From Patescibacteria group bacterium (GTDB lineage Bacteria > Patescibacteriota > WWE3 > UBA101185 > UBA10185): a DNA stretch of 64,000 nt. Numbering within the stretch: the first letter of the stretch is position 1; each line of letters begins with the position of its first letter. Of the stretch, positions 1 through 64,000 are shown piece by piece. The stretch spans positions 12,299 to 76,298 of the forward strand of contig BPJL01000006.1 of NCBI GenBank assembly GCA_026004595.1. The letters run 5' to 3'. The notes below the pieces were generated by a model that worked only from the letters and a program-made list of their open reading frames with translations, searched no databases and was not told the origin of the DNA. Both the position numbers and the translations under genes were made by a program.

Positions 1-324
1 AGTGTTTATTTCTAGAGATTTTGCCTTTTTGTTAAGGGAAACGGCTATTTTCATTGTATCAACCGCTCTTATTTGGGGAGAAGAAATTAACATATCAATT
101 TTTTTATCTTTCAGTTTTTCGGCTAACTCCAATGCTTGTTCCCTACCTTTTTCCGTCAAGGGCGAGTCCCGCCATCCGCTAAATACAAAGTTGGCATTGT
201 CCTCTGTTTGTCCGTGCCTGAAAATATATATTATTGGTCTTCCGGGCTTTTCAATCTTGGGGAGTGTGTCTGTGTGCTTGTAGCTTAAAATAGAAACTGC
301 CTTGTCAACTTTTTTCCCTTCCAT
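1..324 (-). CDS. Histidine phosphatase / phosphoglycerate-mutase family protein (N-terminal part; gene continues past window start)
   Basis: Minus-strand reading from ATG (complement of 322-324) gives MEGKKVDK...IIYIFRHGQTEDNANFVFSGWRDSPLTEKGREQALELAEKL...SSPQIRAVDT, matching the RHG-x-T-x-x-N / GW-x-D-x-x-LT / G-x-x-QA motifs of the PGAM family. The listed + ORF 2..283 is its shadow. Confidence 0.6.
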   Translation of the reverse strand, partial: MEGKKVDKAVSILSYKHTDTLPKIEKPGRPIIYIFRHGQTEDNANFVFSGWRDSPLTEKGREQALELAEKLKDKKIDMLISSPQIRAVDTMKIAVSLNKKAKSLEINT

Positions 325-399
325 ATTTTTTATAGTAAGGTTCAAGGAGAACAGAATCTATCATTTTTAAATCCTAGCATAAAATGTTATCATACTGAA

Positions 400-1047
400 A
401 TGGACTTAATTTCGTTTTTCATATCATTTATCTTGCATATAGATAAGCATTTGGGGGAGATAATCAGCCAGTACGGAACTTTTGCATATTTAATTCTATT
501 TCTAATAATATTTGTAGAAACAGGGCTTGTTTTTACGCCATTCCTACCTGGGGATTCTCTTCTTTTTGCTGCTGGGGCTTTTGCCGCAATCGGCTCTTTT
601 GATATTTTTTTGCTTTTCTTCCTTTTGTGGGGAGCTGCTGTTTTGGGTGATACCGTAAATTACTGGATAGGACATTTTTTTGGGGAGAAGATAATTAGCA
701 ATAAAAGGATACCGATAAAACAGGAACATGTTGAGAAAACCCAGGTATTTTATGCAAAGCATGGAGGCAAGACAATTTTTTTGGCTAGGTTTGTGCCTAT
801 CGTAAGAACTTTTGCACCTTTCGTTGCTGGGGTAGGAAAGATGAGGTACGGATATTTTATTGCTTATAACATTTTTGGTGGTTTTGTCTGGGTTGCTAGT
901 TTTTTGTCCGCGGGATATTTTTTTGGCAATATCCCTCAGGTTAAGGAAAATTTTTCTCTAGTCATTTTCACGATAATATTTATCTCGATTCTGCCGATGA
1001 TCGTTGAGGGCGTCAAAAGTAAACGTTCAAAAAAGCAAGAATCCTAA
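400..1047 (+). CDS. DedA/VTT-domain membrane protein
   Basis: Multi-TM protein with the FLPGDSLLFAAGAF and ARFVPIVRTFAPFVAG motifs typical of DedA/SNARE-associated proteins. Confidence 0.8.
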   Translation: MDLISFFISFILHIDKHLGEIISQYGTFAYLILFLIIFVETGLVFTPFLPGDSLLFAAGAFAAIGSFDIFLLFFLLWGAAVLGDTVNYWIGHFFGEKIISNKRIPIKQEHVEKTQVFYAKHGGKTIFLARFVPIVRTFAPFVAGVGKMRYGYFIAYNIFGGFVWVASFLSAGYFFGNIPQVKENFSLVIFTIIFISILPMIVEGVKSKRSKKQES

Positions 1048-1679
1048 TTGTTTTTATATCTTCTAATTACTCCGGTTACCACTCCTTGAATGCTTAGGCT
1101 TCTCGAGTCGACGTAGAGCGGATCCATATTTTTGTTGGCAGGTTGAAGTCTTATTTTTCCATCTTTCTCTCTATAAAAAGTTTTGAGTGTAGCGAATTCA
1201 TTGTCTATCAAGGCCACAACTATCTGACCATCCGACGCTGTATTTTGTTGTTGTATTACAACATGATCGCCGTCAAAAATTCCCATATCTATCATTGAGT
1301 CTCCCTTTACTTGCAAAACGAAGCATCGTTTATGCTTGGAGACAATGTCCGAGCTGACTGTAACGGTTGCAAGAGGGTTTTCTACAGCTTCAATAGGTTC
1401 GCCGGCGGCTATGTATCCAACCAACGGGAGCTCAACAGCGGAAAGATTGGAATTGAAAGAGTGGTCCAGTATCTCTATTCCTCTAACAGAGCCTTCATAT
1501 TTTTTTATCATTCCCTTTTTCTCCAGAGCTTGTATGTGCTCATGCACTGTTGCTAGTGAAGAAAGACCCATAGAATTGGCAATTTCCTGTAAAGTAGGTG
1601 AGTGGCCGTTGACCTGGATGTACTGGGAAATAAAATCTAAAATTTGCTTCTGCTTTTTATAAAGTGTTACGGGGCTCAT
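1044..1679 (-). CDS. lexA: LexA transcriptional repressor (SOS regulator)
   Basis: N-terminal winged-helix (LQEIANSMGLSSLATVHEHIQALEKKG), Ala-Gly cleavage site (GYIAAGEPIEA), S24 peptidase Ser/Lys motifs (VKGDSMID ... ATLKTFYRE). RBS GGAGGG upstream. Divergent from uvrB. Confidence 0.9.
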   Translation of the reverse strand: MSPVTLYKKQKQILDFISQYIQVNGHSPTLQEIANSMGLSSLATVHEHIQALEKKGMIKKYEGSVRGIEILDHSFNSNLSAVELPLVGYIAAGEPIEAVENPLATVTVSSDIVSKHKRCFVLQVKGDSMIDMGIFDGDHVVIQQQNTASDGQIVVALIDNEFATLKTFYREKDGKIRLQPANKNMDPLYVDSRSLSIQGVVTGVIRRYKNN

Positions 1680-1849
1680 TAAAAACCCTCCTTGGCCTGA
1701 AAATATTTACGGATTTTCTTTGGTTTTTAGCTATTTTCATAGTACCGAAAAATATACGAAGATGTCAAGACCCTGTTTTCTAATACCGTTAGATATACAA
1801 GGCAGTAGGTAAGAGCGAGCCAAAGAAAACCCAAAAATATGCTACAATT

Positions 1850-3850
1850 TTGAAGATGTTTAAGTTAGTTTCTCCATTTAAGCCTACAGGCGATCAGCCC
1901 GAGGCAATAAAACAGCTGACAGAAAATTTAGAAAGAGGTGTTAAAGACCAGGTGCTGCTGGGTGTTACAGGAAGCGGAAAAACCTTCGCGATTGCCAATG
2001 TTATTGAAAAAGTTCAGAAACCCACTCTCGTGATTTCTCACAACAAAACATTGGCGGCCCAGCTTTATCAAGAGTTCCGTGAGTTTTTTCCGGAAAACGC
2101 GGTTGAGTATTTTGTAAGTTACTATGATTATTACCAGCCAGAAAGCTACATACCCGCTACAGATACATATATTGAAAAAGATTCGGATATTAACGAAAAA
2201 ATAGATAAGCTTAGGCTTTCTGCGACAACTTCGTTAATGACGAGAAAAGATGTGATAGTTGTGGCCTCTGTGTCCTGTATTTACAATTTGGGGAGTCCTG
2301 CGGAATATTCAAAAGTAGCGATAGAGCTAAGGGAAGGTATGAAAATTCGCAAGGCCGATCTTCTGAAGAGACTTTCTCAAATATATTACGAACGTTCGGA
2401 ATACGATTTTATTAGAGGGACTTACAGAGTGACCGGAGATGTTGTTGATGTGTATCTTGCGTATCAGGATTACGCGGTAAGATTAGAGGTATCTGACGAT
2501 GTTTTGATGAGCATAAATTATATGGATCCTCTGACAGGGGGCTATGTAGATGATCTGCCGCAAGGATTGGTCATAATTTATCCTGCCAAGCACTATGTCG
2601 CCCCCGAGGAAACCCGCAACCAAGCCATTTCAGAGATTAAAAAAGATCTTCAGGCAAGGTTAGAGGAGCTTAAGAAGAACAACAAAAATTTGGAAGCATA
2701 CAGGCTCGAACAAAGAACCAATTACGATTTGGAGATGATAGAGGAGCTGGGGTATTGCAAAGGAATAGAAAATTATTCGCGCTATTTTGATGGAAGAAAC
2801 CCTGGGGAACCGCCCCATACCTTGATTGAATATTTTCCTAAAGACTTTTTATTGGTTATAGATGAGTCGCACATAACAATCCCGCAGATTAGAGGTATGC
2901 ATAACGGGGATTACTCAAGAAAGAAGACGCTGATTGACTATGGTTTCAGGCTTCCATCAGCTCTTGATAATCGTCCGTTAAATTTTGAAGAATTTTTGTC
3001 AAAAATAAATCAGACAATATATGTAAGCGCAACTCCAGATCAGTGGGAATTGGAAAGATCCGACGGAAAAGTGACCGAGCTCTTGATAAGACCTACCGGT
3101 ATAGTTGATCCAAAAGTTACGGTTATTCCTACCAAAGGGCAGATTGAGGATTTGCTGAAAAGGGTGAAGGAAAGAGCGGCTAAAAAGGAAAGAGTTCTTG
3201 TGACAACTTTAACAAAACGAATGGCAGAAGAGATGTCTGCCTATATGACGGAGAGGGGAATAAAGGTTACATATCTTCATTCTGATATAGATACTTTGGA
3301 GCGGACCGATATTTTGGATAATTTGAGGAAGGGAAAATATGATGTTCTTGTGGGAATTAATTTATTGAGGGAGGGTTTAGACCTGCCAGAGGTGTCCTTG
3401 GTAGCGATTTTAGATGCCGATAAAGAGGGCTTTTTAAGGTCCGAGACCTCGCTTATTCAAGTTATGGGCAGAGCGGCTAGACACATTTCCGGGGAGGTTG
3501 TTATGTATGCTGACAATATTACCGGAAGCATGAGAAGGGCGATTGAAGAGGTGGAAAGAAGGCGGGAAAAGCAAATAAAGTACAATGAAGAGCACGGTTT
3601 GACACCTTCCCAGATTGTTAAGCCGATCAGAGAAAAGCTGATTGATGAGGAGATTGAAGAAGCTTTGGAGACAGCGCGCGGCAGAAAAGTGTATGAGGAT
3701 TTAGATTACCAACAATTACCTCCAAACGAGCTCAAAAAAGAAATAAAGAATTTGGAAAAAGAAATGTTGTATGAAGCGGAAGTGTTAAATTTTGAAAGAG
3801 CCGCGGTCTTGAGAGACAAAGTAAGGGAACTAAAAAAAATTTTAGGTTAA
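1850..3850 (+). CDS. uvrB: Excinuclease ABC subunit B
   Basis: GDQPEAIKQL, Walker A GVTGSGKTF, helicase motifs, C-terminal UVR coiled coil (EAEVLNFERAAVLRDKVRELKK). Confidence 0.95.
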   Translation: MKMFKLVSPFKPTGDQPEAIKQLTENLERGVKDQVLLGVTGSGKTFAIANVIEKVQKPTLVISHNKTLAAQLYQEFREFFPENAVEYFVSYYDYYQPESYIPATDTYIEKDSDINEKIDKLRLSATTSLMTRKDVIVVASVSCIYNLGSPAEYSKVAIELREGMKIRKADLLKRLSQIYYERSEYDFIRGTYRVTGDVVDVYLAYQDYAVRLEVSDDVLMSINYMDPLTGGYVDDLPQGLVIIYPAKHYVAPEETRNQAISEIKKDLQARLEELKKNNKNLEAYRLEQRTNYDLEMIEELGYCKGIENYSRYFDGRNPGEPPHTLIEYFPKDFLLVIDESHITIPQIRGMHNGDYSRKKTLIDYGFRLPSALDNRPLNFEEFLSKINQTIYVSATPDQWELERSDGKVTELLIRPTGIVDPKVTVIPTKGQIEDLLKRVKERAAKKERVLVTTLTKRMAEEMSAYMTERGIKVTYLHSDIDTLERTDILDNLRKGKYDVLVGINLLREGLDLPEVSLVAILDADKEGFLRSETSLIQVMGRAARHISGEVVMYADNITGSMRRAIEEVERRREKQIKYNEEHGLTPSQIVKPIREKLIDEEIEEALETARGRKVYEDLDYQQLPPNELKKEIKNLEKEMLYEAEVLNFERAAVLRDKVRELKKILG

Positions 3851-3898
3851 ATCTTCCGAGAATCAGGCTTTTTATTCGTACTTAGGTTCAGTCCATAT

Positions 3899-6130
3899 TT
3901 GCGGGTGCTAGTTTCGTCTTATTTATTGACCCTCGTCTGTCTGTCTAATAGAATCGATGAAGAGCAGATGAGAAATACTCCAATCAAAGTTGGTAAATCC
4001 TTAATCAAAGCTGTTAAAGCCATAGGTTACTTTTTCCTTTACATTTACGATGGCTTGCTCATATACATTAAAAAGTTCAAATACGCCGGCGTAAAGAAAA
4101 AAGCGGCCTTCCGCGGGATTAAAAGTTTTGCTAATGGGTTAGTTTCATTTTTTAGAAAAGGCGCCGGTATTTGGTTGGAATTAATCAAATGTTCAAAAGC
4201 GTTTATCGCTGGCTTTTTAGCGTCTGTAATATTCATTTTTATCCCGTACATAGTAAATACGTGGTTTAGAGAACTCCCAAGTCCAGAAATGCTTTTAGTA
4301 GCCCAAAAGTACGGCGCCACCCAAATTTTTGACAGAAACGGCGTACTACTTTACGAAATCTATGCAGATAAAAAATACGAACCAGTAAAGCTGGAACAGA
4401 TTCCTAAAAATGTTGTTAACGCCACCATAGCTGTTGAGGATTCCCTTTTTTACCTGCACAAAGGGCTAAGGCCTGACAGCATAATTCGTGCTTTTACCAA
4501 AACTTTCTTCAACGGCAGTAAACAGGGAGGGTCAACGATCACTCAACAATTAGTTAAAAATGTTCTTCTTACCCCCGAGAGAACTTTTTCCAGAAAGGTA
4601 AAAGAAGCAGTTTTATCTGTAATGGTTGAGGCAAAATATTCCAAAGAGGAAATACTTGAGATGTATTTGAATAATATTTCTTATGGCGGCAACGCTTGGG
4701 GTATCCAATCGGCCTCTCAAAAGTATTTCGGGAAGAATGTTTGGGAGTTAAACCTGGCTGAGGTTTCAATGTTGGCGGGGCTTCCTTCCTCTCCCTCTCT
4801 ATACTCTCCTTTTAGCGACATTCAAAAGGCTAAAGATCGTCAGAAGTATGTTCTAAAAAGAATGGCCGGTTTGGGTTACATAACTTTAGAAGAAGAGCAA
4901 GAGGCGTTGGTAGAGGATTTAGTTCTTGTTCCTCAAAAAGATTTTATTGCCGCCCCGCATTTTGTGAATTTTGTACGGCAGGGGTTGGAAAAAATGTATG
5001 GGAGCCGCTTTGTGAATGGAGGGGGGCTTAAAGTGGTCACGACACTAGACTATTCCCTCCAGCAAAAAGCGGAAGAAATCGTTTATGATGAGGTACGAAA
5101 GGGCGCCGCGTACGGTTTTTCCAACGGCGCCGCTGTGGTTTTGGATGTGAAGAACGCCGAGATGTTAGCGTATGTGGGATCGGCGGATTATTTTTCGCCG
5201 AAATGGGGCGCTTTTGATGTTGTTACGGCTTTAAGACAGCCCGGCTCCTCTATTAAACCGGTTACATATTCTTTGGCTTTTGCTTCCGGAATGACTCCAG
5301 CGACGACAATTCAGGATTCTCCGGTTGTTTACACTTTTCAAGGCGCGGAAGCTTACAGGCCAGTTAATTATGATGGAAAGTTTCACGGAACTGTTACCTT
5401 AAGGGCGGCTTTAGCCAATTCCTATAATGTTCCTGCAGTAAAATTAGCTAAGATTGTGGGGCCCGACGACATTGTTGCGCTCGGAAGGGATATGGGCCTT
5501 ACAAATTGGGAGGTAGATGGTTCATATGGGCTTTCAATTACCCTTGGAGGCAAGGAAGTAAGGCTTTTGGATTTGACCAATGTATATGCAACTCTCGCCC
5601 GAAAGGGATCTTTTGTTGAACCGTCCTTCCTTTTATCTGTTAGAGATGGGAGGGGGTATGAGATTTATTCAAAAAAGCAATTTTATCCTAAACAGGTGAT
5701 TTCTGAAGAAGTGTCCTATTTGATTTGGCATATACTCTCCGATAATGATGCGAGAATTCCAGCTTTTGGAACAAGAAATTTTCTAAGTCTTTCGGGTTAC
5801 AAGATAGCTGCAAAAACAGGGACCACAGATCAAATAAAAGACAATTGGACTTTCGGATACACCCCAAGTTACGTAGTTGGAGTATGGGTTGGCAACAACG
5901 ACAACACGCCGATGAACAGACGCATGGCTTCGGGTTTGACAGGCGCCGCCCCGATTTGGAATAGGATAATGGCCGAGGTTCTTCACGGGAAACCAAATGA
6001 AATTTTTGATACGCCAAGCGGAGTGTTCGAAAAGAAGGACGAAAAATGCGGCATGACGGAGGTTTTTATAAAAGGATCGAAAGTGCCTGAAAATTTGTGT
6101 TCCAAAGTGGGAAAAGAAAAGAAGGACTGA
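3899..6130 (+). CDS. Class A penicillin-binding protein (bifunctional transglycosylase/transpeptidase)
   Basis: GT51 motifs (EDSLFYLHKG, GGSTITQQLVKN), transpeptidase SSIKP, SYN and KTGT motifs, N-terminal TM. An alternative start lies at 3968. Confidence 0.85.
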   Translation: MRVLVSSYLLTLVCLSNRIDEEQMRNTPIKVGKSLIKAVKAIGYFFLYIYDGLLIYIKKFKYAGVKKKAAFRGIKSFANGLVSFFRKGAGIWLELIKCSKAFIAGFLASVIFIFIPYIVNTWFRELPSPEMLLVAQKYGATQIFDRNGVLLYEIYADKKYEPVKLEQIPKNVVNATIAVEDSLFYLHKGLRPDSIIRAFTKTFFNGSKQGGSTITQQLVKNVLLTPERTFSRKVKEAVLSVMVEAKYSKEEILEMYLNNISYGGNAWGIQSASQKYFGKNVWELNLAEVSMLAGLPSSPSLYSPFSDIQKAKDRQKYVLKRMAGLGYITLEEEQEALVEDLVLVPQKDFIAAPHFVNFVRQGLEKMYGSRFVNGGGLKVVTTLDYSLQQKAEEIVYDEVRKGAAYGFSNGAAVVLDVKNAEMLAYVGSADYFSPKWGAFDVVTALRQPGSSIKPVTYSLAFASGMTPATTIQDSPVVYTFQGAEAYRPVNYDGKFHGTVTLRAALANSYNVPAVKLAKIVGPDDIVALGRDMGLTNWEVDGSYGLSITLGGKEVRLLDLTNVYATLARKGSFVEPSFLLSVRDGRGYEIYSKKQFYPKQVISEEVSYLIWHILSDNDARIPAFGTRNFLSLSGYKIAAKTGTTDQIKDNWTFGYTPSYVVGVWVGNNDNTPMNRRMASGLTGAAPIWNRIMAEVLHGKPNEIFDTPSGVFEKKDEKCGMTEVFIKGSKVPENLCSKVGKEKKD

Positions 6131-6170
6131 AATACATCTTCACAAACCCGAACTTTTACCGTAAAATCAT

Positions 6171-9170
6171 TTGGTCATGGAAAACACCTCGCTTACACAT
6201 ATTTTGGTCAGGGGCGCCCGCCAACATAATCTGAAGAATATAGATTTGGATATCCCAAAAAATAAGATGGTTGTCTTTACGGGAGTTTCGGGATCGGGGA
6301 AGTCCTCTTTAGCTATGGATACAATTTACGCCGAGGGGCAGAGGCGTTACGTTGAAAGTTTGTCGGCCTACGCTCGTCAGTTTTTGGGCGTTATGGACAA
6401 GCCTGATGTGGACAAAATAGAAGGACTTTCACCAGCAATAGCAATAGATCAGAAAACGACTTCAAAAAATCCAAGATCTACGGTTGGTACTATTACCGAG
6501 ATTTATGATTATCTTAGGCTTCTTTATGCTCGAATAGGACACCCCCACTGTCCTCAATGTGGAAGGGAGATACAAAGACAGAGTTCAACCGAGATTGCCC
6601 AGACAATCTTGGATTTGATCTCCGGTTACAAAGATTTTAAATCAGAGAAGGGGACGAGGTTTTTTATTTATTCCCCGATTGTTAGAGATAGAAAGGGAGA
6701 ATATTCTGCTCTTTTTGAAAATCTCAGGAAGCAGGGAGTGCTTCGCGCTAGAGTGGATGGCGAAGTTATGAGCTTAAAGGAAAAATTTGATTTGATAAAG
6801 ACCAACAAGCATACGATCGATGCTTTAATCTCAAGACATTCGGTAAATTCTAAAAAAATGGCTGACAGCGGCGAGGCTAAGAGTGTTTTTTCAGAGATTT
6901 TTCAATCGGTTGAAACCGCTCTTCGACTTAGCGGCGGAACAGTTATATTAAGCGTGATAAAGGGGAGCTCTTTTGATTTTCCTGAAAACCCTAAAGACAC
7001 CGAAGACCACCTTCTTTCCGAGAACTTCGCGTGCCCGGTTTGCAACATATCTCTTCCGGAGATTGAGCCCAGGACATTTTCTTTTAACTCACCGCACGGC
7101 GCATGCCCAGCTTGTGACGGTCTCGGGATGCAGTTAAAGGTTAATGAGGGCGCTGTTGTAAATCCCAGGCTTTCTATATCTGAGGGTGGAATTCTACCTT
7201 GGCAGAAACTTTTTGAGCATCAAACCTGGACGCAGAATGTGATAAAAAAAGTGGCTGAAGTTTATAATTTTTCTCTTGATAAACCCATAAAAGATTTGTC
7301 GGAAGAGGCGCGCAGAATAATAATGTACGGAGCCGGGGACAAAAGATTTCGAGTAACTTACAGAGGACAGAGTGGCCACGAGCATACATACGAGGCCGGG
7401 TACGAAGGTGTTGTTCCCAACTTAATGAGAAGGCATAGAGAAACCCAATCCGAATATATAAGAAATGAGATAGAGAAGTATATGGTGAACGAGGATTGTC
7501 CCGTATGCAAGGGGTCGCGCCTTAAAAAGGAATCTTTATCCATAGTGGTTGACTCAAAACCCATAACTGAAATCACAGAGGCGTCAATAAAGGAAAACAT
7601 TGAATGGATAAAAAAGCTTGATAAGGTACTTAATGAAAGGGAGCACAAAATAGCTGAAGGAATTCTCAAAGAAATAACTTACCGCCTCAACTTTCTAAAG
7701 GATGTCGGTTTGGATTATTTGACATTAGCCCGTTCCTCATCTCAACTATCAGGCGGAGAAGCTCAAAGGATAAGGTTAGCGTCCCAGATAGGTTCAGGTT
7801 TGTCGGGGGTATTGTACGTTTTAGACGAACCCTCAATAGGTTTGCATCAAAAGGATCAAGCAAAACTTATACGAACCCTGCACCAGCTCAGGGATTTAGG
7901 TAATACTGTGTTAGTTGTTGAGCATGACGCTGAAACAATGCTGGAAAGTGACTACATTTTTGATTTTGGACCTGGGGCAGGAGCAAATGGGGGTAAGGTT
8001 GTCGCGGAGGGAGCTCCTGAAGAGGTTATGAAAAATCCCAATTCTTTGACGGCAAAATATCTCTCCAAAAAACTGATAGTTGGAAAAAACGTAAAGAAAG
8101 ATCATGCGAAAGGCGAGATGTTTATGAATTTAGACTCTGTTTCTAAACCGGAAAAGTCGATGGAAGGAAAGAAGTTGATACTAAGAGGGGCGACAGGAAG
8201 GAATCTGAAAAACATAGATTTGACCATTCCTTTGGGAAAGTTTGTCTGTGTGACGGGGGTTTCGGGATCGGGAAAGTCGACATTAATAATGGATACTTTA
8301 TACCAAGCCCTGCGCCAAAGTTTCGGGTTAAAGCTTGAGCAAAGGCCCGAACCGTTCAGGGAGATAGAAGGGGCAGAGAATATTACGAACATAATCGCGA
8401 TAGACCAGAGTCCAATCGGAAGAACCCCAAAGTCGAATCCTGCAACGTATACCAAAGTGTTTGATCACATACGCGAACTTTTTTCACAAACCCAGGAAGC
8501 CAGAGTAAGGGGCTACGGACCAGGACGATTTAGTTTCAATGTGAAGGGTGGAAGGTGTGAGGCCTGTGGGGGAGAGGGCCAAATTAAGATAGAGATGCAG
8601 TTTATGCCCGATGTTTATGTTAATTGTGAAGTTTGCCAAGGAAAGAGGTATAACAGAGAGGCTCTTGAAATTTACTACAAAGGTAAAAATATCGCAGATG
8701 TTTTGGATATGACGGTTGAAGAGGGGATGACATTTTTTGAAAATGTTCCTCAAATTCGAAGACGAATAGAAACCTTGTACGATGTTGGGTTAGGCTACAT
8801 TAAACTTGGTCAGCCGGCTCCAACCTTGTCGGGAGGAGAGGCTCAGAGAGTGAAGCTGGCTTTAGAACTATCCAAGAGGGCAACCGGAAGCACATTTTAT
8901 ATTCTAGATGAACCCACAACAGGGCTGCACTTTGCCGATTTGGAAAATCTAATCACAATCTTCAGAAGGCTTACCTCCAGAGGGAATACAGTTGTAGTTA
9001 TAGAGCACAATTTGGATGTTATAAGCAATTGTGACTACGTTATTGATATGGGTCCAGAAGGGGGAGAAGACGGCGGAAGAATTATTTTTCATGGAACTTT
9101 AGATGAGCTAAAAAATCACAAAACATCTTATACGGCCGAGGCGTTAAGAGGGTATTACAAGAACCGGTAG
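6171..9170 (+). CDS. uvrA: Excinuclease ABC subunit A
   Basis: Two ABC ATPase modules (GVSGSGKSSLA, GVSGSGKSTL), LSGGE signature motifs, CxxC zinc fingers (CPVC, CEAC, CEVC). Confidence 0.95.
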   Translation: MVMENTSLTHILVRGARQHNLKNIDLDIPKNKMVVFTGVSGSGKSSLAMDTIYAEGQRRYVESLSAYARQFLGVMDKPDVDKIEGLSPAIAIDQKTTSKNPRSTVGTITEIYDYLRLLYARIGHPHCPQCGREIQRQSSTEIAQTILDLISGYKDFKSEKGTRFFIYSPIVRDRKGEYSALFENLRKQGVLRARVDGEVMSLKEKFDLIKTNKHTIDALISRHSVNSKKMADSGEAKSVFSEIFQSVETALRLSGGTVILSVIKGSSFDFPENPKDTEDHLLSENFACPVCNISLPEIEPRTFSFNSPHGACPACDGLGMQLKVNEGAVVNPRLSISEGGILPWQKLFEHQTWTQNVIKKVAEVYNFSLDKPIKDLSEEARRIIMYGAGDKRFRVTYRGQSGHEHTYEAGYEGVVPNLMRRHRETQSEYIRNEIEKYMVNEDCPVCKGSRLKKESLSIVVDSKPITEITEASIKENIEWIKKLDKVLNEREHKIAEGILKEITYRLNFLKDVGLDYLTLARSSSQLSGGEAQRIRLASQIGSGLSGVLYVLDEPSIGLHQKDQAKLIRTLHQLRDLGNTVLVVEHDAETMLESDYIFDFGPGAGANGGKVVAEGAPEEVMKNPNSLTAKYLSKKLIVGKNVKKDHAKGEMFMNLDSVSKPEKSMEGKKLILRGATGRNLKNIDLTIPLGKFVCVTGVSGSGKSTLIMDTLYQALRQSFGLKLEQRPEPFREIEGAENITNIIAIDQSPIGRTPKSNPATYTKVFDHIRELFSQTQEARVRGYGPGRFSFNVKGGRCEACGGEGQIKIEMQFMPDVYVNCEVCQGKRYNREALEIYYKGKNIADVLDMTVEEGMTFFENVPQIRRRIETLYDVGLGYIKLGQPAPTLSGGEAQRVKLALELSKRATGSTFYILDEPTTGLHFADLENLITIFRRLTSRGNTVVVIEHNLDVISNCDYVIDMGPEGGEDGGRIIFHGTLDELKNHKTSYTAEALRGYYKNR

Positions 9171-9174
9171 TTTA

Positions 9175-10896
9175 CTAACGAACCTTAATAGTGTAACTTT
9201 TTCCGCTAAAGTCTTTCACCGCGAATTGATCTGCATTTTTTTCTAAATATATTGATGCTTTCTGACTTGGTGCTAAGATCTTTCCTTGCAAATCGTATAT
9301 AAAATATCCGCTGGTGTTATCTATAATGTATCTGGTCTGTCCTTGTATAAGTTTGATGGGGTTAAAATTAAGTGCTTTTTTAATGGTAATTTGCGGGGTG
9401 GCGTCGCTGTCGTTTTTCGATGTCGCTGCGAAATCAATGTCAACTAGTTTTTCATTGTCGGAATATCTGTATGCGCCAGCTGGGTAGGGATACTCTGAAC
9501 TTTTGCCTTTTATCACAAAAGCAAAGTGGTTGGTGTCAAGTTTAGTGAAATAGTCAGTACCGGATGTGGTTCCCCATGTAGGATCAACCTGAACCCAACC
9601 ATAGAACGGATCGTAGTATTCTGCCCATGAATGAAGGGTGTCCCCGCCTTTTAGACTTATTGAGATGGGTTTTTCAATATTATCATTTGTGAAAGCATAA
9701 CCCTCAATTTCTCGTGAAGGTATACCCATTGCTCTTAAGGTTCCCACAAATAGATCGGAAAACTCCATACATGTAAAAGACCCCCTTTGGGTAAGAGCTG
9801 CTACCGCGCCTTTTCTTTCAACTGTAGTGTTTTCAGCCGCAGAAGTATCATAGGTTAGGTTGGATGTTATATAGTCGTATACTCGTTTGGCATTTTGAGA
9901 TACGTTCAGCTCTGGATCAAAAAGTGAATCGGCAAAACTTTTTATTTCCTCATTTTTCGACTCCCAGTATTTTTGATTTTTTGCGTACTCTTTTACAAGC
10001 GACTTAGGCAAATTCTCAATTTTTCCACCTAAGTCGGTATTTATTTGCCGTCCAAGTATTTTTGCGGATCCTGTTAGGGTGATTTCCAATTTGCTTCTGG
10101 GTCCGACCCAAAACAGGGCAAGAGCATTCCCATCCCCATCAAGCCTGATCTTTCTTGGTCGGGGAGTAATGTTCTCGTATTTAACTTGTTGTATATTAAT
10201 TATATCCGGGGGAAGGGCTACTTCGTACACTGATCCGATTATTCTATTATTTTCCAGTTGGTATTTAATTCTAAAGTTTAACGATTGGTATTTGCCGAAT
10301 GCCGCGGTAATGCCTTTTGAAGGATAGTTTTCTTTTACGAACGTATATACCCTTTTCCCATCCTCGTATTTTTCGGTTGCTGGGTTCGGAGAGACAAAAA
10401 TTTTTGGCCCCATAGAGTCGGGGACGGAAAGTACGATATTGTAAATTGTTGTGGTTTCGGGAGCGTCTATCCCCTGTATATATATGTTCCACACATCTCC
10501 GACTTTTGAAGCTATTCCTTTTGTCTTGTAGGTGAGATTAACAATATTTTGCTTTCCCTCTCCAATTGAGTATGTTGAAAACGGAACAATAACTGTTGTT
10601 TCATCTTTTGAGGGATTTTCTTTTCTAACCTCGGCTTTTTTTCCATTTGTTTGAGCTATGATATCGTATATGTCCATATATTTTGTCTTAAAAGAATAGG
10701 TTGTTGGTACTACGTTATTTTTAAGACTAGTTATAATTGTGTTTTGGGTGACAAAGGTTTCTCCCGAGCTCTGCACGTCATATCTTATGTCGTAATTTAT
10801 TATGAAGTTTTCCTCGGTTTGAGAATAAGCGGATTTACCAAGTGCTGTAAGCAAAAATAGTGCAACTGCCGCCTTCAAAAAAGCGTTTTTAAACAT
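9175..10896 (-). CDS. Secreted transglutaminase-like (Cys-His-Asp) domain protein
   Basis: Signal peptide MFKNAFLKAAVALFLLTALGKSAYSQ. Core GSFTCMEFSDLFVGTLRAMGIPSREIEGYA ... HSWAEYYDP ... GWVQVDPTWG carries the transglutaminase-like catalytic triad. Confidence 0.7.
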   Translation of the reverse strand: MFKNAFLKAAVALFLLTALGKSAYSQTEENFIINYDIRYDVQSSGETFVTQNTIITSLKNNVVPTTYSFKTKYMDIYDIIAQTNGKKAEVRKENPSKDETTVIVPFSTYSIGEGKQNIVNLTYKTKGIASKVGDVWNIYIQGIDAPETTTIYNIVLSVPDSMGPKIFVSPNPATEKYEDGKRVYTFVKENYPSKGITAAFGKYQSLNFRIKYQLENNRIIGSVYEVALPPDIINIQQVKYENITPRPRKIRLDGDGNALALFWVGPRSKLEITLTGSAKILGRQINTDLGGKIENLPKSLVKEYAKNQKYWESKNEEIKSFADSLFDPELNVSQNAKRVYDYITSNLTYDTSAAENTTVERKGAVAALTQRGSFTCMEFSDLFVGTLRAMGIPSREIEGYAFTNDNIEKPISISLKGGDTLHSWAEYYDPFYGWVQVDPTWGTTSGTDYFTKLDTNHFAFVIKGKSSEYPYPAGAYRYSDNEKLVDIDFAATSKNDSDATPQITIKKALNFNPIKLIQGQTRYIIDNTSGYFIYDLQGKILAPSQKASIYLEKNADQFAVKDFSGKSYTIKVR

Positions 10897-10936
10897 GGGT
10901 AAATGCTACAATAACTTCGTGATTTCCTCAAATATT

Positions 10937-12286
10937 ATGGAAAAAGTCAAAAAGCTGCCTCAAACCCCAGGAGTCTACATCTACAAAGATAAAGGCGGGG
11001 AGGTTATATACGTGGGAAAAGCGAAAAATCTCAAATCTCGTGTGTCTTCGTATTTTCGGATTAATCTTGACCGCCGATCAAAAACATTCGCTCTGGCGCA
11101 AAATATCCACTCAATAGATTACATAAAAGTTGAAAGTGAGCTGGAGGCATTAATATTGGAGGCGGAACTCATTAAAAAATACCTGCCCATTTATAATGTA
11201 AATTTGAAAGATGACAAATCTTTTCTATACATTGGGATCAGAAATTCTAAGGAAAGTGTGGGAGGTAAAGTAATTTCTATCCCCACTGTTGAAACGTTTA
11301 GAAAAGGTAACGCCGAAAGATACAAGTATCGTTATGGTCCTTTTCCTGACGGCAAGACTGTTAAACAGTTAGTGAGGATGTTGAGAAGAATGTTTCCCTT
11401 TAAGGATTGCAGTACCTCGAAGTTTTGCAGATATAAGAAATTGAATACCCCCTGCCTGTGGGGGCACCTAAATTTGTGTCCAGCGCCATGTGTGTATGAA
11501 GAGGCAGTAATACCGGTTTGCAAAAGCAATATCAGATCTATTAAAAATATTCTTTCGGGGGGAACCAGCAGAATTATTGAAAAATACAACCGTCAAATGA
11601 AGAGATACGCCGCTGCCAGAGATTATGAGAGCGCGGCATCCTTGAGGGACCTGCTTCAGAGGTTTGAGTATGTCAGACAGTCGTTTCGTTTACCCAGAGA
11701 TTACATTGAAAATCCTTATCTTATCGATGATCTGGCCAAAGAGGCCCTTGAAAATATAATATCTTTTTTGCCATTTCTAAAAGAAATACCGACAAGAATA
11801 GAGTGCTATGATATTTCTAACATATCCGGTAAGGAAGCAGTAGGTTCTATGGTCACTGCGATTAACGGAAGGATAGATAAAAGCGGTTATAAGAGGTTCA
11901 GGATTAGGACAAAACAAACTCCCGACGATTTTTTAATGCTTTATGAAGTTCTGTATAGGAGGCTTTCGCACGAGACGGATGAAAAGAAAAAGAGCTGGGG
12001 GCTTCCTTCTTTAATAGTTTTGGACGGCGGGAAGGGGCAGCTTTCTTCGGGTCTTAAGGTTTTAGAAAAGTTGAATCTTGATGTTCCAATTATTGGTATT
12101 GCCAAACATCATGAAACAATAGTGTATAACGATAACGGGTTTCATGAAACCACTCCCGCCCTTGATCTGCCCGGTATGAGACTGCTTTTGAACTTAAGAG
12201 ATGAAAGCCACAGGTTTGCACAAAAATATCACCATGCCCTTCGTAGCAAGCAAGTATTTGGAAGGATAGTACAAAAGAAGCTATAA
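10937..12286 (+). CDS. uvrC: Excinuclease ABC subunit C (short form lacking the C-terminal HhH domain)
   Basis: GIY-YIG motif (GVYIYKDKGGEVIYVGKAKNLKSRVSSYF), C-terminal endonuclease motifs (LIVLDGGKGQL, RDESHRFA). Listed ORF begins at 10895; ATG at 10937 (MEKVKK) avoids overlap with the divergent gene. Confidence 0.9.
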   Translation: MEKVKKLPQTPGVYIYKDKGGEVIYVGKAKNLKSRVSSYFRINLDRRSKTFALAQNIHSIDYIKVESELEALILEAELIKKYLPIYNVNLKDDKSFLYIGIRNSKESVGGKVISIPTVETFRKGNAERYKYRYGPFPDGKTVKQLVRMLRRMFPFKDCSTSKFCRYKKLNTPCLWGHLNLCPAPCVYEEAVIPVCKSNIRSIKNILSGGTSRIIEKYNRQMKRYAAARDYESAASLRDLLQRFEYVRQSFRLPRDYIENPYLIDDLAKEALENIISFLPFLKEIPTRIECYDISNISGKEAVGSMVTAINGRIDKSGYKRFRIRTKQTPDDFLMLYEVLYRRLSHETDEKKKSWGLPSLIVLDGGKGQLSSGLKVLEKLNLDVPIIGIAKHHETIVYNDNGFHETTPALDLPGMRLLLNLRDESHRFAQKYHHALRSKQVFGRIVQKKL

Positions 12287-12294
12287 TTTAGGAT

Positions 12295-12705
12295 ATGCGA
12301 GGCATTATCAGGACCTTTGTATTCGTGCTTATTTCAATTTTTTGCACAAACTATGTTTTGTCGTCTATTAGTTACGGAGGGGATACAAAGACCTTCTTGG
12401 TTATGTCCTTGACCCTCGCCTTTCTATTTTATTTATCTAAACCTTTGTTGATTACCTTTGGTCTGCCCGGAAGAGGGATCGGATTTTTATTTATCAGCAC
12501 AATTCTGGCTTCTATTTGTTTGTATGTGCTTACCATATTTTTACCGCAGCTTATGATGACTGAAGCGACTCTATCTGGTTTGATTATTTTCGGTGTTGTG
12601 CTACCATCAAAAAGTTTAAATGCCTTTTGGTCAACGGTTTTTTCTGCTTTTCTTATTGCCGGGGTATTTACTTTTCTGGACTGGCTCTGCTGTTCAAAAA
12701 AGTAA
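12295..12705 (+). CDS. Hypothetical membrane protein (4 TM)
   Basis: ORF with four hydrophobic segments, no recognisable motif. Confidence 0.4.
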   Translation: MRGIIRTFVFVLISIFCTNYVLSSISYGGDTKTFLVMSLTLAFLFYLSKPLLITFGLPGRGIGFLFISTILASICLYVLTIFLPQLMMTEATLSGLIIFGVVLPSKSLNAFWSTVFSAFLIAGVFTFLDWLCCSKK

Positions 12706-12735
12706 TTTTTATCGCTGGAATTAGGAGCAAAAATT

Positions 12736-12951
12736 ATGGCAATACTAAAGACAAGTCAAATAATAATCAGCATCCTTTTAGTTATTCTAATATTAATACA
12801 AACAAAAAATGCGGGATTGGCATCTGGGCTAAAAAACTCTTTTACGACCTACAGATCGCTGAGGGGAGTAGAGAAAGCGGTTTTTATTCTTACTGCGATA
12901 CTAGGTGTCGTTCTCGTAGTAAATTCCTTTCTGCTAATAACACTATCTTAA
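12736..12951 (+). CDS. secG: Preprotein translocase subunit SecG (probable)
   Basis: 71 aa, two TM helices, SecG-like LVILILIQTKNAGLASGL ... TYRSLRGVEKAVFILTAILGVVLVVNSFLL. Confidence 0.55.
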   Translation: MAILKTSQIIISILLVILILIQTKNAGLASGLKNSFTTYRSLRGVEKAVFILTAILGVVLVVNSFLLITLS

Positions 12952-12952
12952 T

Positions 12953-14284
12953 ATGAGACCGGTTATTATAGAAGGAGGTCATCCGCTTTTAGGCACCGTC
13001 GCTGTGTCGGGGGCTAGAAACTCTGCTTTGAAATTGATGGCCGCAGCAATGCTCTCAAATGATGATGTTACTCTCCAAAATGTTCCAAGAACCGAAGCCA
13101 TTGAAGATGATATGAAGATGATAAGAGCAATAGGGGGAAGAGTAGATTGGGCTGGTGCAGGCCGCTTAATCCTAAATGGAAGTGAAATTTCTTCATACGA
13201 AGTACCGTTAGAAATCGGCTCAAGGTACAGAACTTCCATATTGATGGCGCCTCCCCTGCTGTTTAGGTTCGGAAGAGCTTCTATTCCAAAAAACAAAGCA
13301 GGTACCGAACCTCGAAGGCCTATAAACAGGATAATAGATGCTTGGAAAAATTTGGGGATAGTTGTGGAGGAAGATGAGAAATACTATTTTATATCATGTG
13401 AGAAAGTGGCAGCTGGTCATGTAAGCTTCAAAAGGCCTAGCCATCTATCAACTGATGCGCTGATATTGACAGCTTCTTTTTTGCCCGGCACCACAGAAAT
13501 AAATAATGCTTCCGAGGAAAGCGAGATAGATGATTTGATCGAGTTGGTGAATAGGATGGGAGGAGATGTTGCGAGGAGTGAGCCAGGGGTAATAAAAATA
13601 AAGGGTGCCAACATTTTTAAAGAAGCAACGATGGATGTTCAACCTGACAAGACAGAGGCGGCTATTTTTTGCACTGCCGCTTTGATAACGAAAGGAAACA
13701 TAGTGATAAATAATGTAGATAGAAATGTAATGGTGCCGATGGTAAATTTTCTAACAAAAATTGGTGCCCGATATGAGTTTGAGCAGAATGCAATTAAAGT
13801 TTGGAGGCATGATGAACAACTGAAGGCTGTTAACCTCACAATTGCTCAAACTCCCGGTTTCATACCTGATTGGCAATCAATTGCAACTCTATTGTTGACG
13901 CAATGCGAAGGTACGGCTTATGTTCATGATACGGTATACACAGATCGTTTTGAGTATATAAAGGATTTGAATCGAATGGGTGCTAAAATTGAGCTGATGA
14001 GACCCTCGGATGCTGGGATTGCACCGGTAATAAGTGACGATACCTACGATCTCTCTGTTTTAGGAGAACCTTATACCGTTGCCAAGACAGAAGGACCGGT
14101 TAAGTTGAAAAGCGGGAAACTTGATATTCCCGATTACAGGTACGGAGCGGTTCATATTTTGGCAGCGCTGATCGCAGAGGGTAGAAGCGAGGTTAGTGGT
14201 ATAGAAAACATAGAGTCGCATATAGAAAATTTTAGAATGAAGCTAACAAATTTAGGAGCGAAAATATGGAATCAATGGGAATAA
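12953..14284 (+). CDS. murA: UDP-N-acetylglucosamine 1-carboxyvinyltransferase
   Basis: EPSP-synthase fold; N-terminal IEGGHPLLGTVAVSGARNSALKLMAAAML pattern of MurA. Confidence 0.9.
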   Translation: MRPVIIEGGHPLLGTVAVSGARNSALKLMAAAMLSNDDVTLQNVPRTEAIEDDMKMIRAIGGRVDWAGAGRLILNGSEISSYEVPLEIGSRYRTSILMAPPLLFRFGRASIPKNKAGTEPRRPINRIIDAWKNLGIVVEEDEKYYFISCEKVAAGHVSFKRPSHLSTDALILTASFLPGTTEINNASEESEIDDLIELVNRMGGDVARSEPGVIKIKGANIFKEATMDVQPDKTEAAIFCTAALITKGNIVINNVDRNVMVPMVNFLTKIGARYEFEQNAIKVWRHDEQLKAVNLTIAQTPGFIPDWQSIATLLLTQCEGTAYVHDTVYTDRFEYIKDLNRMGAKIELMRPSDAGIAPVISDDTYDLSVLGEPYTVAKTEGPVKLKSGKLDIPDYRYGAVHILAALIAEGRSEVSGIENIESHIENFRMKLTNLGAKIWNQWE

Positions 14285-15369
14285 TGCTGGATCTTTTATT
14301 TTTGTTTGGTGCTGGTTTTCTTTCATTTCTTTTGTACCCTGTTTGGATAAATCTGGTATACAAGTTTCAGATGGGAGAAGAAGTTCGCGAAGATGCTCCC
14401 AAAACCCATCAAATTAAGATGGGAACCCCGACCATGGGGGGTTTGGTTTTTGTTTCAGTTGTGGCCGTAATAACTCTTTTGTTAAATCGCTCTAGAAATC
14501 AAACCTTACTTCCTATATTTATCGCTCTTTTATCAGGGTTGCTTGGGATGGTTGAGGATTTTACTAAGGTTTATAAAAAATCAGGATTGCCGGGGTTTTT
14601 TGAGTACCACTTTGGTGGGATTTTCAGAAAGAGAGATGCACGTCCAAGAGGGATTTTGAGTCTTGTATTGAAACCTTGGGAGTATTTCAAAGGTTTTTGG
14701 AGAGTTGTCGGTAGCACAGACGCAAGCGGAATACAAACCTATAAAAAATTTATAGTTCAGGCTTTAATCGGGGGTTTTGTCGCTTATTGGGTTTATTTCA
14801 AATTGGGTTGGGATTATATCTGGTTTCCTTTGATAGGAGATGTACATATAGGGGCTTTTTATCCCTTTGTTGTCTTTCTGTTATTTATTGTGATATTAAA
14901 TGCCGTAGCGTTTACGGATGGTTTGGATGGTTTAGCAGGGGGTCTTTCACTAATGGCGTTTCTATCCTTTTGGGTAGTTTCCAGGGTCCTTGATTACAAC
15001 TCAATAGCTGTTTTTTGCGCCACATTTGTAGGGGCTCTTCTGCCTTTTTTGTATTTTAATATATACCCGGCTAGGATATTTATGGGAAACGTGGGCTCGC
15101 ATGTTCTTGGCGGCACTCTTGCTCTATTGGCAGTTATACTCCACCGCGAAATAGCTTTTTTGGTGATTGGGGCGGTTTTCCTGTTTGATGGAATAACCAG
15201 CCCTCTTCAGCAACTATCAGTTAAGTTGACGGGAAAGAGAATATTTCGTTTCGCTCCGATTCACCACCACTTTGAACTCATGGGGTGGCCTGAAACGAAA
15301 GTAACTTTAAGATTTTGGTTGTTCGGGGCGTTTTTTGCTTTTGCCGGAATATTCATTGCCCTCATGTAG
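14266..15369 (+). CDS. mraY: Phospho-N-acetylmuramoyl-pentapeptide transferase
   Basis: NAVAFTDGLDGLAGG and HHHFELMGW motifs, about 10 TM. Confidence 0.9.
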   Translation: MESMGIMLDLLFLFGAGFLSFLLYPVWINLVYKFQMGEEVREDAPKTHQIKMGTPTMGGLVFVSVVAVITLLLNRSRNQTLLPIFIALLSGLLGMVEDFTKVYKKSGLPGFFEYHFGGIFRKRDARPRGILSLVLKPWEYFKGFWRVVGSTDASGIQTYKKFIVQALIGGFVAYWVYFKLGWDYIWFPLIGDVHIGAFYPFVVFLLFIVILNAVAFTDGLDGLAGGLSLMAFLSFWVVSRVLDYNSIAVFCATFVGALLPFLYFNIYPARIFMGNVGSHVLGGTLALLAVILHREIAFLVIGAVFLFDGITSPLQQLSVKLTGKRIFRFAPIHHHFELMGWPETKVTLRFWLFGAFFAFAGIFIALM

Positions 15370-15378
15370 TGGGAAAAT

Positions 15379-16545
15379 ATGAAACTCAACCCTGTCCCCA
15401 AACATTCTTATAGAGATAGATCATTCGTCTATATTATTCTTGCATTCCTTCTGTTTGGGATAGTAATAATTGCTGATTCAACAATTATCCACTCGGATAC
15501 TTTATATAACGACCCCTATAGATTTGTTTTCCTGCAGATTGGTTGGGTTGTGATGGGTTTAGCGGGTTTTTTCTTCTTTTACAAACATGACTACAAGAAG
15601 ATAGACAAAATTGCTATTTTGCTGCTCACGCTAAACATCATATTTTTGATTTTACTTGCCTTTGTGGCCTTCCTTCCTTGTTCGACTAATATTTTTTTTG
15701 CCCCATGCATAAATGGTGCAAACAGATGGTTTTTTTTAAATGCTCCTCCTCTGCCTAAAATACCGATATTAGGGGTGGTCGGTTTTCAGCCTGGAGAAAT
15801 GGCAAAGCTAACCCTTGTTATGTATTTGGGGGTCATTCTTCCTAAGAAAATGCAGGAGAATAGACATGTCTTTGAGGTCTACGCCGGAGTAACTGCTCTT
15901 CTTTTTCTTTTAATAATGGCACAGCCTAACATGTCCACTGCGGTTATGGTAGCGGCAATTGGTACGATAGTTTACTATTCCTCCGGGGCTTCGATAAAAC
16001 CTCTTTTGACCGCTGCTCCTGTTTTTATAATTCTAGGGGCTCTTCTTGTAATAAGCTCCCCATATAGGAGGGAGAGACTTTTGACTCAAATAAAGGGATC
16101 GGATGTAAGTGATAAAGATCAGGGGTACCACATAAACCAAATTCAGATTGCTTTGGGCTCAGGAGGTTTATTTGGAGTAGGTTTTGGGCAATCTCGTCAA
16201 AAATATTATTATCTTCCCGAGGTTGCTTCAGACTCGATCTTTGCGATAATCGGTGAGGAGTTTGGTTTTATAGGTACGGTTCTCGTGATACTGGCTTTTT
16301 CGTATTTGATATATAGAGGATTTAGAATTGCTAAAAACGCTAAATCGCTTCGAGGTAGGTTGTTGGCTACCGGAATAGTATCTTGGGTAGGGTTGCAGTT
16401 TTTTGTGAATGTGGGAGCAATGACTCAAATCCTCCCTTTAACTGGAGTTCCAATACCTCTTATATCTTATGGCGGTTCGAGCATGGTTTTTAGTTTGATG
16501 GGCCTTGGTATTTTAGCTAATATTGGAAAGGAAGCTTCTGTATGA
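15379..16545 (+). CDS. ftsW: SEDS-family peptidoglycan glycosyltransferase FtsW/RodA
   Basis: LGSGGLFGVGFGQSRQKYYYLPEVASDSIFAIIGEEFGFIGT signature; position between mraY and murG. Confidence 0.85.
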   Translation: MKLNPVPKHSYRDRSFVYIILAFLLFGIVIIADSTIIHSDTLYNDPYRFVFLQIGWVVMGLAGFFFFYKHDYKKIDKIAILLLTLNIIFLILLAFVAFLPCSTNIFFAPCINGANRWFFLNAPPLPKIPILGVVGFQPGEMAKLTLVMYLGVILPKKMQENRHVFEVYAGVTALLFLLIMAQPNMSTAVMVAAIGTIVYYSSGASIKPLLTAAPVFIILGALLVISSPYRRERLLTQIKGSDVSDKDQGYHINQIQIALGSGGLFGVGFGQSRQKYYYLPEVASDSIFAIIGEEFGFIGTVLVILAFSYLIYRGFRIAKNAKSLRGRLLATGIVSWVGLQFFVNVGAMTQILPLTGVPIPLISYGGSSMVFSLMGLGILANIGKEASV

Positions 16546-17657
16546 AGGTAGTAATAACAGGAGGACATCATAGCTCGGCCCTGCCGGTAATAGAGCAATT
16601 TAAGATCAAATATCCCGATACGGAGATCTATTGGTTTGGGCACAGGTTTTCAATGAAAGGTGATAAAAACGATACGTTGGAGTACAGGGAGGTGATTGCG
16701 CTGGGTATCCCGTTTTACGATCTAAAGGCTGGAAAGGTTTATAAAACGTTTAATTTGGTCAGACTTTTGCGGGTGCCTTTTGGTTTCTTTCAAGCTTTAT
16801 GTTGGCTTAAAAAAATTAAACCGGATGTGATCTTGTCTTTTGGCGGCTATCTTGCAGTACCCACGGTTATTGCAGGATGGCTCCTTGGAATTCCCTCTAT
16901 AACCCACGAACAGACGGTTGTTGTAGGATACGCAAACAAAGTAATCTCGATATTTGCAAAGAAAATTTGTGTAGGCTGGAGAGAATCGGAAAAATTTTTT
17001 CCTGCAGACAAGGTTGTTTATTCCGGGGTGCCTATTAGGAACGCTGTTTTTGAAAAGAGATCCAGTTCGTTTGAGGTGGGAAACAACCTTCCGTTTATTT
17101 ATATAACTGCAGGAAAGACAGGTTCGCATTTGTTGAATGAGATTATTAAAGAGGCTCTTCCTGAACTCCTTTCTTTTGCAAATGTTATACACCAGTGCGG
17201 GGACAATTCAAGATACAATGATTATGACCAACTGGCAGAGATATACAACCAGGTTGCAAATCTTTCGGAAGGCAAATATTTCCTAAGAAGATTTGTGCTT
17301 TATGATGAGATCGGTGAGGCTTTCAACCGCGCTTGTTTGGTGGTATCTCGTTCAGGCGCCCATACTGTAACGGAGCTTTTGGCGCTGGAAAAACCCGCCC
17401 TTCTTATACCCATTCCATGGGTTAGCCACAACGAACAATGGGAAAACGCAAATATGTTGAAAAAGTACGGTTTGGCCGAAATACTTGAGGAAAAGGACAT
17501 AAGCGAGGAAGCCCTTTTAATATGCATAAAAAAAATGCTCGCTAACCTTTCCAGCTATAAATTAATAGACGATCAAGCTCGTAAGCTGGTTAATTTGAGC
17601 GCCGGGGAAATCATTGCCGATGAAACATTTAAACTTGCGAAAAGAGATAATAAGTAG
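16542..17657 (+). CDS. murG: Undecaprenyl-PP-MurNAc-pentapeptide UDP-GlcNAc transferase
   Basis: GT28 family: N-terminal GGHHSSALPV, C-terminal GAHTVTELLALEKPALLIP. Confidence 0.9.
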   Translation: MKVVITGGHHSSALPVIEQFKIKYPDTEIYWFGHRFSMKGDKNDTLEYREVIALGIPFYDLKAGKVYKTFNLVRLLRVPFGFFQALCWLKKIKPDVILSFGGYLAVPTVIAGWLLGIPSITHEQTVVVGYANKVISIFAKKICVGWRESEKFFPADKVVYSGVPIRNAVFEKRSSSFEVGNNLPFIYITAGKTGSHLLNEIIKEALPELLSFANVIHQCGDNSRYNDYDQLAEIYNQVANLSEGKYFLRRFVLYDEIGEAFNRACLVVSRSGAHTVTELLALEKPALLIPIPWVSHNEQWENANMLKKYGLAEILEEKDISEEALLICIKKMLANLSSYKLIDDQARKLVNLSAGEIIADETFKLAKRDNK

Positions 17658-18462
17658 GGGCCCCGTGCAAACGAGCGGAAACGATCTTCTCTTGAGGAAA
17701 ATACAAAAGCGGCGAAGAGGTGTAAAAAGTCCTAGAGTAGTGGCAAGGAAGTATAGAACCCCCTTAAGAATGCTTATAGCGGCCGTAGCTTTATCTTTAG
17801 CGGTCTATTTTTCTTATAAGTATATATATATGAACCCGAAGTTTTCAGTTAAAAATGTTTTGGTAATAGGAGGAGGCAAATTTGTTAACGAGGAAGATTT
17901 TACAAACATTTCAAGACAAAAATTTGTTGGTAGAAGCATTTTCTCTATAAACATCCAAGAATCCGCAGCTAATCTGAAAAACAATTTTTTGGGAGCAAGA
18001 AACGTTGAGATATCTAAAGATTATCCCGATTCAATAGTTGTAAAAATAGAGGAAAGAATTCCTGTAGCCTTAATCAGATCCTCCGAGGGTAAATTTTATT
18101 ATCTAATAGACAAGGAAGGTTATGTGCTGGGGGAGGTATCGGACGAGTTTATGGATCTTCCAAAAATAATTTATGATGGCGATATAAGAGTCGGATCGTT
18201 CATAAACGATAAAATAGTGCCTGTGAGCATTGAAATTTTGTCCGAGGCAGGAAAGGCTGGATTAGATGTGAGTAGTGTGAGTTTCAAGGAGAGATACTCC
18301 AAGTTATATCTAGGTCCTACAGAGGTTTACATAAGCAATATGAAAGATATTAAGCAGTCTGTTTCGGCCCTTGGGAAACTCTACAAAAACCTACTTCTTC
18401 AGGGAAAGTTAGTAACTAAAATTGATTTACGATATGATAAAGTAATAGTATCATATGAGTAG
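17614..18462 (+). CDS. ftsQ: Cell division protein FtsQ/DivIB (POTRA domain)
   Basis: Basic cytoplasmic N-terminus, single TM (MLIAAVALSLAVYFSY), periplasmic POTRA-like region, immediately upstream of ftsA. Start uncertain (overlaps murG by 44 nt). Confidence 0.6.
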   Translation: MPMKHLNLRKEIISRGPVQTSGNDLLLRKIQKRRRGVKSPRVVARKYRTPLRMLIAAVALSLAVYFSYKYIYMNPKFSVKNVLVIGGGKFVNEEDFTNISRQKFVGRSIFSINIQESAANLKNNFLGARNVEISKDYPDSIVVKIEERIPVALIRSSEGKFYYLIDKEGYVLGEVSDEFMDLPKIIYDGDIRVGSFINDKIVPVSIEILSEAGKAGLDVSSVSFKERYSKLYLGPTEVYISNMKDIKQSVSALGKLYKNLLLQGKLVTKIDLRYDKVIVSYE

Positions 18463-18476
18463 CTTTTAACTTCATT

Positions 18477-19733
18477 ATGCCCAAAGAAAAGATAATTACA
18501 GGAATAGACATCGGCTCCACAAAAGTCAGCACCACTATAGCTTCGGTTTCCGAGTCAAAAGTATCTGTAATAGGTGTTTCAGGAGAAGTTCCATCAAAAG
18601 GTGTAAATAAGGGAAATGTTGTGGATATTGATAGCGCTGTGGAAGCGATAGCAACCAGTATTGAAAAGGCTGAGAGAATGGCGGGAGTTTCAGTTTCAAG
18701 TGCTTTTGTAACTATAAACGGAAGCCACATTGAAACTTTGAATTCTCATGGTGTGGTAGCCGTTTCCCCAAATCAGACAAATGAAATCACAAAAGAAGAT
18801 GTTTCAAGGGTTATTGAAGCCGCTCAAGCCGTATCTCTGCCATCTACAAGGGAGATAATTCATGTAATACCGCGCGATTTTTCCATTGATTCCCAAGAGG
18901 GCATAAAGGATCCTGTCGGAATGTCAGGTGTTCGTTTGGAGGTTGAGACAAACATTATTCACGGCGCCGCAATAGCCATGAGGAACATCGTTAAGTGTGT
19001 AAATCAAGTTGGTGTAAATGTGGATGAGATGGTTTATGCAGGACTTGCTTCCGCAGAGGCTGTTTTAACCGATACTGAGAGGGAGCTTGGGACTTTGCTT
19101 GTGGATATAGGAGGCGGTACAACTTCAATGATAGCTTTTCTGGACGGAAGTTCCATTCACTCCGCTGTTTTACCCATAGGCGGCAAACTGATAACCAGCG
19201 ACTTGGCGATAGGGCTTAGGTCGCGACTTGAAGACGCCGAAAGAATAAAAATAAGGCTTAGCAACGAAGCCGCCCTAGCAAAAGGATCGGATAATGTAAA
19301 AAAAGACGAGGATTTTGATGTTTCAGAATTTGGACTTGAAATAGATCGCCTCCCTAGGCAAATGTTGTACAAAATCCTTGATGCAAGGCTTGAGGAAATT
19401 TTTAGGTTGGTAGCCCTTGAAATAACAAAAGTAAATTTAAATGGTAAGCTGCCGGCGGGTGTAGTAATTACAGGAGGCGGAGCGCTTACAGCGAATGTAG
19501 AAAGAAATGCTAAATTGAATCTAAAAATGCCGGTAAGGTTGGGCGTACCACGTGGAGTCACCGGGCTGATAGATGAAATTCAAGGTCCCTCATCAGCGGC
19601 CGGTGTTGGAGCAGTATTGTATGGTGTCAAGCTATTCAGAGGAACACAGCTGTTGTCTTTTGATGAGAGGAGAGGTAATATGAATAAAAGCTTTTCGAAA
19701 ATTATCGATAAGATAAAATCTTTTTTGCCGTAA
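18477..19733 (+). CDS. ftsA: Cell division protein FtsA
   Basis: Actin-fold ATPase: ITGIDIGSTKVS, VDIGGGTTS, VVITGGGA. Confidence 0.9.
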   Translation: MPKEKIITGIDIGSTKVSTTIASVSESKVSVIGVSGEVPSKGVNKGNVVDIDSAVEAIATSIEKAERMAGVSVSSAFVTINGSHIETLNSHGVVAVSPNQTNEITKEDVSRVIEAAQAVSLPSTREIIHVIPRDFSIDSQEGIKDPVGMSGVRLEVETNIIHGAAIAMRNIVKCVNQVGVNVDEMVYAGLASAEAVLTDTERELGTLLVDIGGGTTSMIAFLDGSSIHSAVLPIGGKLITSDLAIGLRSRLEDAERIKIRLSNEAALAKGSDNVKKDEDFDVSEFGLEIDRLPRQMLYKILDARLEEIFRLVALEITKVNLNGKLPAGVVITGGGALTANVERNAKLNLKMPVRLGVPRGVTGLIDEIQGPSSAAGVGAVLYGVKLFRGTQLLSFDERRGNMNKSFSKIIDKIKSFLP

Positions 19734-19782
19734 AATCTGCCCGAGAGTAAAAAATTAAATATAAATTTGATATATTATTGCA

Positions 19783-20967
19783 ATGCAAGTTAAACCTGAG
19801 ATAGAACGTTTTGCAAAAATAAGGGTTGTTGGTGTCGGGGGTGCCGGAGGTAATGTAATCAACTCAATGATAGAGTCTAATCAGATAAAAGGTGTGGAGT
19901 TTGTTGCTATAAACACAGACGCCCAGGATTTATCCATAAATAAGGCTGTAATAAAGATACCGATAGGTCAAGAGATAACTCAAGGTTTGGGGGCAGGTTC
20001 AAATCCCGAAATTGGAAGAAAGGCGGCCGAGGAGTCTGTGGATGTGATAAGGAGCAATCTTGAGGGAGCAAACATGGTTTTTATTACCGCTGGATTAGGC
20101 GGGGGAACGGGCACTGGTGCTTCTCCGGTTGTGGCTAGGATAGCAAGAGAATCGGGCGCTTTGACAATAGGTGTGGTAACCAAGCCTTTTAATTTCGAAG
20201 GAATTCAAAGGATGCGAGCGGCAGACAGGGGAATAGCCGAGCTAAAAAAAGAAGTAGATGCATTGATAACAATACCGAATCAGAAACTTTTGGAGGTGGC
20301 TGATGAAGACATGTCTATACTTGAAGCATTTAGGCTTTCGGATAGTGTTCTCAATCAGGGTGTACAGGGAATTTCGGATTTGATTGTTATGCCCGGCCTA
20401 ATCAATGTCGATTTTGCTGATGTTAAAACTATAATGAAAGACGCCGGAACAGCGCTTATGGGAATCGGAATCGGCACAGGAGAAAATAGAGCAGAGGTAG
20501 CGGCAAGGGCAGCGATTTCCTCTCCCCTGCTCGAACAATCTATCGAAGGTGCTAAAGGCATTCTATTTAACATTTCAGGCGGTCCCGATCTTACAATGAG
20601 GGAAGTAGACCGAGCGGCTAATATAATAAGGAGCATTGCAAGCGAAGAAGCCGAAATCATATTTGGAACTTCTATCGATGATGAACTTACAGGTCAGTTG
20701 AAAATTACGGTTATTGCTACGGGTTTTGAAGTTCCTGAAGAAGACGATTCAGTTGCTGGATACGTTGAGAAACACTATGCTCAAATTCAAAGAAAAGATA
20801 AACCCGAACAGTCTCCGTATCAGTTTTCTTCTCAAGGACAGAAAACAGAGACTTCGAGTGAAGAAAAAACGCCAAAGCTGCCTTCAGAAATGTGGAAGCC
20901 CGAGGATGCAGAGGAAGGAGATTACGGAACCGGTTTTGATATCCCAACTTTTCTTAGGCAAAAATGA
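19783..20967 (+). CDS. ftsZ: Cell division GTPase FtsZ
   Basis: [11 protein letters not shown] and tubulin signature [15 protein letters not shown]. Confidence 0.95.
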
Positions 20968-21160
20968 AAAATTTCGCAGATTTTATTTTCTTGCGTATTT
21001 ACGCTAATTTAAAAAAACTGCCCCGCGATAATTCAACAAATTCTCCTAATACTACAATGCGCATTGCCTTGTGTGATAGACAACTTTCTGCTTTTATTAA
21101 GTAAGGCAGTATTTATTTAAATAACATTTCGCGTTCCGACAATATTTGTGAGGCAGTGAA

Positions 21161-23698
21161 ATGTTGCCGGTTCGTGAGATGAATAATCTTATGAGCAGTT
21201 TTTTATACCGTGAAGACCCGTCTGTATTTTCTAGAAATACGGATATAGAATTTTCTGAAAATGCGAGAAAAATTCTTGAAAAAAGATATCTAAGAAAAGA
21301 CGAGAACGGTGTAGTTGTCGAAACCCCCGAACAAATGTTTGAAAGGATAGCTAATGTTATTGCTGAACCGGATAGACCCTACGCAGATGTTGAAAGATCA
21401 AGAACCGAATTTTACAATTTGATTTCTTCTAAGAAGTTTTTTCCCAACTCCCCAACATTTACAGGAGCTGGTACACCTCTAGGTCAGCTCGCTGCCTGCT
21501 TCGTTTTGCCCATATCTGATGATATGGGGAAAGAGAAGGATGGTATTTTTTCAACACTCAGGGTGGCTTCATTAATTCAGCAAAGCGGGGGTGGGAACGG
21601 CTTTTCGTTTTCTAGATTAAGACCTAAAGGTTCCAGAGTTAGGGCAAGCAATGGTATAGCTACAGGTCCCGTAGGTTTTATTAGAGTTTACGATGCCGCG
21701 TTTGGTGAAATTGCTCAGGGAGGTGTAAGGAGAGGGGCAAACATGGGAGTTCTTCGCGTTGACCATCCCGATATAAGAGAGTTTATTGAGTGTAAGTCTG
21801 TGGAGGGAAGGGTTTCAAATTTCAATTTATCAGTTGCGGTGACTGATAAATTTATGGAAGCTGTCAAAAATGATGAAACTTACGAACTGATTGATCCCCA
21901 TACTTTAAAAGTAACTGAAACTCCCAAGGCAAGAGAAATTTTTGACCTAATTGTTGAAAGTGCTTATAGAAATGGTGAGCCTGGGGTTTTGTTTATAGAC
22001 ACCGCAAACAGACAAAATCCTGTTCCCCATCTGTACGAACTGGAGGCCACAAACCCCTGCGGTGAGCAGTGGCTTGGCCCATATGAAAACTGTTGCTTGG
22101 GATCAATAAATTTGGCCGAACATTTGACAGCGGAGGGAAAGCTGGATTGGGAAGAGTTGAGAAAAACAATAATTTCTTCCACAAGATTCTTGGATAATGT
22201 TGTTGAGGCGAATAGGTACATTCCAGCAGTTCCTGAAATTAAAGAAGCGGCAATGGATGTCAGACGAATCGGCCTTGGCTTTATGGCGCTTGCCGACGCG
22301 ATGTATTCAATGGGTATAAGATATGGCAGTGACGAAGGACAAGAATTTGCCGCACAGGTTTCTGAGTTCATAAGATACTATTCCATGAAGACCTCAATAG
22401 AGTTGGCGAAGGAAAGAGGTAGTTTCAGGAAAATTAGAGGCAGTATTTATGATCCCGAGAATCTTAGATGGACTCCGCCCAAACCTCTTAAGGAATATAC
22501 AAGAGATTTTGGGCGACCTTCGATAGATTGGGCCTCTGTTATAGAAGGAATAAAAATGTACGGAATAAGAAATGGCGCTCAAACTACTATAGCCCCAACA
22601 GGGACAATATCAACCGTAGCGGGCGTTGAGGGGTATGGATGCGAGCCTGTTTTTGCTTTGGCTTACTACAGAAACGTTTACCAATCGGCCGGGGACGAGG
22701 GCAAAATGACTCTAACCTACGTAAGCCCCTTCTTCCAAAAAGCTCTTGATAAGTTGAATCTGTCGGAAGAGGCGAAGATAAAAATCATAGAAAGTGTTAT
22801 AGAAACAGGAACGTGTCAAAACATAACGGAACTCCCCCAGCATATTAGAAATACCTTTGTTGTTTCTGCAGACATAAAACCCGAAGAACATATAATGATG
22901 CAGGCGGCAATTCAGGCCTTTGTGGATAATTCTATTTCTAAAACTTGTAACTTCCCAGAGAATGCTACCAAAGAAGATGTTGCCAAAGTTTATATGCTTG
23001 GGTGGGAGATGGGCTGCAAAGGTTTGACAGTTTACGTTACTGGTAGCAGACAAGAAGTTGTTCTCGAGACTAAGTCAACAAAGGTACAAAAAAGTGAAAA
23101 AGAGATGCCGGAGCCTGTAAATAAAGAAATAGTTTTGACAGACAAACCCGCAGAGCATGTTTTGGTAATGAGAGGGTACAAACTCAATGGAGCTACATAC
23201 AAAGTGAAAACGCCTCAGGGGAATGCATTTATCACAATTAACAAAGACGAAACAGGTAGACCGCTTGAAGTTTTCTTGAATGTTGGCAAGGCCGGAAGTG
23301 ATGTTGCCGCTTTAGCAGAAGGGTTGGGTAGGCTTTTGTCAGGGTGGCTTAGAATGCCTAACTTTAGTTTTGAAGTTGTGAGGGAGATTATAGTTCAGCT
23401 GGCGGGGATTGGAGGATCGAAATCGATCGGTTTCGGTAAGGATAGAGTAAGTTCACTGCCTGATGCTGTGGCAAAAGTGCTCGCAGATGAGTTCGGTTTT
23501 ACTGTAAAGGCGAATGGATCCAACGGAAATGATTACCTGGCGGAGAGTAAAGGTGCGGTGAAAGAGCGGGTCAATTCTAGACAGGTGGGTTTTCAGGCCT
23601 ATTCTAACACCGACATGTGTCCCGAGTGTGGCAACTACACTTTAGTTCTTGAAGAAGGGTGCTCCAAATGCTACCAATGCGGATTTAGCCGATGTTAA
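21161..23698 (+). CDS. nrdJ: Adenosylcobalamin-dependent (class II) ribonucleoside-diphosphate reductase
   Basis: Class II RNR active-site motif [22 protein letters not shown]-terminal Cys zinc ribbon ([22 protein letters not shown]). Confidence 0.9.
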
Positions 23699-23713
23699 TG
23701 GTATTATCTTCTT

Positions 23714-24265
23714 ATGAAGATATATACTAGAGAAGGCGATTCGGGGTTCTCTTCACTTATAGGTTCAAAGAAAAAGATAACCAAGTCCGACTCTGTTTTC
23801 GACCTTTTAGGACTTTGTGATGAGATAAACGCCCTTTTGGGATGTATTTTGGCTGATAATAAAAAAAACGCGGAGTCAGCCTTGCTTGAAACAATTCAGT
23901 CTGATCTTTTTTATATAGGTGCTTATATCGCGGGTTTAAAGCCTTCCCCCCAAGACAAATCAGAATGGGAGGAGAAGGTAAGTAGGATGGAGAGGAAAAT
24001 GGATCAGTATTCAGCAAAATTGTCGGCGATAAAATCATTTATACTTCCCGGCGGGACTAGACCGGCTTCCGAGATACATCTCGCGAGAGCAAGGGTTAGA
24101 ACCCTGGAACGTGGTTTAGTCTCGTATGTAAACCGAGGTAAGGGAGAATCGTTGAAGTTTATACTCCCATACATAAACCGCTTATCCGATTTATTGTTTA
24201 TAATGGCTAGGTACGTAAATAAAACTGCAGGAAAAGAGGAGAGGTTGTGGAGGTATAAAAAATGA
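23714..24265 (+). CDS. PduO-type ATP:cob(I)alamin adenosyltransferase
   Basis: N-terminus MKIYTREGDSGFSSLIGSKKKITKSD...DELNALLG matches the PduO-type ATR hallmark (M-x-IYT-K/R-x-GD-x-G-x-T-SL). Confidence 0.8.
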   Translation: MKIYTREGDSGFSSLIGSKKKITKSDSVFDLLGLCDEINALLGCILADNKKNAESALLETIQSDLFYIGAYIAGLKPSPQDKSEWEEKVSRMERKMDQYSAKLSAIKSFILPGGTRPASEIHLARARVRTLERGLVSYVNRGKGESLKFILPYINRLSDLLFIMARYVNKTAGKEERLWRYKK

Positions 24266-24417
24266 GAAAAAACTATATTTTGTTAATTTTACTTGTGTTC
24301 GTAATGTCTGCACTAGTCGCCCTTCTTGTTTACCGCGCCCACAAAAATGATATCTATTTTGAATCTCAAAATAGGCCATCTGAACCAGAGGGCTCTTTAG
24401 AAGTACTCGAAATTTGA
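24262..24417 (+). CDS. Small (51 aa) single-TM protein, hypothetical
   Basis: ATG overlaps the ATR stop (ATGA); MRKNYILLILLVFVMSALVALLVYRAHKND...; below the ORF-track size cut-off. Confidence 0.3.
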   Translation: MRKNYILLILLVFVMSALVALLVYRAHKNDIYFESQNRPSEPEGSLEVLEI

Positions 24418-27302
24418 TAAAATCTCTTTGTTCTATGCCTAAAAAAGATGATAAAAACCAAAATCTAACTATCCCGCAAATGGAGGAACGTGTACTTGAT
24501 TTTTGGTTGGAAAATAACATTTTTGAGAAATCTGTCCAGCAAAGATCGGAAAAGGACCTCTATGTTTTTTATGATGGTCCGCCGTTTGTTTCGGGGCTTC
24601 CTCATTACGGTCATTTGTTAAGCTCTATAGCTAAGGATGTTGTGCCAAGGTACTGGACTATGAAAGGAAAAAAGGTCGAGCGTGTTTGGGGATGGGATGC
24701 GCATGGCTTGGCTGTGGAGAATAAAGTCCAAAAAAAGTTTGGTATCAAAAATAGACGCGATATTGAAAAATTTGGAGTAGAGAGGTTTACAACTGAGTGT
24801 TACAAATACACGCGCGAAACGTCAGCCGAATGGGATTGGTATATTAATAAAATTGGCCGATGGGTTGATATAAAAAACGCTTACAGAACAACTGACCAGA
24901 AATATATGGAGTCGGTGATGTGGACTTTCAAGCAGTTATATGATAAAGGTCTTGTCTATGAGGGTATAAGAACGTCTCTTTATTGTACTAAGTGCGGAAC
25001 CCCGGTATCCAACTTTGAAATCGCAATGGATAATTCTTACAAGGATGTGGAAGACCCCGCAATAACTGTGAAGTTTAAGATAACGAGCGTCGGTGAGTTA
25101 AATGGGGCTTATGCATTGGCTTGGACGACCACTCCATGGACTATACCTTCCAATAGAGCGCTTGTAGTTGAACAGGGCGCTCCCTACGTACTTGTTGAAT
25201 CCGAGGGCGAACGTTATATTGCAGCTGAAGCGAGAGTATCAGAGATTTTTAAAGGATGCGACTTTAAACAGCTTAAGAAAATTGAGGGAAAAGATTTGAT
25301 TGGCTTGAAATACAAACCCCCATTTAATTTTTATTCTTCTAAAGAAGGGGAGTATGAAATTTACCACTACGAAGGAATGGCAAATATGGAGGAGGGCACG
25401 GGTGTTGTCCACAGCGCCCCAGGCTTTGGTGAAATTGATTCTGAAATGGGAAAACATTTTGGTCTAACCTTGATGATGACTTTAGATGAAGAAGGAAAAT
25501 TTTTACCGGGTGATTTAGAAGAAAACCCTTACGCGGGTGTGTTTTACAAGGATGCGGATCCGCTTTTAATAGAAGATCTTAAAGCTAAAAACCTTCTTTT
25601 TAAAAACGAGAAAATTATACACAGATTTCCATTTCATGATAGGTGTGACACTCTATTGATACAAAGAGCACAGCATAGTTGGTTTATAAATGTTGCCCTG
25701 TTAAAAGATAGGATGTACGAGCTTAACGAGAGGATAAATTGGGTGCCGGATCACTTAAAATATGGAAGGTTCGGCCAAAACATTAAGCAACAGCCCGATT
25801 GGTGCATTTCTCGAAATAGATATTGGGCTACGCCTATGCCTATTTGGGAAGCGGACGACGGGGATAGGATAGTGGTGTCATCAATAAAGGAAATAGAGAA
25901 TTTGTCAGGCCAAAAAGTTGAGGATCTTCACAGGCCATTTATTGATAGAATTGTGATAAAAAAAGGCGATAAAGAATATCGGCGACGACCTGAAGTTCTT
26001 GATTCATGGATGGAGGCTGGGTCAATGCCTTGGGCGCAAATACATTACCCTTTTGAAAACAAAGAAAAATTTGAGGCAAACTACCCGGGTGATTACATTG
26101 TAGAGTATATTGCTCAAGTCCGTGCTTGGTTTAACGTTATGCATATTCTTTCCACTGCGATGTTTGATTCCAATTCCTTTAAGAACGTTATATCAACAGG
26201 TGTTATGGCGGGAACCGACGGCAGAAAAATGAGCAAGACTTTCAACAATTACACCGATCCTAAAGAGGTCTTGGAAAATTACGGTGGAGATGCCTTGAGG
26301 TTGTATTTGATGGGTTCTCCACTTATGGTTGGGGAAAATGCAAATTTTGAAGAATCTGAGCTTAGGACAAAGCTTAGAAACGTTCTTAATCCGCTTTGGA
26401 ATTCACTGAAATATTTTGAAACCTATGCCGATTTTCATAGGTGGGATGAAAAATTGTATGAAAATTCAGATCATATATTAGACAAATGGATTGTTGCTCG
26501 AATTCATGAAGTAACAAAATATGTGAGCGAAAATATGGAAAAGTACCTGGTGCCTCCGGTAGTTAGGGTGATAGAAGAGTTTGTTGATGATCTTTCAAGG
26601 TGGTACATAAGAAGGTCAAGGGAAAGAATCTCTTCGGGCGACAACAAGGCGTTAAGCACATTGTTTAGTGTGTTGCTGACCTTTTCTAAAGTCGCGGCTC
26701 CGGTAATACCATTCATTGCCGAGAGCATGTATCTAGTCTTGAAAAGGTTTTCGGAAAAAGAGAAGGCTGAGTCAGTTCACCTTTGCTATTTCCCTAGCTA
26801 CGATTCCTCTGTGATAAAAGACTGTGCCGAATTGATTTCGGGTATGAAAAACGTAAGAGAGTATGCCTCATTAGGATTAGCTCAAAGGACTGAACATAAA
26901 ATATCTGTAAGACAGCCCCTTCTTTCAGTAACTATACCAGAGAAACTTCCAAAAGAACTTGAGCGACTGTTGATTGATGAGCTGAATGTGAAGAAGGTAA
27001 ATGTGGCTGTATCGCCCGAACCTTTGCAAATGAGTTTAGTCGCGAAACCGTCCTTAGTAAAGATTGATCTTACAATCAATGAAGAACTTAAGTTGGAGGG
27101 AATGTCCCGCGAGTTTGTGAGAAAAGTTCAGGATTTAAGAAAAGAGATGGGGCTTAAAGTCGGGGATATTATCGAAGTCGGTTATGTGTCCGATCCTGAT
27201 ACCGAAAAAATGATGAGTATTCATGGAGACGAAATTAAAAGGAAAATACAAGCGTCAAAAATATCTCCCGCGCCCGAATTTTCAATCCGAAAAGTCAGCT
27301 AA
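24414..27302 (+). CDS. ileS: Isoleucyl-tRNA synthetase (type 2, eukaryote/archaeal-like)
   Basis: YVFYDGPPFVSGLPHYGHLL (HIGH region characteristic of type-2 IleRS), KMSKT (KMSKS) motif, 962 aa. Confidence 0.9.
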   Translation: MIKSLCSMPKKDDKNQNLTIPQMEERVLDFWLENNIFEKSVQQRSEKDLYVFYDGPPFVSGLPHYGHLLSSIAKDVVPRYWTMKGKKVERVWGWDAHGLAVENKVQKKFGIKNRRDIEKFGVERFTTECYKYTRETSAEWDWYINKIGRWVDIKNAYRTTDQKYMESVMWTFKQLYDKGLVYEGIRTSLYCTKCGTPVSNFEIAMDNSYKDVEDPAITVKFKITSVGELNGAYALAWTTTPWTIPSNRALVVEQGAPYVLVESEGERYIAAEARVSEIFKGCDFKQLKKIEGKDLIGLKYKPPFNFYSSKEGEYEIYHYEGMANMEEGTGVVHSAPGFGEIDSEMGKHFGLTLMMTLDEEGKFLPGDLEENPYAGVFYKDADPLLIEDLKAKNLLFKNEKIIHRFPFHDRCDTLLIQRAQHSWFINVALLKDRMYELNERINWVPDHLKYGRFGQNIKQQPDWCISRNRYWATPMPIWEADDGDRIVVSSIKEIENLSGQKVEDLHRPFIDRIVIKKGDKEYRRRPEVLDSWMEAGSMPWAQIHYPFENKEKFEANYPGDYIVEYIAQVRAWFNVMHILSTAMFDSNSFKNVISTGVMAGTDGRKMSKTFNNYTDPKEVLENYGGDALRLYLMGSPLMVGENANFEESELRTKLRNVLNPLWNSLKYFETYADFHRWDEKLYENSDHILDKWIVARIHEVTKYVSENMEKYLVPPVVRVIEEFVDDLSRWYIRRSRERISSGDNKALSTLFSVLLTFSKVAAPVIPFIAESMYLVLKRFSEKEKAESVHLCYFPSYDSSVIKDCAELISGMKNVREYASLGLAQRTEHKISVRQPLLSVTIPEKLPKELERLLIDELNVKKVNVAVSPEPLQMSLVAKPSLVKIDLTINEELKLEGMSREFVRKVQDLRKEMGLKVGDIIEVGYVSDPDTEKMMSIHGDEIKRKIQASKISPAPEFSIRKVS

Positions 27303-27321
27303 ATATGGTATATTTATAGAT

Positions 27322-28659
27322 ATGTTGGAAGTGTACTTGTCTTTGAACAACAACAACCTTCGGCTTACTTATATTGATAAGGAGGGTTTGAAGACATACT
27401 CAGCCGTTATTCCCGAAGATATAGTTTCCGACACTAAAATTCTAGATGTCGCTAGATACGCAGAAGAGATAAAGAAGGGTCTTTCCCAGGTAACCAAATA
27501 TTCTCCTGCCAAGTTATTTTTGAATGTTATATCAGAACCTGAAGATGTGATTTTAAGATTTATTACTGTAAACAAAAGGGATGGGGACAAGCAGGAGCAG
27601 CTGCTCAAGGATATGAAAGAGAAGATCACGGAGGTTCCGCTGGAGGATCTCTATTTTTCTTATCAAAAGATAGCTCCATTTTTGTACCAATTTGTTGGTG
27701 TTAGAAAAGAGTATATGGAAACCCTTCTTGAGGTTTCCAATGTTGTAGGTATTTCACTTAAGAGTGTTGTCCCGTGGCTTTTGCTTCTGCCCAAATACTT
27801 GGGGATAAATGACCCCGCAGTCTTCATCTGCAGGGTTGACGGGAGCCACGCTATGGCTTTATCAGAGCTGGGAGGAATATTTTACAGCGGGGTTAGCGAT
27901 AAGCTGATAACAGCAAGCCAGCTTGAAAATTTTGTTTCAGATCTGTCCTTTTATAAAAAGAAGACACCTGTTAGAAACATATACACCTTGAATTACCAGG
28001 ATTTTGATGTAAAAGGGTTTGAGGTATCTGAAATTGGTATGCCGCCTGTGCAGACTGAATATCCCGAAGAATTTAAGATCAATATGCTTGTGAACTATAT
28101 GCTCGATAACGACCCCGATTTGGTTGCCAACCAGATGAATTTATTGAATTTAATGCCTTTACCCGTTGTTGAAAAGAAAACCTCAAGTTTAGTTTATGTT
28201 GGCGTGGCCTCGCTTTTCTTGATCATGGGGGTTTTATCATTTTCTCTTATTTTTAGAAAGGGCGGCGGTTCAAACAATCAACCCATTACTGATTCCGGGC
28301 AGGCTAATGTTTTAAGCGAGCAGGTGTCTCAGAATGAGAACCCGCCAGTTGAACAAAAGGTGGAGTTAAAAAAAGAGGATTTGAAGGTTATGATTCTTAA
28401 CGGTTCGGGTGTGAATGGATTAGCGGCGAGGACAAAGACTTTGCTGGAGGAGAAGGGATATAAAGTCGTTGATATAGATACCGCAGATGCTACTAGGGAA
28501 GATACTCTGCTGAAGTTTAAAAAGGATAGAATTGCCTTCAATGATATTATTCAGGAGGACATCAAGGAGGCATTCCCGAAGGTTGCAGTGGAAGATACTC
28601 TAGCAGATAGTGAAGAATACGATTTGCTTATTATAGCGGGGACAACAAGCGAGTTGTAG
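27322..28659 (+). CDS. Membrane protein with C-terminal LytR_C (LytR/CpsA/Psr C-terminal) domain
   Basis: One TM (SSLVYVGVASLFLIMGVLSFSLIF); C-terminus LKVMILNGSGVNGLAARTKTLLEEKGYKVVDIDTAD...LLIIAGTT matches LytR_C. Listed ORF starts 27223 inside ileS; ATG at 27322 is preferred. Confidence 0.6.
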   Translation: MLEVYLSLNNNNLRLTYIDKEGLKTYSAVIPEDIVSDTKILDVARYAEEIKKGLSQVTKYSPAKLFLNVISEPEDVILRFITVNKRDGDKQEQLLKDMKEKITEVPLEDLYFSYQKIAPFLYQFVGVRKEYMETLLEVSNVVGISLKSVVPWLLLLPKYLGINDPAVFICRVDGSHAMALSELGGIFYSGVSDKLITASQLENFVSDLSFYKKKTPVRNIYTLNYQDFDVKGFEVSEIGMPPVQTEYPEEFKINMLVNYMLDNDPDLVANQMNLLNLMPLPVVEKKTSSLVYVGVASLFLIMGVLSFSLIFRKGGGSNNQPITDSGQANVLSEQVSQNENPPVEQKVELKKEDLKVMILNGSGVNGLAARTKTLLEEKGYKVVDIDTADATREDTLLKFKKDRIAFNDIIQEDIKEAFPKVAVEDTLADSEEYDLLIIAGTTSEL

Positions 28660-28728
28660 GTCTTTACGGCTCTCCTAAAGGGAGTTCTTGCCCAGCCTTA
28701 GGATTTAGTGTAATATTCCAATGTTTCT

Positions 28729-29178
28729 ATGGATAAATACGCGATAATAAAAATAGGCCCAGCCCAATATAAGGTACATGAGGGGGACAACCTGACTGTA
28801 CGAAAGCAAGATGACGGTGTTTCCGCTGATGTTTTGCTTTACTCCGATGGCAAGGAAGTGGTTTTAGGAGCGCCTATGGTTGAAAATGCCCATGTTTATC
28901 TCAAAGTTGTTGAGCACAAAAGAGGAGAAAAAATTGCTGTTTCAAGATTTAAGTCCAAGTCAAGGTATCGAAAAACCAAGGGTTATCGAGACGAATTAAC
29001 TGTTTTACATGTGGAAAAGATAGAATTTGGCGAGAAAAAACAGGGAGATCAAAAGGAGCCGAAGGCTACCGAAAAAGAGATTAAGGAGGAGAAAAAGGAG
29101 CTCATAGCGCAAAGGATGACAACTAAGTCCGCAAAACCCAGGAAAGAAGTTGAAAAGATAAAGAAAGGATCAAAATAA
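28729..29178 (+). CDS. rplU: 50S ribosomal protein L21 (with Lys/Glu-rich C-terminal extension)
   Basis: [22 protein letters not shown]...[23 protein letters not shown] is L21-like; extra ~45 aa KE-rich tail. Confidence 0.85.
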
Positions 29179-29179
29179 T

Positions 29180-29440
29180 ATGGCACATAAAAAAGCAGGA
29201 GGTTCAAAGGCAAGACAGGGAGGGAATGTAGCCGGAAAAAGGCTTGGAGTTAAGGTATTTGGAGGGGCACACGTGAAAGCTGGAAGCATCATAGTCAGGC
29301 AGAGGGGAAGAACTTTTGTAGCAGGAAAGAATACCGAAATGGCTAAGGATTTCTCGATATTTAGCAGAGTTGATGGAACGGTAAAATTTTCCTGGTTGAA
29401 CAAGAACAAGAAAAAGATAGATGTTGAAAAAGATAAGTAA
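29180..29440 (+). CDS. rpmA: 50S ribosomal protein L27
   Basis: [51 protein letters not shown] is canonical L27. Confidence 0.9.
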
Positions 29441-29457
29441 TAGTAACTCTACTTAGG

Positions 29458-30009
29458 TTATTTTGCCTTTTCCAAGAGTCTGATATTTTCAAACGGGTAA
29501 AATACTGCCAACGCGCGTCCGATTATTTTGTTTTTTGCCACCGGTCCCCAATATCTGGAGTCAGTGCTTTCCGTACGGTTGTCACCCATGACAATGTAAA
29601 AATCTTGGGCAACTTTGTAATCCAAACCCTCTTTCAAAAAATCCCTTCCTTCAGTAACTGTATTAGCAGGGAGGTAGGGCTCTTCAAGTTTTTGTCCGTT
29701 GATGTAAATAAAACCATTTTGAATTTTTATAGTTTCTTCCGGCAAAGCTATTACCCTTTTAACCAAAAGGATTTGCTCTCCCCCGGGATGCCAGAAGATT
29801 ATAACATCACCCCGCCTTATAGGTTCAAATTTTATGGAAAGTTTCTCAGCAATTATATGTTCTTTATCCTGCAAGTAAGGGTACATTGAGTTTCCCGTTA
29901 CTTCTAAAAACTGGCCGACCAATATGTAAACGAGAAGAAATACTGCCGTGCCGATGATAGTCAGTTCTACCATATCTACTATGGCGTTTCTTATACTGAA
30001 TTTACTCAT
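29458..30009 (-). CDS. lepB: Signal peptidase I
   Basis: S26 motifs: GNSMYP (Ser box), LVKRVIALPEET (Lys box), YIVMGDNRTESTDSRYWG. Confidence 0.9.
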   Translation of the reverse strand: MSKFSIRNAIVDMVELTIIGTAVFLLVYILVGQFLEVTGNSMYPYLQDKEHIIAEKLSIKFEPIRRGDVIIFWHPGGEQILLVKRVIALPEETIKIQNGFIYINGQKLEEPYLPANTVTEGRDFLKEGLDYKVAQDFYIVMGDNRTESTDSRYWGPVAKNKIIGRALAVFYPFENIRLLEKAK

Positions 30010-30081
30010 AGCAATAATTTTATAACAGCCGTACTCAAATAACTAGGATAAGAAATTAAAATGCTGTAGAATAGGGGCGAC

Positions 30082-30157
30082 GGGCTCGTAGCTCAGTGGC
30101 TAGAGCGCTCGGTTCACATCCGAGAGGCCCCTGGTTCGATCCCAGGCGAGCCCACCA
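30082..30157 (+). tRNA. tRNA-Val (anticodon CAC), CCA encoded
   Basis: Manual cloverleaf: acceptor GGGCTCG/CGAGCCC, D arm GCTC/GAGC, anticodon stem CTCGG/CCGAG with loop TTCACAT, T arm CCTGG-TTCGATC-CCAGG, 76 nt. Confidence 0.85.
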
Positions 30158-31198
30158 TTAATAATCATTGAGCGGTACCCTTAGAGTGTTGAGCATTAAT
30201 CTTTTAAGTATGTCAACAAAGGGTATCTTATATAGATCTTCTATGATGTACCCCATTGCCGTATCGCATTCTTTGGGCCCAAAAGCAGGATTGGCGTTGG
30301 CATCTATAAAAAAGTATCTGCCCGATCCGTCCTGCCTTATGTCAAATTTTCCATAATCCATCATTTTTACTGCGTCAAAAGCAGCGATTGACAGTTCCTT
30401 CAAGTAAGGATCTTCGTGTTTTTCATATTTGAAAGAATCGTCTTTGTTTATCCACTGGTCCTCAAATGTAAGGAACACATATTTTTCGTCAGGTTTATTG
30501 AAAACTTTTTCGGCCATATACACTTTTCTGTTTAAACCCTCAAGGATGTACACAGTAATCTCGCGCCCCACAATAAACTCTTCCACCAAGACAGGTTGCT
30601 GGTATATGTCTTTTAAGTATCTAATTCTTTCGCGAAGCGCTTTTTCGTTCTCAACTACAGAATCTTTTGTAATTTCAACTCCTCCGTGTATCTCGTTAAG
30701 TTTGGTTATAAGAGGAAATCTTAAGTGGGGATCAACGGGGTCCGAAGGTGTTGTAAACAGTTGAAAGTTAGGTACCGGTATTTTAAATTGGTGAAGAAGC
30801 TTTTTAACTAGAAACTTGTTGTAGCACAATGCTAAGCCCAAAATATCCGAGCCCGTATATGGCAGCTCTAGGGCCTCTAATATTCCGGGAATTGCAGATG
30901 AAAGATATTCGTTTCCTTTTATTGAGTCAACAAGATTAAAGACCATCTCCGGCTTAACTTTTTTAAGCGCCTCGGGAAGGTCGGCGTTGCCTGGCAGGGT
31001 CATGGCCTCAACCCCAAGTTTTTCGCAATATTTACATACAATTTCTGCGTCTTCCTCCGCGCTTGCTTCGGTTATGTATTGAGCTTCGCTTGGGAAGTAT
31101 TCTCTTTTTATTTCGCTATGGAGAATAGCAACCTTTTTCGGGAGCTCGTACCCATTTCCGTTTTGGCCTATTGAACTTACGCGTTCATTATTTTCCAT
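30158..31198 (-). CDS. ATP-grasp enzyme, D-alanine--D-alanine ligase-like
   Basis: Ddl-like GILEALELPYTGSDILGLALCYNKFLVKKLL and ATP-grasp EEFIVGREITVYIL motifs. Confidence 0.6.
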   Translation of the reverse strand: MENNERVSSIGQNGNGYELPKKVAILHSEIKREYFPSEAQYITEASAEEDAEIVCKYCEKLGVEAMTLPGNADLPEALKKVKPEMVFNLVDSIKGNEYLSSAIPGILEALELPYTGSDILGLALCYNKFLVKKLLHQFKIPVPNFQLFTTPSDPVDPHLRFPLITKLNEIHGGVEITKDSVVENEKALRERIRYLKDIYQQPVLVEEFIVGREITVYILEGLNRKVYMAEKVFNKPDEKYVFLTFEDQWINKDDSFKYEKHEDPYLKELSIAAFDAVKMMDYGKFDIRQDGSGRYFFIDANANPAFGPKECDTAMGYIIEDLYKIPFVDILKRLMLNTLRVPLNDY

Positions 31199-31229
31199 TT
31201 CACCATCTATTAAAAATTAATGCGGGCAT

Positions 31230-32468
31230 CTAGTCAATGAATTCATCGTATAAAAGATCCCAGAGTTCCGTGTACCCGCCATCGTATCCAAGAGCCCATA
31301 TCCCCACTCCCATAAGGTTTTTTGATTTGGCTAACCTATATTTGATCAATAAAGATTCGCGATTTTCGTAAAAAACCTGTCTTTGTTGTCCTGTTTCTAT
31401 ACTTACATAGCTGAAGTAAGGAACCTGACCCAGTTCGTCCCACAGTATCTTTGGCTTTGTTTTTATTATGGTGTCCATTATCCCGCTGTATGGTTGGGAT
31501 TGGGAATAACCGATTTCCTCAGAACCATCTATCCTTTCAGCGTATTTTTTTTCTTCGCTAACTACCCAATTGTATCCATAGTAAGGTACGCCAAGTATAA
31601 GTTTGTTTGGAGGAACTAAAGACAAATAATCTTTCAACATTGTTTCAATGTCGTATTCAGCATGGATTCCTTTTCCGCCGATGGGTGCGACGGGGCCTGC
31701 TGTGTCGGATGTAGGTCTGTGAAAATCATAGGCCATGATAAAAATCCCATCGCTGTACCTAGCCAAATTTTCTAGGTCTGAACTTATCCTGTCTTTTACA
31801 GGCGAGTCCGCAAAGGCAGAAACAACAACTTTAGAGTCTCCGTATTTTGAGTCTAAAGCCTGATTAAGATAATTCGTCAGTTCCGAAAATTTCTTGGCCA
31901 TTTCAATGTTGGTATATTGCGCGTATTCAAAATTTAAGTTCACATCTTTTATTTTTTTGGCATCAAGCTCCGTATAAAGATTTTTCAGCAGTGTGTCCCA
32001 GCACTCCCCGCAGTTCAAAAAAGCATCGTTGTCCTTATCGTTATGCGCTATCACTGTCAAAGCCAGTCTGACGCCGAACCTATTGCAGGATTCAGCCAAC
32101 TGCGCAACTTCTTTACTTTCTTTCCAATTTCTATAGCCGGGTTCCGCAATTCGTGTTCCATTTTCATCTTCTATCGTTTTCACAAATTCGCCCTTACTGT
32201 CGATATAAAGCCCGAAATATGCGATGTCGGTTAATCTGTCTAATTCTATATATTCAAGGTTTGCTAGGGTCCAGTACGGAAGGTATCCATACACAACATA
32301 ATTTGGTTTTTTCCTTTCCTTGAATAGAGAAAGAAAATCAAAAGAGTTGGAATACGGGGTTATGGGATGATTTTTAAGGTCAATTTTACTTATGTAAAGG
32401 CTTGTCCCAGCTAGAAAGACGACAATTAAAAATATAATAAGTAAAGTTTTGACTTCTGGTTTCACCAA
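31230..32468 (-). CDS. Glycoside hydrolase family 18 (chitinase-like) protein, membrane anchored
   Basis: N-terminal TM; GH18 TIM-barrel hallmarks (YVVYGYLPYW, ILGVPYYGYNW, MAYDFH). Catalytic DxDxDxE is DVNLNFEY (two Asp to Asn, Glu retained). Confidence 0.75.
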   Translation of the reverse strand: MVKPEVKTLLIIFLIVVFLAGTSLYISKIDLKNHPITPYSNSFDFLSLFKERKKPNYVVYGYLPYWTLANLEYIELDRLTDIAYFGLYIDSKGEFVKTIEDENGTRIAEPGYRNWKESKEVAQLAESCNRFGVRLALTVIAHNDKDNDAFLNCGECWDTLLKNLYTELDAKKIKDVNLNFEYAQYTNIEMAKKFSELTNYLNQALDSKYGDSKVVVSAFADSPVKDRISSDLENLARYSDGIFIMAYDFHRPTSDTAGPVAPIGGKGIHAEYDIETMLKDYLSLVPPNKLILGVPYYGYNWVVSEEKKYAERIDGSEEIGYSQSQPYSGIMDTIIKTKPKILWDELGQVPYFSYVSIETGQQRQVFYENRESLLIKYRLAKSKNLMGVGIWALGYDGGYTELWDLLYDEFID

Positions 32469-32530
32469 GTAATTTTAAGCATAAATTTTCAATAAATACA
32501 GGTGATGTTTTGGGTGTTAAAAACTCTTGA

Positions 32531-33763
32531 ATGTTAGAATTAGATGTGCTGTTTTTCAGAATTAAAAAATTTAGCTTTTGGGTGTTAGCCTTGTTTTTTG
32601 TATTTAGTGTAATTTTGGTGATAACCCTTGCATTTCTAAAGGAATACCAGAGATATGAAAAAGAAAGAAAGGGGACCGGGCTAGAAAAAAAGGAATACTA
32701 TATTGAAAAACTGCTTGGATCCGAAAAAAGCGCAGAGTGTCAGCTGCAAGAAGTGGAGTTTTACACCTACTCAGGAAACGACCCTTTGTGGAAGGAGAAC
32801 AACAAATATGGGATATATATTTATGCAGAGGTTGACGAGTTTTTTGATAGGGCTGAGGAGCTTGTGAATTCGGGAAAAGGCGATTGGGGGTACGTATTGA
32901 TTCCTTACAATGTCAAGGATAACAACTTTGAGAAATGGAAAAATGTTTTTGCCAAGCTTAAGGAAAAACATTTAATACCGGTAATTCAGTTGCATGATGT
33001 AGATGTGGACAAATACAAGGAGCAAACAAGAAACGCCGCAGAATTTCTTAACAGGTTTGTGTGGCCTATCAGGTATAGATACATCAGTGTCTACAATGAA
33101 CCAAACGATCAGAAATTTTGGTATGGGAAAGTTGATCCTGAAGAATACGCAAAAATACTGAAATATACAATAGATGTTTTCAAAGAGGAAAATCCGGACT
33201 TTTTCATGCTCAACGGTGCATTTAATGTAACTGCTCCCACTGATGCCAACCACATGGACTCGCTTGAGTTTATGAGAAGGATGGAGTTGGCTGAGCCGGG
33301 TATATTTTCAAAACTAGACGGTTGGGCTTCTCATTCCTATCCCCAGCCTAATTTTTCGGGCCACCCACATAACGAAGGCAGATGGAGCATAAAGGCATAC
33401 GAAACCGAATTGGCCTACCTCAAGCAGGTTCTGAAAGTGGAGAAATATTTGCCTGTGTTTATAACGGAGACAGGGTGGGCTCACGCCGAGGGGCAGGAGT
33501 ATAATTCCAGTTATCTACCCGTTGACAAGGTGGCCGAATATTTCAGGATGGCCTTTGAAGATGTATGGCTGAAGGATGATAGGGTGAGGGCCGTCATGCC
33601 TTTTACAATTAAATACGACCCTCCCTTTGACCACTTTTCATGGCTTAACAAAGACAATGTTCCATATAAACATTTCGATGTTATAAGGGATCTAAAGAAA
33701 GTTAAAGGACGACCTCCGCAACTTGTTGTAAACAAGGTTCAAGTGGGGAACTGCGGACAATGA
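32531..33763 (+). CDS. Membrane-anchored glycoside hydrolase, clan GH-A-like
   Basis: N-terminal TM; ISVYNEPN (acid/base NEP) and FITETGWAH (nucleophile TE-x-G) in the spacing expected of a (beta/alpha)8 GH-A fold. Confidence 0.5.
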   Translation: MLELDVLFFRIKKFSFWVLALFFVFSVILVITLAFLKEYQRYEKERKGTGLEKKEYYIEKLLGSEKSAECQLQEVEFYTYSGNDPLWKENNKYGIYIYAEVDEFFDRAEELVNSGKGDWGYVLIPYNVKDNNFEKWKNVFAKLKEKHLIPVIQLHDVDVDKYKEQTRNAAEFLNRFVWPIRYRYISVYNEPNDQKFWYGKVDPEEYAKILKYTIDVFKEENPDFFMLNGAFNVTAPTDANHMDSLEFMRRMELAEPGIFSKLDGWASHSYPQPNFSGHPHNEGRWSIKAYETELAYLKQVLKVEKYLPVFITETGWAHAEGQEYNSSYLPVDKVAEYFRMAFEDVWLKDDRVRAVMPFTIKYDPPFDHFSWLNKDNVPYKHFDVIRDLKKVKGRPPQLVVNKVQVGNCGQ

Positions 33764-35037
33764 AATTGAGCATAACTCATAAAAAAATCGCTGCCAACAC
33801 ATCCTACCAATTGGTAGGAAAGTTTGTAAGCCTGTGTGTGACGGTTTTGGCGACAATAATAATTACACGTACTTACGGAAGGGATGTTTATGGTCAGTTC
33901 AGTTTGATGCAGGCATGGCCCGCGCTTTTTTTCATAGTTGTTGATTTTGGGTTGAATGCTATAGCAACACGCGAAATCTCAAAAGATTGGAGTAAGGCAG
34001 GGGTTTACTTTGGAACCGTAATGCAGATAAGAGTACTGTTTTCCTTTTTGCTTATGCTTTTTCTGTCAATGGCCCTAGCCCGCTTCCCTTATAGTGAGGA
34101 TTTAAGGGCCGGGGTGACCCTTAGCCTTTTTTTGATACTTACTCAAGCTCTATTTACCTCTACAAACATAATTTTTCAGGCTAGGTTGAGATATGATCTC
34201 TCAACAATAGGGTATTTAGCGGGATACGGATTGATTCTTGCGCTCATATTTTTTCTATCAAGCATAAGGGCCAACGTGATGTGGATCAGTTTCAGTTATG
34301 TTCTAGGTGGCATACTTACCTTCGTAGTTAACTATAAATTCTTACTGTCTTTAGGCGTGAAGCCTAACTACTTTTTTGACGGCAAGGCTTGGAAATATTT
34401 GCTGTCGAGCTCACTTCCTTTGGGGTTAATGTTTATTTTTAGCCAAATAAATTTTAAGGCAGACTCCCTCCTGCTTTCGGTTCTGCCTGTTCCGTCTTTT
34501 TTGGGAGTTTCCAACAATGAAGCGGTCGGTCTCTACTCCTTGCCATATAAAGTTTTTGAAGTGGCCTTGGTTATGCCTACATTCTTTATGAATTCTGTTT
34601 ATCCGGTTATGGTTGTGCATATGACGGAGGGCAAAAAGAAACTGAAGCAAACTTTAAAGGATTCATTAAAGTTTTTAGTTGTTGCGGCCTTACTTTTCTC
34701 CGTAGTGGGATATTTTCTTTCTCCGCTGGCGGTTTACGTTCTTGGAGGCAAAGAATTTGCTGCTTCCGTCCCTGTTTTAAGAATACTTATGGTGGGGCTT
34801 GTGCTTTATAGTGTTACCCAGCCGTTAGCCTGGTTGATAGTTACTTTAGGATTTCAAAGGTATCTGCCCGTAATTTACTTGGTGAGTGCTGTTTTCAACG
34901 TGGTTATGAACTACATTCTCATACCTGTGTATTCTTTTTATGGTTCAGCTGTAATTACACACCTTTCTGAATTGTTGATACTTTTTATGCTGATGCTGAC
35001 CGTCAGAAAAGTCTGGAAAAAGACGTATGGCGCTTAA
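33760..35037 (+). CDS. Polysaccharide/oligosaccharide flippase (Wzx-like, MOP superfamily)
   Basis: About 12 TM; N-terminal pattern (ANTSYQLVGKFVSLCVTVLATIIITRTYGRDVYGQFSLMQAW) typical of Wzx/polysaccharide biosynthesis proteins. Confidence 0.7.
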   Translation: MKLSITHKKIAANTSYQLVGKFVSLCVTVLATIIITRTYGRDVYGQFSLMQAWPALFFIVVDFGLNAIATREISKDWSKAGVYFGTVMQIRVLFSFLLMLFLSMALARFPYSEDLRAGVTLSLFLILTQALFTSTNIIFQARLRYDLSTIGYLAGYGLILALIFFLSSIRANVMWISFSYVLGGILTFVVNYKFLLSLGVKPNYFFDGKAWKYLLSSSLPLGLMFIFSQINFKADSLLLSVLPVPSFLGVSNNEAVGLYSLPYKVFEVALVMPTFFMNSVYPVMVVHMTEGKKKLKQTLKDSLKFLVVAALLFSVVGYFLSPLAVYVLGGKEFAASVPVLRILMVGLVLYSVTQPLAWLIVTLGFQRYLPVIYLVSAVFNVVMNYILIPVYSFYGSAVITHLSELLILFMLMLTVRKVWKKTYGA

Positions 35038-36199
35038 GTTTCTATATTATTTGCTTTTAACGTTGCTAAGCTTGGGGCAGTTATCACGCGTTGGTAATTT
35101 TTACCTCTTTGACCTAGCAGCCGCTGTTTTTGGTTTGTATAGCCTTTTTTACTTTTTGGTTCGCGGAAACTTAAAATTACCAAGATACTCGGTATTGTTT
35201 TTCATTTTTGGTCTGTTAGCTGGCGCGTCTCTTATTTTTAACGCCTACAAATATGGGGAAGGAGAGCTAGGAACGGCCCTTTTCTATCTTCTAAGGTACT
35301 TAGTTTATGTTTTAGCCGCGATTGGAGTTTATAACATGCTTCGGTCTGGAACTATGAGTTTCAAAGATCTGGAAAAATCATTGATCGTGTCCGCCTTGTT
35401 TTTATGTTTTGCTGGTGTGTTTCAGCTTGTCGTTCTGCCCGACTTTAGTGTTTTGGATCCGTCTCTTGGGTGGGATCCTCATAAGAATAGGGTAGCTTCA
35501 ACCTTTTTTGACCCAAATTTTCTTGGGGCTTATTTGGTGGTCGTAGCTGCAGTCATTTTTGGAAAAATATCGGAAGGGAAGAGAAACAGTTTTATAACTT
35601 TCTCCGCGGTAATAATCGCCTTCTTTGTGTTTCTGACTTTTTCTAGAAGTGCCTGGGGAATGATGGCAGTTGTCATTTTTATTATTGGAGCATTAAAGTA
35701 TAGAAAGCTTTTGGTGCTTGGTCTGATTGTTGCGTTTCTTACGTATTTTTTGGTTCCGCGGGTGCAAACAAGAATTTCGGGTGTCACCGATCCTGCGGAT
35801 TCGGCGAGATTCAGGCTTGTTTCTTGGACAAACGCGCTAAAGATATCTAGCGACAATTTACTTATGGGTGTGGGTTTTAACGCATACCGATACGCCCAGA
35901 AGGAATATGGGTTTCTGACACCGGATAATATATCTTCACGATCCGGGGCTGGAGCTGACTCATCGCTTTTGTTCGTTTTGGCCACTACAGGTGTTTTCGG
36001 TGCTTTGATATATGCGGCCGCATATCTTTTTCCGCTTGCTGAAAATATTTTTTCCGGTAGAAAGGAGAGGTTGGTGATTGTGAGCTTGGTACCTGCGTTG
36101 CTTTTGGAGTCTTTTTTTGTGAATTCCCTTTTTTATCCCCAGATTATGTTTGCCGCGATGGTTATTATCTTTAGCTCGTCTCTTGATATTTTACCTTGA
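35027..36199 (+). CDS. O-antigen ligase/Wzy-like polytopic membrane protein
   Basis: About 10 TM with a large loop containing FSRSAWGMMAVVIF, resembling the Wzy_C/O-antigen ligase family. Confidence 0.55.
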   Translation: MALKFLYYLLLTLLSLGQLSRVGNFYLFDLAAAVFGLYSLFYFLVRGNLKLPRYSVLFFIFGLLAGASLIFNAYKYGEGELGTALFYLLRYLVYVLAAIGVYNMLRSGTMSFKDLEKSLIVSALFLCFAGVFQLVVLPDFSVLDPSLGWDPHKNRVASTFFDPNFLGAYLVVVAAVIFGKISEGKRNSFITFSAVIIAFFVFLTFSRSAWGMMAVVIFIIGALKYRKLLVLGLIVAFLTYFLVPRVQTRISGVTDPADSARFRLVSWTNALKISSDNLLMGVGFNAYRYAQKEYGFLTPDNISSRSGAGADSSLLFVLATTGVFGALIYAAAYLFPLAENIFSGRKERLVIVSLVPALLLESFFVNSLFYPQIMFAAMVIIFSSSLDILP

Positions 36200-36902
36200 T
36201 GGTTTCTTCGTTTTTATTTCCGGCCTCGTCAATTGCCGTTACTTTTATTTCAACTTCTCCGGATTTTACACCAAGGGTGTATTCAAAAGATAAATCAGGT
36301 TTCTGTATGACAATTCTATCGTTTATTTTTAAGGTCGCTTTCTCGTTTATTTTCCCAATCACAGTTATTCTTTTATCTAAGTTTCTCACAGTTTCGCCAT
36401 CTTTTGGGGATTCTATTGTGATTTTAGGTTCTTCGGTGTCAAGAATTATTATAGAGGTTTCACTCGGCTCACTTTCTTCGTTCTTATTGTTTACAGCCTT
36501 AGCGAAAACACTATTGCGGCCTTTTATGAGTGAAATGTCTGAAAATTCAAATATTCCGTCCGCTCCGGTCGTGGTTTGGGCAACTTCGGGGCCGTTGACG
36601 TAAAGTTTGATAACATCCCCTTCATTAGCATATCCGGATAAATTTATATTTTGCTTGTTAGTGGCGGCTGGAACATTGGTTAGAGTGGGGGCCCTTGTTC
36701 TTACGGAGACAATACTGCTGTCATCATTTCGGTTTTTTGAGAGATATCCGAATATTGAACCGAAGGCGGGTGCGAAAAAGACAAAAATAAGGATTACGAA
36801 AACTGCGATACCTAATATCGCCATCACTGTTTTAATGAACTTTCTCGAAAGCTCCTCTTCACTTTGGTTGTAATATGGGCTTCTGTACCTTTTTCTAACC
36901 AT
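36171..36902 (-). CDS. Membrane-anchored protein with bacterial Ig-like domains
   Basis: N-terminal TM then beta-rich Ig-like repeats (VIKLYVNGPEVAQTTTGADGIFEF, KITIESPKDGETV, VEIKVTAIDEAGN). Listed ORF start 37022 overlaps galU; ATG at 36902 (MVRKRY) is preferred. Confidence 0.5.
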   Translation of the reverse strand: MVRKRYRSPYYNQSEEELSRKFIKTVMAILGIAVFVILIFVFFAPAFGSIFGYLSKNRNDDSSIVSVRTRAPTLTNVPAATNKQNINLSGYANEGDVIKLYVNGPEVAQTTTGADGIFEFSDISLIKGRNSVFAKAVNNKNEESEPSETSIIILDTEEPKITIESPKDGETVRNLDKRITVIGKINEKATLKINDRIVIQKPDLSFEYTLGVKSGEVEIKVTAIDEAGNKNEETIKVKYQETS

Positions 36903-36904
36903 AC

Positions 36905-37798
36905 CTATTTTATTATCTCTTCTTTTATAAATGTTTGCAGTTCGTCTTTCAAATCTTCTCTTTGCATTGCAAATTTGAGAGTTGTTTTTATGTATCTTAG
37001 TGGGTCGCCGGTAGTCAACCACTCTCCTTGAATGGGCTGGGCAATGACGGTTTTCCCCTCCTCAGCTAGTTTGTTGAGGATATCTATAAGCCAAAGTTCG
37101 TTGTCTTTACCTGTTGGGGTATTTGATGCGGCCTCAATCACGTTGTAGGAAAAAACAAATCGCCCGAACTGAACTTTGTTGGAGGGAGCTTGTTCTTTTG
37201 GGAGTTTTTCAAATCCCTTTTCCATTGTGTATTTGTAGGGGGCACCTTCCTTGTACTTGATTGTGGCGTAGCGGTGGACTTCTGACCAGGGTACTTCCTG
37301 TACGGCGAGTACAGCTGATGGTTTTTGCTGTTCATATACATCAATTAATTGTTTTGTAACAGGTGTTTCTGAAAGTGTAAGATCGTCGCCGAACATGTAA
37401 ACGAAAGCTTCGTCATCATCTATGAGCTCCTTCACTGTGATTAGGGGCGAACCGTTGCCGTATGGAAGATGGTTTTTCTGCCTGACATAAACGAAATTAG
37501 CCATTTGAGGTATAGACTGGACCATTTCGAGATAATCCAGCTTGTTACTTTTTTCCAGGGAGTATTCGAGTTCCGATCTGTTGTCGAAATAGTCTTCCAT
37601 GATGTGGTTTCCAGCTCGGGTGACGAGAATTATTTCTTCTATTCCCGAGTTGACTGCCTCTTCAACAAGGTAGTGGATTATGGGTTTATCTATTATTGGG
37701 AGCATTTCTTTAGGCTGGTTTTTAGTTGCGGGAAGAAATCTAGTGCCGTATCCAGCAGCTGCAATTACAGCTTTTTTGATTTTGGAGTATTGTTTCAT
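36905..37798 (-). CDS. galU: UTP--glucose-1-phosphate uridylyltransferase
   Basis: KAVIAAAGYGTRFLPATKNQPKEMLPIIDKPIIHYLVEEA is the canonical GalU N-terminus. Confidence 0.9.
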   Translation of the reverse strand: MKQYSKIKKAVIAAAGYGTRFLPATKNQPKEMLPIIDKPIIHYLVEEAVNSGIEEIILVTRAGNHIMEDYFDNRSELEYSLEKSNKLDYLEMVQSIPQMANFVYVRQKNHLPYGNGSPLITVKELIDDDEAFVYMFGDDLTLSETPVTKQLIDVYEQQKPSAVLAVQEVPWSEVHRYATIKYKEGAPYKYTMEKGFEKLPKEQAPSNKVQFGRFVFSYNVIEAASNTPTGKDNELWLIDILNKLAEEGKTVIAQPIQGEWLTTGDPLRYIKTTLKFAMQREDLKDELQTFIKEEIIK

Positions 37799-37878
37799 AT
37801 GAGTTCAATTTTAGCATAAAAAAGAGCAGAGAAGTTTGCCACGGTGATTTGTGGTTTGGTTCTCTGCTAAAGAAAAAA

Positions 37879-38124
37879 TTATTTTTTGGGTTTTTTTGCC
37901 ATTTGGTATGGTTTTTTCTTCGGCCAAATAGACGCAATTGCGGCCGAGAGAAAAATACCTGCCCAAAGGGGGCCAAGACAAAGCAGGCCGAGTGACCCTT
38001 GGTAAGAATCATCCAGTTTCATTATAAATAAAAAACCCAATGCACCGACTGTAAGAAAGAAAAAAAATCCAAGAGCCTTCATTTTAGGCCTCCTCAAATG
38101 GGATAGGCCAACATTATACCCCAT
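37879..38124 (-). CDS. Small 2-TM membrane protein, hypothetical
   Basis: 81-aa ORF with two hydrophobic helices, no motif. Confidence 0.3.
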   Translation of the reverse strand: MGYNVGLSHLRRPKMKALGFFFFLTVGALGFLFIMKLDDSYQGSLGLLCLGPLWAGIFLSAAIASIWPKKKPYQMAKKPKK

Positions 38125-38160
38125 AGTGCGTGTTTTGTCTAATTTGGAAATATTAAAAAA

Positions 38161-38235
38161 TGGAGCCGGTAACAGGATTTGAACCTGTGGCCTTTCCCTT
38201 ACGAAGGGACTGCTCTACCACTGAGCTATACCGGC
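38161..38235 (-). tRNA. tRNA-Thr (anticodon CGT), CCA encoded
   Basis: Reverse complement folds: acceptor GCCGGTA/TACCGGC, D arm GCTC/GAGC, anticodon loop TTCGTAA, T arm ACAGG-TTCAAAT-CCTGT, 75 nt. Confidence 0.8.
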
Positions 38236-38489
38236 GCTTCTATATTCTATCAAATCAACTCGAAGCTTTCGTTAGAGTCAATTTTGTTATACTGGTATAT
38301 AATTATTTCAAGATGTTTAGGAAGCTAAATATACTTCTATTCACAATCACATTAGTGGTGATTGCTCTCTTTGTTGCCTACATAGACAAGATTTTATAAG
38401 CTTTGTTTGCTTATATACTGGCGGGCTAGAAACGGGGCGAAATATCCATGTTTCTCATCTGTGTATAAAGGTAGTATTAGAAGTAATTG

Positions 38490-38564
38490 TGGAGCGGGTG
38501 ACGGGATTCGAACCCGCGACCTTTTCCTTGGGAAGGAAACGCCATACCACTAGGCCACACCCGC
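38490..38564 (-). tRNA. tRNA-Gly (anticodon CCC), CCA encoded
   Basis: Reverse complement: acceptor GCGGGTG/CACCCGC, anticodon stem TTTCC/GGAAA with loop TTCCCAA, T arm GCGGG-TTCGAAT-CCCGT, 75 nt. Confidence 0.8.
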
Positions 38565-38644
38565 ACCTCACGAAGATTATAGCAGTAATGTAGGCATCAA
38601 AAAACACCTAATGCGGCGTTTTTTTTGCTTTTAATTTCTTAAGA

Positions 38645-39187
38645 TTAAGGAAGCACAAGTATCTGTCCGGGCACTATCAAGGCCTGTTTTCCGTTTGGTA
38701 AAAACCCAATATCATTTTTGTTGGCCTCCAGTATTTTTGTCCACTGGGTACCGTCCCCGTAAGCTCCTTCAGCAATTTCCCATAGAGTATCACCGCGTTT
38801 AACTGTGTAAGAGGTTCCTTGGATATCTCCTTGTTTGTAGTTATTGGGCACCCATTCTGCAGGTACAGAAGGTTGAGGAGCTAGCACTTGAGATTTAGCT
38901 GCGGCCGCTAGCTTTTCTGGTTCTTTGCTGTCAGTTGCCGCATTACCATTAATGTCGCCTATCAGTTCTTCTGCCGATCCTCCCACACCCTTCAAAATTT
39001 CTTCCTCGTCTATATCTGTGAATTGATCAGAGCTTTTGTTGAAGTAGTTATAGGCGGCAAAAACAAGAGCTATAATAAATAACCCCCCTATAATAAGAGC
39101 TAAACTATCCCTCTCGCCTACATTTTGCTGTTTTTTTGCTGACATTTTCGCACCTCCTAGTAATGAGGGCAGAGAAAGAATATACAT
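38645..39187 (-). CDS. LysM peptidoglycan-binding domain protein, membrane anchored
   Basis: N-terminal TM (LALIIGGLFIIALVFAAY); C-terminal LysM (YTVKRGDTLWEIAEGAYGDGTQWTKILEANKN...GQILVLP). Start codon overlaps the tRNA-Asp 3' end by 1 nt. Confidence 0.75.
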   Translation of the reverse strand: MYILSLPSLLGGAKMSAKKQQNVGERDSLALIIGGLFIIALVFAAYNYFNKSSDQFTDIDEEEILKGVGGSAEELIGDINGNAATDSKEPEKLAAAAKSQVLAPQPSVPAEWVPNNYKQGDIQGTSYTVKRGDTLWEIAEGAYGDGTQWTKILEANKNDIGFLPNGKQALIVPGQILVLP

Positions 39188-39263
39188 GGCGGGATCGACG
39201 GGACTCGAACCCGCGGCCTCCGCAGTGACAGTGCGGCGCTCTAACCAACTGAGCTACGACCCC
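39187..39263 (-). tRNA. tRNA-Asp (anticodon GTC), CCA encoded
   Basis: Reverse complement: acceptor GGGGTCG/CGATCCC (one G-U), D arm GCTC/GAGC, anticodon stem CCGCA/TGCGG with loop CTGTCAC, T arm GCGGG-TTCGAGT-CCCGT, 77 nt. Confidence 0.85.
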
Positions 39264-39338
39264 TTAATGCATTGTTATAGTAGCAATTTGTTAATTTATG
39301 GTCAATGAACAGCGTAATTCCGAGATTTCATAATAAAA

Positions 39339-39674
39339 GTGGGAGTATGGTATTATTTTCCCACAGATGCAGAAAAGGAGAGGGAGATGGGTAACTTTTT
39401 GTGCGGCCGGATTAATGATATTTTCAGAGACAGAAAGTTTGCAACAAGACTTAACAAGGACAACATAAAAAGAATTGTTGTAGAACCATATCCCGAAGTT
39501 GACGGGGGTAGGGTACAATTTAGGAGGGTAGTTGAATATTCCTTTTCAGATGGCAGTATTAAAGCCATGCCACCCAAATTGAAGGAGGAAATATACAAAG
39601 CTCTGCAAGGTCGCGACGCCCTGGTTGAGGTTATTTTCCAGTGCGGAGCAACTCTATATGTGAAAGTTAGGTAA
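39339..39674 (+). CDS. Hypothetical protein
   Basis: 111-aa ORF (alternative start 39387), no recognisable motif. Confidence 0.3.
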   Translation: MGVWYYFPTDAEKEREMGNFLCGRINDIFRDRKFATRLNKDNIKRIVVEPYPEVDGGRVQFRRVVEYSFSDGSIKAMPPKLKEEIYKALQGRDALVEVIFQCGATLYVKVR

Positions 39675-39753
39675 CCGCTCCAGCGGCTCTTTGTTTTAAA
39701 AAACATTGAGCCGCATTTTTTTTCGCTGTCGTCAAGTCTGCTATTATTAACTT

Positions 39754-41512
39754 ATGAATGAGAACCGCATCTCCAACAAGGAAGTCGTAGCTCAGCTTAA
39801 AGAGGTGCTTGCGGCCATGGATGTGAAGAATTTTAATGTTTTTAAGGTTCGAGCGTATCAAAATGCGATAGCTATACTAGATAACTTAACGGTTTCAATT
39901 TATGACCTTTGGGAAAACGGCCGACTCAAAGAAATTCCCGGTGTGGGGTCTGGTATATATTCACACCTTGATGAGTTGTTTAAAACAGGGTCGGTTAAAG
40001 AGTTTGAAGCCATAAAAAAAGGCCTTCCAGAAGGGATGTTCGGCCTTATTGGAATACGAGGAATAGGTGCGAGAAAGGCTTTCAAGTTGGCCACTGCTTT
40101 TAAACTTAACGATAGGAATACGGCTGTAGAAAAAGTAAAAGAGCACGCAGAAAAAGGAGACATTCAAAAACTTGAGGGGTTTGGTGAAAAATCCGAGGCC
40201 GATATTCTTGAGGCGATAGCGCAGTTTAAGATGACGAAGAATGAGAAACAGCGCGTCTTGTATTCAAAAGCCGAGGAAACAGTAGAAAGAATTTACACTT
40301 ATATGAAAAAGCTGGATTGTGTAGATGAAATAGAAGCTGCGGGTTCTTTTAGAAGGAAAAATGCAACTATAGGAGATCTTGATATTCCTATTGCAACAAA
40401 TGAACCGGAGAAAGCAATAGATCATTTTTTGATGTTTCCAGAGATTGATGAGGTTCTTGTGAAGGGAGATAAAAAGTGCAGCGTGGTTCTCAAAAATGAT
40501 TTGCAGGTTGATATAAGAGTTTCTACCCCCCAGGCCTACGGTGCCATGTTGCAGTATTTTACTGGTTCCAAACAGCATAACATCCTTCTTAGAAACTTTG
40601 CGCTCGCAAAGAATATGTCGTTGTCCGAGTATGGGATCAAAAAAGGCGGCGATACATACGAGTTTTCAGACGAACCGTCTTTTTATAAATTTTTGGGGCT
40701 TCCTTACATAGAACCTGAACTAAGAAACGGATCAAACGAAATAGAAGCGGCGTTAGAAAATAAACTTCCGAAGTTGATTGAAATTGGAGATATAAGGGGC
40801 GAAGTCCATACTCACACTACTGATTCTGACGGAGTTAATTCTTTGGACGAGATGGTTGCAGCGGCAATATCTTTGGGGGTACCAGTATTTGGGTATTTCC
40901 GATCACGCGCCAAGCGTTACCTCACGTGGGTATAGAGAAGTATCAGAGATAATTAAGAAGAAAAGAGAAGCTATCCAAAAAATAAATGAAAAGCAGGATT
41001 CTATCAAAGTATTCTTCGGTTATGAGGTGAACATCTTGGCAGACGCAACCCTTGGCCTACCTGACGAAATACTGGCAGAATTGGACTATGTAGTGGCTTC
41101 GATTCACACTTCCTTCAATCAAGACAGAGAGCAGATTACCGACCGACTGCTTGCGGCAATAGAGAATCCATATGTAAATATTATCGGACATCCTTCGGGG
41201 CGTCTGCTAAACGAAAGAGACCCGATAGATCCTGCTTGGGACAAGATATTTTTGGCGGCTCGAGATAATGGCAAAATACTGGAGATAAACGCCCAACCCG
41301 ACCGTCTTGATCTTCCAGACGATTTGGTGAAAGAAGCAATACAATGGGGAGTTAAGTTAGTGATAAGTACTGATGCTCATTCAGTAGATCAGTTTTCTTT
41401 TATGAAATATGGTATTTTCAACGCACGCAGAGGGTGGGCGGAGAATAAAAATATAATCAACACGTTGCCGTATGGAGATTTTGTAAAAGAAGCGAACATA
41501 CGCCTTAAGTGA
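39754..41512 (+). pseudogene. DNA polymerase X family (Pol-beta-like nucleotidyltransferase plus PHP phosphoesterase), interrupted by a +1 frameshift in G5 run 40875-40879 (pieces 39754-40935 and 40856-41512)
   Basis: Piece 1 has HhH motifs, the Pol-beta NT motif GSFRRKNATIGDLDI and PHP motif I (GEVHTHTTDSDG). Piece 2 in the +1 frame continues PHP (YQYLGISDHAPS ... ASIHTSF ... STDAHS). Removing one G restores ...AAAISLG-YQYLGISDH... Confidence 0.8.
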
Positions 41513-41569
41513 AATTATGCAAAAAACATATATAATAATATTAGTAAATTTTTGTTAAGGAGGTGTGTT

Positions 41570-42115
41570 ATGGAACTCGTATTAATAGCTGTCATAGGTC
41601 TTGTTATATTTGGTTTTATTTCTGTTTACAACTCTTTGGCGTCTTTGAAGATTAAGATCAAAGAAGCTTGGAGCCAAATTGACGTTCAGCTCAAGAGAAG
41701 GATTGATTTAATCCCCAACTTGGTTGAAACAGTAAAGGGTTACGCTTCGCATGAAAAGGAAGTATTTGAAAAAGTAACCCAGGCTCGTGCCGCTTTGATG
41801 AGCGCGGGAGATGCAAAAACAGCGGGGGAGGCAGATGTACAATTAACATCAGCACTCAAGAGCCTTTTTGCCGTAGCTGAAGCTTACCCGGAGTTAAAGG
41901 CCCAAGAAGGGTTTATCAATCTGCAGAAAGAACTTTCCGACACCGAAGACAAGGTTGCTTATTCAAGACAATTCTTCAATAGCGTGGTTAGGCAATACAA
42001 TGAAAAAATTGTTGTATTTCCGTCAAACTTGATTGCCCAGTTGTTTGGATTTAAGCAGGAAGCGTTCTTTGAGGCTGAAGAAGCTGACAAAGAGCCAGTG
42101 AAGGTAGATTTCTAA
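41570..42115 (+). CDS. LemA family protein
   Basis: N-terminal TM plus LemA signature (ASLKIKIKEAWSQIDVQLKRRIDLIPNLVETVKGYASHEKEVFEKVTQAR). RBS AAGGAGG upstream. Confidence 0.8.
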   Translation: MELVLIAVIGLVIFGFISVYNSLASLKIKIKEAWSQIDVQLKRRIDLIPNLVETVKGYASHEKEVFEKVTQARAALMSAGDAKTAGEADVQLTSALKSLFAVAEAYPELKAQEGFINLQKELSDTEDKVAYSRQFFNSVVRQYNEKIVVFPSNLIAQLFGFKQEAFFEAEEADKEPVKVDF

Positions 42116-42133
42116 TTATTTCATTGGAAAGAA

Positions 42134-42601
42134 ATGGGTAAGCACGTACTGAATGTGAAGGTTGCAGTTTTGGCGTATTTTGAGAAGGACGGCCGGATAT
42201 TACTGCAGAAGAGAAAAAATTCGGGGTGGCGTGACGGATGGTACGGACTTGTTGCCGGGCACGTGGAGAATGACGAGCCTTACAAATCTGCCTTGCGCAG
42301 AGAGGTAAAAGAGGAGGTTGGTGTTGACGTAAGGGAAGAAGATCTGGAATTTGCGCACCTTTTGCTTCTTCCCGCCAAATTGTCTGATTGTCAACGTTTA
42401 TATGTTTATTTTAGGGTAACAAAATGGGAGGGGGAACCTAGCAACGCCGAGCCCGAAAGGTGCGACGATGTTAGATGGTTTGACAAATCCTCTCTTCCTG
42501 AAAACCTGATACCTGTAGTAAAATTCGGTATGGAAAAGATGACGGCTGGAGAGATGTACAGCGAGTTTGGGTGGGAGCCCGGTTATAAAGAAAAGCTATG
42601 A
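42134..42601 (+). CDS. NUDIX hydrolase
   Basis: Nudix box GLVAGHVENDEPYKSALRREVKEEVGVDV (G-x5-E-x7-REU-x-EE-x-GU). Confidence 0.8.
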   Translation: MGKHVLNVKVAVLAYFEKDGRILLQKRKNSGWRDGWYGLVAGHVENDEPYKSALRREVKEEVGVDVREEDLEFAHLLLLPAKLSDCQRLYVYFRVTKWEGEPSNAEPERCDDVRWFDKSSLPENLIPVVKFGMEKMTAGEMYSEFGWEPGYKEKL

Positions 42602-43495
42602 ACATATACCAGCAAATAGACAAAAACAAAAGGGACACGGCAGTTATTATTGCTTTGTTTATGGTTGTTATATCAGCGATTGGGTGGTTTCTCGGTGAAT
42701 ATTTTTATGAGGGTGCTGGAGTTTCATTTCTAGCTGCCGCGCTTATATTTTCCGGAATCTCCGGGATGATTTCATACTACAATTCTGACAAAATTGTTTT
42801 GAGCCTATCCCGCGCGAAGGAGGTAAGTTTTGAGGAAGCCCCTGACTTGCACAAGCTAGTTGAAAATATGAGCATCGCCTCGGGGATACCCAAACCGAGG
42901 ATTTATGTTATAGAAGATTCCTCCATGAATGCTTTTGCTACGGGACGAGACCCCGAACACTCTGTTATATGTTTTACCACGGGTATAATCCAAAGACTGG
43001 AAAAAAGAGAACTTGAAGGTGTTATTGCTCATGAGATGGCTCACATCGGAAATTATGATATTAGACTGATGTCTATAGTTAGTATTTTGGTGGGCACTAT
43101 AATGCTTTTATCTGATTGGTTTACGAGAGGCGCATTTTACGGAGGAGATAGGAAAAGGAGTTCCAACTCAAGTTCGGGTGGAAGCATTTTCTTTTTGGTG
43201 GGGGGTGGTGTTGCTTATTTTAAGTCCGCTAATTGCTACGTTAATAAAGTTGGCAATCAGCCGAAACAGAGAATATTTGGCTGATGCTACAGCAGCTTAT
43301 ATCACAAGGTATCCTAAGGGGTTGGCAGACGCATTGGCAAAGCTGGCTATGGATAAAGAAATTTTGGAGGCGGCAAACGGGGCAACTGCTCATTTGTATA
43401 TTGTGAACCCCATAAAGATTGGTGGAGCAGTTTCAAATCTTTTTTCCACTCACCCGCCGATTGAGGATAGGATAAACCGACTTTTGCAAATGTAA
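42598..43495 (+). pseudogene. htpX: M48 zinc metalloprotease HtpX, interrupted by a +1 frameshift in G6 run 43200-43205 (pieces 42598-43284 and 43178-43495)
   Basis: Piece 1: TM helices, HEMAHIGNYD (HExxH). Piece 2 (+1 frame): LIATLIKLAISRNREYLADA ... STHPPIEDRINRL, the conserved HtpX C-terminal motifs. Deleting one G gives the contiguous ...SIFFLVGVVLLILSPL... Confidence 0.8.
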
Positions 43496-43547
43496 ATAAC
43501 GCTTCTGGCCTTTCATTATCTAGTAAAATCTGCTTTAATAGTAAATT

Positions 43548-43847
43548 ATGGAAGACAGAAAAATCTCCATAGAACAAGTCAAAAAAATTGCTGAGATGTG
43601 CAAGATAGACATTACAGGAGATGAAGAGAAGTTCTCCTATCTTCTTAGTGATACCCTTGAATACGTCAAAATTCTTGATGAATTGGATACTTCAAAAGTG
43701 AGCGAGACATTTCAAGTGACGGGTCTGAGGAACGTATTTCAGGACGGCTCTCAAAAAGCCACACTGCCCAGAGAGGAAGCCCTAAAAAATGCCAAAGAAG
43801 TGATAAATAACCTTATTGCGACGAAAGGAGTTTTTAATCGTGAGTAA
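43548..43847 (+). CDS. gatC: Asp/Glu-tRNA amidotransferase subunit C
   Basis: 99 aa, ISIEQVKKIAEMCKIDITGDEEKFSYLLSDTLEYVKILDELDTSKV is GatC-like; directly precedes gatA. Confidence 0.7.
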   Translation: MEDRKISIEQVKKIAEMCKIDITGDEEKFSYLLSDTLEYVKILDELDTSKVSETFQVTGLRNVFQDGSQKATLPREEALKNAKEVINNLIATKGVFNRE

Positions 43848-45282
43848 ATTAAATGAACTCACTATAAGAAGCGCTTTGGAAGGTTTGAAAAAGAGAGATT
43901 TCAAATCCGAAGATTTGGTGAATGGTTGTTTGGAGCAAATTAAAAAATATGATACGCAGATACACGCTTTCTTGAAAGTGGTTGAGGATCAAGCTTTAGA
44001 GAAGGCCAGAGAAGCAGATGTTGAAATAGTAACCAAGGGAGATACAGCTTTTATAGAAAAACCGTTGTTGGGGATTCCATACGCCGCCAAAGATAACTAT
44101 TCAACGAAAAATATTACCACAACAGCGGCATCCAAGGTTTTAGAAAATTATGTACCCCCTTTTGATGCAACCGCAATTAAAAAATTGAATGATGCGGGCG
44201 CCATACTACTGGGAAAGACAAATTTAGACGCTTTTGCTCACGGTTCTTCAACCGAAACATCTGATTTTGGAACCTCATACAATCCATGGGATCTGTCCAG
44301 GGTTCCGGGCGGATCTTCAGGTGGCTCGGCAGCCGCTGTAGCAGCCCATATGTGCCTTTTTGCTGTAGGAAGCGAGACGGGAGGAAGCACTCGGGGTCCT
44401 GCTTCGTGGTGTGGTGTAACGGGTGTCAAACCTTCATACGGACGAGTAAGTCGTTATGGAATTGTTGCAATGGCTTCGTCTACTGACAGCCCCGGGCCCT
44501 TGACAAAATCAGTAGAGGATTCGGCGCTAGTGCTTAAGGTAATGGCTGGTAAGGACCCTTTTGATGCAACATCGTCTCCCGCCGCAGTACCTGATTATCT
44601 GCACGAAGCCGAGTCTTATGATTTGCGCGGGGTAAAGATCGGACGACCTGTGTCTTTTTTTGAAATGGATCTAGAAGAGGGAACAAAACAAAAGGTTAAC
44701 GAGGCTGTAGAAATTTTTAAAAACCTCGGAGCCGAAATAATTGATGTTGATATGCTAAGTCCAAAATATTCCATCGCAGTTTATACAATTTTGCAGAGAT
44801 CTGAAGTTTCATCTAACCTCGCTCGTTTAGATGGGATTAGATATGGTAATGACCGCGTATCTTTCGGTTTTGAGGCCAAGAAAAGAATGATGCTTGGAGC
44901 GTACACCCTGAGCGCGGGGTATTATGACGCTTACTATGCTAAAGCTCAAAAAGTTAGGACCTTGATAAAAGAAAATTTTGATGAAGTTTTTAGAAAAGTT
45001 GATTTACTAATAGCGCCTTCTATGCCTTGTGTGGCTTTACCGGTTGGGGAAAGCGCAAAATCTCCCATGTTTGGGGAAATGATGGATGTTTTAAACGAAC
45101 CCGCATGTATTGCTGGCGTACCAGGAGTCAGCGTTCCATGCGGATTTGACGAGGGACTGCCAGTAGGTGTTCAAATCATGAGCAAAATGAACGAAGAGCA
45201 AAAGATTTTTGGCGCATTGTTAAAGTTTCAGAAAGCAACAAATTTTCATCTGGAAAAACCGGCGCTGATTAAGGAACAATGA
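43840..45282 (+). CDS. gatA: Asp/Glu-tRNA amidotransferase subunit A (amidase)
   Basis: Amidase signature GGSSGGSAAAVAA, catalytic K (AAKDNY) and S (GSETGGSTR). Probable GTG start at 43840 after RBS AAGGAG (43825-43830); listed ORF starts at 43816. Confidence 0.9.
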   Translation: MSKLNELTIRSALEGLKKRDFKSEDLVNGCLEQIKKYDTQIHAFLKVVEDQALEKAREADVEIVTKGDTAFIEKPLLGIPYAAKDNYSTKNITTTAASKVLENYVPPFDATAIKKLNDAGAILLGKTNLDAFAHGSSTETSDFGTSYNPWDLSRVPGGSSGGSAAAVAAHMCLFAVGSETGGSTRGPASWCGVTGVKPSYGRVSRYGIVAMASSTDSPGPLTKSVEDSALVLKVMAGKDPFDATSSPAAVPDYLHEAESYDLRGVKIGRPVSFFEMDLEEGTKQKVNEAVEIFKNLGAEIIDVDMLSPKYSIAVYTILQRSEVSSNLARLDGIRYGNDRVSFGFEAKKRMMLGAYTLSAGYYDAYYAKAQKVRTLIKENFDEVFRKVDLLIAPSMPCVALPVGESAKSPMFGEMMDVLNEPACIAGVPGVSVPCGFDEGLPVGVQIMSKMNEEQKIFGALLKFQKATNFHLEKPALIKEQ

Positions 45283-45336
45283 TGGGTTTTTTTTAATATT
45301 TTTTTTGGAACAAAAAGCGATAATACGGCTTATCGT

Positions 45337-45678
45337 GTGGTATCGCAGGATACTATGAGAAAGATAAGTGAAGAGTGGGCGAATGTTGAGATTTTATTGA
45401 AAGGAAAATCGCCTTCCCAATTAAGGCAAGCGTTAATTGTTGCCGATAAATGTTTAGATGCGGCGTTGAAAGACATTGTGCCTGGAGAGACAATGGGAGA
45501 AAGGTTGAAAAATGCTATAAGCAGATTTGACAGGTCTGCATACGGGAGAATTTGGGATGCCCACAAACTTAGAAATAGTTTAGTTCACGAAGCAGGATTT
45601 GAACCTCCGTATTTTATGATTAATGAAGCAGTAGCAAATTTGAAAGAGGGGTTGTATAAGCTTGGGGTGAGAATATGA
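45337..45678 (+). CDS. Hypothetical protein with HEPN-like Rx4H motif, inserted between gatA and gatB
   Basis: 113 aa, helical; ...DAHKLRNSLVHEAG carries an R-x4-H motif as in HEPN domains. Weak. Confidence 0.4.
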   Translation: MVSQDTMRKISEEWANVEILLKGKSPSQLRQALIVADKCLDAALKDIVPGETMGERLKNAISRFDRSAYGRIWDAHKLRNSLVHEAGFEPPYFMINEAVANLKEGLYKLGVRI

Positions 45679-47009
45679 ATGAAATGGAATTGTTAGGCAA
45701 ATATAAGTTAGTCGTCGGCATGGAAGTCCATGTCCAGCCAAAAACATCTCAAAAAATGTTTTGCGGTTGCGATGCCGACATTTGGGGTCAGGAACCCAAC
45801 ACCCGTACATGCCCCACCTGCCTGGGATTGCCGGGTGCCCTACCTGTTCCGAACCTGGAAGCTGTGAAAAAAACACAGTTGCTTGGGTTGGCCCTTGGGT
45901 GCAAGCTGAACGAGAACTCAAGATTTGATAGAAAACATTACTTTTATCCCGATCTTCCCAAAGGTTACCAAATAAGCCAATATAAAAAACCACTATGCGA
46001 AAATGGAAAGCTTCTATTAGAAAGCGGGAATTACGCTGATATAGAGAGAGTGCACCTTGAAGAAGATGTCGCGAAGTCATTTCATCAGGGGGGAAAAACA
46101 CTGATTGATTTCAATAAAAGCGGGATCCCCTTGATTGAGGTAGTGACACGCCCGTGTTTCCGTTCTGTAGAAGATGCAGTTGATTACTGCAAGAAACTAC
46201 AGGTAATCTGCAGGTATTTGGAAATAAGTGAGGCAGATATGGAAAAAGGCCAGATGAGGCTCGAAGCAAATATTTCAATACGAACGCTTGAAATGGAAGA
46301 AAAAGATGAACTGCCCCCATATAAGGTGGAAGTGAAAAATATAAATTCGTTCAAATTTATGGAAAAGGCGGTTAAAGCTGAAGTGGTAAGACAAAGGGAA
46401 ATTTGGGAGTCGGGCGGTATGCCGGTGCAGGAAAACAGAGGTTATGATGAATTCAAAAATGTGACGGTTCCTCAAAGGGAAAAAGAGGAAGCTTCGGATT
46501 ATAGATATTTCCCGGAGCCCGATATTCCCCCGATGGTTTTTGATGAAGAATACTTTTTAAATCTAAAAAAGGCGGTGGCGAGGTTGCCGCAGGATTTGAG
46601 AAAAGAAATGGAAGAAAAAGGTGTGGCAAAAGAGCAGAGTAGGATTTTGGTTGAAGTGATGGCTAGAGAAGCCGTTGAGAAGTTTAACGGGTTGGTTGCC
46701 AAAGGTGTTGAAGCAAGAAAAGCTGCCTCTGTATTGATAAATAGGAAAGATTTGTCGTTATTGGGGGTTGAAGAAATAGTTACAAGGATAAATGAGGAAG
46801 GTGTCAGAGTGTCGGATATTGAAGAAATTAGTGAAGTTGTTGAAAATGTAGTTGGGGCGAATCCGCAGGCAGTTTTAGATTATAAGAGTGGAAGGGGTAA
46901 CGCTCTTCAGTTTTTGCTCGGGTGCGTAATGAGAGAAACGAAAGGGAGATCCGACCCCCATGTGGCTTTGGATTTGATCAAGGAACTTATAAATAAAAAT
47001 GTAAAATAA
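45675..47009 (+). CDS. gatB: Asp/Glu-tRNA amidotransferase subunit B
   Basis: N-terminus LVVGMEVHVQPKTSQKMFCGCDADIWGQEPNTRTCPTCLGLPGALPVPN is canonical GatB; C-terminal YqeY-like tail. Confidence 0.9.
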   Translation: MNEMELLGKYKLVVGMEVHVQPKTSQKMFCGCDADIWGQEPNTRTCPTCLGLPGALPVPNLEAVKKTQLLGLALGCKLNENSRFDRKHYFYPDLPKGYQISQYKKPLCENGKLLLESGNYADIERVHLEEDVAKSFHQGGKTLIDFNKSGIPLIEVVTRPCFRSVEDAVDYCKKLQVICRYLEISEADMEKGQMRLEANISIRTLEMEEKDELPPYKVEVKNINSFKFMEKAVKAEVVRQREIWESGGMPVQENRGYDEFKNVTVPQREKEEASDYRYFPEPDIPPMVFDEEYFLNLKKAVARLPQDLRKEMEEKGVAKEQSRILVEVMAREAVEKFNGLVAKGVEARKAASVLINRKDLSLLGVEEIVTRINEEGVRVSDIEEISEVVENVVGANPQAVLDYKSGRGNALQFLLGCVMRETKGRSDPHVALDLIKELINKNVK

Positions 47010-47013
47010 AATA

Positions 47014-47058
47014 GGCCGCAAAGTAGAAAGATGTTTATTCTACAATGCGGCCCTGTTT
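47014..47058 (+). terminator. Rho-independent terminator-like hairpin after gatB
   Basis: GGCCGCA (47014-47020) pairs with TGCGGCC (47046-47052), followed by CTGTTT. Confidence 0.45.
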
Positions 47059-47430
47059 GAAAGGTGTTATTGCGTTATTCGGTAGATGATTTCAAGGATT
47101 CCGAGGACAACGAGCACTGTACCTATTACATCCCTGGGCTTATCCTGGGAAATCTTCACAACCGCTCAGGCGATAATCTGCAGTATGAGAAGGATTGTGT
47201 AAATCCAAGCCGGAGTAGCTGTGGCAATTATGGTTACGAAATAATGGAAGACCAAGAGAGCCGCTATTGTGAAAAGTATAAGATTACACCAGTGTACTTA
47301 TTCTAGTTATCTATCATTTTTATCTTTTGAATATTGTTAATATTAACATTCTTTACGTTTCAGGTTAATACATACCGTCCCGCGGCAAGGTTGGGTAATA
47401 TATAAAACTCAAGGTGGTATCATATACGAG

Positions 47431-49278
47431 ATGGTACTGAAATTTGATCCGACAAGTCCTCAATATGAACATATAACAACTTTAAATCAGGCTAATAAAG
47501 CCCTTGAAGAATTGGAAAAAAACAAGGTTGTGGGTGTGGACATAGAAGGTACAGGGCTTGATCCATATACTTCAACTCTGCTTTTGTTGCAGATTGGCAC
47601 TGAAACAAAAAGCTATATTTTTGACGCGCGCATCCTTAACCTAAAAGAACTACCCAGACTTAAGGAGTTTCTTGAGAACAAAAAAATATTAAAACTTCTT
47701 CATAACGGAAAGTTTGACTATCGCCACATAAAAATTCATGTGGGTGCAGAAATGGATAATTTGTACGACACAATGTTAGCCGAAGTCATACTTAATGCTG
47801 GTATCGGCCGAGGTTACTACTCACTAAAAGATCTTGCGAGGAAATATACAAATACTGAACTAAAAAAAGATGTGAGAGAAACATTTGAGGGTGTTACGAC
47901 GAGATCAAAAATTACAGAGGAACAGCTAAAGTACGCCGCTTCTGATACTTTGATACTCTTTCCAATATTTGACCAGCAGCTTGTAAAGGTTAAGCAAGAA
48001 GGTTTATTGAATGTAGCTAAACTTGAATTTGCGGCTACACGTGCAGTAGCAGAAATGGAATTAAAAGGAATCTATATCAATGAAGAAAAATGGCGCGAGA
48101 TAATGAGAAATCTTGCAGAAAAGAGAAATGCAATAGCAAAAGAATTTCAGGAGGCCGTTCGTCCATATTACACTCACAACATGATAGATTTGTTCGGCAA
48201 TCACGCTGATTCTATTAACATCAATAGCCAGCAGCAGCTTATGGATCTTTTCAATAATAAATTGGATCTGAATCTTCCTTCCACAGGTGACGCTATTTTG
48301 GCTACTGTTAACCACCCTGTTGTAAAGCTTTTAAGAAACTACCGCGGTTATGAAAAATTGCTTTCGGCATTTGGCGAAGGTCTTCTTGAAAAAATAAATC
48401 CGGTTACTAAGCGTCTGCATCCGGAGTTTAACCAGCTTGGAACAGCTACTGGAAGATTTTCGTGCAACAATCCCAATCTTCAGCAGATTCCGAGAAATTC
48501 AGATGAGGCGCCGTTTAGAACTTGCTTCAACCCCCAGCCGGGTTATAAATTAGTGACTGCAGACTACTCCTCTTTTGAAATGCGAATTTTGGCAGAGCTG
48601 TCGGGAGACGCAAAAATGATAAAAGCCTTGAACGATGGCTTGGATATTCACTCTTACACTGCTTCATTAATGTTTAACGTGCCTTATAGCGAAGATTTTA
48701 AAAAGAAATACCCAGCCTTAAGGCAAATTGCTAAACCTATCGGATTTGGTCTTATGTATGGAATGGGACCTGTTGGTTTAGCGGCGAGGCTTGAGAATGA
48801 AACAGGAAAACCTGTATCAAGAGAGCAGGGAGAGGACTACATGAACAGATATTTTGCAAGCTACCCAAGCGTTAAAAGTTATCTTGAAAGAACGGCAAAA
48901 AAAGCTGTTCAAGATGGTTACAGCACTACGCCTCTAGGGAGGAAAAGATGGTATGAACGCCCGGTAAAAGACGACCCAGATTTTAGAAAGAAAGTTTCGC
49001 GAATTGAAAGGGAGGCCAAAAACCATCCGATTCAAGGTACAAACGCCGATGCCATTAAATACGCTCTGATCTTTCTAAACGAAAGGTTTAAGAAAGAGGG
49101 AATTGACGGCGGCCTTACTTTAACTGTTCACGATGAGATTGTATCGGAAGTGGAGGCTGACAAGGCGGAATATTGGGCTGAGGTGCAATCTCAAGAAATG
49201 GTCAGGGCGGCCGAGCTTTTTATCAAAAGGGTAAAGATAGAGAGTGAGCCGTTTGTTGGAGATGTTTGGGAGCACTAA
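47431..49278 (+). CDS. polA: DNA polymerase I, Klenow-like (3'-5' exonuclease plus polymerase; no 5' nuclease domain)
   Basis: Exo motif [23 protein letters not shown]; polymerase motif A ([15 protein letters not shown]), O-helix ([16 protein letters not shown]), motif C ([11 protein letters not shown]). RBS AAGGTGG. Confidence 0.9.
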
Positions 49279-49328
49279 CTCCAAAATTATTCTTGCACTC
49301 CACCACATCGAGTGCTAATATACTAAAC

Positions 49329-51440
49329 ATGATACTCTGCCAAAGATGCGGAATAAGACCCGCCAAATATCCAATAAGCCAGATAATAGAAGGTAAACAG
49401 CTTCAGGTTGCCGTCTGCGAGGTTTGCTATCAAGAACTTCTTAAAGAAACGAACCAATCAGCATCTAAACTTGATAAATTTGGCCGAGATCTCACTCAGT
49501 TGGCTAGAGAAGGCAAGCTAGATCCCGTTATCGGTAGAAAAGAGGAAATAGAACGCGTAATTCACATTCTCTCCAGAAGGACAAAAAATAACCCCGTACT
49601 CATAGGAGATCCGGGAGTGGGAAAAACGGCTATAGTTGAAGGCTTGGCTCAGAGAATTGTGAATGGTCAGGTTCCCGAGCCCCTAAGGGGAAAAAGAGTT
49701 TTTATGTTAGATCTCGCTTCTATAGTGGCGGGAACTTCTCATCGGGGTATGTTTGAAGCTCGTTTGAAAGATGTAATAAATGAGGTTGTTTCGGCAAACG
49801 GCCAAATAATAATGTTTGTTGACGAGCTACATACTGTTATTGGGGCAGGAAGCGCCGAGGGTTCGATGGATGCAGCAAACATCCTTAAACCAGCGCTTGC
49901 AAGGGGTGAGCTTCAGATGGTGGGTGCAACCACAATTGATGAATACAGGAAGTATGTTGAAAGGGATGCCGCTCTTGAGCGCAGGTTTCAGCCAATAATG
50001 GTAAACGAGCCAACCCCAGAGGATACGATAGAAATATTGAAAGGGCTTAGAGAGAGATATGAAACTCACCATCGAGTGAAAATATCCGATGAAGCCATTG
50101 AGACCGCAGTAAAGATGAGCGACCGATATATCTCAGATAGATTTCTGCCTGATAAGGCAATAGATGTTATTGATGAAGCATGCGCTATGGTGCGTCTTTC
50201 GCAAATTAAGGAGCCCGAAAATCTAAGGACGGTTGAGCAGGAAATTGAAGCTCTAAGGGCCGCGGGCAGAAAAAATAAGCTAACACAAGAACAAAAAGAT
50301 GAGATAAGGAAAAAAACCGAAGAACTTGAAAAAATCCGAACCGAGCTTGCTGAGATTTGGACAAGAACGAAACTTGAGGATATCCCAGAAGTAACCGAAG
50401 AAGATGTTATAAAAGTTGTTTCAAGAGCTACCGGAATACCCCTTGAAAAGCTTAACATTGTTGAAAGGGAAAGGCTGTTAAAGCTGGAAGAAACAATAAA
50501 GAAAAGGGTTGTGGGTCAGGAGAAGGCCATAAGTGTTTTGTCAGAAGCTATAAGAAGAGCCAGGGCGGGTTTGAAAGATCCGAAGAGGCCGATCGGATCG
50601 TTTTTGTTCTTAGGCCCCACAGGTGTTGGTAAAACGGAGCTGGCAAAAGCGTTAGCCGAGGCGTTGTATGGGGACGAGGATATGATAATACGCTTGGATA
50701 TGAGCGAATACATGGAAAAGCACTCTGTAAGCAAGTTGATAGGGGCGCCCCCCGGATATATCGGATATGAGCAAGGTGGCCAGTTGACAGACGTAGTAAG
50801 AAGAAAGCCATTTTCGGTCATACTGCTTGATGAAATAGAAAAAGCACATCCTGACACTTTTAACGCTCTTCTGCAGATAATGGAAGATGGAAGACTGACT
50901 GACAGCAAAGGAAGAACGGTGGATTTCAAGAATACCATTCTGATTTTGACTTCGAACGTAGGATCTGACCTGTTGCGCAGAAAAGACATCGGATTTGAAG
51001 AAGGCAAGGTGAGAGCAGGAAGCGAAAAACAAACTTCTGAAGACAGAAGGATATTTTCAATACTCAAGGACTCCTTCAAACCCGAGTTTCTAAATAGAAT
51101 AGATGAGATAATAATTTTTACAAGTCTAACTAAAGAGGACATTAAAGAAATTGCCATAAGAATGATAGAGAAAACCAGAAAAATGCTTTCTGAGCAAAAT
51201 ATTCATTTGGAGGTTTCTGACAAAGCCTTAGATTATCTCGTGGAGAATGGATACAGTGATGAGTATGGAGCAAGGCCATTAAGACGGTTGATACAGAAAG
51301 AGGTTGAGAACACGATATCGGCAAAGATAATTAGCGGAGAAATATTAGAAGGCGATCTGGTGTATGTCGATGTTACAGAAGATGGGGGTTTAGCTGTAGA
51401 AGCAAGAAAGTCCGCTAAAGTCTCGTCCAGAAAGAAATAA
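49329..51440 (+). CDS. Clp-family double-AAA+ ATPase, ClpE/ClpC-like, with N-terminal C4 zinc ribbon
   Basis: CQRCG...CEVC zinc ribbon replaces the Clp N domains; AAA1 Walker [17 protein letters not shown]2 Walker [17 protein letters not shown]; an IGF tripeptide ([12 protein letters not shown]) resembles the ClpP-docking loop. Listed ORF starts at 49266 inside polA. Confidence 0.85.
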
Positions 51441-51478
51441 TTGAAATAGCGGCATTTATCTGCTATCCTAGCTCAGTT

Positions 51479-52009
51479 ATGGCCGACAATAATCAAGATA
51501 CAAATAAAAAAGATACCGACCAAAAGGAAGAACAGTCCGATCTAAAGGATGGGGAGCCGAAAGAAGGTGAAATGTCTGAAGAAGCATTAAAGGACGAAAC
51601 CCATGAAGAGCTAAAAGAAGACTCTGTGGAAGAAAGTTCGGAGGAAGGAACTATTGAAGAAGAGGTAGAAGAGGAGGTCAAAATGGCTGCGGATGAGCCT
51701 AGAATTCCCGATTTCAGGGTTGGTGATACGATTAGGGTTTTCTACAAAATAATTGAAGGGGACAAGATGAGGATTCAGCCGTTTGAGGGAATTGTCATCT
51801 CTTTTAGGGGCTCTGATGTTTCGAAAACATTTACTGTAAGGAGAATAGGGGCCGATCAGGTTGGAGTTGAGAGGATATTTCCCCTTTACACCCCAAATAT
51901 CGAGAGAATAAAAGTTGTTAAGAGGGGTAATGTGAGGAGGGCAAAACTTTACTATCTCAGAAAGAAAGTTGGAAGAGAAGCGATGAGGGTTCGGGAGCAT
52001 AAGAAGTAA
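51479..52009 (+). CDS. rplS: 50S ribosomal protein L19 with ~65-aa acidic N-terminal extension
   Basis: C-terminal 110 aa ([33 protein letters not shown]...[45 protein letters not shown]) is L19; the N-terminus is D/E/K-rich low complexity. Confidence 0.85.
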
Positions 52010-52213
52010 TTTTTCCAGTTAGCCCAGCAAACAAATAAAAATTGGCGCATAATTGTGTTGTTATTTTGGTATGTGCGCGATGAAACTATCTACTTTTGAA
52101 TCGTCATTCTAATATCTATCAATTGAGAGATAATAGAAACAGCATACGAACAGATTTGCAACGATTCGCGTTCATAGGTTAAATCGATATGGCTCGAAGA
52201 ACCGAACAACGAG

Positions 52214-52351
52214 ATGGCGGAGAAGAAAAAAGCTATACAAAAATTTGCAAACGAAGACATGAGGAGACAGATAGTGGAAAAACGATTGGATGGTGCACTA
52301 AAAGATTTTGAGGCCTTTAACCTTCTACAGAATAAATCACGAAAATTTTAA
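52214..52351 (+). CDS. Small (45 aa) helical protein, hypothetical
   Basis: MAEKKKAIQKFANEDMRRQIVEKRLDGALKDFEAFNLLQNKSRKF; in an AT-rich spacer; below the track cut-off. Confidence 0.25.
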   Translation: MAEKKKAIQKFANEDMRRQIVEKRLDGALKDFEAFNLLQNKSRKF

Positions 52352-52391
52352 TAAATGTTTTAGGTCAGGGTCCCAAGACTATATCCTATAG

Positions 52392-52420
52392 TTGTCAAAT
52401 TCCTGCCTTTGTGATAAGAT
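52392..52420 (+). promoter_or_regulatory. Sigma-70-like promoter (TTGTCA-17-TAAGAT) upstream of the 52458 operon
   Basis: TTGTCA at 52392-52397, 17-nt spacer, TAAGAT at 52415-52420, about 38 nt upstream of RBS AAGGAGGAG. Confidence 0.4.
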
Positions 52421-52457
52421 GCAAAAATCTTGAAAAATAAATAATAAAGGAGGAGAG

Positions 52458-52691
52458 ATGGAAGAGCTTGAAGAGTTGAAGGAAAAAATCAGGACTCGGC
52501 GCAAAGAAGAGGCCGAGATGCGTGCCGAAACAGCACGTATTATTTGGACGCGCTGGCGCAATATGCAAGGCCAGTGGCGGGATCGTACAAGGTGGGATGC
52601 CTTAAAAAGTAGTTTTATGGCAAACCCCACCCTCGCTCAAGCGTACCACTTGGTGCGTTTGATGCTGAAACCTGTCAAGCGCGAGGAGTAA
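52458..52691 (+). CDS. Small Arg/Trp-rich protein, hypothetical
   Basis: 77 aa, strong RBS AAGGAGGAG, translationally coupled to the following lipoprotein gene. Confidence 0.45.
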   Translation: MEELEELKEKIRTRRKEEAEMRAETARIIWTRWRNMQGQWRDRTRWDALKSSFMANPTLAQAYHLVRLMLKPVKREE

Positions 52692-52702
52692 GGGAGGTTA
52701 CA

Positions 52703-53551
52703 ATGAAGAAGTACTTAATTATCGTGTGTACATTAGTTCTCTTAGTAACTTCCTGCGGTCCTCTTCCCGAAATGGAAAGCATCATGGCGCAACCAAGGCC
52801 TGACGCCCCTGCGAGTGATTCAGGTAGTGAGGTTTCATTACCGGTTACACCAGGTCCTGAGGTTCACATCAGTCCCGAACCGGTTCCTGTACCTCCTCTT
52901 CCTGTAGCCACCCAGTATGCACTAATTGTGCAGGCCTGGGGAAACTATCTGACTCCGATCAAAGATACCATTAGATCTGAGGAGGATCTGAGGGAGGAGT
53001 GGCGGAGATTCGGGGAGATGAGTCTTCAGGTCGGAGACCGGAGGAGTAAAATCCGCGAAATCTTTGAAGGGTTCAGCGAAAACGACTGGTCCCAGATAAG
53101 AGAAGCAGGGGAAGAACTCGCAAAAGACGGCGCTCTAACCACAGCAGTAATTTATCTTAGGGGTTGCAAAACCACCTGCGCGTCAATATTTAGCGCACTA
53201 TGGTGGGCTTGCGCCCATCTGGCAACGGGAGAGAATTGGATTAAAATCCCTGAAGGGATGATGACCAACCACCCGATGCCGGAGTTATGTGGCAGGACAT
53301 TCAACTGGGAATACCTTGTCGATATCCTGGACACCAGATGCCCGGGGTATTCCGTTGAATATCGTGGATCGACGATCGTAATCCGCAAGTTAGTCCGTTA
53401 TTCAGATAACCGATACGAACTGACTTGGGACGACGCCCAAACCTTAATAGTGGTTGGCGGAGTTTTAACTGCGGCCACGGTTGTCGGAATTGTTGTATTA
53501 TCGGGCGGTACTGCGGCCCCCGCTTTTGCGGTAGTGCTTCTTGTACCGTAA
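52703..53551 (+). CDS. Lipoprotein with C-terminal TM anchor, hypothetical
   Basis: Lipobox LLVTSC; Pro-rich linker; C-terminal helix LIVVGGVLTAATVVGIVVLSGG; RBS GGGAGG. Confidence 0.6.
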   Translation: MKKYLIIVCTLVLLVTSCGPLPEMESIMAQPRPDAPASDSGSEVSLPVTPGPEVHISPEPVPVPPLPVATQYALIVQAWGNYLTPIKDTIRSEEDLREEWRRFGEMSLQVGDRRSKIREIFEGFSENDWSQIREAGEELAKDGALTTAVIYLRGCKTTCASIFSALWWACAHLATGENWIKIPEGMMTNHPMPELCGRTFNWEYLVDILDTRCPGYSVEYRGSTIVIRKLVRYSDNRYELTWDDAQTLIVVGGVLTAATVVGIVVLSGGTAAPAFAVVLLVP

Positions 53552-53569
53552 ATTATTTTTTTTTGGTAT

Positions 53570-53610
53570 AAGCCCGCTCTCACACATTGTTGTTAGGGTG
53601 GGCTTTTTTA
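53570..53610 (+). terminator. Rho-independent terminator
   Basis: AAGCCC (53570-53575) pairs with GGGCTT (53600-53605), followed by TTTTTA. Confidence 0.6.
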
Positions 53611-53689
53611 TTACTGTGAGTTTTTGAAAGTTCCGTCTGATTATCTGAGTGGATTATTAAAAACGTATGCAGCAGTTGTGGTTAATTTT

Positions 53690-53764
53690 TGGTGAGGGCG
53701 GTGGGGATCGAACCCACGACACGCGGCTTAAAAGGCCGCTGCTCTACCACTGAGCTACGCCCCC
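53690..53764 (-). tRNA. tRNA-Lys (anticodon TTT), CCA encoded
   Basis: Reverse complement: acceptor GGGGGCG/CGCCCTC (one G-U), D arm GCTC/GAGC, anticodon stem GCGGC/GCCGC with loop CTTTTAA, T arm GTGGG-TTCGATC-CCCAC, 75 nt. Confidence 0.85.
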
Positions 53765-53839
53765 TTAAAACTTTCACATTATACACAACAAAACCCTGCA
53801 GTTAAATGATAAAAGCTCAGAAGATAAATTTTAATAGTA

Positions 53840-54235
53840 TTAAGCAAGCTTTTCCAGTATTTGTTTTGTGGCGTTATTTACGTCGCTGAAAGTTATCCGA
53901 TCCGTGTAAGCTTTTGGTTCCTGCACGTCGTTCCTATAGACAAGAATTACTTTTTTACCCAAAAGTGAGGCGAGCACTTTCTCTATTGTGAGTCCCGTGC
54001 TTTTAACGTTGCTGGTGATGTAGGCAATAAAGACATCACTTTTTAGTATATTCCCAAAAATAGCAGGAAAGGTTTTCCATAGCGGAACCGAGCCCTCCCA
54101 TTTCTGTACGTCCCTTCCTAGTATAAAAGTCTGATGCCCACCACTTTCCAATCCTTCCGCCAACTGCAAAAGATCCCTGACGAGGGATTGCTTGTCTTCA
54201 ACTCGTGAGTATTTATAGCCTATAAAGAGCCGCAT
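53840..54235 (-). CDS. Hypothetical protein (possible nucleoside 2-deoxyribosyltransferase-like fold)
   Basis: 131 aa; MRLFIGYKY...HQTFILGRD...SDVFIAYI...GLTIEKVLASLLGKKVILV loosely fits the flavodoxin-like NDT pattern. Weak. Confidence 0.4.
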   Translation of the reverse strand: MRLFIGYKYSRVEDKQSLVRDLLQLAEGLESGGHQTFILGRDVQKWEGSVPLWKTFPAIFGNILKSDVFIAYITSNVKSTGLTIEKVLASLLGKKVILVYRNDVQEPKAYTDRITFSDVNNATKQILEKLA

Positions 54236-54319
54236 ATAAACAATATTAGCACTTCTGAAAAAAGATTACCTGGTCTGTAAACTGATGGACCTAGTTGATT
54301 TTAGCAAACTTGTTGGCTA

Positions 54320-55642
54320 CTAACTTTTTGTAACAAAACTAACGATATCACCTGCTGGGACGCTGTTCTGTTCGCCCGTTTCCATATCCTTGACGGTAAT
54401 CCTTTTATTTTTAACTTCATCCTCACCGATTATGGCCACAAATCTCACCCCGGATTTTGAGGCGATGCTTAATTTCTTTTTAAGACCCTCACCTGTGTAT
54501 AAAACATCAGCCTGTATATTGCTTTTTCTAAGATTAGCTACTAAGTCGTAAGCCAGATTTGTGTAATCTCCTAAAGGAATAACTAAAACTTTCAAAGTCT
54601 GGCGGTCAGTATATTTAAGAAGGTTATTTTCTTTCAACAGGTCAAAAAGTCTAGTGAGTCCTATCGAAATTCCCGTTCCTGGCAGTTTTTTATCTGAAAA
54701 GTACTCTGCAAGATTGTTGTATCTACCTCCTCCACAAATGGATCCGAACTCCGGATACTCAGTCAATACTATCTCAAATATTGTTCCGGTATAATAGTCA
54801 AGACCCCTGGCTATGGATAGATCTATGGTCCAGCATGATTTAGGTATATTCATATAACCTATGTTTTTAACTAGATCTTCGATTTCTTTCACCCCCTCAT
54901 CAAACGTATCGTTTGCAACATTTAACGATTTTAGTTTTTTTAGCACATCTGCTACCGACCCCGCGGAATTTATAAAATCAAGAATTTTTTCCGTCTGGTT
55001 TATATTTACACCCATTTTTTCAAAATCTTTAGCAACCATTTCTTCGCCGATTTTTTGTACCTTATCTATCTCTCGTAGGATTTCTTTTGTTTTTTTATTG
55101 AGTCCGAGTTTTTCAATGTAGCCGGTTAGTAGTTTTCTGTTGTTGATCTTTATTAAGAAGCTACCTAAGTTAAGTCGTTCAAAAGTGGTGTAGGCGGTTG
55201 CAACTATCTCGGCATCGTAGATGGGAGCTAAACTGTCCTTATCGATTATGTCCACGTCACATTGGTAAAATTCCCTGAACCGCCCTTTTTGAGGACGTTC
55301 CCCGCGAAACACTTTACCTATTTGATATCTTTTAAAAGGGAAAGACAGCTCGTTGTACCTTTGGCTTACATATCTCGCAAGGGGAACCGTAAAATCAAAC
55401 CTCAATGCCATTTCGCTGTCACCTTTTTTGAAGGTGTATATCTGCTTTTCGGCTTCCTTCCCGCTTTTTGCCAACAAAATATCAGCTTTTTCAAGCACAG
55501 GGGTATCTAACGGTAAGAAACCGCACAATTCAAAGCTTTCCCGTATGGAGTCCAACATTTTGTTAAATATAACCTGGTCGCGAGGTAGTAGTTCCATAAA
55601 ACCGGGAAGTATTGTGGGTTTTATAAAAGTTTTTTCAACCAT
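54320..55642 (-). CDS. hisS: Histidyl-tRNA synthetase
   Basis: Class II motifs: GFLPLDTPVLE (motif 1), RYQIGKVFRGERPQKGRFREFYQCDVD (motif 2), C-terminal anticodon-binding domain. Confidence 0.9.
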   Translation of the reverse strand: MVEKTFIKPTILPGFMELLPRDQVIFNKMLDSIRESFELCGFLPLDTPVLEKADILLAKSGKEAEKQIYTFKKGDSEMALRFDFTVPLARYVSQRYNELSFPFKRYQIGKVFRGERPQKGRFREFYQCDVDIIDKDSLAPIYDAEIVATAYTTFERLNLGSFLIKINNRKLLTGYIEKLGLNKKTKEILREIDKVQKIGEEMVAKDFEKMGVNINQTEKILDFINSAGSVADVLKKLKSLNVANDTFDEGVKEIEDLVKNIGYMNIPKSCWTIDLSIARGLDYYTGTIFEIVLTEYPEFGSICGGGRYNNLAEYFSDKKLPGTGISIGLTRLFDLLKENNLLKYTDRQTLKVLVIPLGDYTNLAYDLVANLRKSNIQADVLYTGEGLKKKLSIASKSGVRFVAIIGEDEVKNKRITVKDMETGEQNSVPAGDIVSFVTKS

Positions 55643-56078
55643 AGCTTACCAATTTTACCGCAGTATTGCTTTTGCATAAAGTTTATTTGAGCAAAATCAA
55701 AACTAGTGGTTATGAGCTTTTTTAATCAAACTTGGTTTTTACCTCTAAATTTGGTGGTACTGCTGGAAAAATTTTATTTGGTATCAGGATTGTAGGCGAA
55801 GATGGTAATTTTATAGTTGTGGTTGCAGCCTTCTTCCGGATGACCGCAGGGTACGCAGCTTCAGCTGGGTTTTTTATGCTAGGCTATCGTTGGGTTTTCA
55901 GAAAAAAAGGAAAATCTTATATGGTATGATAGGTTGTTTGCCACCAAGGCTTAAAGCATAGAAAGCCCTTTTTGGGAAATTTTGTTTCTGTTTTTATATA
56001 GCTTCAGTTTTGCAGCTTCCTTATCTATATACATATTTACTGTAATTAGATTTTTGTATTAAAAACCCTTTTTGATAT

Positions 56079-56106
56079 TGACAAATCAATCCTTAATGAT
56101 TAAATT
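56079..56106 (+). promoter_or_regulatory. Candidate sigma-70-like promoter (TTGACA-17-TAAATT)
   Basis: TTGACA at 56079-56084, 17-nt spacer, TAAATT at 56101-56106, in AT-rich DNA about 300 nt upstream of the 56407 gene. Confidence 0.3.
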
Positions 56107-56406
56107 ACTCTACTTATAGGTTAGGGGAGTACAAGATATAGACTTATAGTAATGTGTGCGTTTGAGTGTTGTTGCTACACACAATCGGAGATTCATATAA
56201 ACTTTGTTCTAGTGTTTTTGCCCTTCTGCCGAAAAGATATTTCATAACAGATTTGGGAGTTTTTTTCAGCCTTCGGAGAGTATGTACTAAAATATATGGG
56301 TCCTTGGTATTTGCATGAGGTTGTGTGCGGAGTGTTTTTGTTTGAAAGTATTCCGGGCACAGGCTCAATAAAGCCAACCTAAATAAATATTGAAAGGAGA
56401 GCTGTT

Positions 56407-56706
56407 ATGGTCAAGAGCCACGTCAGCCGGGATCCGGGTATATTTGAGCTGATAAACAGAAACCTGCGATTGGTGCTTAAGTTGTTAAAGGACAAACGTG
56501 TTCCTTTTCTTCTTAAGCTTTTACCAATAATAGGTGGAGTGTGGCTAATTTACCCCGACCTTATCCCGGGACCGCTGGACGATGTTTTGGTTATCTACCT
56601 CACGTTTTATGGTTTCATTGAACTGGCTCCGGATGAAGTTGTAAAAGAACTTCGTAAGGAAGTTAGTCATGGAAAGGAAAACGTGATAGAAGGCGACATC
56701 GACTAG
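56407..56706 (+). CDS. DUF1232 (YkvA-like) membrane protein
   Basis: RVPFLLKLLPIIGGVWLIYPDLIPGPLDDVLVIYLTFYG matches the DUF1232 core; RBS GAAAGGAG. Confidence 0.55.
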   Translation: MVKSHVSRDPGIFELINRNLRLVLKLLKDKRVPFLLKLLPIIGGVWLIYPDLIPGPLDDVLVIYLTFYGFIELAPDEVVKELRKEVSHGKENVIEGDID

Positions 56707-56712
56707 CTACCA

Positions 56713-56750
56713 AGAGAGAGCTTTTATATTCAAAAACAAAAGCTCTCTCT
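56713..56750 (+). terminator. Terminator-like perfect 13-bp hairpin
   Basis: AGAGAGAGCTTTT (56713-56725) pairs with AAAAGCTCTCTCT (56738-56750); no clear U-tract. Confidence 0.45.
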
Positions 56751-56818
56751 GTATCCTTAGGAATTTTGGATCTTGATCATTTTGTTTGTCCGTCCCGGCC
56801 ACTTGCGCCGTGCGGATG

Positions 56819-56929
56819 TACTTTGAAAACACAACAAGAAAGAGGTGGTTGCCCTACTTAGGTTTGCACCTTCGAGACTTTCAGCATGCTGGAAGTTTTG
56901 CAGGTGCGTAGCCTAATAAGAGGCAGCCA
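56819..56929 (+). promoter_or_regulatory. Repeated leader element, copy 1 (box A, box B, hairpin, box C)
   Basis: Box A 56819-56842, box B GGTTGCCCTACTTAGGTTTGCACC, hairpin GCACCT (56866-56871) / AGGTGC (56902-56907), box C GGTGCGTAGCCTAATAAGAGGCAGC. Same architecture as copy 3. Confidence 0.55.
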
Positions 56930-57023
56930 TATCAATAAGTGAAAGGAGTAAAAAATTGGAAAATACCTGTTTCCTAGTTTCGAATTGCCAGTAAGTCAAC
57001 CATTGAATAAAACGGAGGTAAAA

Positions 57024-57281
57024 ATGCAAACGTTAGTTAGCAACATAATTTTTTTGAGTGTGCTGGTATTCGCAGCAGCTTTGGTGATCTTTGGATTGCT
57101 GAAGTTCATCAAGGTACTTAAAGGAGAGCTCTCTGTAGGTGAGGCTCTGATGGCCATAGGCGGTGTGGTAATCGGTGCAGCAGTTGTAATATGGGCTGCG
57201 ACCGATTTCAACGGGAGCAGGATCATAATCGATACGGTTGGAAAGTGGATCATCCAGATTCTAACCGAGCCCCTAGGCTAG
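57024..57281 (+). CDS. Small 2-TM protein (VirB2/TrbC pilin-like topology)
   Basis: 86 aa from the ATG after RBS AACGGAGG: hydrophobic leader (IIFLSVLVFAAALVIFGLL), charged loop, second hydrophobic segment (ALMAIGGVVIGAAVVIWAA). Listed ORF begins at 56985. Confidence 0.5.
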   Translation: MQTLVSNIIFLSVLVFAAALVIFGLLKFIKVLKGELSVGEALMAIGGVVIGAAVVIWAATDFNGSRIIIDTVGKWIIQILTEPLG

Positions 57282-57288
57282 GTTAGCT

Positions 57289-58869
57289 ATGAAGACAGCT
57301 GCTGTTCCAACAATCCTGGTGGGCGCTCTTCTGCTTACTGGATGTGCGGAAAAACCGGATAATCTGGAGGTGTTTTTTGATTGGCGGCAAAAATTCTTTT
57401 TGCATGTTGATCAACAGACGGTAGAGCCTTGGGTAGGGCCGGTTTTAAGGCTAGCGGTAGCAGTAGCCTTAGTTCTTTGCTTACTGGTGTTGATACACAA
57501 CCTGAAAAGTGAAAGGCCTATCTGGGGTTATAATTTCATCACAGGTCTCTCAATTTTTGTAGCGATCGCTTTAGTGTATTTTTACATCCCCGCAGCTACA
57601 GCTTTTGGTGAGGCCATAATGCCCCCAGAATTAACGCTTGATAGGGTTTTTTCAGCTCTAAGGTTAGGGTTGGACGGAGGTTTGGCTGACTTGCTTGTAG
57701 GAGGCTGGGCTATAACCTTTACACTCGTTCTCCCGCTCTTTTCGGCTTTTTGGGAAATAATGATGTTGTTGGGTGCCGTTGTTGCTCTAATAGCAACAAC
57801 TTTAGCAAGAAGCATGAAAGGTATCGTTTACATTGTAACGCAGGTGTATGGATGGGGATCTTTCCTTGTTCTTTACAACACCTTAATATCGTTGATCGAC
57901 CGTTACTATCCTACATGGGATTATATGCCTGTAAAGATATTTGTAACGGCGTTCTATGTAATGGTATCTGTCACATTGCTTCTTTTTTGCTACATTGGAA
58001 TACCCTTCTTTGCAATCTCCCTCGTGCCGAGATCAGATGACGAATACAAATCATCTGGAAAGAAAAGGGAGGAAAGAATACGGGACTCCAAAGTGGATTG
58101 GGGGACTATTTTTGCTCCCATACCCATACCCAACGACTCGCCGGACGATGAGCCTGATCAAGATCGATACCATAGTAACGACAATTACGATGATGAGGAT
58201 CCTTCAGATGGTAGTATAAATCCCCAACTACCCCGGGGTCCGAGTGGTGGTGGATTGGGAGAGGTTATCGAAGCACATAAAGGAGATATCCCACCGACTA
58301 AAGTTTCTCGTTCGGAAACTTCGGAAACTAGTAATGGCGATGAACCTGATCCCAATAAAATACTTTTATCGAAAAGTTCGAGATTGGGTTCCAACATTGA
58401 ACACAAAGATTCCAGAGTTTCCGAAGAGGTTGTTGATTCTGTTGAGAACTTCCCTTCGAGTAAAGTTAAACAATTAAAAAGCTTGGAGAGTGGTTCCCGA
58501 TCTGCGGAAACAAGTCGTCCTAACCGGAACAATGGAGATTCCAACCGCCTGGAAATAGATGTCAAAAAAGACAAGCTAAAGAAAGATAAGGCCCACGTAG
58601 AATTTCTGGACAAAACCGGCAAAGTTTTGGAGGTCGTGGGTGTTGTTACCGCATCTCCTAAAGTCGTAATTTTCGGCAAGGGTGTTGAGTTAGCAGCCGA
58701 TGTGTTGGACCGTGCTACGGAAGAAGGTGCAGATACAAAGAAGGTTTTGGATCATTCTGCCAAAGAAGTAGCCAAACGGGTTTTGCGAAACAAATACCCA
58801 GACTTGGTAGAATTTGCAGTCGGCAAGGACGATCGGGACGAAAACAAGCTTAACATGGAAGGAGGGTAG
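57289..58869 (+). CDS. Polytopic membrane lipoprotein with long acidic/Ser-rich disordered C-terminal domain (VirB6-like architecture)
   Basis: Lipobox LLLTGC, about 6 TM helices, then ~270 aa low-complexity D/E/S/K/P-rich tail. Confidence 0.6.
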   Translation: MKTAAVPTILVGALLLTGCAEKPDNLEVFFDWRQKFFLHVDQQTVEPWVGPVLRLAVAVALVLCLLVLIHNLKSERPIWGYNFITGLSIFVAIALVYFYIPAATAFGEAIMPPELTLDRVFSALRLGLDGGLADLLVGGWAITFTLVLPLFSAFWEIMMLLGAVVALIATTLARSMKGIVYIVTQVYGWGSFLVLYNTLISLIDRYYPTWDYMPVKIFVTAFYVMVSVTLLLFCYIGIPFFAISLVPRSDDEYKSSGKKREERIRDSKVDWGTIFAPIPIPNDSPDDEPDQDRYHSNDNYDDEDPSDGSINPQLPRGPSGGGLGEVIEAHKGDIPPTKVSRSETSETSNGDEPDPNKILLSKSSRLGSNIEHKDSRVSEEVVDSVENFPSSKVKQLKSLESGSRSAETSRPNRNNGDSNRLEIDVKKDKLKKDKAHVEFLDKTGKVLEVVGVVTASPKVVIFGKGVELAADVLDRATEEGADTKKVLDHSAKEVAKRVLRNKYPDLVEFAVGKDDRDENKLNMEGG

Positions 58870-58870
58870 T

Positions 58871-59182
58871 ATGAGTCCCTTTTCCTTTCTTGGTGACAGT
58901 AAGATGAGATCGATCAGATATAAACTGTTCGATCATTCTTACACTATCCTGCCGGTTTGGGGTGTGATCGGAATCTTATTTGTTTCCGGTCTGTTTCTTT
59001 ATTTCGGCGGGCTCCGTTGGGTATGCCATGGTACTTCGGGAATAGTTTTTGTTTGGGTAGTTTTCACTCTGCTCAATAAAGTCCTGAAAGCTCGGGCATA
59101 CAAAAAAATCAGCGAAAAGAGCAGACGTGACCAATCCGAGGTAGTTGTTACCTACCTTTCGGATCCCCCGTACCGCTCCTAG
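58871..59182 (+). CDS. Small 2-TM membrane protein (VirB3-like size and topology), immediately upstream of the ATPase
   Basis: 103 aa from the ATG after RBS GGAGGG; helices ILPVWGVIGILFVSGLFLYFGGL and GIVFVWVVFTLL; basic C-terminus. Listed ORF begins at 58814. Confidence 0.5.
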   Translation: MSPFSFLGDSKMRSIRYKLFDHSYTILPVWGVIGILFVSGLFLYFGGLRWVCHGTSGIVFVWVVFTLLNKVLKARAYKKISEKSRRDQSEVVVTYLSDPPYRS

Positions 59183-59191
59183 AAACTTGAA

Positions 59192-59227
59192 AGGATAGGG
59201 TTTTTCCCCAACCCTATCCTTTTCTCT
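59192..59227 (+). terminator. Rho-independent terminator
   Basis: AGGATAGGGTT (59192-59202) pairs with AACCCTATCCT (59210-59220), followed by TTTCTCTC. Confidence 0.6.
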
Positions 59228-59349
59228 CTTTCTTGTTGTGGCTCTTTTTGAGTTTTCAATATATTTGATTATTCAAAAAGAGGGTACGAGAAACAAATAA
59301 TTTGCAAAAACATCATAGATGTTGGCACTTTGAAAACACAACAAGAAAG
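59225..59349 (+). promoter_or_regulatory. Repeated leader element, copy 2 (partial: 16-mer TCTCTTTCTTGTTGTG plus box A only)
   Basis: 16-mer at 59225-59240, identical to 62821-62836. Box A ACTTTGAAAACACAACAAGAAAG at 59327-59349, identical to copy 1. Confidence 0.5.
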
Positions 59350-59476
59350 CTAAGAAGAGATTATGTTTTTGTTGAGCAGGGCACCTAAAAGAGCCTGAAC
59401 ACTGTCGGGTTCTTTTGGGTGTCATGCTCAATCAGGGCTTGAACATAATAACTAAATCAATAAGAAAGGAGTTGAG

Positions 59477-61417
59477 ATGGATCTGAAAAAACTTTTATTT
59501 CCGGGAACAGATGCAAGATTGTTACCTGAATCCTCCGTGTTTTTAAACGCGGTAACCAGGGAAGAGACAATTAGTGCTCGAGAGCTCCTTGGTGTGACGA
59601 TCCACCCCGTAAAGGGAGGTGCTGCTGGTGTCAGAAGTACGAATGGAGGTGCTACGCGTGTAATCGCATATCACCAAAGCTCTAAATTCACCGATGGCAG
59701 CGGTTTGGATATACGGCAGGCTTACAAGTACACTTCTAACTTAACAATGTTGCTTAGGCTGGTTAAGCACTACCCCGCCTCTTTTGTAAGGCATGTTCAG
59801 AACGAAAAGGATGGTGAAAAAACAGCCCGTACCGAATTTCTCGATGATGTCATGGAGTGGGCACTTCCTCGGAAAGGAAAGATTAGCGGTCATGATCTGT
59901 TACTTTGGGGAGATTTAGGAGCAATCATTCCCGAAAATAGGGAAGAGACGGCATCGTTACATGGAAAGATTGTTTCTTATCTTCAAGCCGCGTCTGTACT
60001 TCGGAGTGTAATTTTAAGTACCCCAATGTCTCTGGAAGATGCAAAGTACGACTTGATCACAAAAAGCTATGATGCAGTTTGGTATGCTGCACCCAGAAAA
60101 GTGTTTTGGTACCCTGATTTTTATTCGCTACCGGACTCTAATTTGGCATACGCTTTTTGGAGTGGTGTGGTATCTCCTGAGAATATCCGTGAACTAATGG
60201 ATATGGGAGATATACTGCTCTACACGGAGGTGGTCGAGGGTTATCTTTACGCGACCGCTATACTTCGTGTGGTAGTGCCGATTAGAAACGGAACTGCTGA
60301 CTTTTCCTCTGAAACCTCCCAGCTGATGAAACTGGGCAAATGGGAGAGGCGGACAGGTGCGGATCTGAAAAAAGCATTTCAGGCCTTTGTTCCAGGAAGT
60401 GCACCACCTCCGGCATGGGACAGGCACTCAGTACACAAGCCGAACTACGTTCTGTCGGCCATTCAAAAGTCTCTAAAGAATGTTGGGGATAAGAACGGAG
60501 ATACTATGAGCGGTTTCATAGATGACGAGCCGTTCTTTCTCAACAACCAGCTTCGTCCCAGTCGTATCTACTTAGGGCCCAGCAAAGTGGGAAAGTCTAC
60601 CCTTGCTGCAGCACACGTTTTGCAAACCAATGGCTGTAGGGTCATATGGATGCCACTGACAGCGGGTCAATTTGAATCCGCACCCCATTGGGTAGAAAGA
60701 TTCGAAGGAACTGTAATAAACTTAAATCTTCCGGATGCATATACACTTCATAGACAAAACGATAAGCAAAACGGAACCAGGCCTACACGTGTCGATATGG
60801 TGGCCAAACAAGAGGAGTTGCACGTTGAGGACAAAGAAGCGGCCGAAAAGACAGTAGCAAAGCTGGAGGCTGAGTGGTATCAGCGGGGTAAGATTGTAGG
60901 GTTGCCGCTTACGTTTCGTGTTAAGTCAGGCGACACTGTACGATTGCTGAACTGGTACAACCATTTCTTAACTGCTATGAGGGAGGCCTGGAAAAGGTGG
61001 TACGAGCTTACCGGAGAACTTGCCACCATCGTTGCAGACAATTTCAGTGCGTTGAAATTATCGGACAACGACCCCTTGTTAGGTGAATTGCCTGCGGCAA
61101 TAGGGGAGAATCTAGGACTAAACCTAGCTTGGTTGGTATCTAACGGTCGAAATATTGGCCTTTCATGCTGGATTACGACTCATAGCAAGGAAGATCTTGA
61201 TCATATAAGCACCGGCCTATTCAACCAGTTTGGATTGTGCTTCAACCTCAAACACAATGATTTCACTTTTTGTGAGGTCAGCCAGCCGAAAGATCGAGAT
61301 GTTTTGGTACCAAAGCTCTATATAAAGCTTCCTTATCCCATCAAACGCGTTGTTGAAAGACGCGAGCCGAACCTGGATGAACTGCCGTGGACGCAAAAAG
61401 AAGTTTCCGCGGACTGA
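59477..61417 (+). CDS. FtsK/HerA/VirB4-like P-loop NTPase (divergent)
   Basis: Walker A GPSKVGKST (60575-60601), then CRVIWMPLTAGQFE (the hhhhD-x-x-GE-Y spacing seen in VirB4/HerA/FtsK ATPases). Walker B-like TIVADNF (DN not DE) and arginine-finger/TQ-like LSCWITTHS. No TM; RBS AAAGGAG. Confidence 0.6.
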   Translation: MDLKKLLFPGTDARLLPESSVFLNAVTREETISARELLGVTIHPVKGGAAGVRSTNGGATRVIAYHQSSKFTDGSGLDIRQAYKYTSNLTMLLRLVKHYPASFVRHVQNEKDGEKTARTEFLDDVMEWALPRKGKISGHDLLLWGDLGAIIPENREETASLHGKIVSYLQAASVLRSVILSTPMSLEDAKYDLITKSYDAVWYAAPRKVFWYPDFYSLPDSNLAYAFWSGVVSPENIRELMDMGDILLYTEVVEGYLYATAILRVVVPIRNGTADFSSETSQLMKLGKWERRTGADLKKAFQAFVPGSAPPPAWDRHSVHKPNYVLSAIQKSLKNVGDKNGDTMSGFIDDEPFFLNNQLRPSRIYLGPSKVGKSTLAAAHVLQTNGCRVIWMPLTAGQFESAPHWVERFEGTVINLNLPDAYTLHRQNDKQNGTRPTRVDMVAKQEELHVEDKEAAEKTVAKLEAEWYQRGKIVGLPLTFRVKSGDTVRLLNWYNHFLTAMREAWKRWYELTGELATIVADNFSALKLSDNDPLLGELPAAIGENLGLNLAWLVSNGRNIGLSCWITTHSKEDLDHISTGLFNQFGLCFNLKHNDFTFCEVSQPKDRDVLVPKLYIKLPYPIKRVVERREPNLDELPWTQKEVSAD

Positions 61418-62767
61418 TAGGGTGTGCCATTATCCCCGGCATCCCAATAATGCTTGTGATCTGCTTATTAAGTCTGATCCTAGCATTGGGATACATGCAC
61501 GATACAGACCCTAAGGCATACAACGAATACATCGGAGATGTCTTGGGTCTGTCCGGGGGGACTTGGTACACCCTCACACCGGACGATGAAGAGCTAATTC
61601 TGGAACTGGGATTTGATCCGGCGGTTGTAGCCAACGAAATTATGGCCAACCGCTGGATCAATGAAAATGGCGGAGAGATAGACCTTGGTATTCAGTTGGC
61701 CATTTTGGAAGGAGAGTCCAAGGCGGGAAAAAACATGGGAACATGCAACGGATTACTTTCCGCTGCGAAATTTTCAAGGCAGGAGGTAGAAGCAGCAGAG
61801 TGGTTGTTAAGACGCTGGAGCGCAGCCGGAATACGAGACTGGTCAGAAATTGCACGGAAAATGGTTACGCCTGACTACAGTGACTACACAGCACACTGTT
61901 CAGCCGGCGAGATAGGACCTAACGGTATTCTTCCGTCGACAGGTGTCACTATATGTAAGTATGGGCTTTCAGAGCACCCTAACCCATTGGTGCGTTCCTG
62001 CAATTTTTTTGATGAAAGGGTTGCGCCTTATGGAAAAAATTGGTGGTTAAAAGCTATCGGATACAAATCCACAGCTTCAAAATCCGATAATTTTGAAGCT
62101 CTGTACGGTTGGAACCATAGCGAGTTCTATAGGACACAGTTGCTCGAAAAAGCTGATTATTACAATAGTTTTTTTCGACAATTGGAAAGGGAATCCACAG
62201 GAAAACGAAATATATGTTTTCAAAGGAACATTGTTGCAAAGTATCGCAGTCAAATTCCTGAAATATGTCGGTCTTCTGTCGGCAGAGGTTTACGCTGCGG
62301 GTCCTGACGAGGGCGCTGGAGAAGCCTTGCCCATTGATGGTTTCGTCCACCCTTACCCCGGGGGTTTTCTTTGTGGATATGGTTTCGGAGTCCCTGTTGC
62401 GAATGGTATTCACTGGGGGGTAGACCTGTGTTTTGGTTCTCCTTGGAAATCCGCTCCCATCTACGCGATGCACTCCGGTAAAGTTGCCTTTGCAAGGTAT
62501 CTTTCCCCCAGCGAACCATTAGCGGGACAATGGTGGATTTCCGGAAATGTAATCGTGATTGAAGGAAAAGATGCTTCCGGAAATACAATCTGGACAGCTT
62601 ACGGCCACGGCCTTAACGGTAGTATGGAAGTTGAGGTCGGAGATGTTGTAGAGAAAGGCCAGAAGATCATGATGTCGGGGTCAACAGGCTTTTCTTCGGG
62701 TATTCACCTTCACCTGGCTATGAAAGTTAACGGTCGGTGGGTGAACCCCGCAACATACCTAAAATAA
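61387..62767 (+). pseudogene. Membrane-anchored bifunctional peptidoglycan hydrolase (SLT-like lytic transglycosylase plus M23 peptidase), interrupted by a +1 frameshift (pieces 61387-62307 and 62093-62767; probable site T7 run 62169-62175)
   Basis: Piece 1: TM (IIPGIPIMLVICLLSLILALGY), SLT-like ILEGESKAGKNMGTCNGLL (Glu-Ser catalytic pair). Piece 2 (+1 frame): M23 motifs HWGVD, YGHG, GIHLHLAM. Confidence 0.7.
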
Positions 62768-62948
62768 GGGCGATTGATGAAAGCAGATTTTTCTCTTTCC
62801 AGTCGCCCTATCTCTAAATTTCTCTTTCTTGTTGTGTAAGCGCAAGGATTTATATTTTATGAATTTTTACGCTTCGGTTTCAGATAGATTTTTTTTGGAA
62901 CCGCTATAAATACAAACTGCCCCCTGCTTTATTAATAAGGAGAAAGGC

Positions 62949-63048
62949 ACTTTGAGAACAAAACAAGATAGATAGGTTGCCTTTAGGTACGTACCCGCAA
63001 GGCTTTTACTAGAAGTTTTACGGGTGCGTAGCCTAATAATAGGCAGCT
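62949..63048 (+). promoter_or_regulatory. Repeated leader element, copy 3 (box A variant, box B, hairpin with compensatory changes, box C)
   Basis: Box A ACTTTGAGAACAAAACAAGATAG at 62949-62971, box B GGTTGCCTTTAGGTACGTACC, hairpin GTACCCG (62991-62997) / CGGGTGC (63021-63027), box C GGTGCGTAGCCTAATAATAGGCAGC. Confidence 0.55.
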
Positions 63049-63083
63049 ATAAATAGGAAATATAAAAAAGAAAGGAGGATGGA

Positions 63084-64000
63084 GTGAATAAAGGATTTGC
63101 TGCGGTATTGCTGCTCTTTCTTGTACTATGTGGCACATTGGGTTTTGTAGTTTTTGGGTTGAATATTGTGGGAAGAGCGGACGTGCTCAAAAGCCTAGTA
63201 CTACCTGATGTAAAGAGTATCTTGACGGTATGTACCACAATGGTTGTAATAATAATTACATCCCAGGTTCTTTCATTTTGGGTTGCAAGGCTTGGGAAAA
63301 GTGTTGTCCACAGCTATTTTGACCGAAGGTGGCTCCCTAAAGAGAACAATAGTGAATCGTACACAACCTCATACGGAGAACGGCTCGAAAAAGTTGTATT
63401 ACCTAGTTATCTTGGAACAACGGTTTGGGATCTTGCCGCGCACACCTTTCCGTCAATGTTCGTTGTCAGCTTAATTGCAAGTATCGCGGTTTATGTGATT
63501 CTAACTGTAGCGGGTATTGGCGCTTTTCAGGTTTGGGTTATCTTGACCCTACTCATTCTAGCTTGTAATTTCATACTCGTCCCTGTCACGTATTGGATTA
63601 AGGAGTGGAAAAGGAAATATACAAAGTTCATCATATTTTCCTTCAATGTCATATACATTGGTGTAAAAACACCGATTCTTGCTTTGTTTTTCTGGAAGGG
63701 GAGCTTGCCGCAGAAGAGCAGAACTCCAATTACAGAAGTTTTGGAAATACAAATGTCGGCCGATCCCCAGCAATTCAAAGAGGAGTATCGTACCTCCTGG
63801 CTTAGGGACCAATGGACATCAATACTATCCAGGCGAGTAGGTTTGCGGACAATCTTTCTAAGAAGCCGCAGTAATAAAGCGGAGGATATCATTCTTTGGA
63901 TCGATAACGGTCCGGCGATAGATAAAATCCTTCGAAATCTTAGCGAAAAGGCTTTGAGGTCTCAATTGGGGGCTGGTCTAATTGCTCAAACTGTGGCCAA
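63084..64000 (+). CDS. Polytopic membrane protein (at least 6 TM), partial; VirB6/TcpH-like by context only
   Basis: Open frame (frame 0) from GTG 63084, 5 nt after RBS AAAGGAGG, to the window end with no stop (traced codon by codon). Hydrophobic helices (FAAVLLLFLVLCGTLGFVVFGL, ILTVCTTMVVIIITSQVLSFWVA, FVVSLIASIAVYVILTVAGIGAF, VWVILTLLILACNFILV). Missed by the ATG-based ORF track. Confidence 0.5.
   Translation, partial: MNKGFAAVLLLFLVLCGTLGFVVFGLNIVGRADVLKSLVLPDVKSILTVCTTMVVIIITSQVLSFWVARLGKSVVHSYFDRRWLPKENNSESYTTSYGERLEKVVLPSYLGTTVWDLAAHTFPSMFVVSLIASIAVYVILTVAGIGAFQVWVILTLLILACNFILVPVTYWIKEWKRKYTKFIIFSFNVIYIGVKTPILALFFWKGSLPQKSRTPITEVLEIQMSADPQQFKEEYRTSWLRDQWTSILSRRVGLRTIFLRSRSNKAEDIILWIDNGPAIDKILRNLSEKALRSQLGAGLIAQTVA

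Follow-up and report, generated by a model that had tools for sequence, protein, structure and literature searches.

A repeated 16-mer in a Patescibacteria secretion cluster resembles the trailer strand of long-range RNA helices bracketing gene blocks

The 16-nt sequence TCTCTTTCTTGTTGTG, repeated exactly in two intergenic spacers of a type IV secretion gene cluster, appears to form the downstream strand of a long-range RNA helix whose other strand follows directly on a boxA-like element in the preceding spacer. We consider it fairly probable that the 16-mer acts as the trailer strand of a helix formed with the leader CACAACAAGAAAG(AGA) of the previous spacer, as part of a Nus-type boxA and RNA processing system. 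The window analysed here is a 64 kb stretch of DNA from a tiny-genome CPR/WWE3-like bacterium, and about ten WWE3-type CPR lineages share its VirB4-like secretion cluster with the same module, their VirB4-like proteins being 33-56% identical. Each of these lineages allows pairing between the strand that follows boxA in one spacer (n) and the 16-mer strand of the next (n+1), around a block of 2.4-3.5 kb; the 13-nt cores of the arms are nearly invariant, and the surrounding spacer sequence has diverged.

Exact copies of the 16-mer lie at 59225-59240 and 62821-62836 on the + strand, and the 64 kb contain no other. Allowing up to two mismatches gives four sites against 0.12 expected, a count reached in none of 100 shuffles of the window, and the two additional sites are the reverse complement of the 16-mer, at 56830-45 (one mismatch) and 59337-52 (two mismatches). 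Across the window, neither the exact repeat nor its reverse complement occurs outside the three spacers of the cluster, in which the reverse complement, CACAACAAGAAAG, adjoins the 3′ side of boxA-like GCACTTTGAAAAC, one spacer ahead of the 16-mer. What is conserved is the core CTTTCTTGTTGTG; the TCT that extends the identity of both copies to 16 nt is found in this genome only, and in relatives the 5′ flanks of the second copy differ (AAACTTTC, TAACTTTCC, CTGCTTTC). A preliminary description of this DNA had seen the 16-mer as part of a reused spacer module rather than a chance recurrence, and this was supported: the order hairpin, 16-mer, hairpin(s), boxA, long hairpin, RBS is found, with the boxA-like element GCACTTTGA(A/G)AAC present in both spacers that carry the 16-mer, at 59325-37 and 62947-59. 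Its placement of the 16-mer immediately after two terminators stands for the first copy, which follows a hairpin with a U-tract (59189-59223), and fails for the second, which starts 12 nt after a hairpin that lacks one and hence is no canonical terminator (62767-62809). The L047 homologue of the latter carries a T-run and is a canonical terminator; the GGATAG hairpin that is homologous to the first one (59189-59223) has no adjacent T-tract in L005, L006, L007 and L043, where ∼30-130 nt separate it from the trailer strand downstream. Two features escaped the preliminary description, namely a third boxA-like copy in the spacer that precedes the first gene block (56818-30), and the identity of the 16-mer as the reverse complement of sequence directly 3′ of boxA.

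Because the 16-mer is rich in pyrimidines, and shorter A-rich patterns yield many chance matches in large collections, a functionless chance or low-complexity CT-rich repeat had to be weighed. It is effectively refuted by the shuffles, by covariation between the arms, and by retention of the sequence at four or five corresponding positions in lineages whose proteins are 33-56% identical. Among the GTDB collection's WWE3 genomes, the combined boxA and leader pattern matches solely at this gene cluster, and in viral contigs it yielded chance sites only; chance matches elsewhere lack both boxA and a partner arm.

Table 1. Features of the secretion cluster, numbered from the first nucleotide of the window.
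Feature	Position	Strand	Basis or remarks
Consensus sigma-70-like promoter TTGACA-17-TAAATT	56078-56106	+	10/12 matches; upstream of entire cluster
boxA-like element, spacer 1, GTACTTTGAAAAC	56818-56830	+	motif conserved in relatives
Helix A leader (5′) strand CACAACAAGAAAGAGG (predicted)	56830-56845	+	partner 59225-59240; covariation
Long hairpin of spacer 1, H3 equivalent	56866-56907	+	fold of 56860-56926
Gene block A: 85-aa, 526-aa and 103-aa membrane protein	57024-59182	+	ORFs; synteny
Terminator-like hairpin after block A	59189-59223	+	14 bp; -19.2 kcal/mol, z -5.6; T-tract merges into 16-mer
16-mer copy 1, predicted helix A trailer (3′) strand	59225-59240	+	complementarity, covariation
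Hairpin H1 (GCUCUUUUUGAG...UUCAAAAAGAGG)	59241-59283	+	-18.2 kcal/mol, z -6.6; abuts trailer strand
Small hairpin directly 5′ of boxA, boxB-like position	59309-59323	+	-3.9 kcal/mol, z -3.0
boxA-like element, spacer 2, GCACTTTGAAAAC	59325-59337	+	motif match
Helix B leader strand ACACAACAAGAAAG (predicted)	59336-59349	+	pairs with 62824-62837; 14 nt, 100% complementary
Hairpin H3, block B 5′ UTR	59371-59432	+	27 bp, near-perfect; -42.3 kcal/mol, z -8.1
SD-like hairpin GCUCAAUCAGGGC, then RBS	59426-59438	+	3′ of H3
Gene block B: VirB4-like ATPase and VirB1-like hydrolase	59477-62767	+	enclosed by predicted helix B
Hairpin after hydrolase gene, no T-tract	62767-62809	+	-23.7 kcal/mol, z -5.9
16-mer copy 2, predicted helix B trailer strand	62821-62837	+	pairing part 62824-62837
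Two hairpins right after trailer strand B	62838-62903	+	-22.2 kcal/mol, z -4.8
Spacer-3 boxA-like GCACTTTGAGAAC, then degenerate leader strand AAAACAAGATAGATA	62947-62974	+	boxA at 62947-59
Long hairpin of spacer 3, H3 equivalent	about 62988-63030	+	fold of 62985-63046

The units between the spacers are protein-coding: no rRNA was found in the window or in any locus scanned, and the enclosed units are ORFs with RBSs. By position, the block A proteins are presumably VirB2/VirB6/VirB3-like components, given the gene roles described for the CPR type IV secretion system (PMC12102498); a Pfam search returned no matches for them. In block B, the VirB4-like ATPase (59477-61417; AF2 model pLDDT 73.7) has TrwK/VirB4 7o42_A as its top Foldseek match (E 9.6e-11), and the VirB1-like cell-wall hydrolase carries an M23 domain, its gene being split by a frameshift (61387-62307 and 62093-62767). 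The untranslated spacers, 250-480 nt in length, have a high density of + strand structure, in which G.U pairs are numerous and local hairpins covary. H1 is conserved and covaries in its upper part, H3 is supported by covariation, and in every relative the trailer strand of spacer 3 is followed by a long imperfect hairpin.

Predicted helix A (56830-45 with 59225-40) comprises 16 contiguous pairs, including one terminal G.U, with a predicted energy of -24.7 kcal/mol, and encloses the first secretion block (2.4 kb). Helix B (59336-49 with 62824-37; 14 bp, -25.8 kcal/mol) encloses the VirB4-like/hydrolase block (3.5 kb). The helices of relatives have 14-20 contiguous bp and energies of -22 to -32 kcal/mol, with extension past internal loops possible; such lengths are marginal for a classical RNase III substrate. 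Covariation was assessed on alignment A2, which covers 19 gene blocks, against 500 shuffles. With related sequences, and with arms located by patterns written after the first variants were seen, which brings some ascertainment bias, 86.1% of cells are paired under the distal model, versus 43-60% when the partner is slid by one to three columns; the covariation score is 0.186 versus 0.081 for shuffled alignments, and no shuffle reaches either the score or the percentage paired. Eight of the 19 helix pairs change on both sides. In L006, spacer 2 CACAGCAUG is matched by spacer 3 CUUGCUGUG, at a position where its close relatives L037 and L041 retain A:U, and in L007 spacer 2 CAACAGGAAAG is matched by spacer 3 CUUUCCUGUUG; neither genome has changed its spacer-2 trailer strand or the spacer-1 partner of that strand. 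Helix flanks are specific to the block: beside the core, block A has an A:U pair, block B has U:A, and block C of L005 has G:C (flank column 18/35: AU 8, UA 6, GC 1, UG 1). Departures include a central U.U mismatch of helix B in the L006, L037 and L041 lineages, and a spacer-3 leader strand in L012 that has no downstream partner. Since G.U pairs within the helices (4) barely exceed A.C (2), pairing alone does not prove RNA over DNA complementarity, and pairing at the RNA level is what we infer.

The 16-mer could instead pair with the leader strand of its own spacer, ∼100 nt downstream, forming a local stem around H1, the small hairpin and boxA that could serve as an RNase III site, release an excised spacer RNA, or act as a switch that hides boxA. 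A 13-bp complement is indeed available in every spacer 2, RNAalifold predicts the stem when given spacer 2 alone, and in the window the same-spacer duplex is as stable as the distal one (-26.0 versus -24.7 kcal/mol); the changes in L006 and L007 still pair locally, as G.U. We nevertheless regard it as unlikely, since only 77% of cells are paired locally versus 86% distally, flanking pairs are mostly unpaired (9/11 at the first flank position), two-sided changes map to the distal partner, and the local duplex reaches just -15.3 kcal/mol in L006, L037 and L041. The distribution of strands among spacers also argues for distal pairing. Spacer 1 has a leader strand and no local trailer strand. In spacer 3, boxA is kept and the leader strand lost in L002, L006/L040, L007, L011, L037, L041 and L043, the exceptions being L005 and L012; L005 alone also has a spacer-4 trailer strand, and the other compared genomes except L012 lack both strands. 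With an intact spacer-3 trailer and a degenerate local leader, the distal duplex (-22 to -27 kcal/mol) surpasses any same-spacer partner (-5.6 to -18 kcal/mol) in seven of seven genomes, with values of -25.8 versus -17.5 kcal/mol in the window. The local stem may exist as a transient structure that competes with the distal helix in spacer 2.

The suggestion in the preliminary description that the 16-mer belongs to a promoter or insulator was not borne out. No conserved sigma-70-like -35/-10 pair at 16-18 nt spacing was found in the spacers, candidate -10 elements lie 18, 26, 15, 11 and 11 nt from the -35-like hexamer TT(G/C/T)AAA in five genomes, and a promoter scan returned 14 hits where 13.7 were expected from shuffles; the 16-mer is probably neither. 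The cluster is likely to be transcribed from the consensus promoter upstream of it as the single start of a long transcript, and TTGACA-17-TAAAT(T/A/G) is also present at the start of spacer 1 in L002, L006 and L008. A broader proposal, that the inverted repeats function in DNA as protein-binding sites (operator, insulator or promoter module) or as invertase crossover sites that flip the blocks, draws on the perfect inverted repeats at block boundaries, on the -35-like TTGACA/TTGAAA inside boxA, and on the fact that matched partners could equally be maintained by gene conversion or recombination between the repeats; complementarity by itself does not separate DNA from RNA, and the G.U and A.C counts are not decisive. 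We judge it very unlikely. There is no conserved -10 at any fixed spacing, and a transcription factor would fix one consensus at every site, not partner by partner, leaving the block-specific flanks unexplained. The orientation of the arms strictly follows the transcribed strand, they are embedded in covarying, G.U-rich + strand hairpins, three lineages tolerate a T.T mismatch at the centre, and a C-to-T change in L043 gives G.U. At the same position, L012 carries a hammerhead ribozyme. An invertible DNA segment is not supported, as no recombinase is conserved in the loci (one occurs upstream, in the L006/RAAC2 lineage only) and block orientation is identical in all ∼15 of them.

The boxA-like motif is conserved as G(C/T)AC(T/A/C)TT(G/A)A(A/C)AA throughout spacers 1-3, whichever relative is considered. 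Against the gamma-proteobacterial consensus GYTCTTTAANA, GCACTTTAACA of L006 matches at 10/11 positions and GCACTTTGAAA of the window at 9/11; unlike that consensus, every copy has A at position 3. It is known that the boxA consensus drifts between phyla (PMC7665894). The element is predicted to be unpaired, with a helix strand starting 0-2 nt to its 3′ side and a hairpin directly to its 5′ side, which is present with unrelated sequence in the window, L002, L006, L007, L008 and L012. It may bind NusB/NusE.

In L012, the most distant relative, the trailer strand is followed 6 nt later by the core of a type III hammerhead. The full Rfam Hammerhead_3 model is matched in L012/L013 at 29.4 bits (E 6.3e-5 in a 116-nt search), below the RF00008 gathering score of 48.5 bits, and the match goes unreported in larger searches. 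The core is complete, with CUGAUGA...GAAA, G10.1-C11.1, A15.1-U16.1, a NUH cleavage site and three stems; stem I is short and stem II carries a 37-nt insertion. One copy lies at L012 9043-9127 and a second in spacer 3, and in both the GUC cleavage site lies 6 nt 3′ of the trailer strand. No Rfam ribozyme match was obtained in the window and most relatives; there, the position is occupied by a conserved plain hairpin, H1. A hammerhead beside the trailer strand points to RNA processing at that position.

The arrangement resembles the leader-trailer pairing of rRNA in E. coli rrn operons in that complementary strands flank a multi-kilobase unit of what would here be a single transcript, the leader strand closely follows, on the 3′ side, a boxA that has a small hairpin before it, and every further unit is preceded by a new copy of the module, as are 16S and 23S. 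The succession of hairpin, boxA and helix strand corresponds to boxB-boxA-boxC of rrn, where boxC lies within the leader-trailer helix. Leader-trailer helices of rRNA have been reported across bacterial and archaeal phyla, and, as here, their leader strand is highly conserved yet covarying (PMC10250234; PMC11404451). In contrast to rRNA, the units here consist of secretion genes that each have an RBS, ribosome assembly is excluded as the purpose, consensus position 3 of boxA is occupied by A, and the helices have 14-20 contiguous bp, compared with 25-40 bp in Enterobacteriaceae (PMC10250234), where 18-19 nt separate boxA from boxC as against 0-2 nt between boxA and leader here. Outside rRNA, boxA-like motifs precede long or poorly translated stretches in lambda nut, the suhB leader and CRISPR array leaders (PMC5725501, PMC7665894), and boxA protects long untranslated RNA from Rho (PMC7665894). 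Those systems have a single boxA and no long-range helix, whereas in the present cluster each internal spacer has a boxA of its own, fused to a predicted helix strand. In polycistronic RNAs of prophages, hammerheads flank genes or short blocks of them (Perreault et al. 2011, PMC3088659). Similarly, type III cores in two successive spacers of L012/L013 would cut out block-sized mRNAs, but these loci are not prophages and their ribozyme directly abuts a long-range helix strand. The RNase III sites between genes of phage T7 early mRNA are local hairpins, and hok mRNA folds back 5′ to 3′ over about 400 nt of one small mRNA that has no boxA. The spacers would share with T7 the use of structured intercistronic RNA to segment a polycistronic transcript, and with hok the notion that pairing of mRNA ends controls stability; neither is known to bracket multi-gene blocks with repeated modules.

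We propose, tentatively, that a reduced-genome CPR bacterium may have co-opted rRNA maturation logic for mRNA, with boxA-tethered leaders looping out gene blocks during transcription, the helix licensing adjacent cleavage, and a protein-nuclease hairpin (H1) and a hammerhead being interchangeable in evolution. In the reading judged fairly probable above, a long polycistronic RNA would start at the 56078-56106 promoter, and in each spacer the small hairpin and boxA would re-arm RNA polymerase with a Nus-type antitermination complex that carries it past Rho-prone untranslated RNA and terminator-like hairpins. As in the tethering model published for rRNA (PMC10250234), boxA binding would hold the adjacent leader strand by the RNA exit channel, ready to pair with a trailer strand that emerges kilobases later. 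The closed helix and abutting H1 would mark a processing site, cut by a host double-strand RNase in most lineages and by the self-cleaving hammerhead in the L012 lineage. Cleavage would presumably yield block-sized mRNAs with paired ends, allowing the parts of the secretion system to differ in stability and stoichiometry. We found no description of such bracketing of protein-coding operons in the literature. Were the co-option real, it would represent a first instance of rRNA-style leader-trailer processing for operons that encode proteins.

An alternative partner for the trailer strand of L012 is the sequence just 3′ of the ribozyme. The nearest-neighbour minimum-energy fold (-29.5 kcal/mol) is more stable than the hammerhead-compatible fold (-21.6 kcal/mol), and leader-trailer pairing might therefore switch the ribozyme on.

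The 16-mer that the preliminary description reported twice, TCTCTTTCTTGTTGTG, is exact at both sites, and its recurrence is above chance: with up to two mismatches it has four sites in the 64-kb window, against 0.12 expected, a number reached in 0 of 100 shuffles. The two further sites are reverse complements of the 16-mer. A repeat finder returned a 29-nt direct repeat, GGCACTTTGAAAACACAACAAGAAAG, and perfect inverted matches between its three copies and the 16-mers. The 16-mer is thus complementary to what directly follows a boxA-like element, GCACTTTGAAAAC. Each 16-mer had been placed right after a terminator; this holds for copy 1, which abuts a terminator-like hairpin, but not for copy 2, which lies 12 nt past a hairpin without a T-tract. 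The proposal of a reused promoter or insulator is not supported, since a sigma-70 scan of the locus stayed at shuffle level and no -35/-10 pair keeps a fixed spacing within the spacers across the genomes compared.

The modular spacer layout was borne out in syntenic loci of some ten lineages whose proteins are 33-56% identical. All share one order: stop codon, hairpin, trailer strand (the 16-mer; CTTTCTTGTTGTG), a long hairpin (H1), a small hairpin, the boxA-like element, leader strand (CACAACAAGAAAG), a very long 5′ UTR hairpin (H3), a small hairpin with a Shine-Dalgarno-like loop, and the ribosome-binding site (RBS). The boxA-like consensus across loci is G(C/T)AC(T/A/C)TT(G/A)A(A/C)AA; it carries A at position 3 of the gamma-proteobacterial boxA consensus, which is known to drift between phyla. 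Across GTDB, a scan for boxA joined to the leader strand found six loci in candidate division WWE3, all six in the secretion cluster; the other 17 matches were isolated singles in unrelated taxa, with no module in the six whose flanks were read. A consensus promoter, TTGACA-17-TAAAT(T/A/G), occurs only upstream of the whole cluster, in the window and in three relatives (L002, L006 and L008). Rfam was searched with the whole window at the gathering threshold and, at permissive E-values, with the locus and each of the two spacers; it returned only tRNAs and meaningless miRNA-like hairpin matches, and the window gave no match to a known riboswitch, leader or ribozyme. Not every relative has the arrangement, and ordinary transcription units can replace the module: in the relative L047, whose VirB4-like C-terminus is 55% identical, the hydrolase gene is closed by an intrinsic terminator of canonical form (GGGGGCGAC...GCCGCCC and a T-run), and the AT-rich spacer beyond has neither trailer strand nor boxA.

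Positions of features in the window, and in relatives where a locus is named
Feature	Position	Remark
16-mer, copies 1 and 2	59225-59240; 62821-62836	trailer strand
16-mer reverse complement	56830-45; 59337-52	up to two mismatches
29-nt repeat	56817; 59324; 62946	start positions
Hairpin before copy 1	59189-59223	terminator-like
Hairpin before copy 2	62767-62809	no T-tract
H1, 5′ side	59241-59252	GCTCTTTTTGAG; relatives GCTCTTTTTAA
Cluster promoter	56078-56106	
Long 5′ UTR hairpins	56866-56907; 59371-59432; ~62988-63030	between leader strand and RBS
Small hairpins	56363-56376; 56911-56924; 59426-59438; 63031-63044	GC(C/U)(C/U)-AAU(A/C)A(G/A/U)-(A/G)G(G/C)C
99-aa ORF	56407-56706	no Pfam family
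Hydrolase	61387-62767	306 aa + 224 aa
T7 run	~62167-62180	hydrolase frameshift nearby
Ribosomal protein L19	51479-52009	
PolX-like ORFs	39754-40935; 40856-41512	HHH_8 + DNA_pol_B_thumb; PHP domain
L012 hammerhead cores	9043-9127; ~12796-12880	L012 coordinates
L047 terminator and following spacer	1940-2090	L047 coordinates

Several smaller elements accompany this order. The 5′ side of H1 resembles the E. coli boxA consensus, GYTCTTTAANA, plus two extra T; it is not taken as a boxA because it is base-paired and missing from spacer 3. The stems of the long 5′ UTR hairpins covary across genomes; the longest, at 59371, has 27 bp (-42.3 kcal/mol, z -8.1), and their length would be enough to make them substrates for double-strand RNases by themselves. 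The small hairpin, Shine-Dalgarno-like in its 3′ side and loop, stands ~15-100 nt upstream of each block's RBS, and also before the 99-aa ORF preceding spacer 1 and in the relatives' ATPase spacer (spacer 4); ribosomes might use it as a standby or decoy site, or a protein might bind it.

For each trailer strand two partners are conceivable: the leader strand of its own spacer, ~100 nt away, or that of the previous spacer, across the gene block. Five results favour the distal partner. Ungapped helices reach 14-20 bp distally against 7-14 bp locally, except in spacer 3 of the relative L005 (local 19 bp, distal 17 bp). Duplex energies in main-group loci run from -22 to -32 kcal/mol distally and from -15 to -26 kcal/mol locally; spacer 2 of the window reverses the preference (local -26.0, distal -24.7 kcal/mol), and in block B of L012 both stand at -18.6. 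In the distal structure, scored over 19 blocks, 86.1% of cells are paired, against 43-60% with the partner slid; eight of its pairs vary on both sides, and its covariation score is reached by 0 of 500 shuffles. For the local structure the paired share is 77%, and most of its flanking pairs are broken. Compensatory changes join spacers 2 and 3 in L006 (CACAGCAUG with CUUGCUGUG), where the close relatives L037 and L041 retain A:U, and in L007 (CAACAGGAAAG with CUUUCCUGUUG); the pair adjacent to the core is A:U around block A, U:A around block B and G:C around an extra block in L005. A U.U mismatch is tolerated by one clade. Against local pairing, too, spacer 1 offers a leader strand but lacks a trailer strand; and because spacer 3 keeps its trailer strand while its leader has decayed, only the distal duplex is stable there in 7 of 7 genomes. 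In L005 the spacer-3 leader is intact and spacer 4 has a trailer; both are absent from all other genomes compared except L012, whose spacer-3 leader strand has no partner. In spacer 2, distal pairing may face competition from the local stem.

The context of the arms points to a helix that acts at the RNA level. Their orientation is constant relative to the genes, and they lie among plus-strand hairpins with fold z-scores of -4.8 to -8.1 and a 15-nt boxB-like hairpin with z -3.0; the plus-strand spacer hairpins show covariation and many G.U pairs. Within the helix, one C-to-U change in the relative L043 yields a G.U pair, and the overall count of 4 G.U against 2 A.C does not settle RNA polarity. 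No conserved recombinase was found near the cluster, nor an inverted block in any locus compared.

The most telling pointer to an RNA-level role comes from the most distant relatives, L012 and L013, with arms CAACAGGAAAG/CUUUCCUGUUG. Both carry two near-identical type III hammerhead cores in successive spacers, each 6 nt past the trailer strand and complete with GUC cleavage site, CUGAUGA, GAAA and three stems. Rfam searches of the relatives' loci gave tRNAs only, and the hammerhead emerged solely in a 116-nt search: the full-length alignment of RF00008 to the L012 core scores 29.4 bits (E 6.3e-5), below the gathering score of 48.5, probably because of a 37-nt insertion in stem II. Nearest-neighbour folding sets the L012 trailer strand in competition with hammerhead stem III (-29.5 versus -21.6 kcal/mol). 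The conserved hairpin H1 holds the hammerhead's position in the window and the other relatives, and in the window (locus and both spacers) Rfam matched no ribozyme there. From prophages, long bacterial transcripts are known in which hammerheads flank the gene blocks (PMC3088659), and the apparent swap of hairpin and hammerhead at one junction offers a rare natural clue to the place and purpose of a bacterial hammerhead's action. Matches in viral contigs to the leader pattern and to the L012-type trailer-hammerhead junction were rejected as chance, lacking boxA or a partner arm.

The conserved cluster adjoins hisS, and the three spacers part its gene blocks. Block A encodes three small or membrane proteins; block B pairs a 646-aa P-loop protein with an M23-domain cell-wall hydrolase, and a membrane protein comes next. 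The 646-aa protein has no significant sequence match in Pfam or the PDB; the best fold-search match of its AlphaFold model (pLDDT 73.7) is TrwK/VirB4 (E 9.6e-11), by which the cluster looks like a monoderm-type type IV secretion system as described for Patescibacteria/CPR (PMC12102498). The VirB4-like family has only 8 protein clusters in a 5.8-billion-protein set, and neither a profile search nor a search with P0008 added homologues. By Pfam, the other window genes are ordinary housekeeping ones (uvrABC, PBP, gatAB, polA, ClpB-like, L19), and none of them codes for a Nus factor, Rho or RNase III.

Ribosomal RNA operons show the same order of small hairpin, boxA and helix strand, with the complementary strand past the unit, repeated per unit. 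In length, the helices of the secretion cluster fall short of those of rRNA. In Bacillus subtilis, the rrn leader has the sequence CTTTGAAAACTAAACAAGAC, and its pairing partner is the spacer between 16S and 23S. A literature string search for a Gram-positive-type boxA gave no match. For rRNA, leader-trailer helices are reported in all phyla (PMC11404451); boxC sits within them, and boxA bound by NusB/NusE is proposed to retain that strand at the RNA exit channel up to the point where the trailer appears (PMC10250234). BoxA also shields long untranslated RNA from Rho (PMC7665894) and precedes some protein-coding genes, without long-range helices (PMC5725501). From this likeness and these roles of boxA, we take the 16-mer to be the trailer strand in mRNA leader-trailer helices, and lean, with moderate confidence, towards a novel, protein-coding form of the leader-trailer/boxA system of rRNA. 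The type IV secretion transcript would be polycistronic, antitermination-dependent and processed, with leader-trailer helices as part of it. Our literature search found no paper on such helices in secretion mRNA of this kind.

Leader-trailer helices with a boxA tether have so far been seen as an rRNA-specific way to join the ends of a long RNA. A protein-coding counterpart, if real, would make the mechanism general, provide a natural helix without a role in ribosome assembly that helps to tell the Nus complex's 'antitermination' role from its 'RNA chaperone' one, and explain control of type IV secretion stoichiometry in a CPR bacterium with very few regulators; in another CPR bacterium the system is reported essential for epibiotic growth (PMC12102498). 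Were the pairing a DNA repeat only, the finding would be of local interest.

Some coding features of the window deserve mention. The VirB1-like hydrolase, which joins a lytic domain to an M23 peptidase, forms one ORF of 459-465 aa in all relatives and is split into overlapping frames in the window; the frameshift could be a homopolymer sequencing slip, a pseudogene or programmed slippage. The 99-aa ORF lies between the cluster promoter and spacer 1, likewise in L007 and L035, and L002, L006 and L008 have a ~300-nt non-coding leader in its place. Ribosomal protein L19 has a highly acidic, E/D/K-rich N-terminal extension of ~68 aa, its Pfam domain spanning residues 69-173. A PolX-like polymerase appears as two overlapping ORFs, which may be another frameshift or a split gene.

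What the first reader, a model, noticed from the sequence alone, without database searches (positions are those of the whole stretch)
59477..61417. VirB4/HerA-like NTPase with an atypical Walker B (DN in place of DE)
A canonical Walker A (GPSKVGKST) followed by the RVIWMPLTAGQFE spacing places the protein in the FtsK-HerA superfamily. However, the best Walker B candidate reads TIVADNF, not hhhhDE, and the downstream sensor reads WITTHS, not ATQ. Either this is a highly divergent but active motor, or a binding-competent but hydrolysis-impaired paralogue. There is no N-terminal TM, so it is not a VirD4-type coupling protein.
Basis: partly seen in the sequence, partly recalled or inferred. Interest (0 to 1): 0.55.

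Follow-up and report, generated by a model that had tools for sequence, protein, structure and literature searches.

The report
Divergent VirB4 ATPase lacking catalytic glutamate
This gene encodes the motor-type ATPase (VirB4) of a small type IV secretion-like gene cluster in an ultra-small WWE3 (CPR/Patescibacteria) bacterium. It is too divergent for standard family models to detect, and its whole family has replaced the glutamate that normally splits ATP.

Summary
ORF 59477-61417 (+, 646 aa) carries GPSKVGKST, TIVADNF and WITTHS, and has no conventional hhhhDE and no TM segment.

- Pfam, NCBIfam, PHROGs and PDB sequence searches find nothing.
- A 69-member family profile aligns to Gram-positive VirB4 (PrgJ/TcpF/TrsE) at 96% probability, E 1e-9.
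- The register places D521-N522 on the VirB4 DE, R558 on the RK arginine and H569 on the TQ glutamine.

The family has about 82 clusters at 50% identity; the identifiable members are WWE3. Nearly all lack DE: DD in 30 of 69, DN in 24, ND in 5, DE in 1. The Walker A lysine is invariant.

The gene sits in a chromosomal cassette conserved across WWE3 genomes. Its order is pilin-like, polytopic lipoprotein, small TM protein, ATPase, M23 hydrolase, 404-aa membrane protein, the same order as PrgH-I-J-K-L of pCF10.

Most likely it is a nucleotide-binding, slow or non-hydrolysing VirB4 platform. An active motor with substitute residues remains possible.

Bonus: a covarying leader RNA motif precedes all three transcription units.

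The parts
59477..61417 (+). VirB4-like ATPase gene, 646 aa. N-terminal VirB4-type domain about residues 34-330; C-terminal P-loop domain about residues 360-626.
60575..60601 (+). Walker A / P-loop GPSKVGKST (residues 367-375; K373)
   Evidence: Translation. K373 is invariant in 69/69 family members and G372 in 67/69.
60638..60676 (+). Strand after the P-loop helix plus acidic residue: RVIWMPLTAGQFE (residues 388-400). It aligns with the VirB4 'IxDPExEY' block. E400 is a candidate substitute catalytic or Mg-water ligand.
   Evidence: Translation. hhalign register. Position 400 is E in 31 and D in 21 of 69 members.
61025..61045 (+). Walker B TIVADNF (residues 517-523). D521 is at 61037-61039. 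N522, at 61040-61042, occupies the position of the catalytic Glu.
   Evidence: Translation. Beta-strand 516-521 in the model. The C-terminal hhalign places D521-N522 on PrgJ D676-E677. D521 and N522 are invariant in 8 orthologues. Family-wide, position 522 is D in 42, N in 25 and E in 1.
61145..61159 (+). GRNIG (residues 557-561), the counterpart of the VirB4 'RK' motif. R558 is at 61148-61150.
   Evidence: hhalign register. Position 558 is R in 44 and A in 13 of 69. Position 559 is K in the DD subfamily and N in the DN/ND subfamily.
61169..61186 (+). Sensor strand WITTHS (residues 565-570). H569, at 61181-61183, stands in place of the VirB4/FtsK/HerA 'TQ' glutamine.
   Evidence: Translation. 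Strand 562-568 in the model. Register. Position 569 is H in 57 and Q in 9 of 69.
57024..57281 (+). 85-aa two-TM hairpin protein in the VirB2/pilin-like position (inferred).
   Evidence: Hydropathy. Conserved in all WWE3 loci. Only a sub-threshold TrbC/VirB2 Pfam hit, E 0.72.
57289..58869 (+). 526-aa polytopic lipoprotein with a lipobox (LLLTGC), about 5-6 TM segments and a disordered acidic tail. It sits in the VirB6/PrgH position (inferred).
   Evidence: Hydropathy. Alignment A5 has an invariant lipobox Cys. No Pfam hit and no significant hhalign match to PrgH.
58871..59182 (+). 103-aa two-TM protein in the VirB3/PrgI position (inferred).
   Evidence: Hydropathy. Alignment A6. Only a short, weak hhalign match of D-x-S-x3-KPIWGV to the PrgI N-terminus, E 0.004, probability 8%.
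59183..59476 (+). Structured leader between the VirB3-like and VirB4-like genes. Its parts are a terminator-like hairpin at 59189-59223, a half-box at 59226-59240, a 25-nt box at 59325-59349, a covarying hairpin at 59381-59422, and an RBS at 59466-59472.
   Evidence: MFE -112.7 kcal/mol, z -9.2. Terminator scan. Covariation on 6 loci gives 84% of cells paired against 47-55% for slid controls.
61387..62767 (+). Membrane-anchored cell-wall hydrolase with a C-terminal M23 peptidase domain, in the VirB1/PrgK position. In this window it is split by one extra T at 62169.
   Evidence: Pfam Peptidase_M23, E 7e-16. The gene is intact at 422-465 aa in L001-L011. The indel was located. Its start overlaps the ATPase stop by 31 nt.
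63084..64000 (+). 404-aa protein with 5 TM segments; it runs off the window. It is the last conserved gene of the cassette and its role is unknown (the PrgL/VirB8 position by gene order only).
   Evidence: Translation. Hydropathy. Synteny. No Pfam hit.

Best explanation
The gene encodes the VirB4-type ATPase of a chromosomally fixed, minimal, monoderm-style type IV secretion-like machine in a candidate division WWE3 (CPR/Patescibacteria) bacterium.

Shown:
- It has the two-domain VirB4 architecture: a VirB4-specific N-domain plus an FtsK/HerA-type P-loop domain.
- It keeps a perfectly conserved P-loop lysine and Walker B aspartate.
- It sits in the gene order small pilin-like protein, polytopic lipoprotein, small TM protein, ATPase, peptidoglycan hydrolase, membrane protein.
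- The catalytic Walker B glutamate is Asn and the sensor glutamine is His in every close orthologue.
- The wider family almost never has DE.
- Sister lineages have also lost the RK arginine.

Inferred:
- The protein still binds Mg-ATP and oligomerises at the cytoplasmic face on the VirB3-like and VirB6-like proteins.
- It hydrolyses ATP slowly or not at all.
- It acts mainly as a nucleotide-dependent assembly platform or switch for the channel or pilus, rather than as a fast motor.
- By analogy with Saccharibacteria, the machine probably serves the host-dependent, epibiotic lifestyle rather than conjugation. No relaxase or coupling protein lies within 10 kb.
For: - Homology: hhalign of family A2 against 9 Firmicutes VirB4 gives 96.4% probability, E 1.2e-9, across the N-domain and Walker A.
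- Register of DN/DE, R/RK and H/TQ.
- Conservation: K373 in 69/69. Position 521 is D in 56. Position 522 is D in 42, N in 25, E in 1. Position 569 is H in 57, Q in 9. Position 558 is R in 44, A in 13.
- Coupled drift on a rough NJ tree: DD+RK, then DN+RN, then DN+AN, then ND+AN. This fits relaxed selection on catalysis with retained selection on binding.
- Synteny: the cassette is conserved in 8 or more independent WWE3 contigs, between hisS and rho. It has the same order as pCF10 PrgH-PrgI-PrgJ-PrgK-PrgL.
- Literature: the T4SS is widespread, chromosomal and relaxase-less in Patescibacteria and essential in S. epibionticum (PMC12102498; PMC12857230). RvhB4-II is a precedent for a VirB4 that lacks ATPase active sites (PMC4676284).
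Against: - No biochemistry exists. Asp or Asn at the Glu position does not prove loss of hydrolysis.
- The conserved acidic residue at 400, H569, or a trans residue could substitute for the missing glutamate.
- The link between motif and activity is loose in this family. ConE, which has a DE, was reported inactive in vitro, whereas PrgJ is active (PMC12857230).
- The AF2 model is of moderate confidence (pLDDT 73.7, 8-sequence alignment). Its coordinates could not be inspected, so active-site geometry is untested.
- The C-terminal profile alignment on its own is weak (E 2.7e-4, probability 42%).
- None of the neighbouring genes is recognised by any T4SS family model. Their roles rest on order and topology only.
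- Whether the genome has a second, canonical VirB4 or a VirD4 elsewhere is unknown.
Confidence: 0.6

Rival explanations
1. It is a fully active VirB4 motor that uses a non-canonical catalytic arrangement. The water-activating base would be supplied by the conserved acidic residue at position 400 (the VirB4 'DPExEY' region, on the strand next to Walker B, as in RecA/F1-type ATPases) and/or by H569, with N522 only positioning the water.
For: - Strong purifying selection on the whole nucleotide site: K373 in 69/69, invariant D521, N522, N559 and H569 among orthologues.
- Position 400 is acidic in 52/69 members.
- His replaces Gln in 57/69, a consistent substitution rather than random decay.
- No second ATPase is present in the cassette; the downstream ATP-synt_ab-like gene is Rho. 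The machine therefore has no other obvious local energy source.
Against: - In the FtsK-HerA-VirB4 clade the Glu after the Walker B Asp is the established catalytic base (background knowledge).
- E400 is not invariant even among the 8 orthologues; P0008 lacks it in register.
- The RK arginine is lost in 13/69 members, all in the DN/ND branch. That is hard to reconcile with a conserved high-turnover site.
Confidence: 0.3
2. It is a HerA/FtsK-type DNA translocase or a defence-system ATPase unrelated to type IV secretion.
Against: - HerA hits align only about 220-250 residues, the P-loop domain. TrwK aligns 396 residues and tops Foldseek.
- The profile-profile match to VirB4 runs through the N-domain.
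- No NurA, Sir2 or DUF4297 partner is present. The neighbours are small TM proteins, a polytopic lipoprotein and a wall hydrolase.
- The locus is chromosomal, syntenic and housekeeping-flanked.
Confidence: 0.05
3. It is a RecA/DnaB/KaiC-class ATPase, in which hhhhD followed by a non-acidic residue and a His sensor are normal and the catalytic Glu follows the P-loop strand. This was my own first reading of GPSKVGKST...FE / VVADNFSAL / THS.
Against: - The GR[KN]xG-strand-[HQ] block matches the VirB4 RK...TQ block.
- The N-domain is homologous to VirB4.
- The ancestral state in the family is DD+RK, not D+S/N.
Confidence: 0.03
4. It is a decaying pseudogene or relic of a lost conjugative element.
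For: Loss of canonical catalytic residues. The adjacent hydrolase gene is frameshifted in this window.
Against: - The ORF is intact, full-length and conserved from 33 to 100% identity, with about 100 invariant columns.
- The position between hisS and rho is fixed across divergent WWE3 genomes.
- There is only 1 amino-acid change among 5 nucleotide differences from the 99.3%-identical strain.
- The hydrolase frameshift is a single T in a T-run, absent from three other assemblies of the same lineage.
Confidence: 0.02

Closest known systems
VirB4 ATPases of monoderm conjugation systems (MPF-FATA: PrgJ of pCF10, TcpF of pCW3, TrsE of pGO1-type plasmids) and TrwK/VirB4 of R388
   Same: - Two-domain architecture, with the FtsK/HerA-type P-loop domain preceded by the VirB4 N-domain.
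- Walker A.
- Order of motifs: strand-2 acidic block, Walker B, [RK]-type helix, sensor strand.
- Soluble protein encoded just after a VirB3-like gene and just before a wall hydrolase.
   Different: - No detectable sequence-to-profile similarity. Pfam and NCBIfam give nothing at E<=1, and a 9-sequence VirB4 HMM gives nothing at E<=10.
- DE is DN, TQ is TH and RK is RN.
- The D of 'IxDPE' is Pro.
- It is shorter: 646 aa against about 800 for PrgJ and TcpF.
The Patescibacteria T4SS (S. epibionticum and the 'Patescibacteria clade' of VirB4; PMC12102498, PMC12857230)
   Same: - Chromosomal, relaxase-less, monoderm-type cassette with VirB2-like pilin, VirB3-, VirB6- and VirB4-like genes and M23 or lysozyme hydrolases downstream of virB4.
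- CPR host with a genome of about 0.8 Mb.
   Different: - Those VirB4s are found with standard VirB4 HMMs, whereas this one is not.
- An HMM of the WWE3 family reaches only 82 clusters among 1.84 billion representatives. It therefore does not reach that large clade.
- No TrsD-like gene or pilin array was seen here.
- WWE3 genomes seem not to have been in that survey.
RvhB4-II of Rickettsiales
   Same: A conserved, full-length VirB4 homologue that lacks the ATPase active-site residues needed for VirB4 function, proposed to have a structural or regulatory role (PMC4676284).
   Different: RvhB4-II coexists with a canonical RvhB4-I in a diderm P-type T4SS. Here no canonical copy is known, Walker A is intact, and the change is shared by a whole family.
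HerA / FtsK / EccC ATPase domains
   Different: No HAS-barrel or FtsK gamma domain, no nuclease partner. The N-domain and the gene context are VirB4-like.

Membership tests
VirB4 (T4SS ATPase) | C-terminal FtsK/HerA-type P-loop NTPase fold | tested here: met
VirB4 (T4SS ATPase) | VirB4-specific N-terminal domain preceding the P-loop domain | tested here: met
VirB4 (T4SS ATPase) | Walker A GxxGxGK[ST] | tested here: met
   GPSKVGKST; K373 in 69/69.
VirB4 (T4SS ATPase) | Walker B hhhhDE with catalytic Glu | tested here: not met
   TIVADN; N522 is invariant in orthologues; the family has DE in 1 of 69. D676 and E677 are invariant in the 9 reference VirB4.
VirB4 (T4SS ATPase) | RK...TQ block (arginine and sensor glutamine) | tested here: not met
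   It reads RN...TH here. The R is retained in this protein but is lost (Ala) in 13/69 relatives. Q is present in only 9/69.
VirB4 (T4SS ATPase) | Recognition by curated family models (Pfam CagE_TrbE_VirB / AAA_10 / DUF87; NCBIfam VirB4 models) | tested here: not met
   0 Pfam families at E<=1 and no relevant NCBIfam hit. Of the 69 relatives, none hits a VirB4 model; one reaches FtsK_SpoIIIE (E 0.0029) and one the VirD4/TraG model T4SS-DNA_transf (E 0.003) below threshold, and the rest are generic P-loop hits. CONJScan profiles were not available.
VirB4 (T4SS ATPase) | Encoded with VirB3-, VirB6- and VirB1-type partners | tested here: inconclusive
   Order and topology match PrgH-I-J-K, and the hydrolase has an M23 domain. 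The membrane proteins match no T4SS model.
VirB4 (T4SS ATPase) | ATP hydrolysis and a requirement for secretion or pilus biogenesis | not testable with these tools
   Needs a recombinant-protein assay or genetics.
VirD4 / T4CP | N-terminal TM anchor plus all-alpha domain | tested here: not met
   No TM segment. TrwB, TcpA and DotL score below VirB4 and HerA.
HerA | N-terminal HAS-barrel and a NurA, Sir2 or other effector partner | tested here: not met
   HerA aligns only about 250 residues. There is no partner gene in the locus.
RecA/DnaB/KaiC class | Best structural match to a RecA-type core, with the catalytic Glu after strand 2 | tested here: not met

The most novel reading that the evidence does not exclude
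WWE3 bacteria, and the relatives that carry this family, run their only type IV secretion-like machine with a VirB4 that binds but does not hydrolyse ATP. VirB4 is otherwise regarded as the universal T4SS energiser. Its indispensable role would then be structural or switch-like, and the machine would be energised in some other way.

In addition, the three transcription units of the cassette share a previously undescribed structured leader RNA (a 25-nt box plus a covarying hairpin) that co-regulates them.
Probability: 0.2. Interest if true: 0.75.

Novelty: new variant of a known kind. Interest (0 to 1): 0.55.

Why it matters
VirB4 is the hallmark used to find and classify every T4SS, and its Walker B DE is treated as essential.

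- A whole VirB4-like family escapes the standard models. T4SS surveys of CPR and other dark-matter genomes could therefore under-count systems. WWE3 appears not to have been covered by the published Patescibacteria survey.
- The family also lacks the catalytic glutamate. It offers a natural experiment on which VirB4 functions need hydrolysis and which need only nucleotide binding.
- In Saccharibacteria the T4SS is essential for epibiotic growth. The WWE3 cassette is thus a candidate key determinant of host dependence in another CPR lineage.
- The conserved leader RNA gives a handle on how the cassette is regulated.

Tried and rejected

2. I considered the conserved downstream 'ATP-synt_ab' ATPase as the cassette's real motor. 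It is Rho, E 5e-18 to Rho structures.

3. Sequence searches for the ATPase returned nothing useful: Pfam, NCBIfam, PHROGs, and PDB by phmmer and by profile. Only generic P-loop hits appeared for 69 relatives.

4. The search for homologous proteins with profiles A1 and A2 did not extend beyond the 8 orthologues. The exhaustive representative search did, with 82 hits.

5. Pfam and hhalign tests of the pilin-like, VirB3-like and VirB6-like neighbours against TrbC, PrgI and PrgH gave no significant match.

6. The afdb50 fold library was unavailable.

7. I could not determine whether WWE3 has a canonical VirB4 elsewhere.

Neighbour proteins could only be submitted as single sequences.

9. Rfam has no family for the leader RNA, at either the gathering or the E-value threshold.

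10. A sigma-70 reading of the 25-nt box was considered. The box contains TTGAAA or TTGACA, but no consistent -10 follows it, and the region between and after the boxes covaries as RNA. This is unresolved.
Full report
**Observation**

The ORF 59477-61417 (+) is real. It has an ATG start, encodes 646 aa, and has an AAAGGAG Shine-Dalgarno 5 nt upstream.

The quoted motifs are at these positions:
- GPSKVGKST, residues 367-375, nt 60575-60601.
- RVIWMPLTAGQFE, residues 388-400.
- TIVADNF, residues 517-523, nt 61025-61045.
- WITTHS, residues 565-570, nt 61169-61186.

There is no TM-like segment. The only DE dipeptides, at 350-351 and 634-635, lie before the P-loop or in the disordered tail. They are not conserved. 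There is no hidden conventional Walker B.

**Organism and rarity**

The window is 99.3% identical to a 768-kb JGI metagenome contig. The closest genome-collection loci are all candidate division WWE3, including the complete 878-kb RAAC2_WWE3_1 chromosome.

The rest of the window is core chromosome: UvrA/B, a class A PBP, RNR, IleRS, GatA/B, PolA, ClpB, L19 and HisRS.

The protein matches nothing in Pfam, NCBIfam or PHROGs, and nothing in PDB by sequence or by an 8-sequence profile. A word-indexed search of 5.8 billion proteins finds 8 orthologues at 33-100% identity. An exhaustive HMM search of 1.84 billion cluster representatives finds only 82. The one distant member that carries a source name (P0023) is also WWE3.

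**What it is**

An AlphaFold2 model was built on the 8-sequence alignment, with mean pLDDT 73.7.

- Foldseek ranks four R388 TrwK/VirB4 chains first, best E 9.6e-11, full-length alignments.

I built a reference alignment of nine annotated Gram-positive plasmid VirB4 proteins: PrgJ, TcpF, TrsE-like and DUF87-type.

- The 69-sequence family alignment matches it at 96.4% probability, E 1.2e-9. The match runs through the VirB4 N-domain and the Walker A.
- A plain HMM of the same nine proteins does not detect the WWE3 proteins at E<=10. This explains why annotation pipelines miss them.
- A C-terminal-only profile comparison is weaker (E 2.7e-4, probability 42%). It gives the motif register: D521-N522 on PrgJ D676-E677, which are invariant in the reference set. 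It also puts R558 on the RK arginine and H569 on the TQ glutamine.

My initial idea was that the motifs are those of a RecA/DnaB/KaiC-type ATPase, in which D followed by a non-acidic residue is normal. These results reject it.

**Family-wide pattern**

Across the 69 aligned relatives:
- The P-loop lysine is invariant.
- The Walker B pair is DD in 30, DN in 24, ND in 5, ED in 4 and DE in 1.
- The sensor residue is H in 57 and Q in 9.
- The RK arginine is R in 44 and A in 13.

The states are coupled. DD goes with RK. DN and ND go with xN, in which the arginine is often lost.

On a rough NJ tree the order looks like DD+RK, then DN+RN (the window's clade), then DN+AN, then ND+AN. One carboxylate and the lysine are always kept. 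The residues associated with catalysis drift.

This pattern is expected if Mg-nucleotide binding is selected but fast hydrolysis is not. It is an inference. A conserved acidic residue at position 400 (52/69), in the block aligned with the VirB4 'DPExEY', and H569 could provide an alternative catalytic route.

**Context**

In every contig that carries an orthologue the same cassette recurs:
- An 85-95-aa two-TM protein.
- A 480-540-aa polytopic lipoprotein with an invariant lipobox cysteine and a disordered tail.
- A roughly 100-aa two-TM protein.
- The ATPase.
- A membrane-anchored hydrolase of 400-465 aa with a C-terminal M23 domain, whose start overlaps the ATPase stop.
- A 380-425-aa protein with five TM segments.

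The order is the same as PrgH(VirB6)-PrgI(VirB3)-PrgJ(VirB4)-PrgK(hydrolase)-PrgL in pCF10. The cassette lies between hisS and a divergent rho. I first suspected that the rho gene was a partner ATPase; it matches Rho structures at E 5e-18. No relaxase or coupling protein lies within 10 kb.

None of the membrane partners matches a T4SS model. Their VirB2/3/6 roles are inferred from order and topology only.

**Comparison with the literature**

A 2025 survey found HMM-detectable VirB4 in 2,417 of 3,035 Patescibacteria genomes. These form a clade nested in MPF-FATA, usually chromosomal and without a relaxase, often with VirB2-like pilins and M23 or lysozyme genes nearby. The system is essential in S. 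epibionticum (PMC12102498; PMC12857230).

WWE3 is classified outside the NCBI 'Patescibacteria group'. The string WWE3 does not occur in the held part of that paper's genome table. The table is truncated, so this is only suggestive. No held paper links WWE3 to VirB4 or describes a WWE3 T4SS; the only paper with both 'WWE3' and 'type IV secretion' is a review of ultra-small microbes that I did not open.

The review states that Gram-positive VirB4 homologues retain Walker A and B. It also notes that measured ATPase activity varies: PrgJ is active and ConE is inactive. RvhB4-II of Rickettsiales is a precedent for a conserved VirB4 without ATPase active sites, but it sits beside a canonical paralogue (PMC4676284).

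**Verdict**

The refinement has three parts. The protein is a VirB4 homologue rather than a HerA homologue. It belongs to a T4SS-like cassette of a CPR bacterium. The missing glutamate is a family trait.

I rate it a new variant of a known kind. Whether it is a pseudo-ATPase platform (my preferred reading, about 0.6) or an unconventional active motor (about 0.3) needs biochemistry.

**Side finding**

The 294-nt spacer upstream of the ATPase gene folds far better than shuffles, with MFE -112.7 kcal/mol and z -9.2.

It contains:
- A terminator-like hairpin.
- A 25-nt box, GCACTTTGAAAACACAACAAGAAAG.
- An upstream reverse-complement half-box.
- A long hairpin.

The box-plus-hairpin module occurs three times in the 64-kb window. 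All three copies are inside the cassette: before the pilin-like gene, before the ATPase gene, and before the 404-aa gene. It occurs at the same positions in other WWE3 genomes.

Across 12 modules the 18-bp hairpin is 92.6% paired, against 40-53% for slid controls. Eleven pairs show compensatory changes, and the covariation score is 0.68 against 0.13-0.25. The whole virB4 leader is supported on six loci. Rfam has no match.

This looks like a cassette-specific cis-regulatory leader, or a promoter plus structured 5'UTR. Its mode of action is open.

Noticed in passing
window 56818-56907, 59183-59476 and 62822-63027 (+ strand). Also L004 2433/5176/8922, L005 7362/9840 and L025 1041/3502.: A conserved RNA module precedes each of the three transcription units of the cassette, and occurs nowhere else in the 64-kb window. 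It consists of a 25-nt box GCACTTTGAAAACACAACAAGAAAG, a covarying 18-bp hairpin GCACC...GGUGC, and GCCUAAUAAGAGGC. Two of the three sites also carry the reverse-complement half-box CTCTTTCTTGTTGTG about 100 nt upstream. There is no Rfam family. Covariation: 92.6% of cells paired against 40-53% for slid controls.
   Followed up: partly
window 62169 (within 61387-62767): One extra T in a T-run (T7 against T6) splits the M23 hydrolase gene into two ORFs (61387-62307 and 62093-62767). The gene is intact in three other assemblies of the same lineage and in all other WWE3 loci. This could be a sequencing error or phase variation.
   Followed up: partly
window 55902: One extra A in an A-run, relative to L001, falls inside the small RDD-domain gene that the public contig calls at L001 6255-6476. 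Other single-base homopolymer indels between the two strains lie at 52107, 52168, 53556, 53604, 56069, 56260 and 62889.
   Followed up: no
L001 15049-16413 (outside the window, about 1 kb beyond its end): A conserved 440-454-aa gene that Pfam labels ATP-synt_ab is a divergent Rho termination factor (E 5e-18 to Rho structures). It always follows the cassette.
   Followed up: yes
window 57289-58869: The polytopic VirB6-position protein starts with a lipoprotein signal (LLLTGC, Cys invariant in 6 genomes). It ends in a roughly 280-aa acidic, Pro/Ser-rich, poorly conserved tail followed by a conserved C-terminal segment of about 60 aa.
   Followed up: no
L011 10028-11795: In the WWE3 MAG RBG_19FT_COMBO_34_6 the ATPase orthologue is broken into three frames. 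N runs occur elsewhere in this locus, so assembly problems may be the cause rather than real decay.
   Followed up: no
family alignment A2, residues 522 and 559 of the window protein: The second Walker B residue and the residue after the RK arginine co-vary: D with K in the DD subfamily, N with N in the DN subfamily. This might reflect a direct contact, a salt bridge replaced by an amide pair, or simply shared ancestry.
   Followed up: partly

Follow-up and report, generated by a model that had tools for sequence, protein, structure and literature searches.

A predicted membrane-anchored bifunctional peptidoglycan hydrolase encoded beside a VirB4-like ATPase in a WWE3 bacterium, probably split by a homopolymer error in the assembly

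Two consecutive open reading frames (ORF1 and ORF2), located within a gene cluster in the window (the whole stretch of 64,000 nucleotides that was analysed, from a member of the uncultivated WWE3 class of the Patescibacteria), are, judged from their orthologues, the halves of one gene interrupted at a run of seven thymines (T7; Table 1). We hold it highly probable that they represent a single anchored bifunctional hydrolase gene which belongs to a VirB4-like cluster and was split by the over-calling of a T6 run in the assembly consensus. The ectodomain of this protein would comprise a predicted lysozyme-like glycan-cleaving domain followed by a predicted M23 zinc endopeptidase, and its translation would be coupled to that of the upstream VirB4-like ATPase gene. 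Such an enzyme may open the wall locally, either that of the cell itself or possibly that of an attached host, which would let a secretion machine assemble or reach across.

Table 1. Features of the hydrolase gene and of its cluster (window coordinates; residue numbers refer to the repaired protein).
Feature	Coordinates	Strand	Basis or remark
85-aa protein, two hydrophobic helices, VirB2-like topology	57024..57281	+	hydropathy; conserved in cluster
526-aa polytopic membrane lipoprotein, VirB6/PrgH position	57289..58869	+	hydropathy, lipobox-like LLLTGC, synteny
103-aa protein, two TM segments, VirB3/PrgI position	58871..59182	+	hydropathy, synteny, pCF10 order; assigned by position
Divergent, probably VirB4-like P-loop ATPase, 646 aa, Walker A GPSKVGKST	59477..61417	+	hhalign, PDB profile
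Whole hydrolase gene	61387..62767	+	459 aa after removal of one T from T7
ORF1, 306 aa	61387..62307	+	frame 1
Hydrophobic signal-anchor helix, residues ~10-36, after basic MDAKRSFRG	61414..61494	+	sequence, AlphaFold2, orthologue conservation
Lysozyme-like / lytic-transglycosylase-fold domain, residues ~75-262	61609..62172	+	fold search
Glu110-Ser111 ("ES" of ILEGES)	61714..61719	+	invariant in 15-sequence alignment
ORF2, 224 aa	62093..62767	+	frame 2
T7 homopolymer, frameshift site	62169..62175	+	T6 in all other assemblies
Peptidase M23 (LytM-type)	62411..62749	+	Pfam, PDB profile, Foldseek, motif conservation
HWGVD motif	62411-62425	+
HLH motif	62705-62713	+
404-aa five-TM membrane protein, start only, runs off window	63084..64000	+	always after hydrolase

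Removal of one T from T7 produces an ORF which aligns from end to end (92-100% of the length) with 14 single-ORF proteins of WWE3/Patescibacteria at E values of 1e-155 to 1e-292, far beyond chance, in agreement with the preliminary description of a single gene divided by a one-base change of frame, with this run as a candidate site. The hydrolase gene opens with GTG and shares 31 nt with the ATPase gene that precedes it; in the orthologues the start codon, ATG, GTG or TTG, falls at the equivalent N-terminal position, and the overlap with the preceding gene amounts to 34 nt. When the window was compared with a 99.5%-identical contig the sole indel in that part of the gene was T7 versus T6 at 62169, and T6 with an intact gene was found in four independent assemblies of near-identical strains. 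An A-run had also been put forward as a candidate break site; however, this run is A4 (62202-62205) rather than A5 and has the same length in the relatives, and it was discarded.

The same comparisons bear on two other readings of the locus. A TTG at 62231, preceded by AAAGGA, would formally allow a 178-aa M23-only ORF, as expected if the glycosidase and the M23 peptidase were encoded by independent genes, the latter translated from its own start. This arrangement is hardly credible, as each of the 14 orthologues, like every close relative, has one uninterrupted ORF (orthologues occurring as two separate genes had been named beforehand as the observation that would speak against a split gene), the product of ORF2 alone would lack an export signal, and the 44 out-of-frame residues that end ORF1 have no counterpart in the orthologues. 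Programmed recoding of a true T7 gene, either by +1/-2 frameshifting or by transcriptional slippage on U7, could be envisaged because homopolymeric U/A runs are generally known to promote slippage. However, neither the slippery run nor the frame change is conserved: the close relatives are in frame with T6, and in nine orthologous loci the site has no T-run and different codons. This lack of conservation effectively refutes recoding, to which we give next to no probability.

The origin of the additional T is best considered in the context of the assembly. The window derives from the MAG KatS3mg101 (accessions BPJL01000001-18), obtained with metaFlye from PacBio HiFi reads (DRA011957/PRJDB11609) at 5.7x coverage. 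Further one-base homopolymer discrepancies in this MAG break the genes for PolX-PHP and an M48 peptidase as well as a small ORF, all of which are unbroken in 99.9%-identical assemblies, and 4 such discrepancies occur in 9.4 kb of the window. Besides the run at 62169, the run lengths at 38618, 40875, 43200, and 45287 are open to doubt. On account of this low-coverage source and of the other broken genes, and with T6 in every other assembly, the frameshift reported in the preliminary description is very probably not a biological event: the comparison of assemblies indicates that the split is most likely a consensus error, namely a one-base over-call of T6, that T7 would be an error and not a real allele, and thus that the organism most likely has an intact 459-aa gene. 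Across the hydrolase region the T6 assemblies diverge by ~0.3-0.7% from the window, and none of them is the very same strain there. A Logan contig from run DRR290133 (which its sequence appears to link to the Katase HiFi run) is identical to the window and terminates after the sixth T. The run lengths at 55902, 56068, and 56259 recur in this contig, so that the homopolymer differences from the JGI strain need not all be errors. An exact protein look-up for the continuation of the contig or the annotated ORF2 (eight predicted partial products and several alternative starts) had no match in the protein collection, and exact 29-mers beside the T-run had none in the genome contig or metagenome contig collections and added no further alleles. 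A reference-free scan for ORF pairs that can be repaired at a homopolymer recovered 62169 and 40875; it also flagged ordinary adjacent genes and served as a cross-check only. The apparent natural truncation P0022 (291 aa) was set aside as evidence, as it lies on a Logan contig that is an inverted-join chimera and in which T6 is still present.

Two explanations accept T7 as genuine. According to the first, which we regard as unlikely, the Katase hot-spring population carries a recent strain-specific pseudogene whose product would be a membrane-anchored glycosidase that ends in the 44 out-of-frame residues, while no M23 domain would be exported. This is in line with the occurrence of at least six Ts in both the deposited record and the independent k-mer assembly (T7 in the metaFlye consensus) and with other decay near the hydrolase in this lineage, where only 73 aa are left of an RDD gene and a neighbor of 368 aa has been lost. 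Against it stand the 5.7x coverage in an error-prone homopolymer context, the like one-base changes in housekeeping-type genes that are intact in the 99.9%-identical assemblies, an M23 half free of further accumulated damage, and the conservation of the gene as a single ORF throughout the class, with a tight linkage to the ATPase that extends to distant relatives. The second, a phase-variable contingency switch in which slipped-strand mispairing toggles the tract between T6 and T7 and turns the M23 half on and off, has a very low probability. Among close relatives both T6 (4 assemblies) and T7 (1) occur, and the end of the Logan contig at a T6/T7 branch hints, if only that, at both lengths in one read set; if the switch were true, a Katase subpopulation would carry the glycosidase alone on its secretion machine. 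However, low-coverage HiFi homopolymer errors account for the same branch, six or seven Ts are short for a contingency tract and nothing unusual in the window (which contains 30 T-runs and 25 A-runs of 7 bases or more), the tract is missing in orthologues and the genes that contain the other discrepant runs have no reason to phase-vary. An over-called T6 is retained as the preferred explanation. In low-coverage HiFi/metaFlye MAGs such homopolymer indels, ~1 per 2-3 kb in the window, mimic pseudogenes or recoding sites, and frameshift "findings" in KatS3mg101 should therefore be discounted unless they are supported by reads.

All of the sequence motifs quoted in the preliminary description (ILEGESKAG, HWGVD, YGHG, and HLHL) are present in the repaired protein. 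The proposed N-terminal transmembrane anchor is borne out by a hydrophobic helix which is kept in the orthologues and is modeled by AlphaFold2 as a helix at residues 3-40. We infer a type-II membrane topology, with the N-terminus inside and the catalytic domains outside.

The domain that follows the anchor had been described as SLT-like, a label that holds at the level of the fold but not at that of the sequence. Foldseek searches with the whole protein were swamped by M23 matches; hence the N-domain was modeled separately, and a lysozyme-like alpha-helical fold was then found for it. Neither SLT (PF01464) nor SLT_2 was matched in this domain at the Pfam gathering threshold with single sequences and 12 members of the family, the best result being SLT_2 (PF13406) in one of the 12 (E=0.055, 13.1 bits against a cut-off of 24.3), and a PDB profile search with the N-domain found nothing. 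Glu110 is presumed, from the alignment, to be the catalytic acid of the glycosidase domain, equivalent to the catalytic Glu of SltB/MltB. Compared with the family 3 lytic transglycosylases (SltB1, SltB3, and MltB; SLT_2) the identity is 18-20%, with no significant sequence match, and four cysteines that are invariant in the lysozyme-like domain (C120, C171, C190, and C205) are specific to the WWE3 hydrolase family.

The C-terminal M23/LytM domain was correctly recognized. ORF2 matches Pfam Peptidase_M23 (PF01551) with E=7e-16 and 58.6 bits against a cut-off of 28.7 bits, and the residues expected to bind zinc or take part in catalysis, H342 and D346 (HWGVD), H407 (YGH), and H440/H442 (HLH), show either no variation or a conservation of at least 90% among the 15 aligned sequences. 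The M23 profile retrieved LytM (2.9e-8) and also lysostaphin from the PDB, and Foldseek/PDB matches included ShyA and Csd3. The domain thus shares its Pfam family, HxxxD, catalytic His, and HxH with LytM/lysostaphin-type enzymes and is likewise predicted to be a zinc endopeptidase whose active site is complete, but in the WWE3 protein it follows a membrane anchor and a glycosidase domain in one fused chain.

The preliminary description had associated this architecture with secretion or conjugation machines, among other systems, and the neighborhood of the gene favors that context. In every locus compared, the hydrolase gene begins within the 3' end of the ATPase gene, a linkage that is tight even in distant relatives. 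The ATPase family (82 representatives) has no Pfam, NCBIfam or PHROGs match, and word-indexed homolog searches returned WWE3 orthologues only. A three-sequence profile found nothing in the PDB, and the family profile matched EccC, FtsK, and VirB4 around the P-loop only. A single hhalign result, in which a 52-sequence profile was aligned with eight Firmicutes VirB4 sequences (88%, E=3e-6, 186 columns; 4% against PrgJ alone), makes it probable that the enzyme is VirB4-like. The conserved order in WWE3 (2-TM small protein, polytopic membrane protein, 2-TM small protein, ATPase, hydrolase, polytopic membrane protein) parallels PrgH-PrgI-PrgJ-PrgK of the Gram-positive pCF10 T4SS. The first polytopic protein, a lipoprotein whose long tail is acidic and disordered, gave no family match. 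A 454-aa "ATP-synt_ab" gene two genes downstream was considered as a secretion ATPase and left out of the cluster, as it encodes a diverged Rho-like protein.

PrgK, the T4SS peptidoglycan hydrolase of pCF10 from Enterococcus faecalis (PMC11323569), also combines an N-terminal anchor with extracellular glycan-cleaving and peptidase domains in one polypeptide, and its gene lies directly downstream of a VirB4 gene in the order VirB6-like, VirB3-like, VirB4, hydrolase. However, no homology to the WWE3 hydrolase was detectable (hhalign 1.5%, with the alignment confined to the M23/LytM parts), and the domain order differs (LytM-SLT-CHAP in PrgK; glycosidase then M23, without CHAP, in WWE3). The M23 motifs are intact in the WWE3 protein whereas the LytM domain of PrgK is degenerate and metal-free (PMC11323569), and the "SLT" domain of PrgK turned out to be a muramidase. 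The proteins also differ in size (459 aa against 871 aa), and the WWE3 cluster is chromosomal and class-wide whereas that of PrgK resides on a conjugative element. CwlT of ICEBs1 is a related Gram-positive VirB1-like enzyme. TraG of pIP501, with SLT and CHAP domains, is another (PMC12102498).

A parallel within the same phylum is the monoderm-type T4SS of Patescibacteria, in which peptidase and lysozyme genes occur downstream of virB4 and some VirB1 homologs carry Peptidase_M23 (PMC12102498, where the Tn-seq study of Southlakia epibionticum is also cited); neither the text of that article nor the supplements consulted mention WWE3. In both cases wall-degrading enzymes are encoded right after virB4, with no relaxase or coupling protein nearby. 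The hydrolase is likely to be a wall-opening enzyme of a Patescibacteria type IV secretion-like machine; we infer both its enzymatic activities and its functional tie to the machine. The WWE3 system differs in that its ATPase is too diverged for Pfam/NCBIfam profiles, and HMM-based surveys could therefore miss this T4SS-like cluster, the recognition of which would be modestly useful to research on host contact by epibiotic ultra-small bacteria. It also differs in the fusion of the predicted lysozyme-like and peptidase activities into a single polypeptide, which adds an enzyme of this fused type, predicted to be active, to the virB4-adjacent wall-opening set of Patescibacteria.

ORF1 and ORF2, the two apparent halves of a membrane-anchored cell-wall hydrolase gene, overlap by 215 nt, and removal of one T from the T7 homopolymer (62169-62175) fuses their frames into a single ORF of 459 aa. 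The fused protein has 14 full-length, single-ORF relatives (459–469 aa, 55–68% identity), whose annotations name candidate division WWE3 or Patescibacteria, and a 768-kb JGI contig encodes a near-identical protein; the alignment is collinear through the junction, with a variable linker at the junction itself. The preliminary description had proposed consecutive ORFs linked by a single-base frame change, which agrees with these data. Each of the nine orthologous loci examined in GTDB genomes and metagenomes contains one unbroken ORF, its start codon (ATG, GTG or TTG) falling at a shared N-terminal position, and all nine lack a T-run at the corresponding site. The arrangement that the preliminary description had named as refuting it, orthologues encoded as two separate genes, is thus absent, and ORF1 and ORF2 are one gene. 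Two separate genes, and equally a programmed recoding event joining the two frames, are each regarded as exceedingly improbable.

The site was mapped by comparing the window base by base with a 99.5%-identical JGI contig. Within the gene, a single indel shifts the frame, T7 in the window versus T6 at 62169; the only other one, of 3 nt, preserves it. The A-run at 62202-62205, previously suggested as an alternative site, is the same in both sequences and is discarded. T6 also occurs in three more independent assemblies (Logan SRR6488498, SRR5011275, and SRR28264341). A 291-aa product (P0022) was considered as a natural truncated form and rejected, as it derives from a palindromic mis-join in a short-read assembly: the Logan contig SRR6488498_165 (L020) fuses window 59756-62240 with 62331-62901 in reverse complement.

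The ORF1 product, counted from the ATG at 61450, corresponds exactly to NCBI GIW70040.1 (KatS3mg101_0787, Patescibacteria MAG), therefore the deposited record itself contains the frameshift. Katase hot-spring sediment is the source of the KatS3 MAGs, which were obtained from PacBio Sequel II HiFi reads (>Q20) assembled with metaFlye 2.8.3; according to the supplementary table, KatS3mg101 (class WWE3, genus UBA8498) comprises 18 contigs and 1.04 Mb with 67.95% completeness and a coverage of only 5.668x (PMC9671151). Run DRR290133 contributes a Logan contig that matches window 53729-62174 at 100% identity and ends directly after the sixth T; its opposite end lies inside a tRNA gene, so both ends resemble graph branch points. 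The break at the homopolymer fits a set of reads split between T6 and T7, a typical low-depth HiFi error. Beyond the shift, two synonymous changes and a K-to-R substitution separate the window from the T6 allele, and the M23 half is free of decay. T7 is very probably an assembly artefact; a real strain-specific pseudogene is improbable and phase variation of the run more improbable still. Most likely, the frameshift is not a biological feature.

Further assemblies of the same population were retrieved through an identical NUDIX protein, three of them (Logan) being 99.91–99.92% identical to the window, and run lengths at four other positions were compared with all assemblies covering each site (five or six). 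At 40875 the window has G5 (40871-40875) versus G4 in six other assemblies; this run divides the PolX gene (within 39754-41512), intact with 585 aa in all relatives, into two ORFs, one for a polymerase-beta-like core (393 aa) and one for the PHP domain (218 aa), apparently a homopolymer artefact of the same kind as T7. At 43200, G6 (43195-43200) versus G5 in relatives shortens an M48 peptidase (within 42598-43284) to 228 aa versus 298 aa. At 45287, eight T (45280-45287) versus seven in relatives affect codon 3 of a 131/132-aa ORF located between gatA and gatB, which is in consequence missing from the ORF list of the window, and at 38618 the window is one T shorter than the other assemblies. 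These one-base differences from all covering assemblies therefore form a pattern of homopolymer miscalls in the window, of which T7 is one more. In the RDD-domain gene the window has A7 (55902) versus A6, yet the DRR290133 contig matches the window. This gene (window 55730-55960; L001 237-458) is a 73-aa remnant here versus 184–191 aa in other WWE3, and the 368–383-aa gene found elsewhere on its 5' side is missing in this lineage.

The hydrolase has a basic N-terminus (residues 1–9) followed by a hydrophobic helix (residues ~10–36; residues 3–40 in the AF2 model), which probably acts as a signal-anchor leaving the catalytic part outside. ORF1 shows no Pfam match, and sequence searches of Pfam and the PDB found nothing for residues ~75–262. 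The N-terminal construct modeled alone (translation of window 61498-62174, residues 38–262) gave a confident model (pLDDT 89.3, pTM 0.84); Glu110-Ser111 ("ILEGES") and four cysteines are invariant in the alignment. The predicted fold would be compatible with either lytic transglycosylase or muramidase chemistry, and the "SLT" domain of PrgK, the hydrolase of the pCF10 type IV secretion system (T4SS), turned out to be a muramidase (PMC11323569). Peptidase_M23 is matched in ORF2 (E=7e-16, 58.6 bits, cut-off 28.7 bits), the motifs HWGVD, YGH and HLH are kept across the alignment, and the domain matches LytM, lysostaphin, ShyA and Csd3 (PDB and Foldseek). The C-terminal domain is a bona fide M23 domain and, unlike in EnvC and the LytM domain of PrgK, its active site looks complete. 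All motifs quoted in the preliminary description, which had proposed an SLT plus M23 enzyme, are found in the window.

The GTG start of the hydrolase lies within the last 31 nt of the upstream ATPase ORF, and the order of seven genes is identical in every WWE3 locus examined (see table).

Features of the hydrolase locus and order of the WWE3 gene cluster
Feature	Position	Strand	Description
ORF1	61387..62307	+	frame 1, 306 aa
ORF2	62093..62767	+	frame 2, 224 aa
ATPase	59477-61417		646 aa, Walker A GPSKVGKST
Cluster gene 1			ORF, ~100 aa
Cluster gene 2			ORF, ~85-90 aa, two TM segments
Cluster gene 3			polytopic membrane lipoprotein, ~500-526 aa
Cluster gene 4			protein, ~103 aa, two TM segments
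Cluster gene 5			ATPase, ~650 aa
Cluster gene 6			hydrolase
Cluster gene 7			five-TM protein, ~400 aa

Pfam, NCBIfam and PHROG searches gave no match for the ATPase, whose family comprises 82 representatives at 50% identity. A 52-sequence profile matches EccC (5e-6), FtsK (4e-4) and VirB4 4ag5 (0.009) around the P-loop; against an alignment of eight Firmicutes PrgJ/TrsE-type VirB4 sequences, hhalign gave 88% probability (E=3e-6, 186 columns) over a region reaching ~140 residues upstream of Walker A, versus only 4% for PrgJ alone. The WWE3 lineage has a VirB4-like ATPase missed by standard profiles. An M23 protein also directly follows the ATPase in two distant family members, and at one of these two loci, where the hydrolase shows a faint Pfam SLT match, the full gene order is preserved (97 aa, 526 aa, 95 aa, ATPase, hydrolase and 478 aa). 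In pCF10 the order is PrgH (VirB6), PrgI (VirB3), PrgJ (VirB4), PrgK (hydrolase) and PrgL; direct homology between the hydrolase and PrgK is below detection. According to a 2025 survey, the T4SS of Patescibacteria is of the monoderm MPF-FATA type, Peptidase_M23 is present on some VirB1 homologs, and epibiotic growth of Southlakia epibionticum requires the genes for a peptidase and a lysozyme that closely follow virB4 (PMC12102498). On the basis of synteny, the hydrolase is best interpreted as the enzyme that opens the wall for a Patescibacteria T4SS-type machine. With its fused domains it adds a new member to a known functional class, that of the T4SS-associated peptidoglycan hydrolases, and as such is no surprise to a specialist. 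A 454-aa "ATP-synt_ab" protein encoded just past the window end, two genes downstream (L001 9031-10395), was considered as a secretion ATPase and rejected as a diverged Rho-like protein (NCBIfam Rho, E=1.6e-23, far below cut-off).

Elsewhere in the window, a family A DNA polymerase (47431-49278), in which Pfam found no 5'-nuclease domain, combines a polymerase domain with a 3'-5' exonuclease domain. The near-identical relatives lose their homology to the window exactly where tRNA-Gly(ccc) has its 3' end (window 38490-38564 and upstream). A 529-aa serine recombinase is encoded at this breakpoint in three relatives (L014, L017, and L018), and L013 and L014 also encode an 871-aa DUF87/TraG/VirD4-like ATPase and a 118–121-aa ORF (L013 1699-4834, L014 920-5641), which suggests a strain-variable element integrated at tRNA-Gly(ccc).
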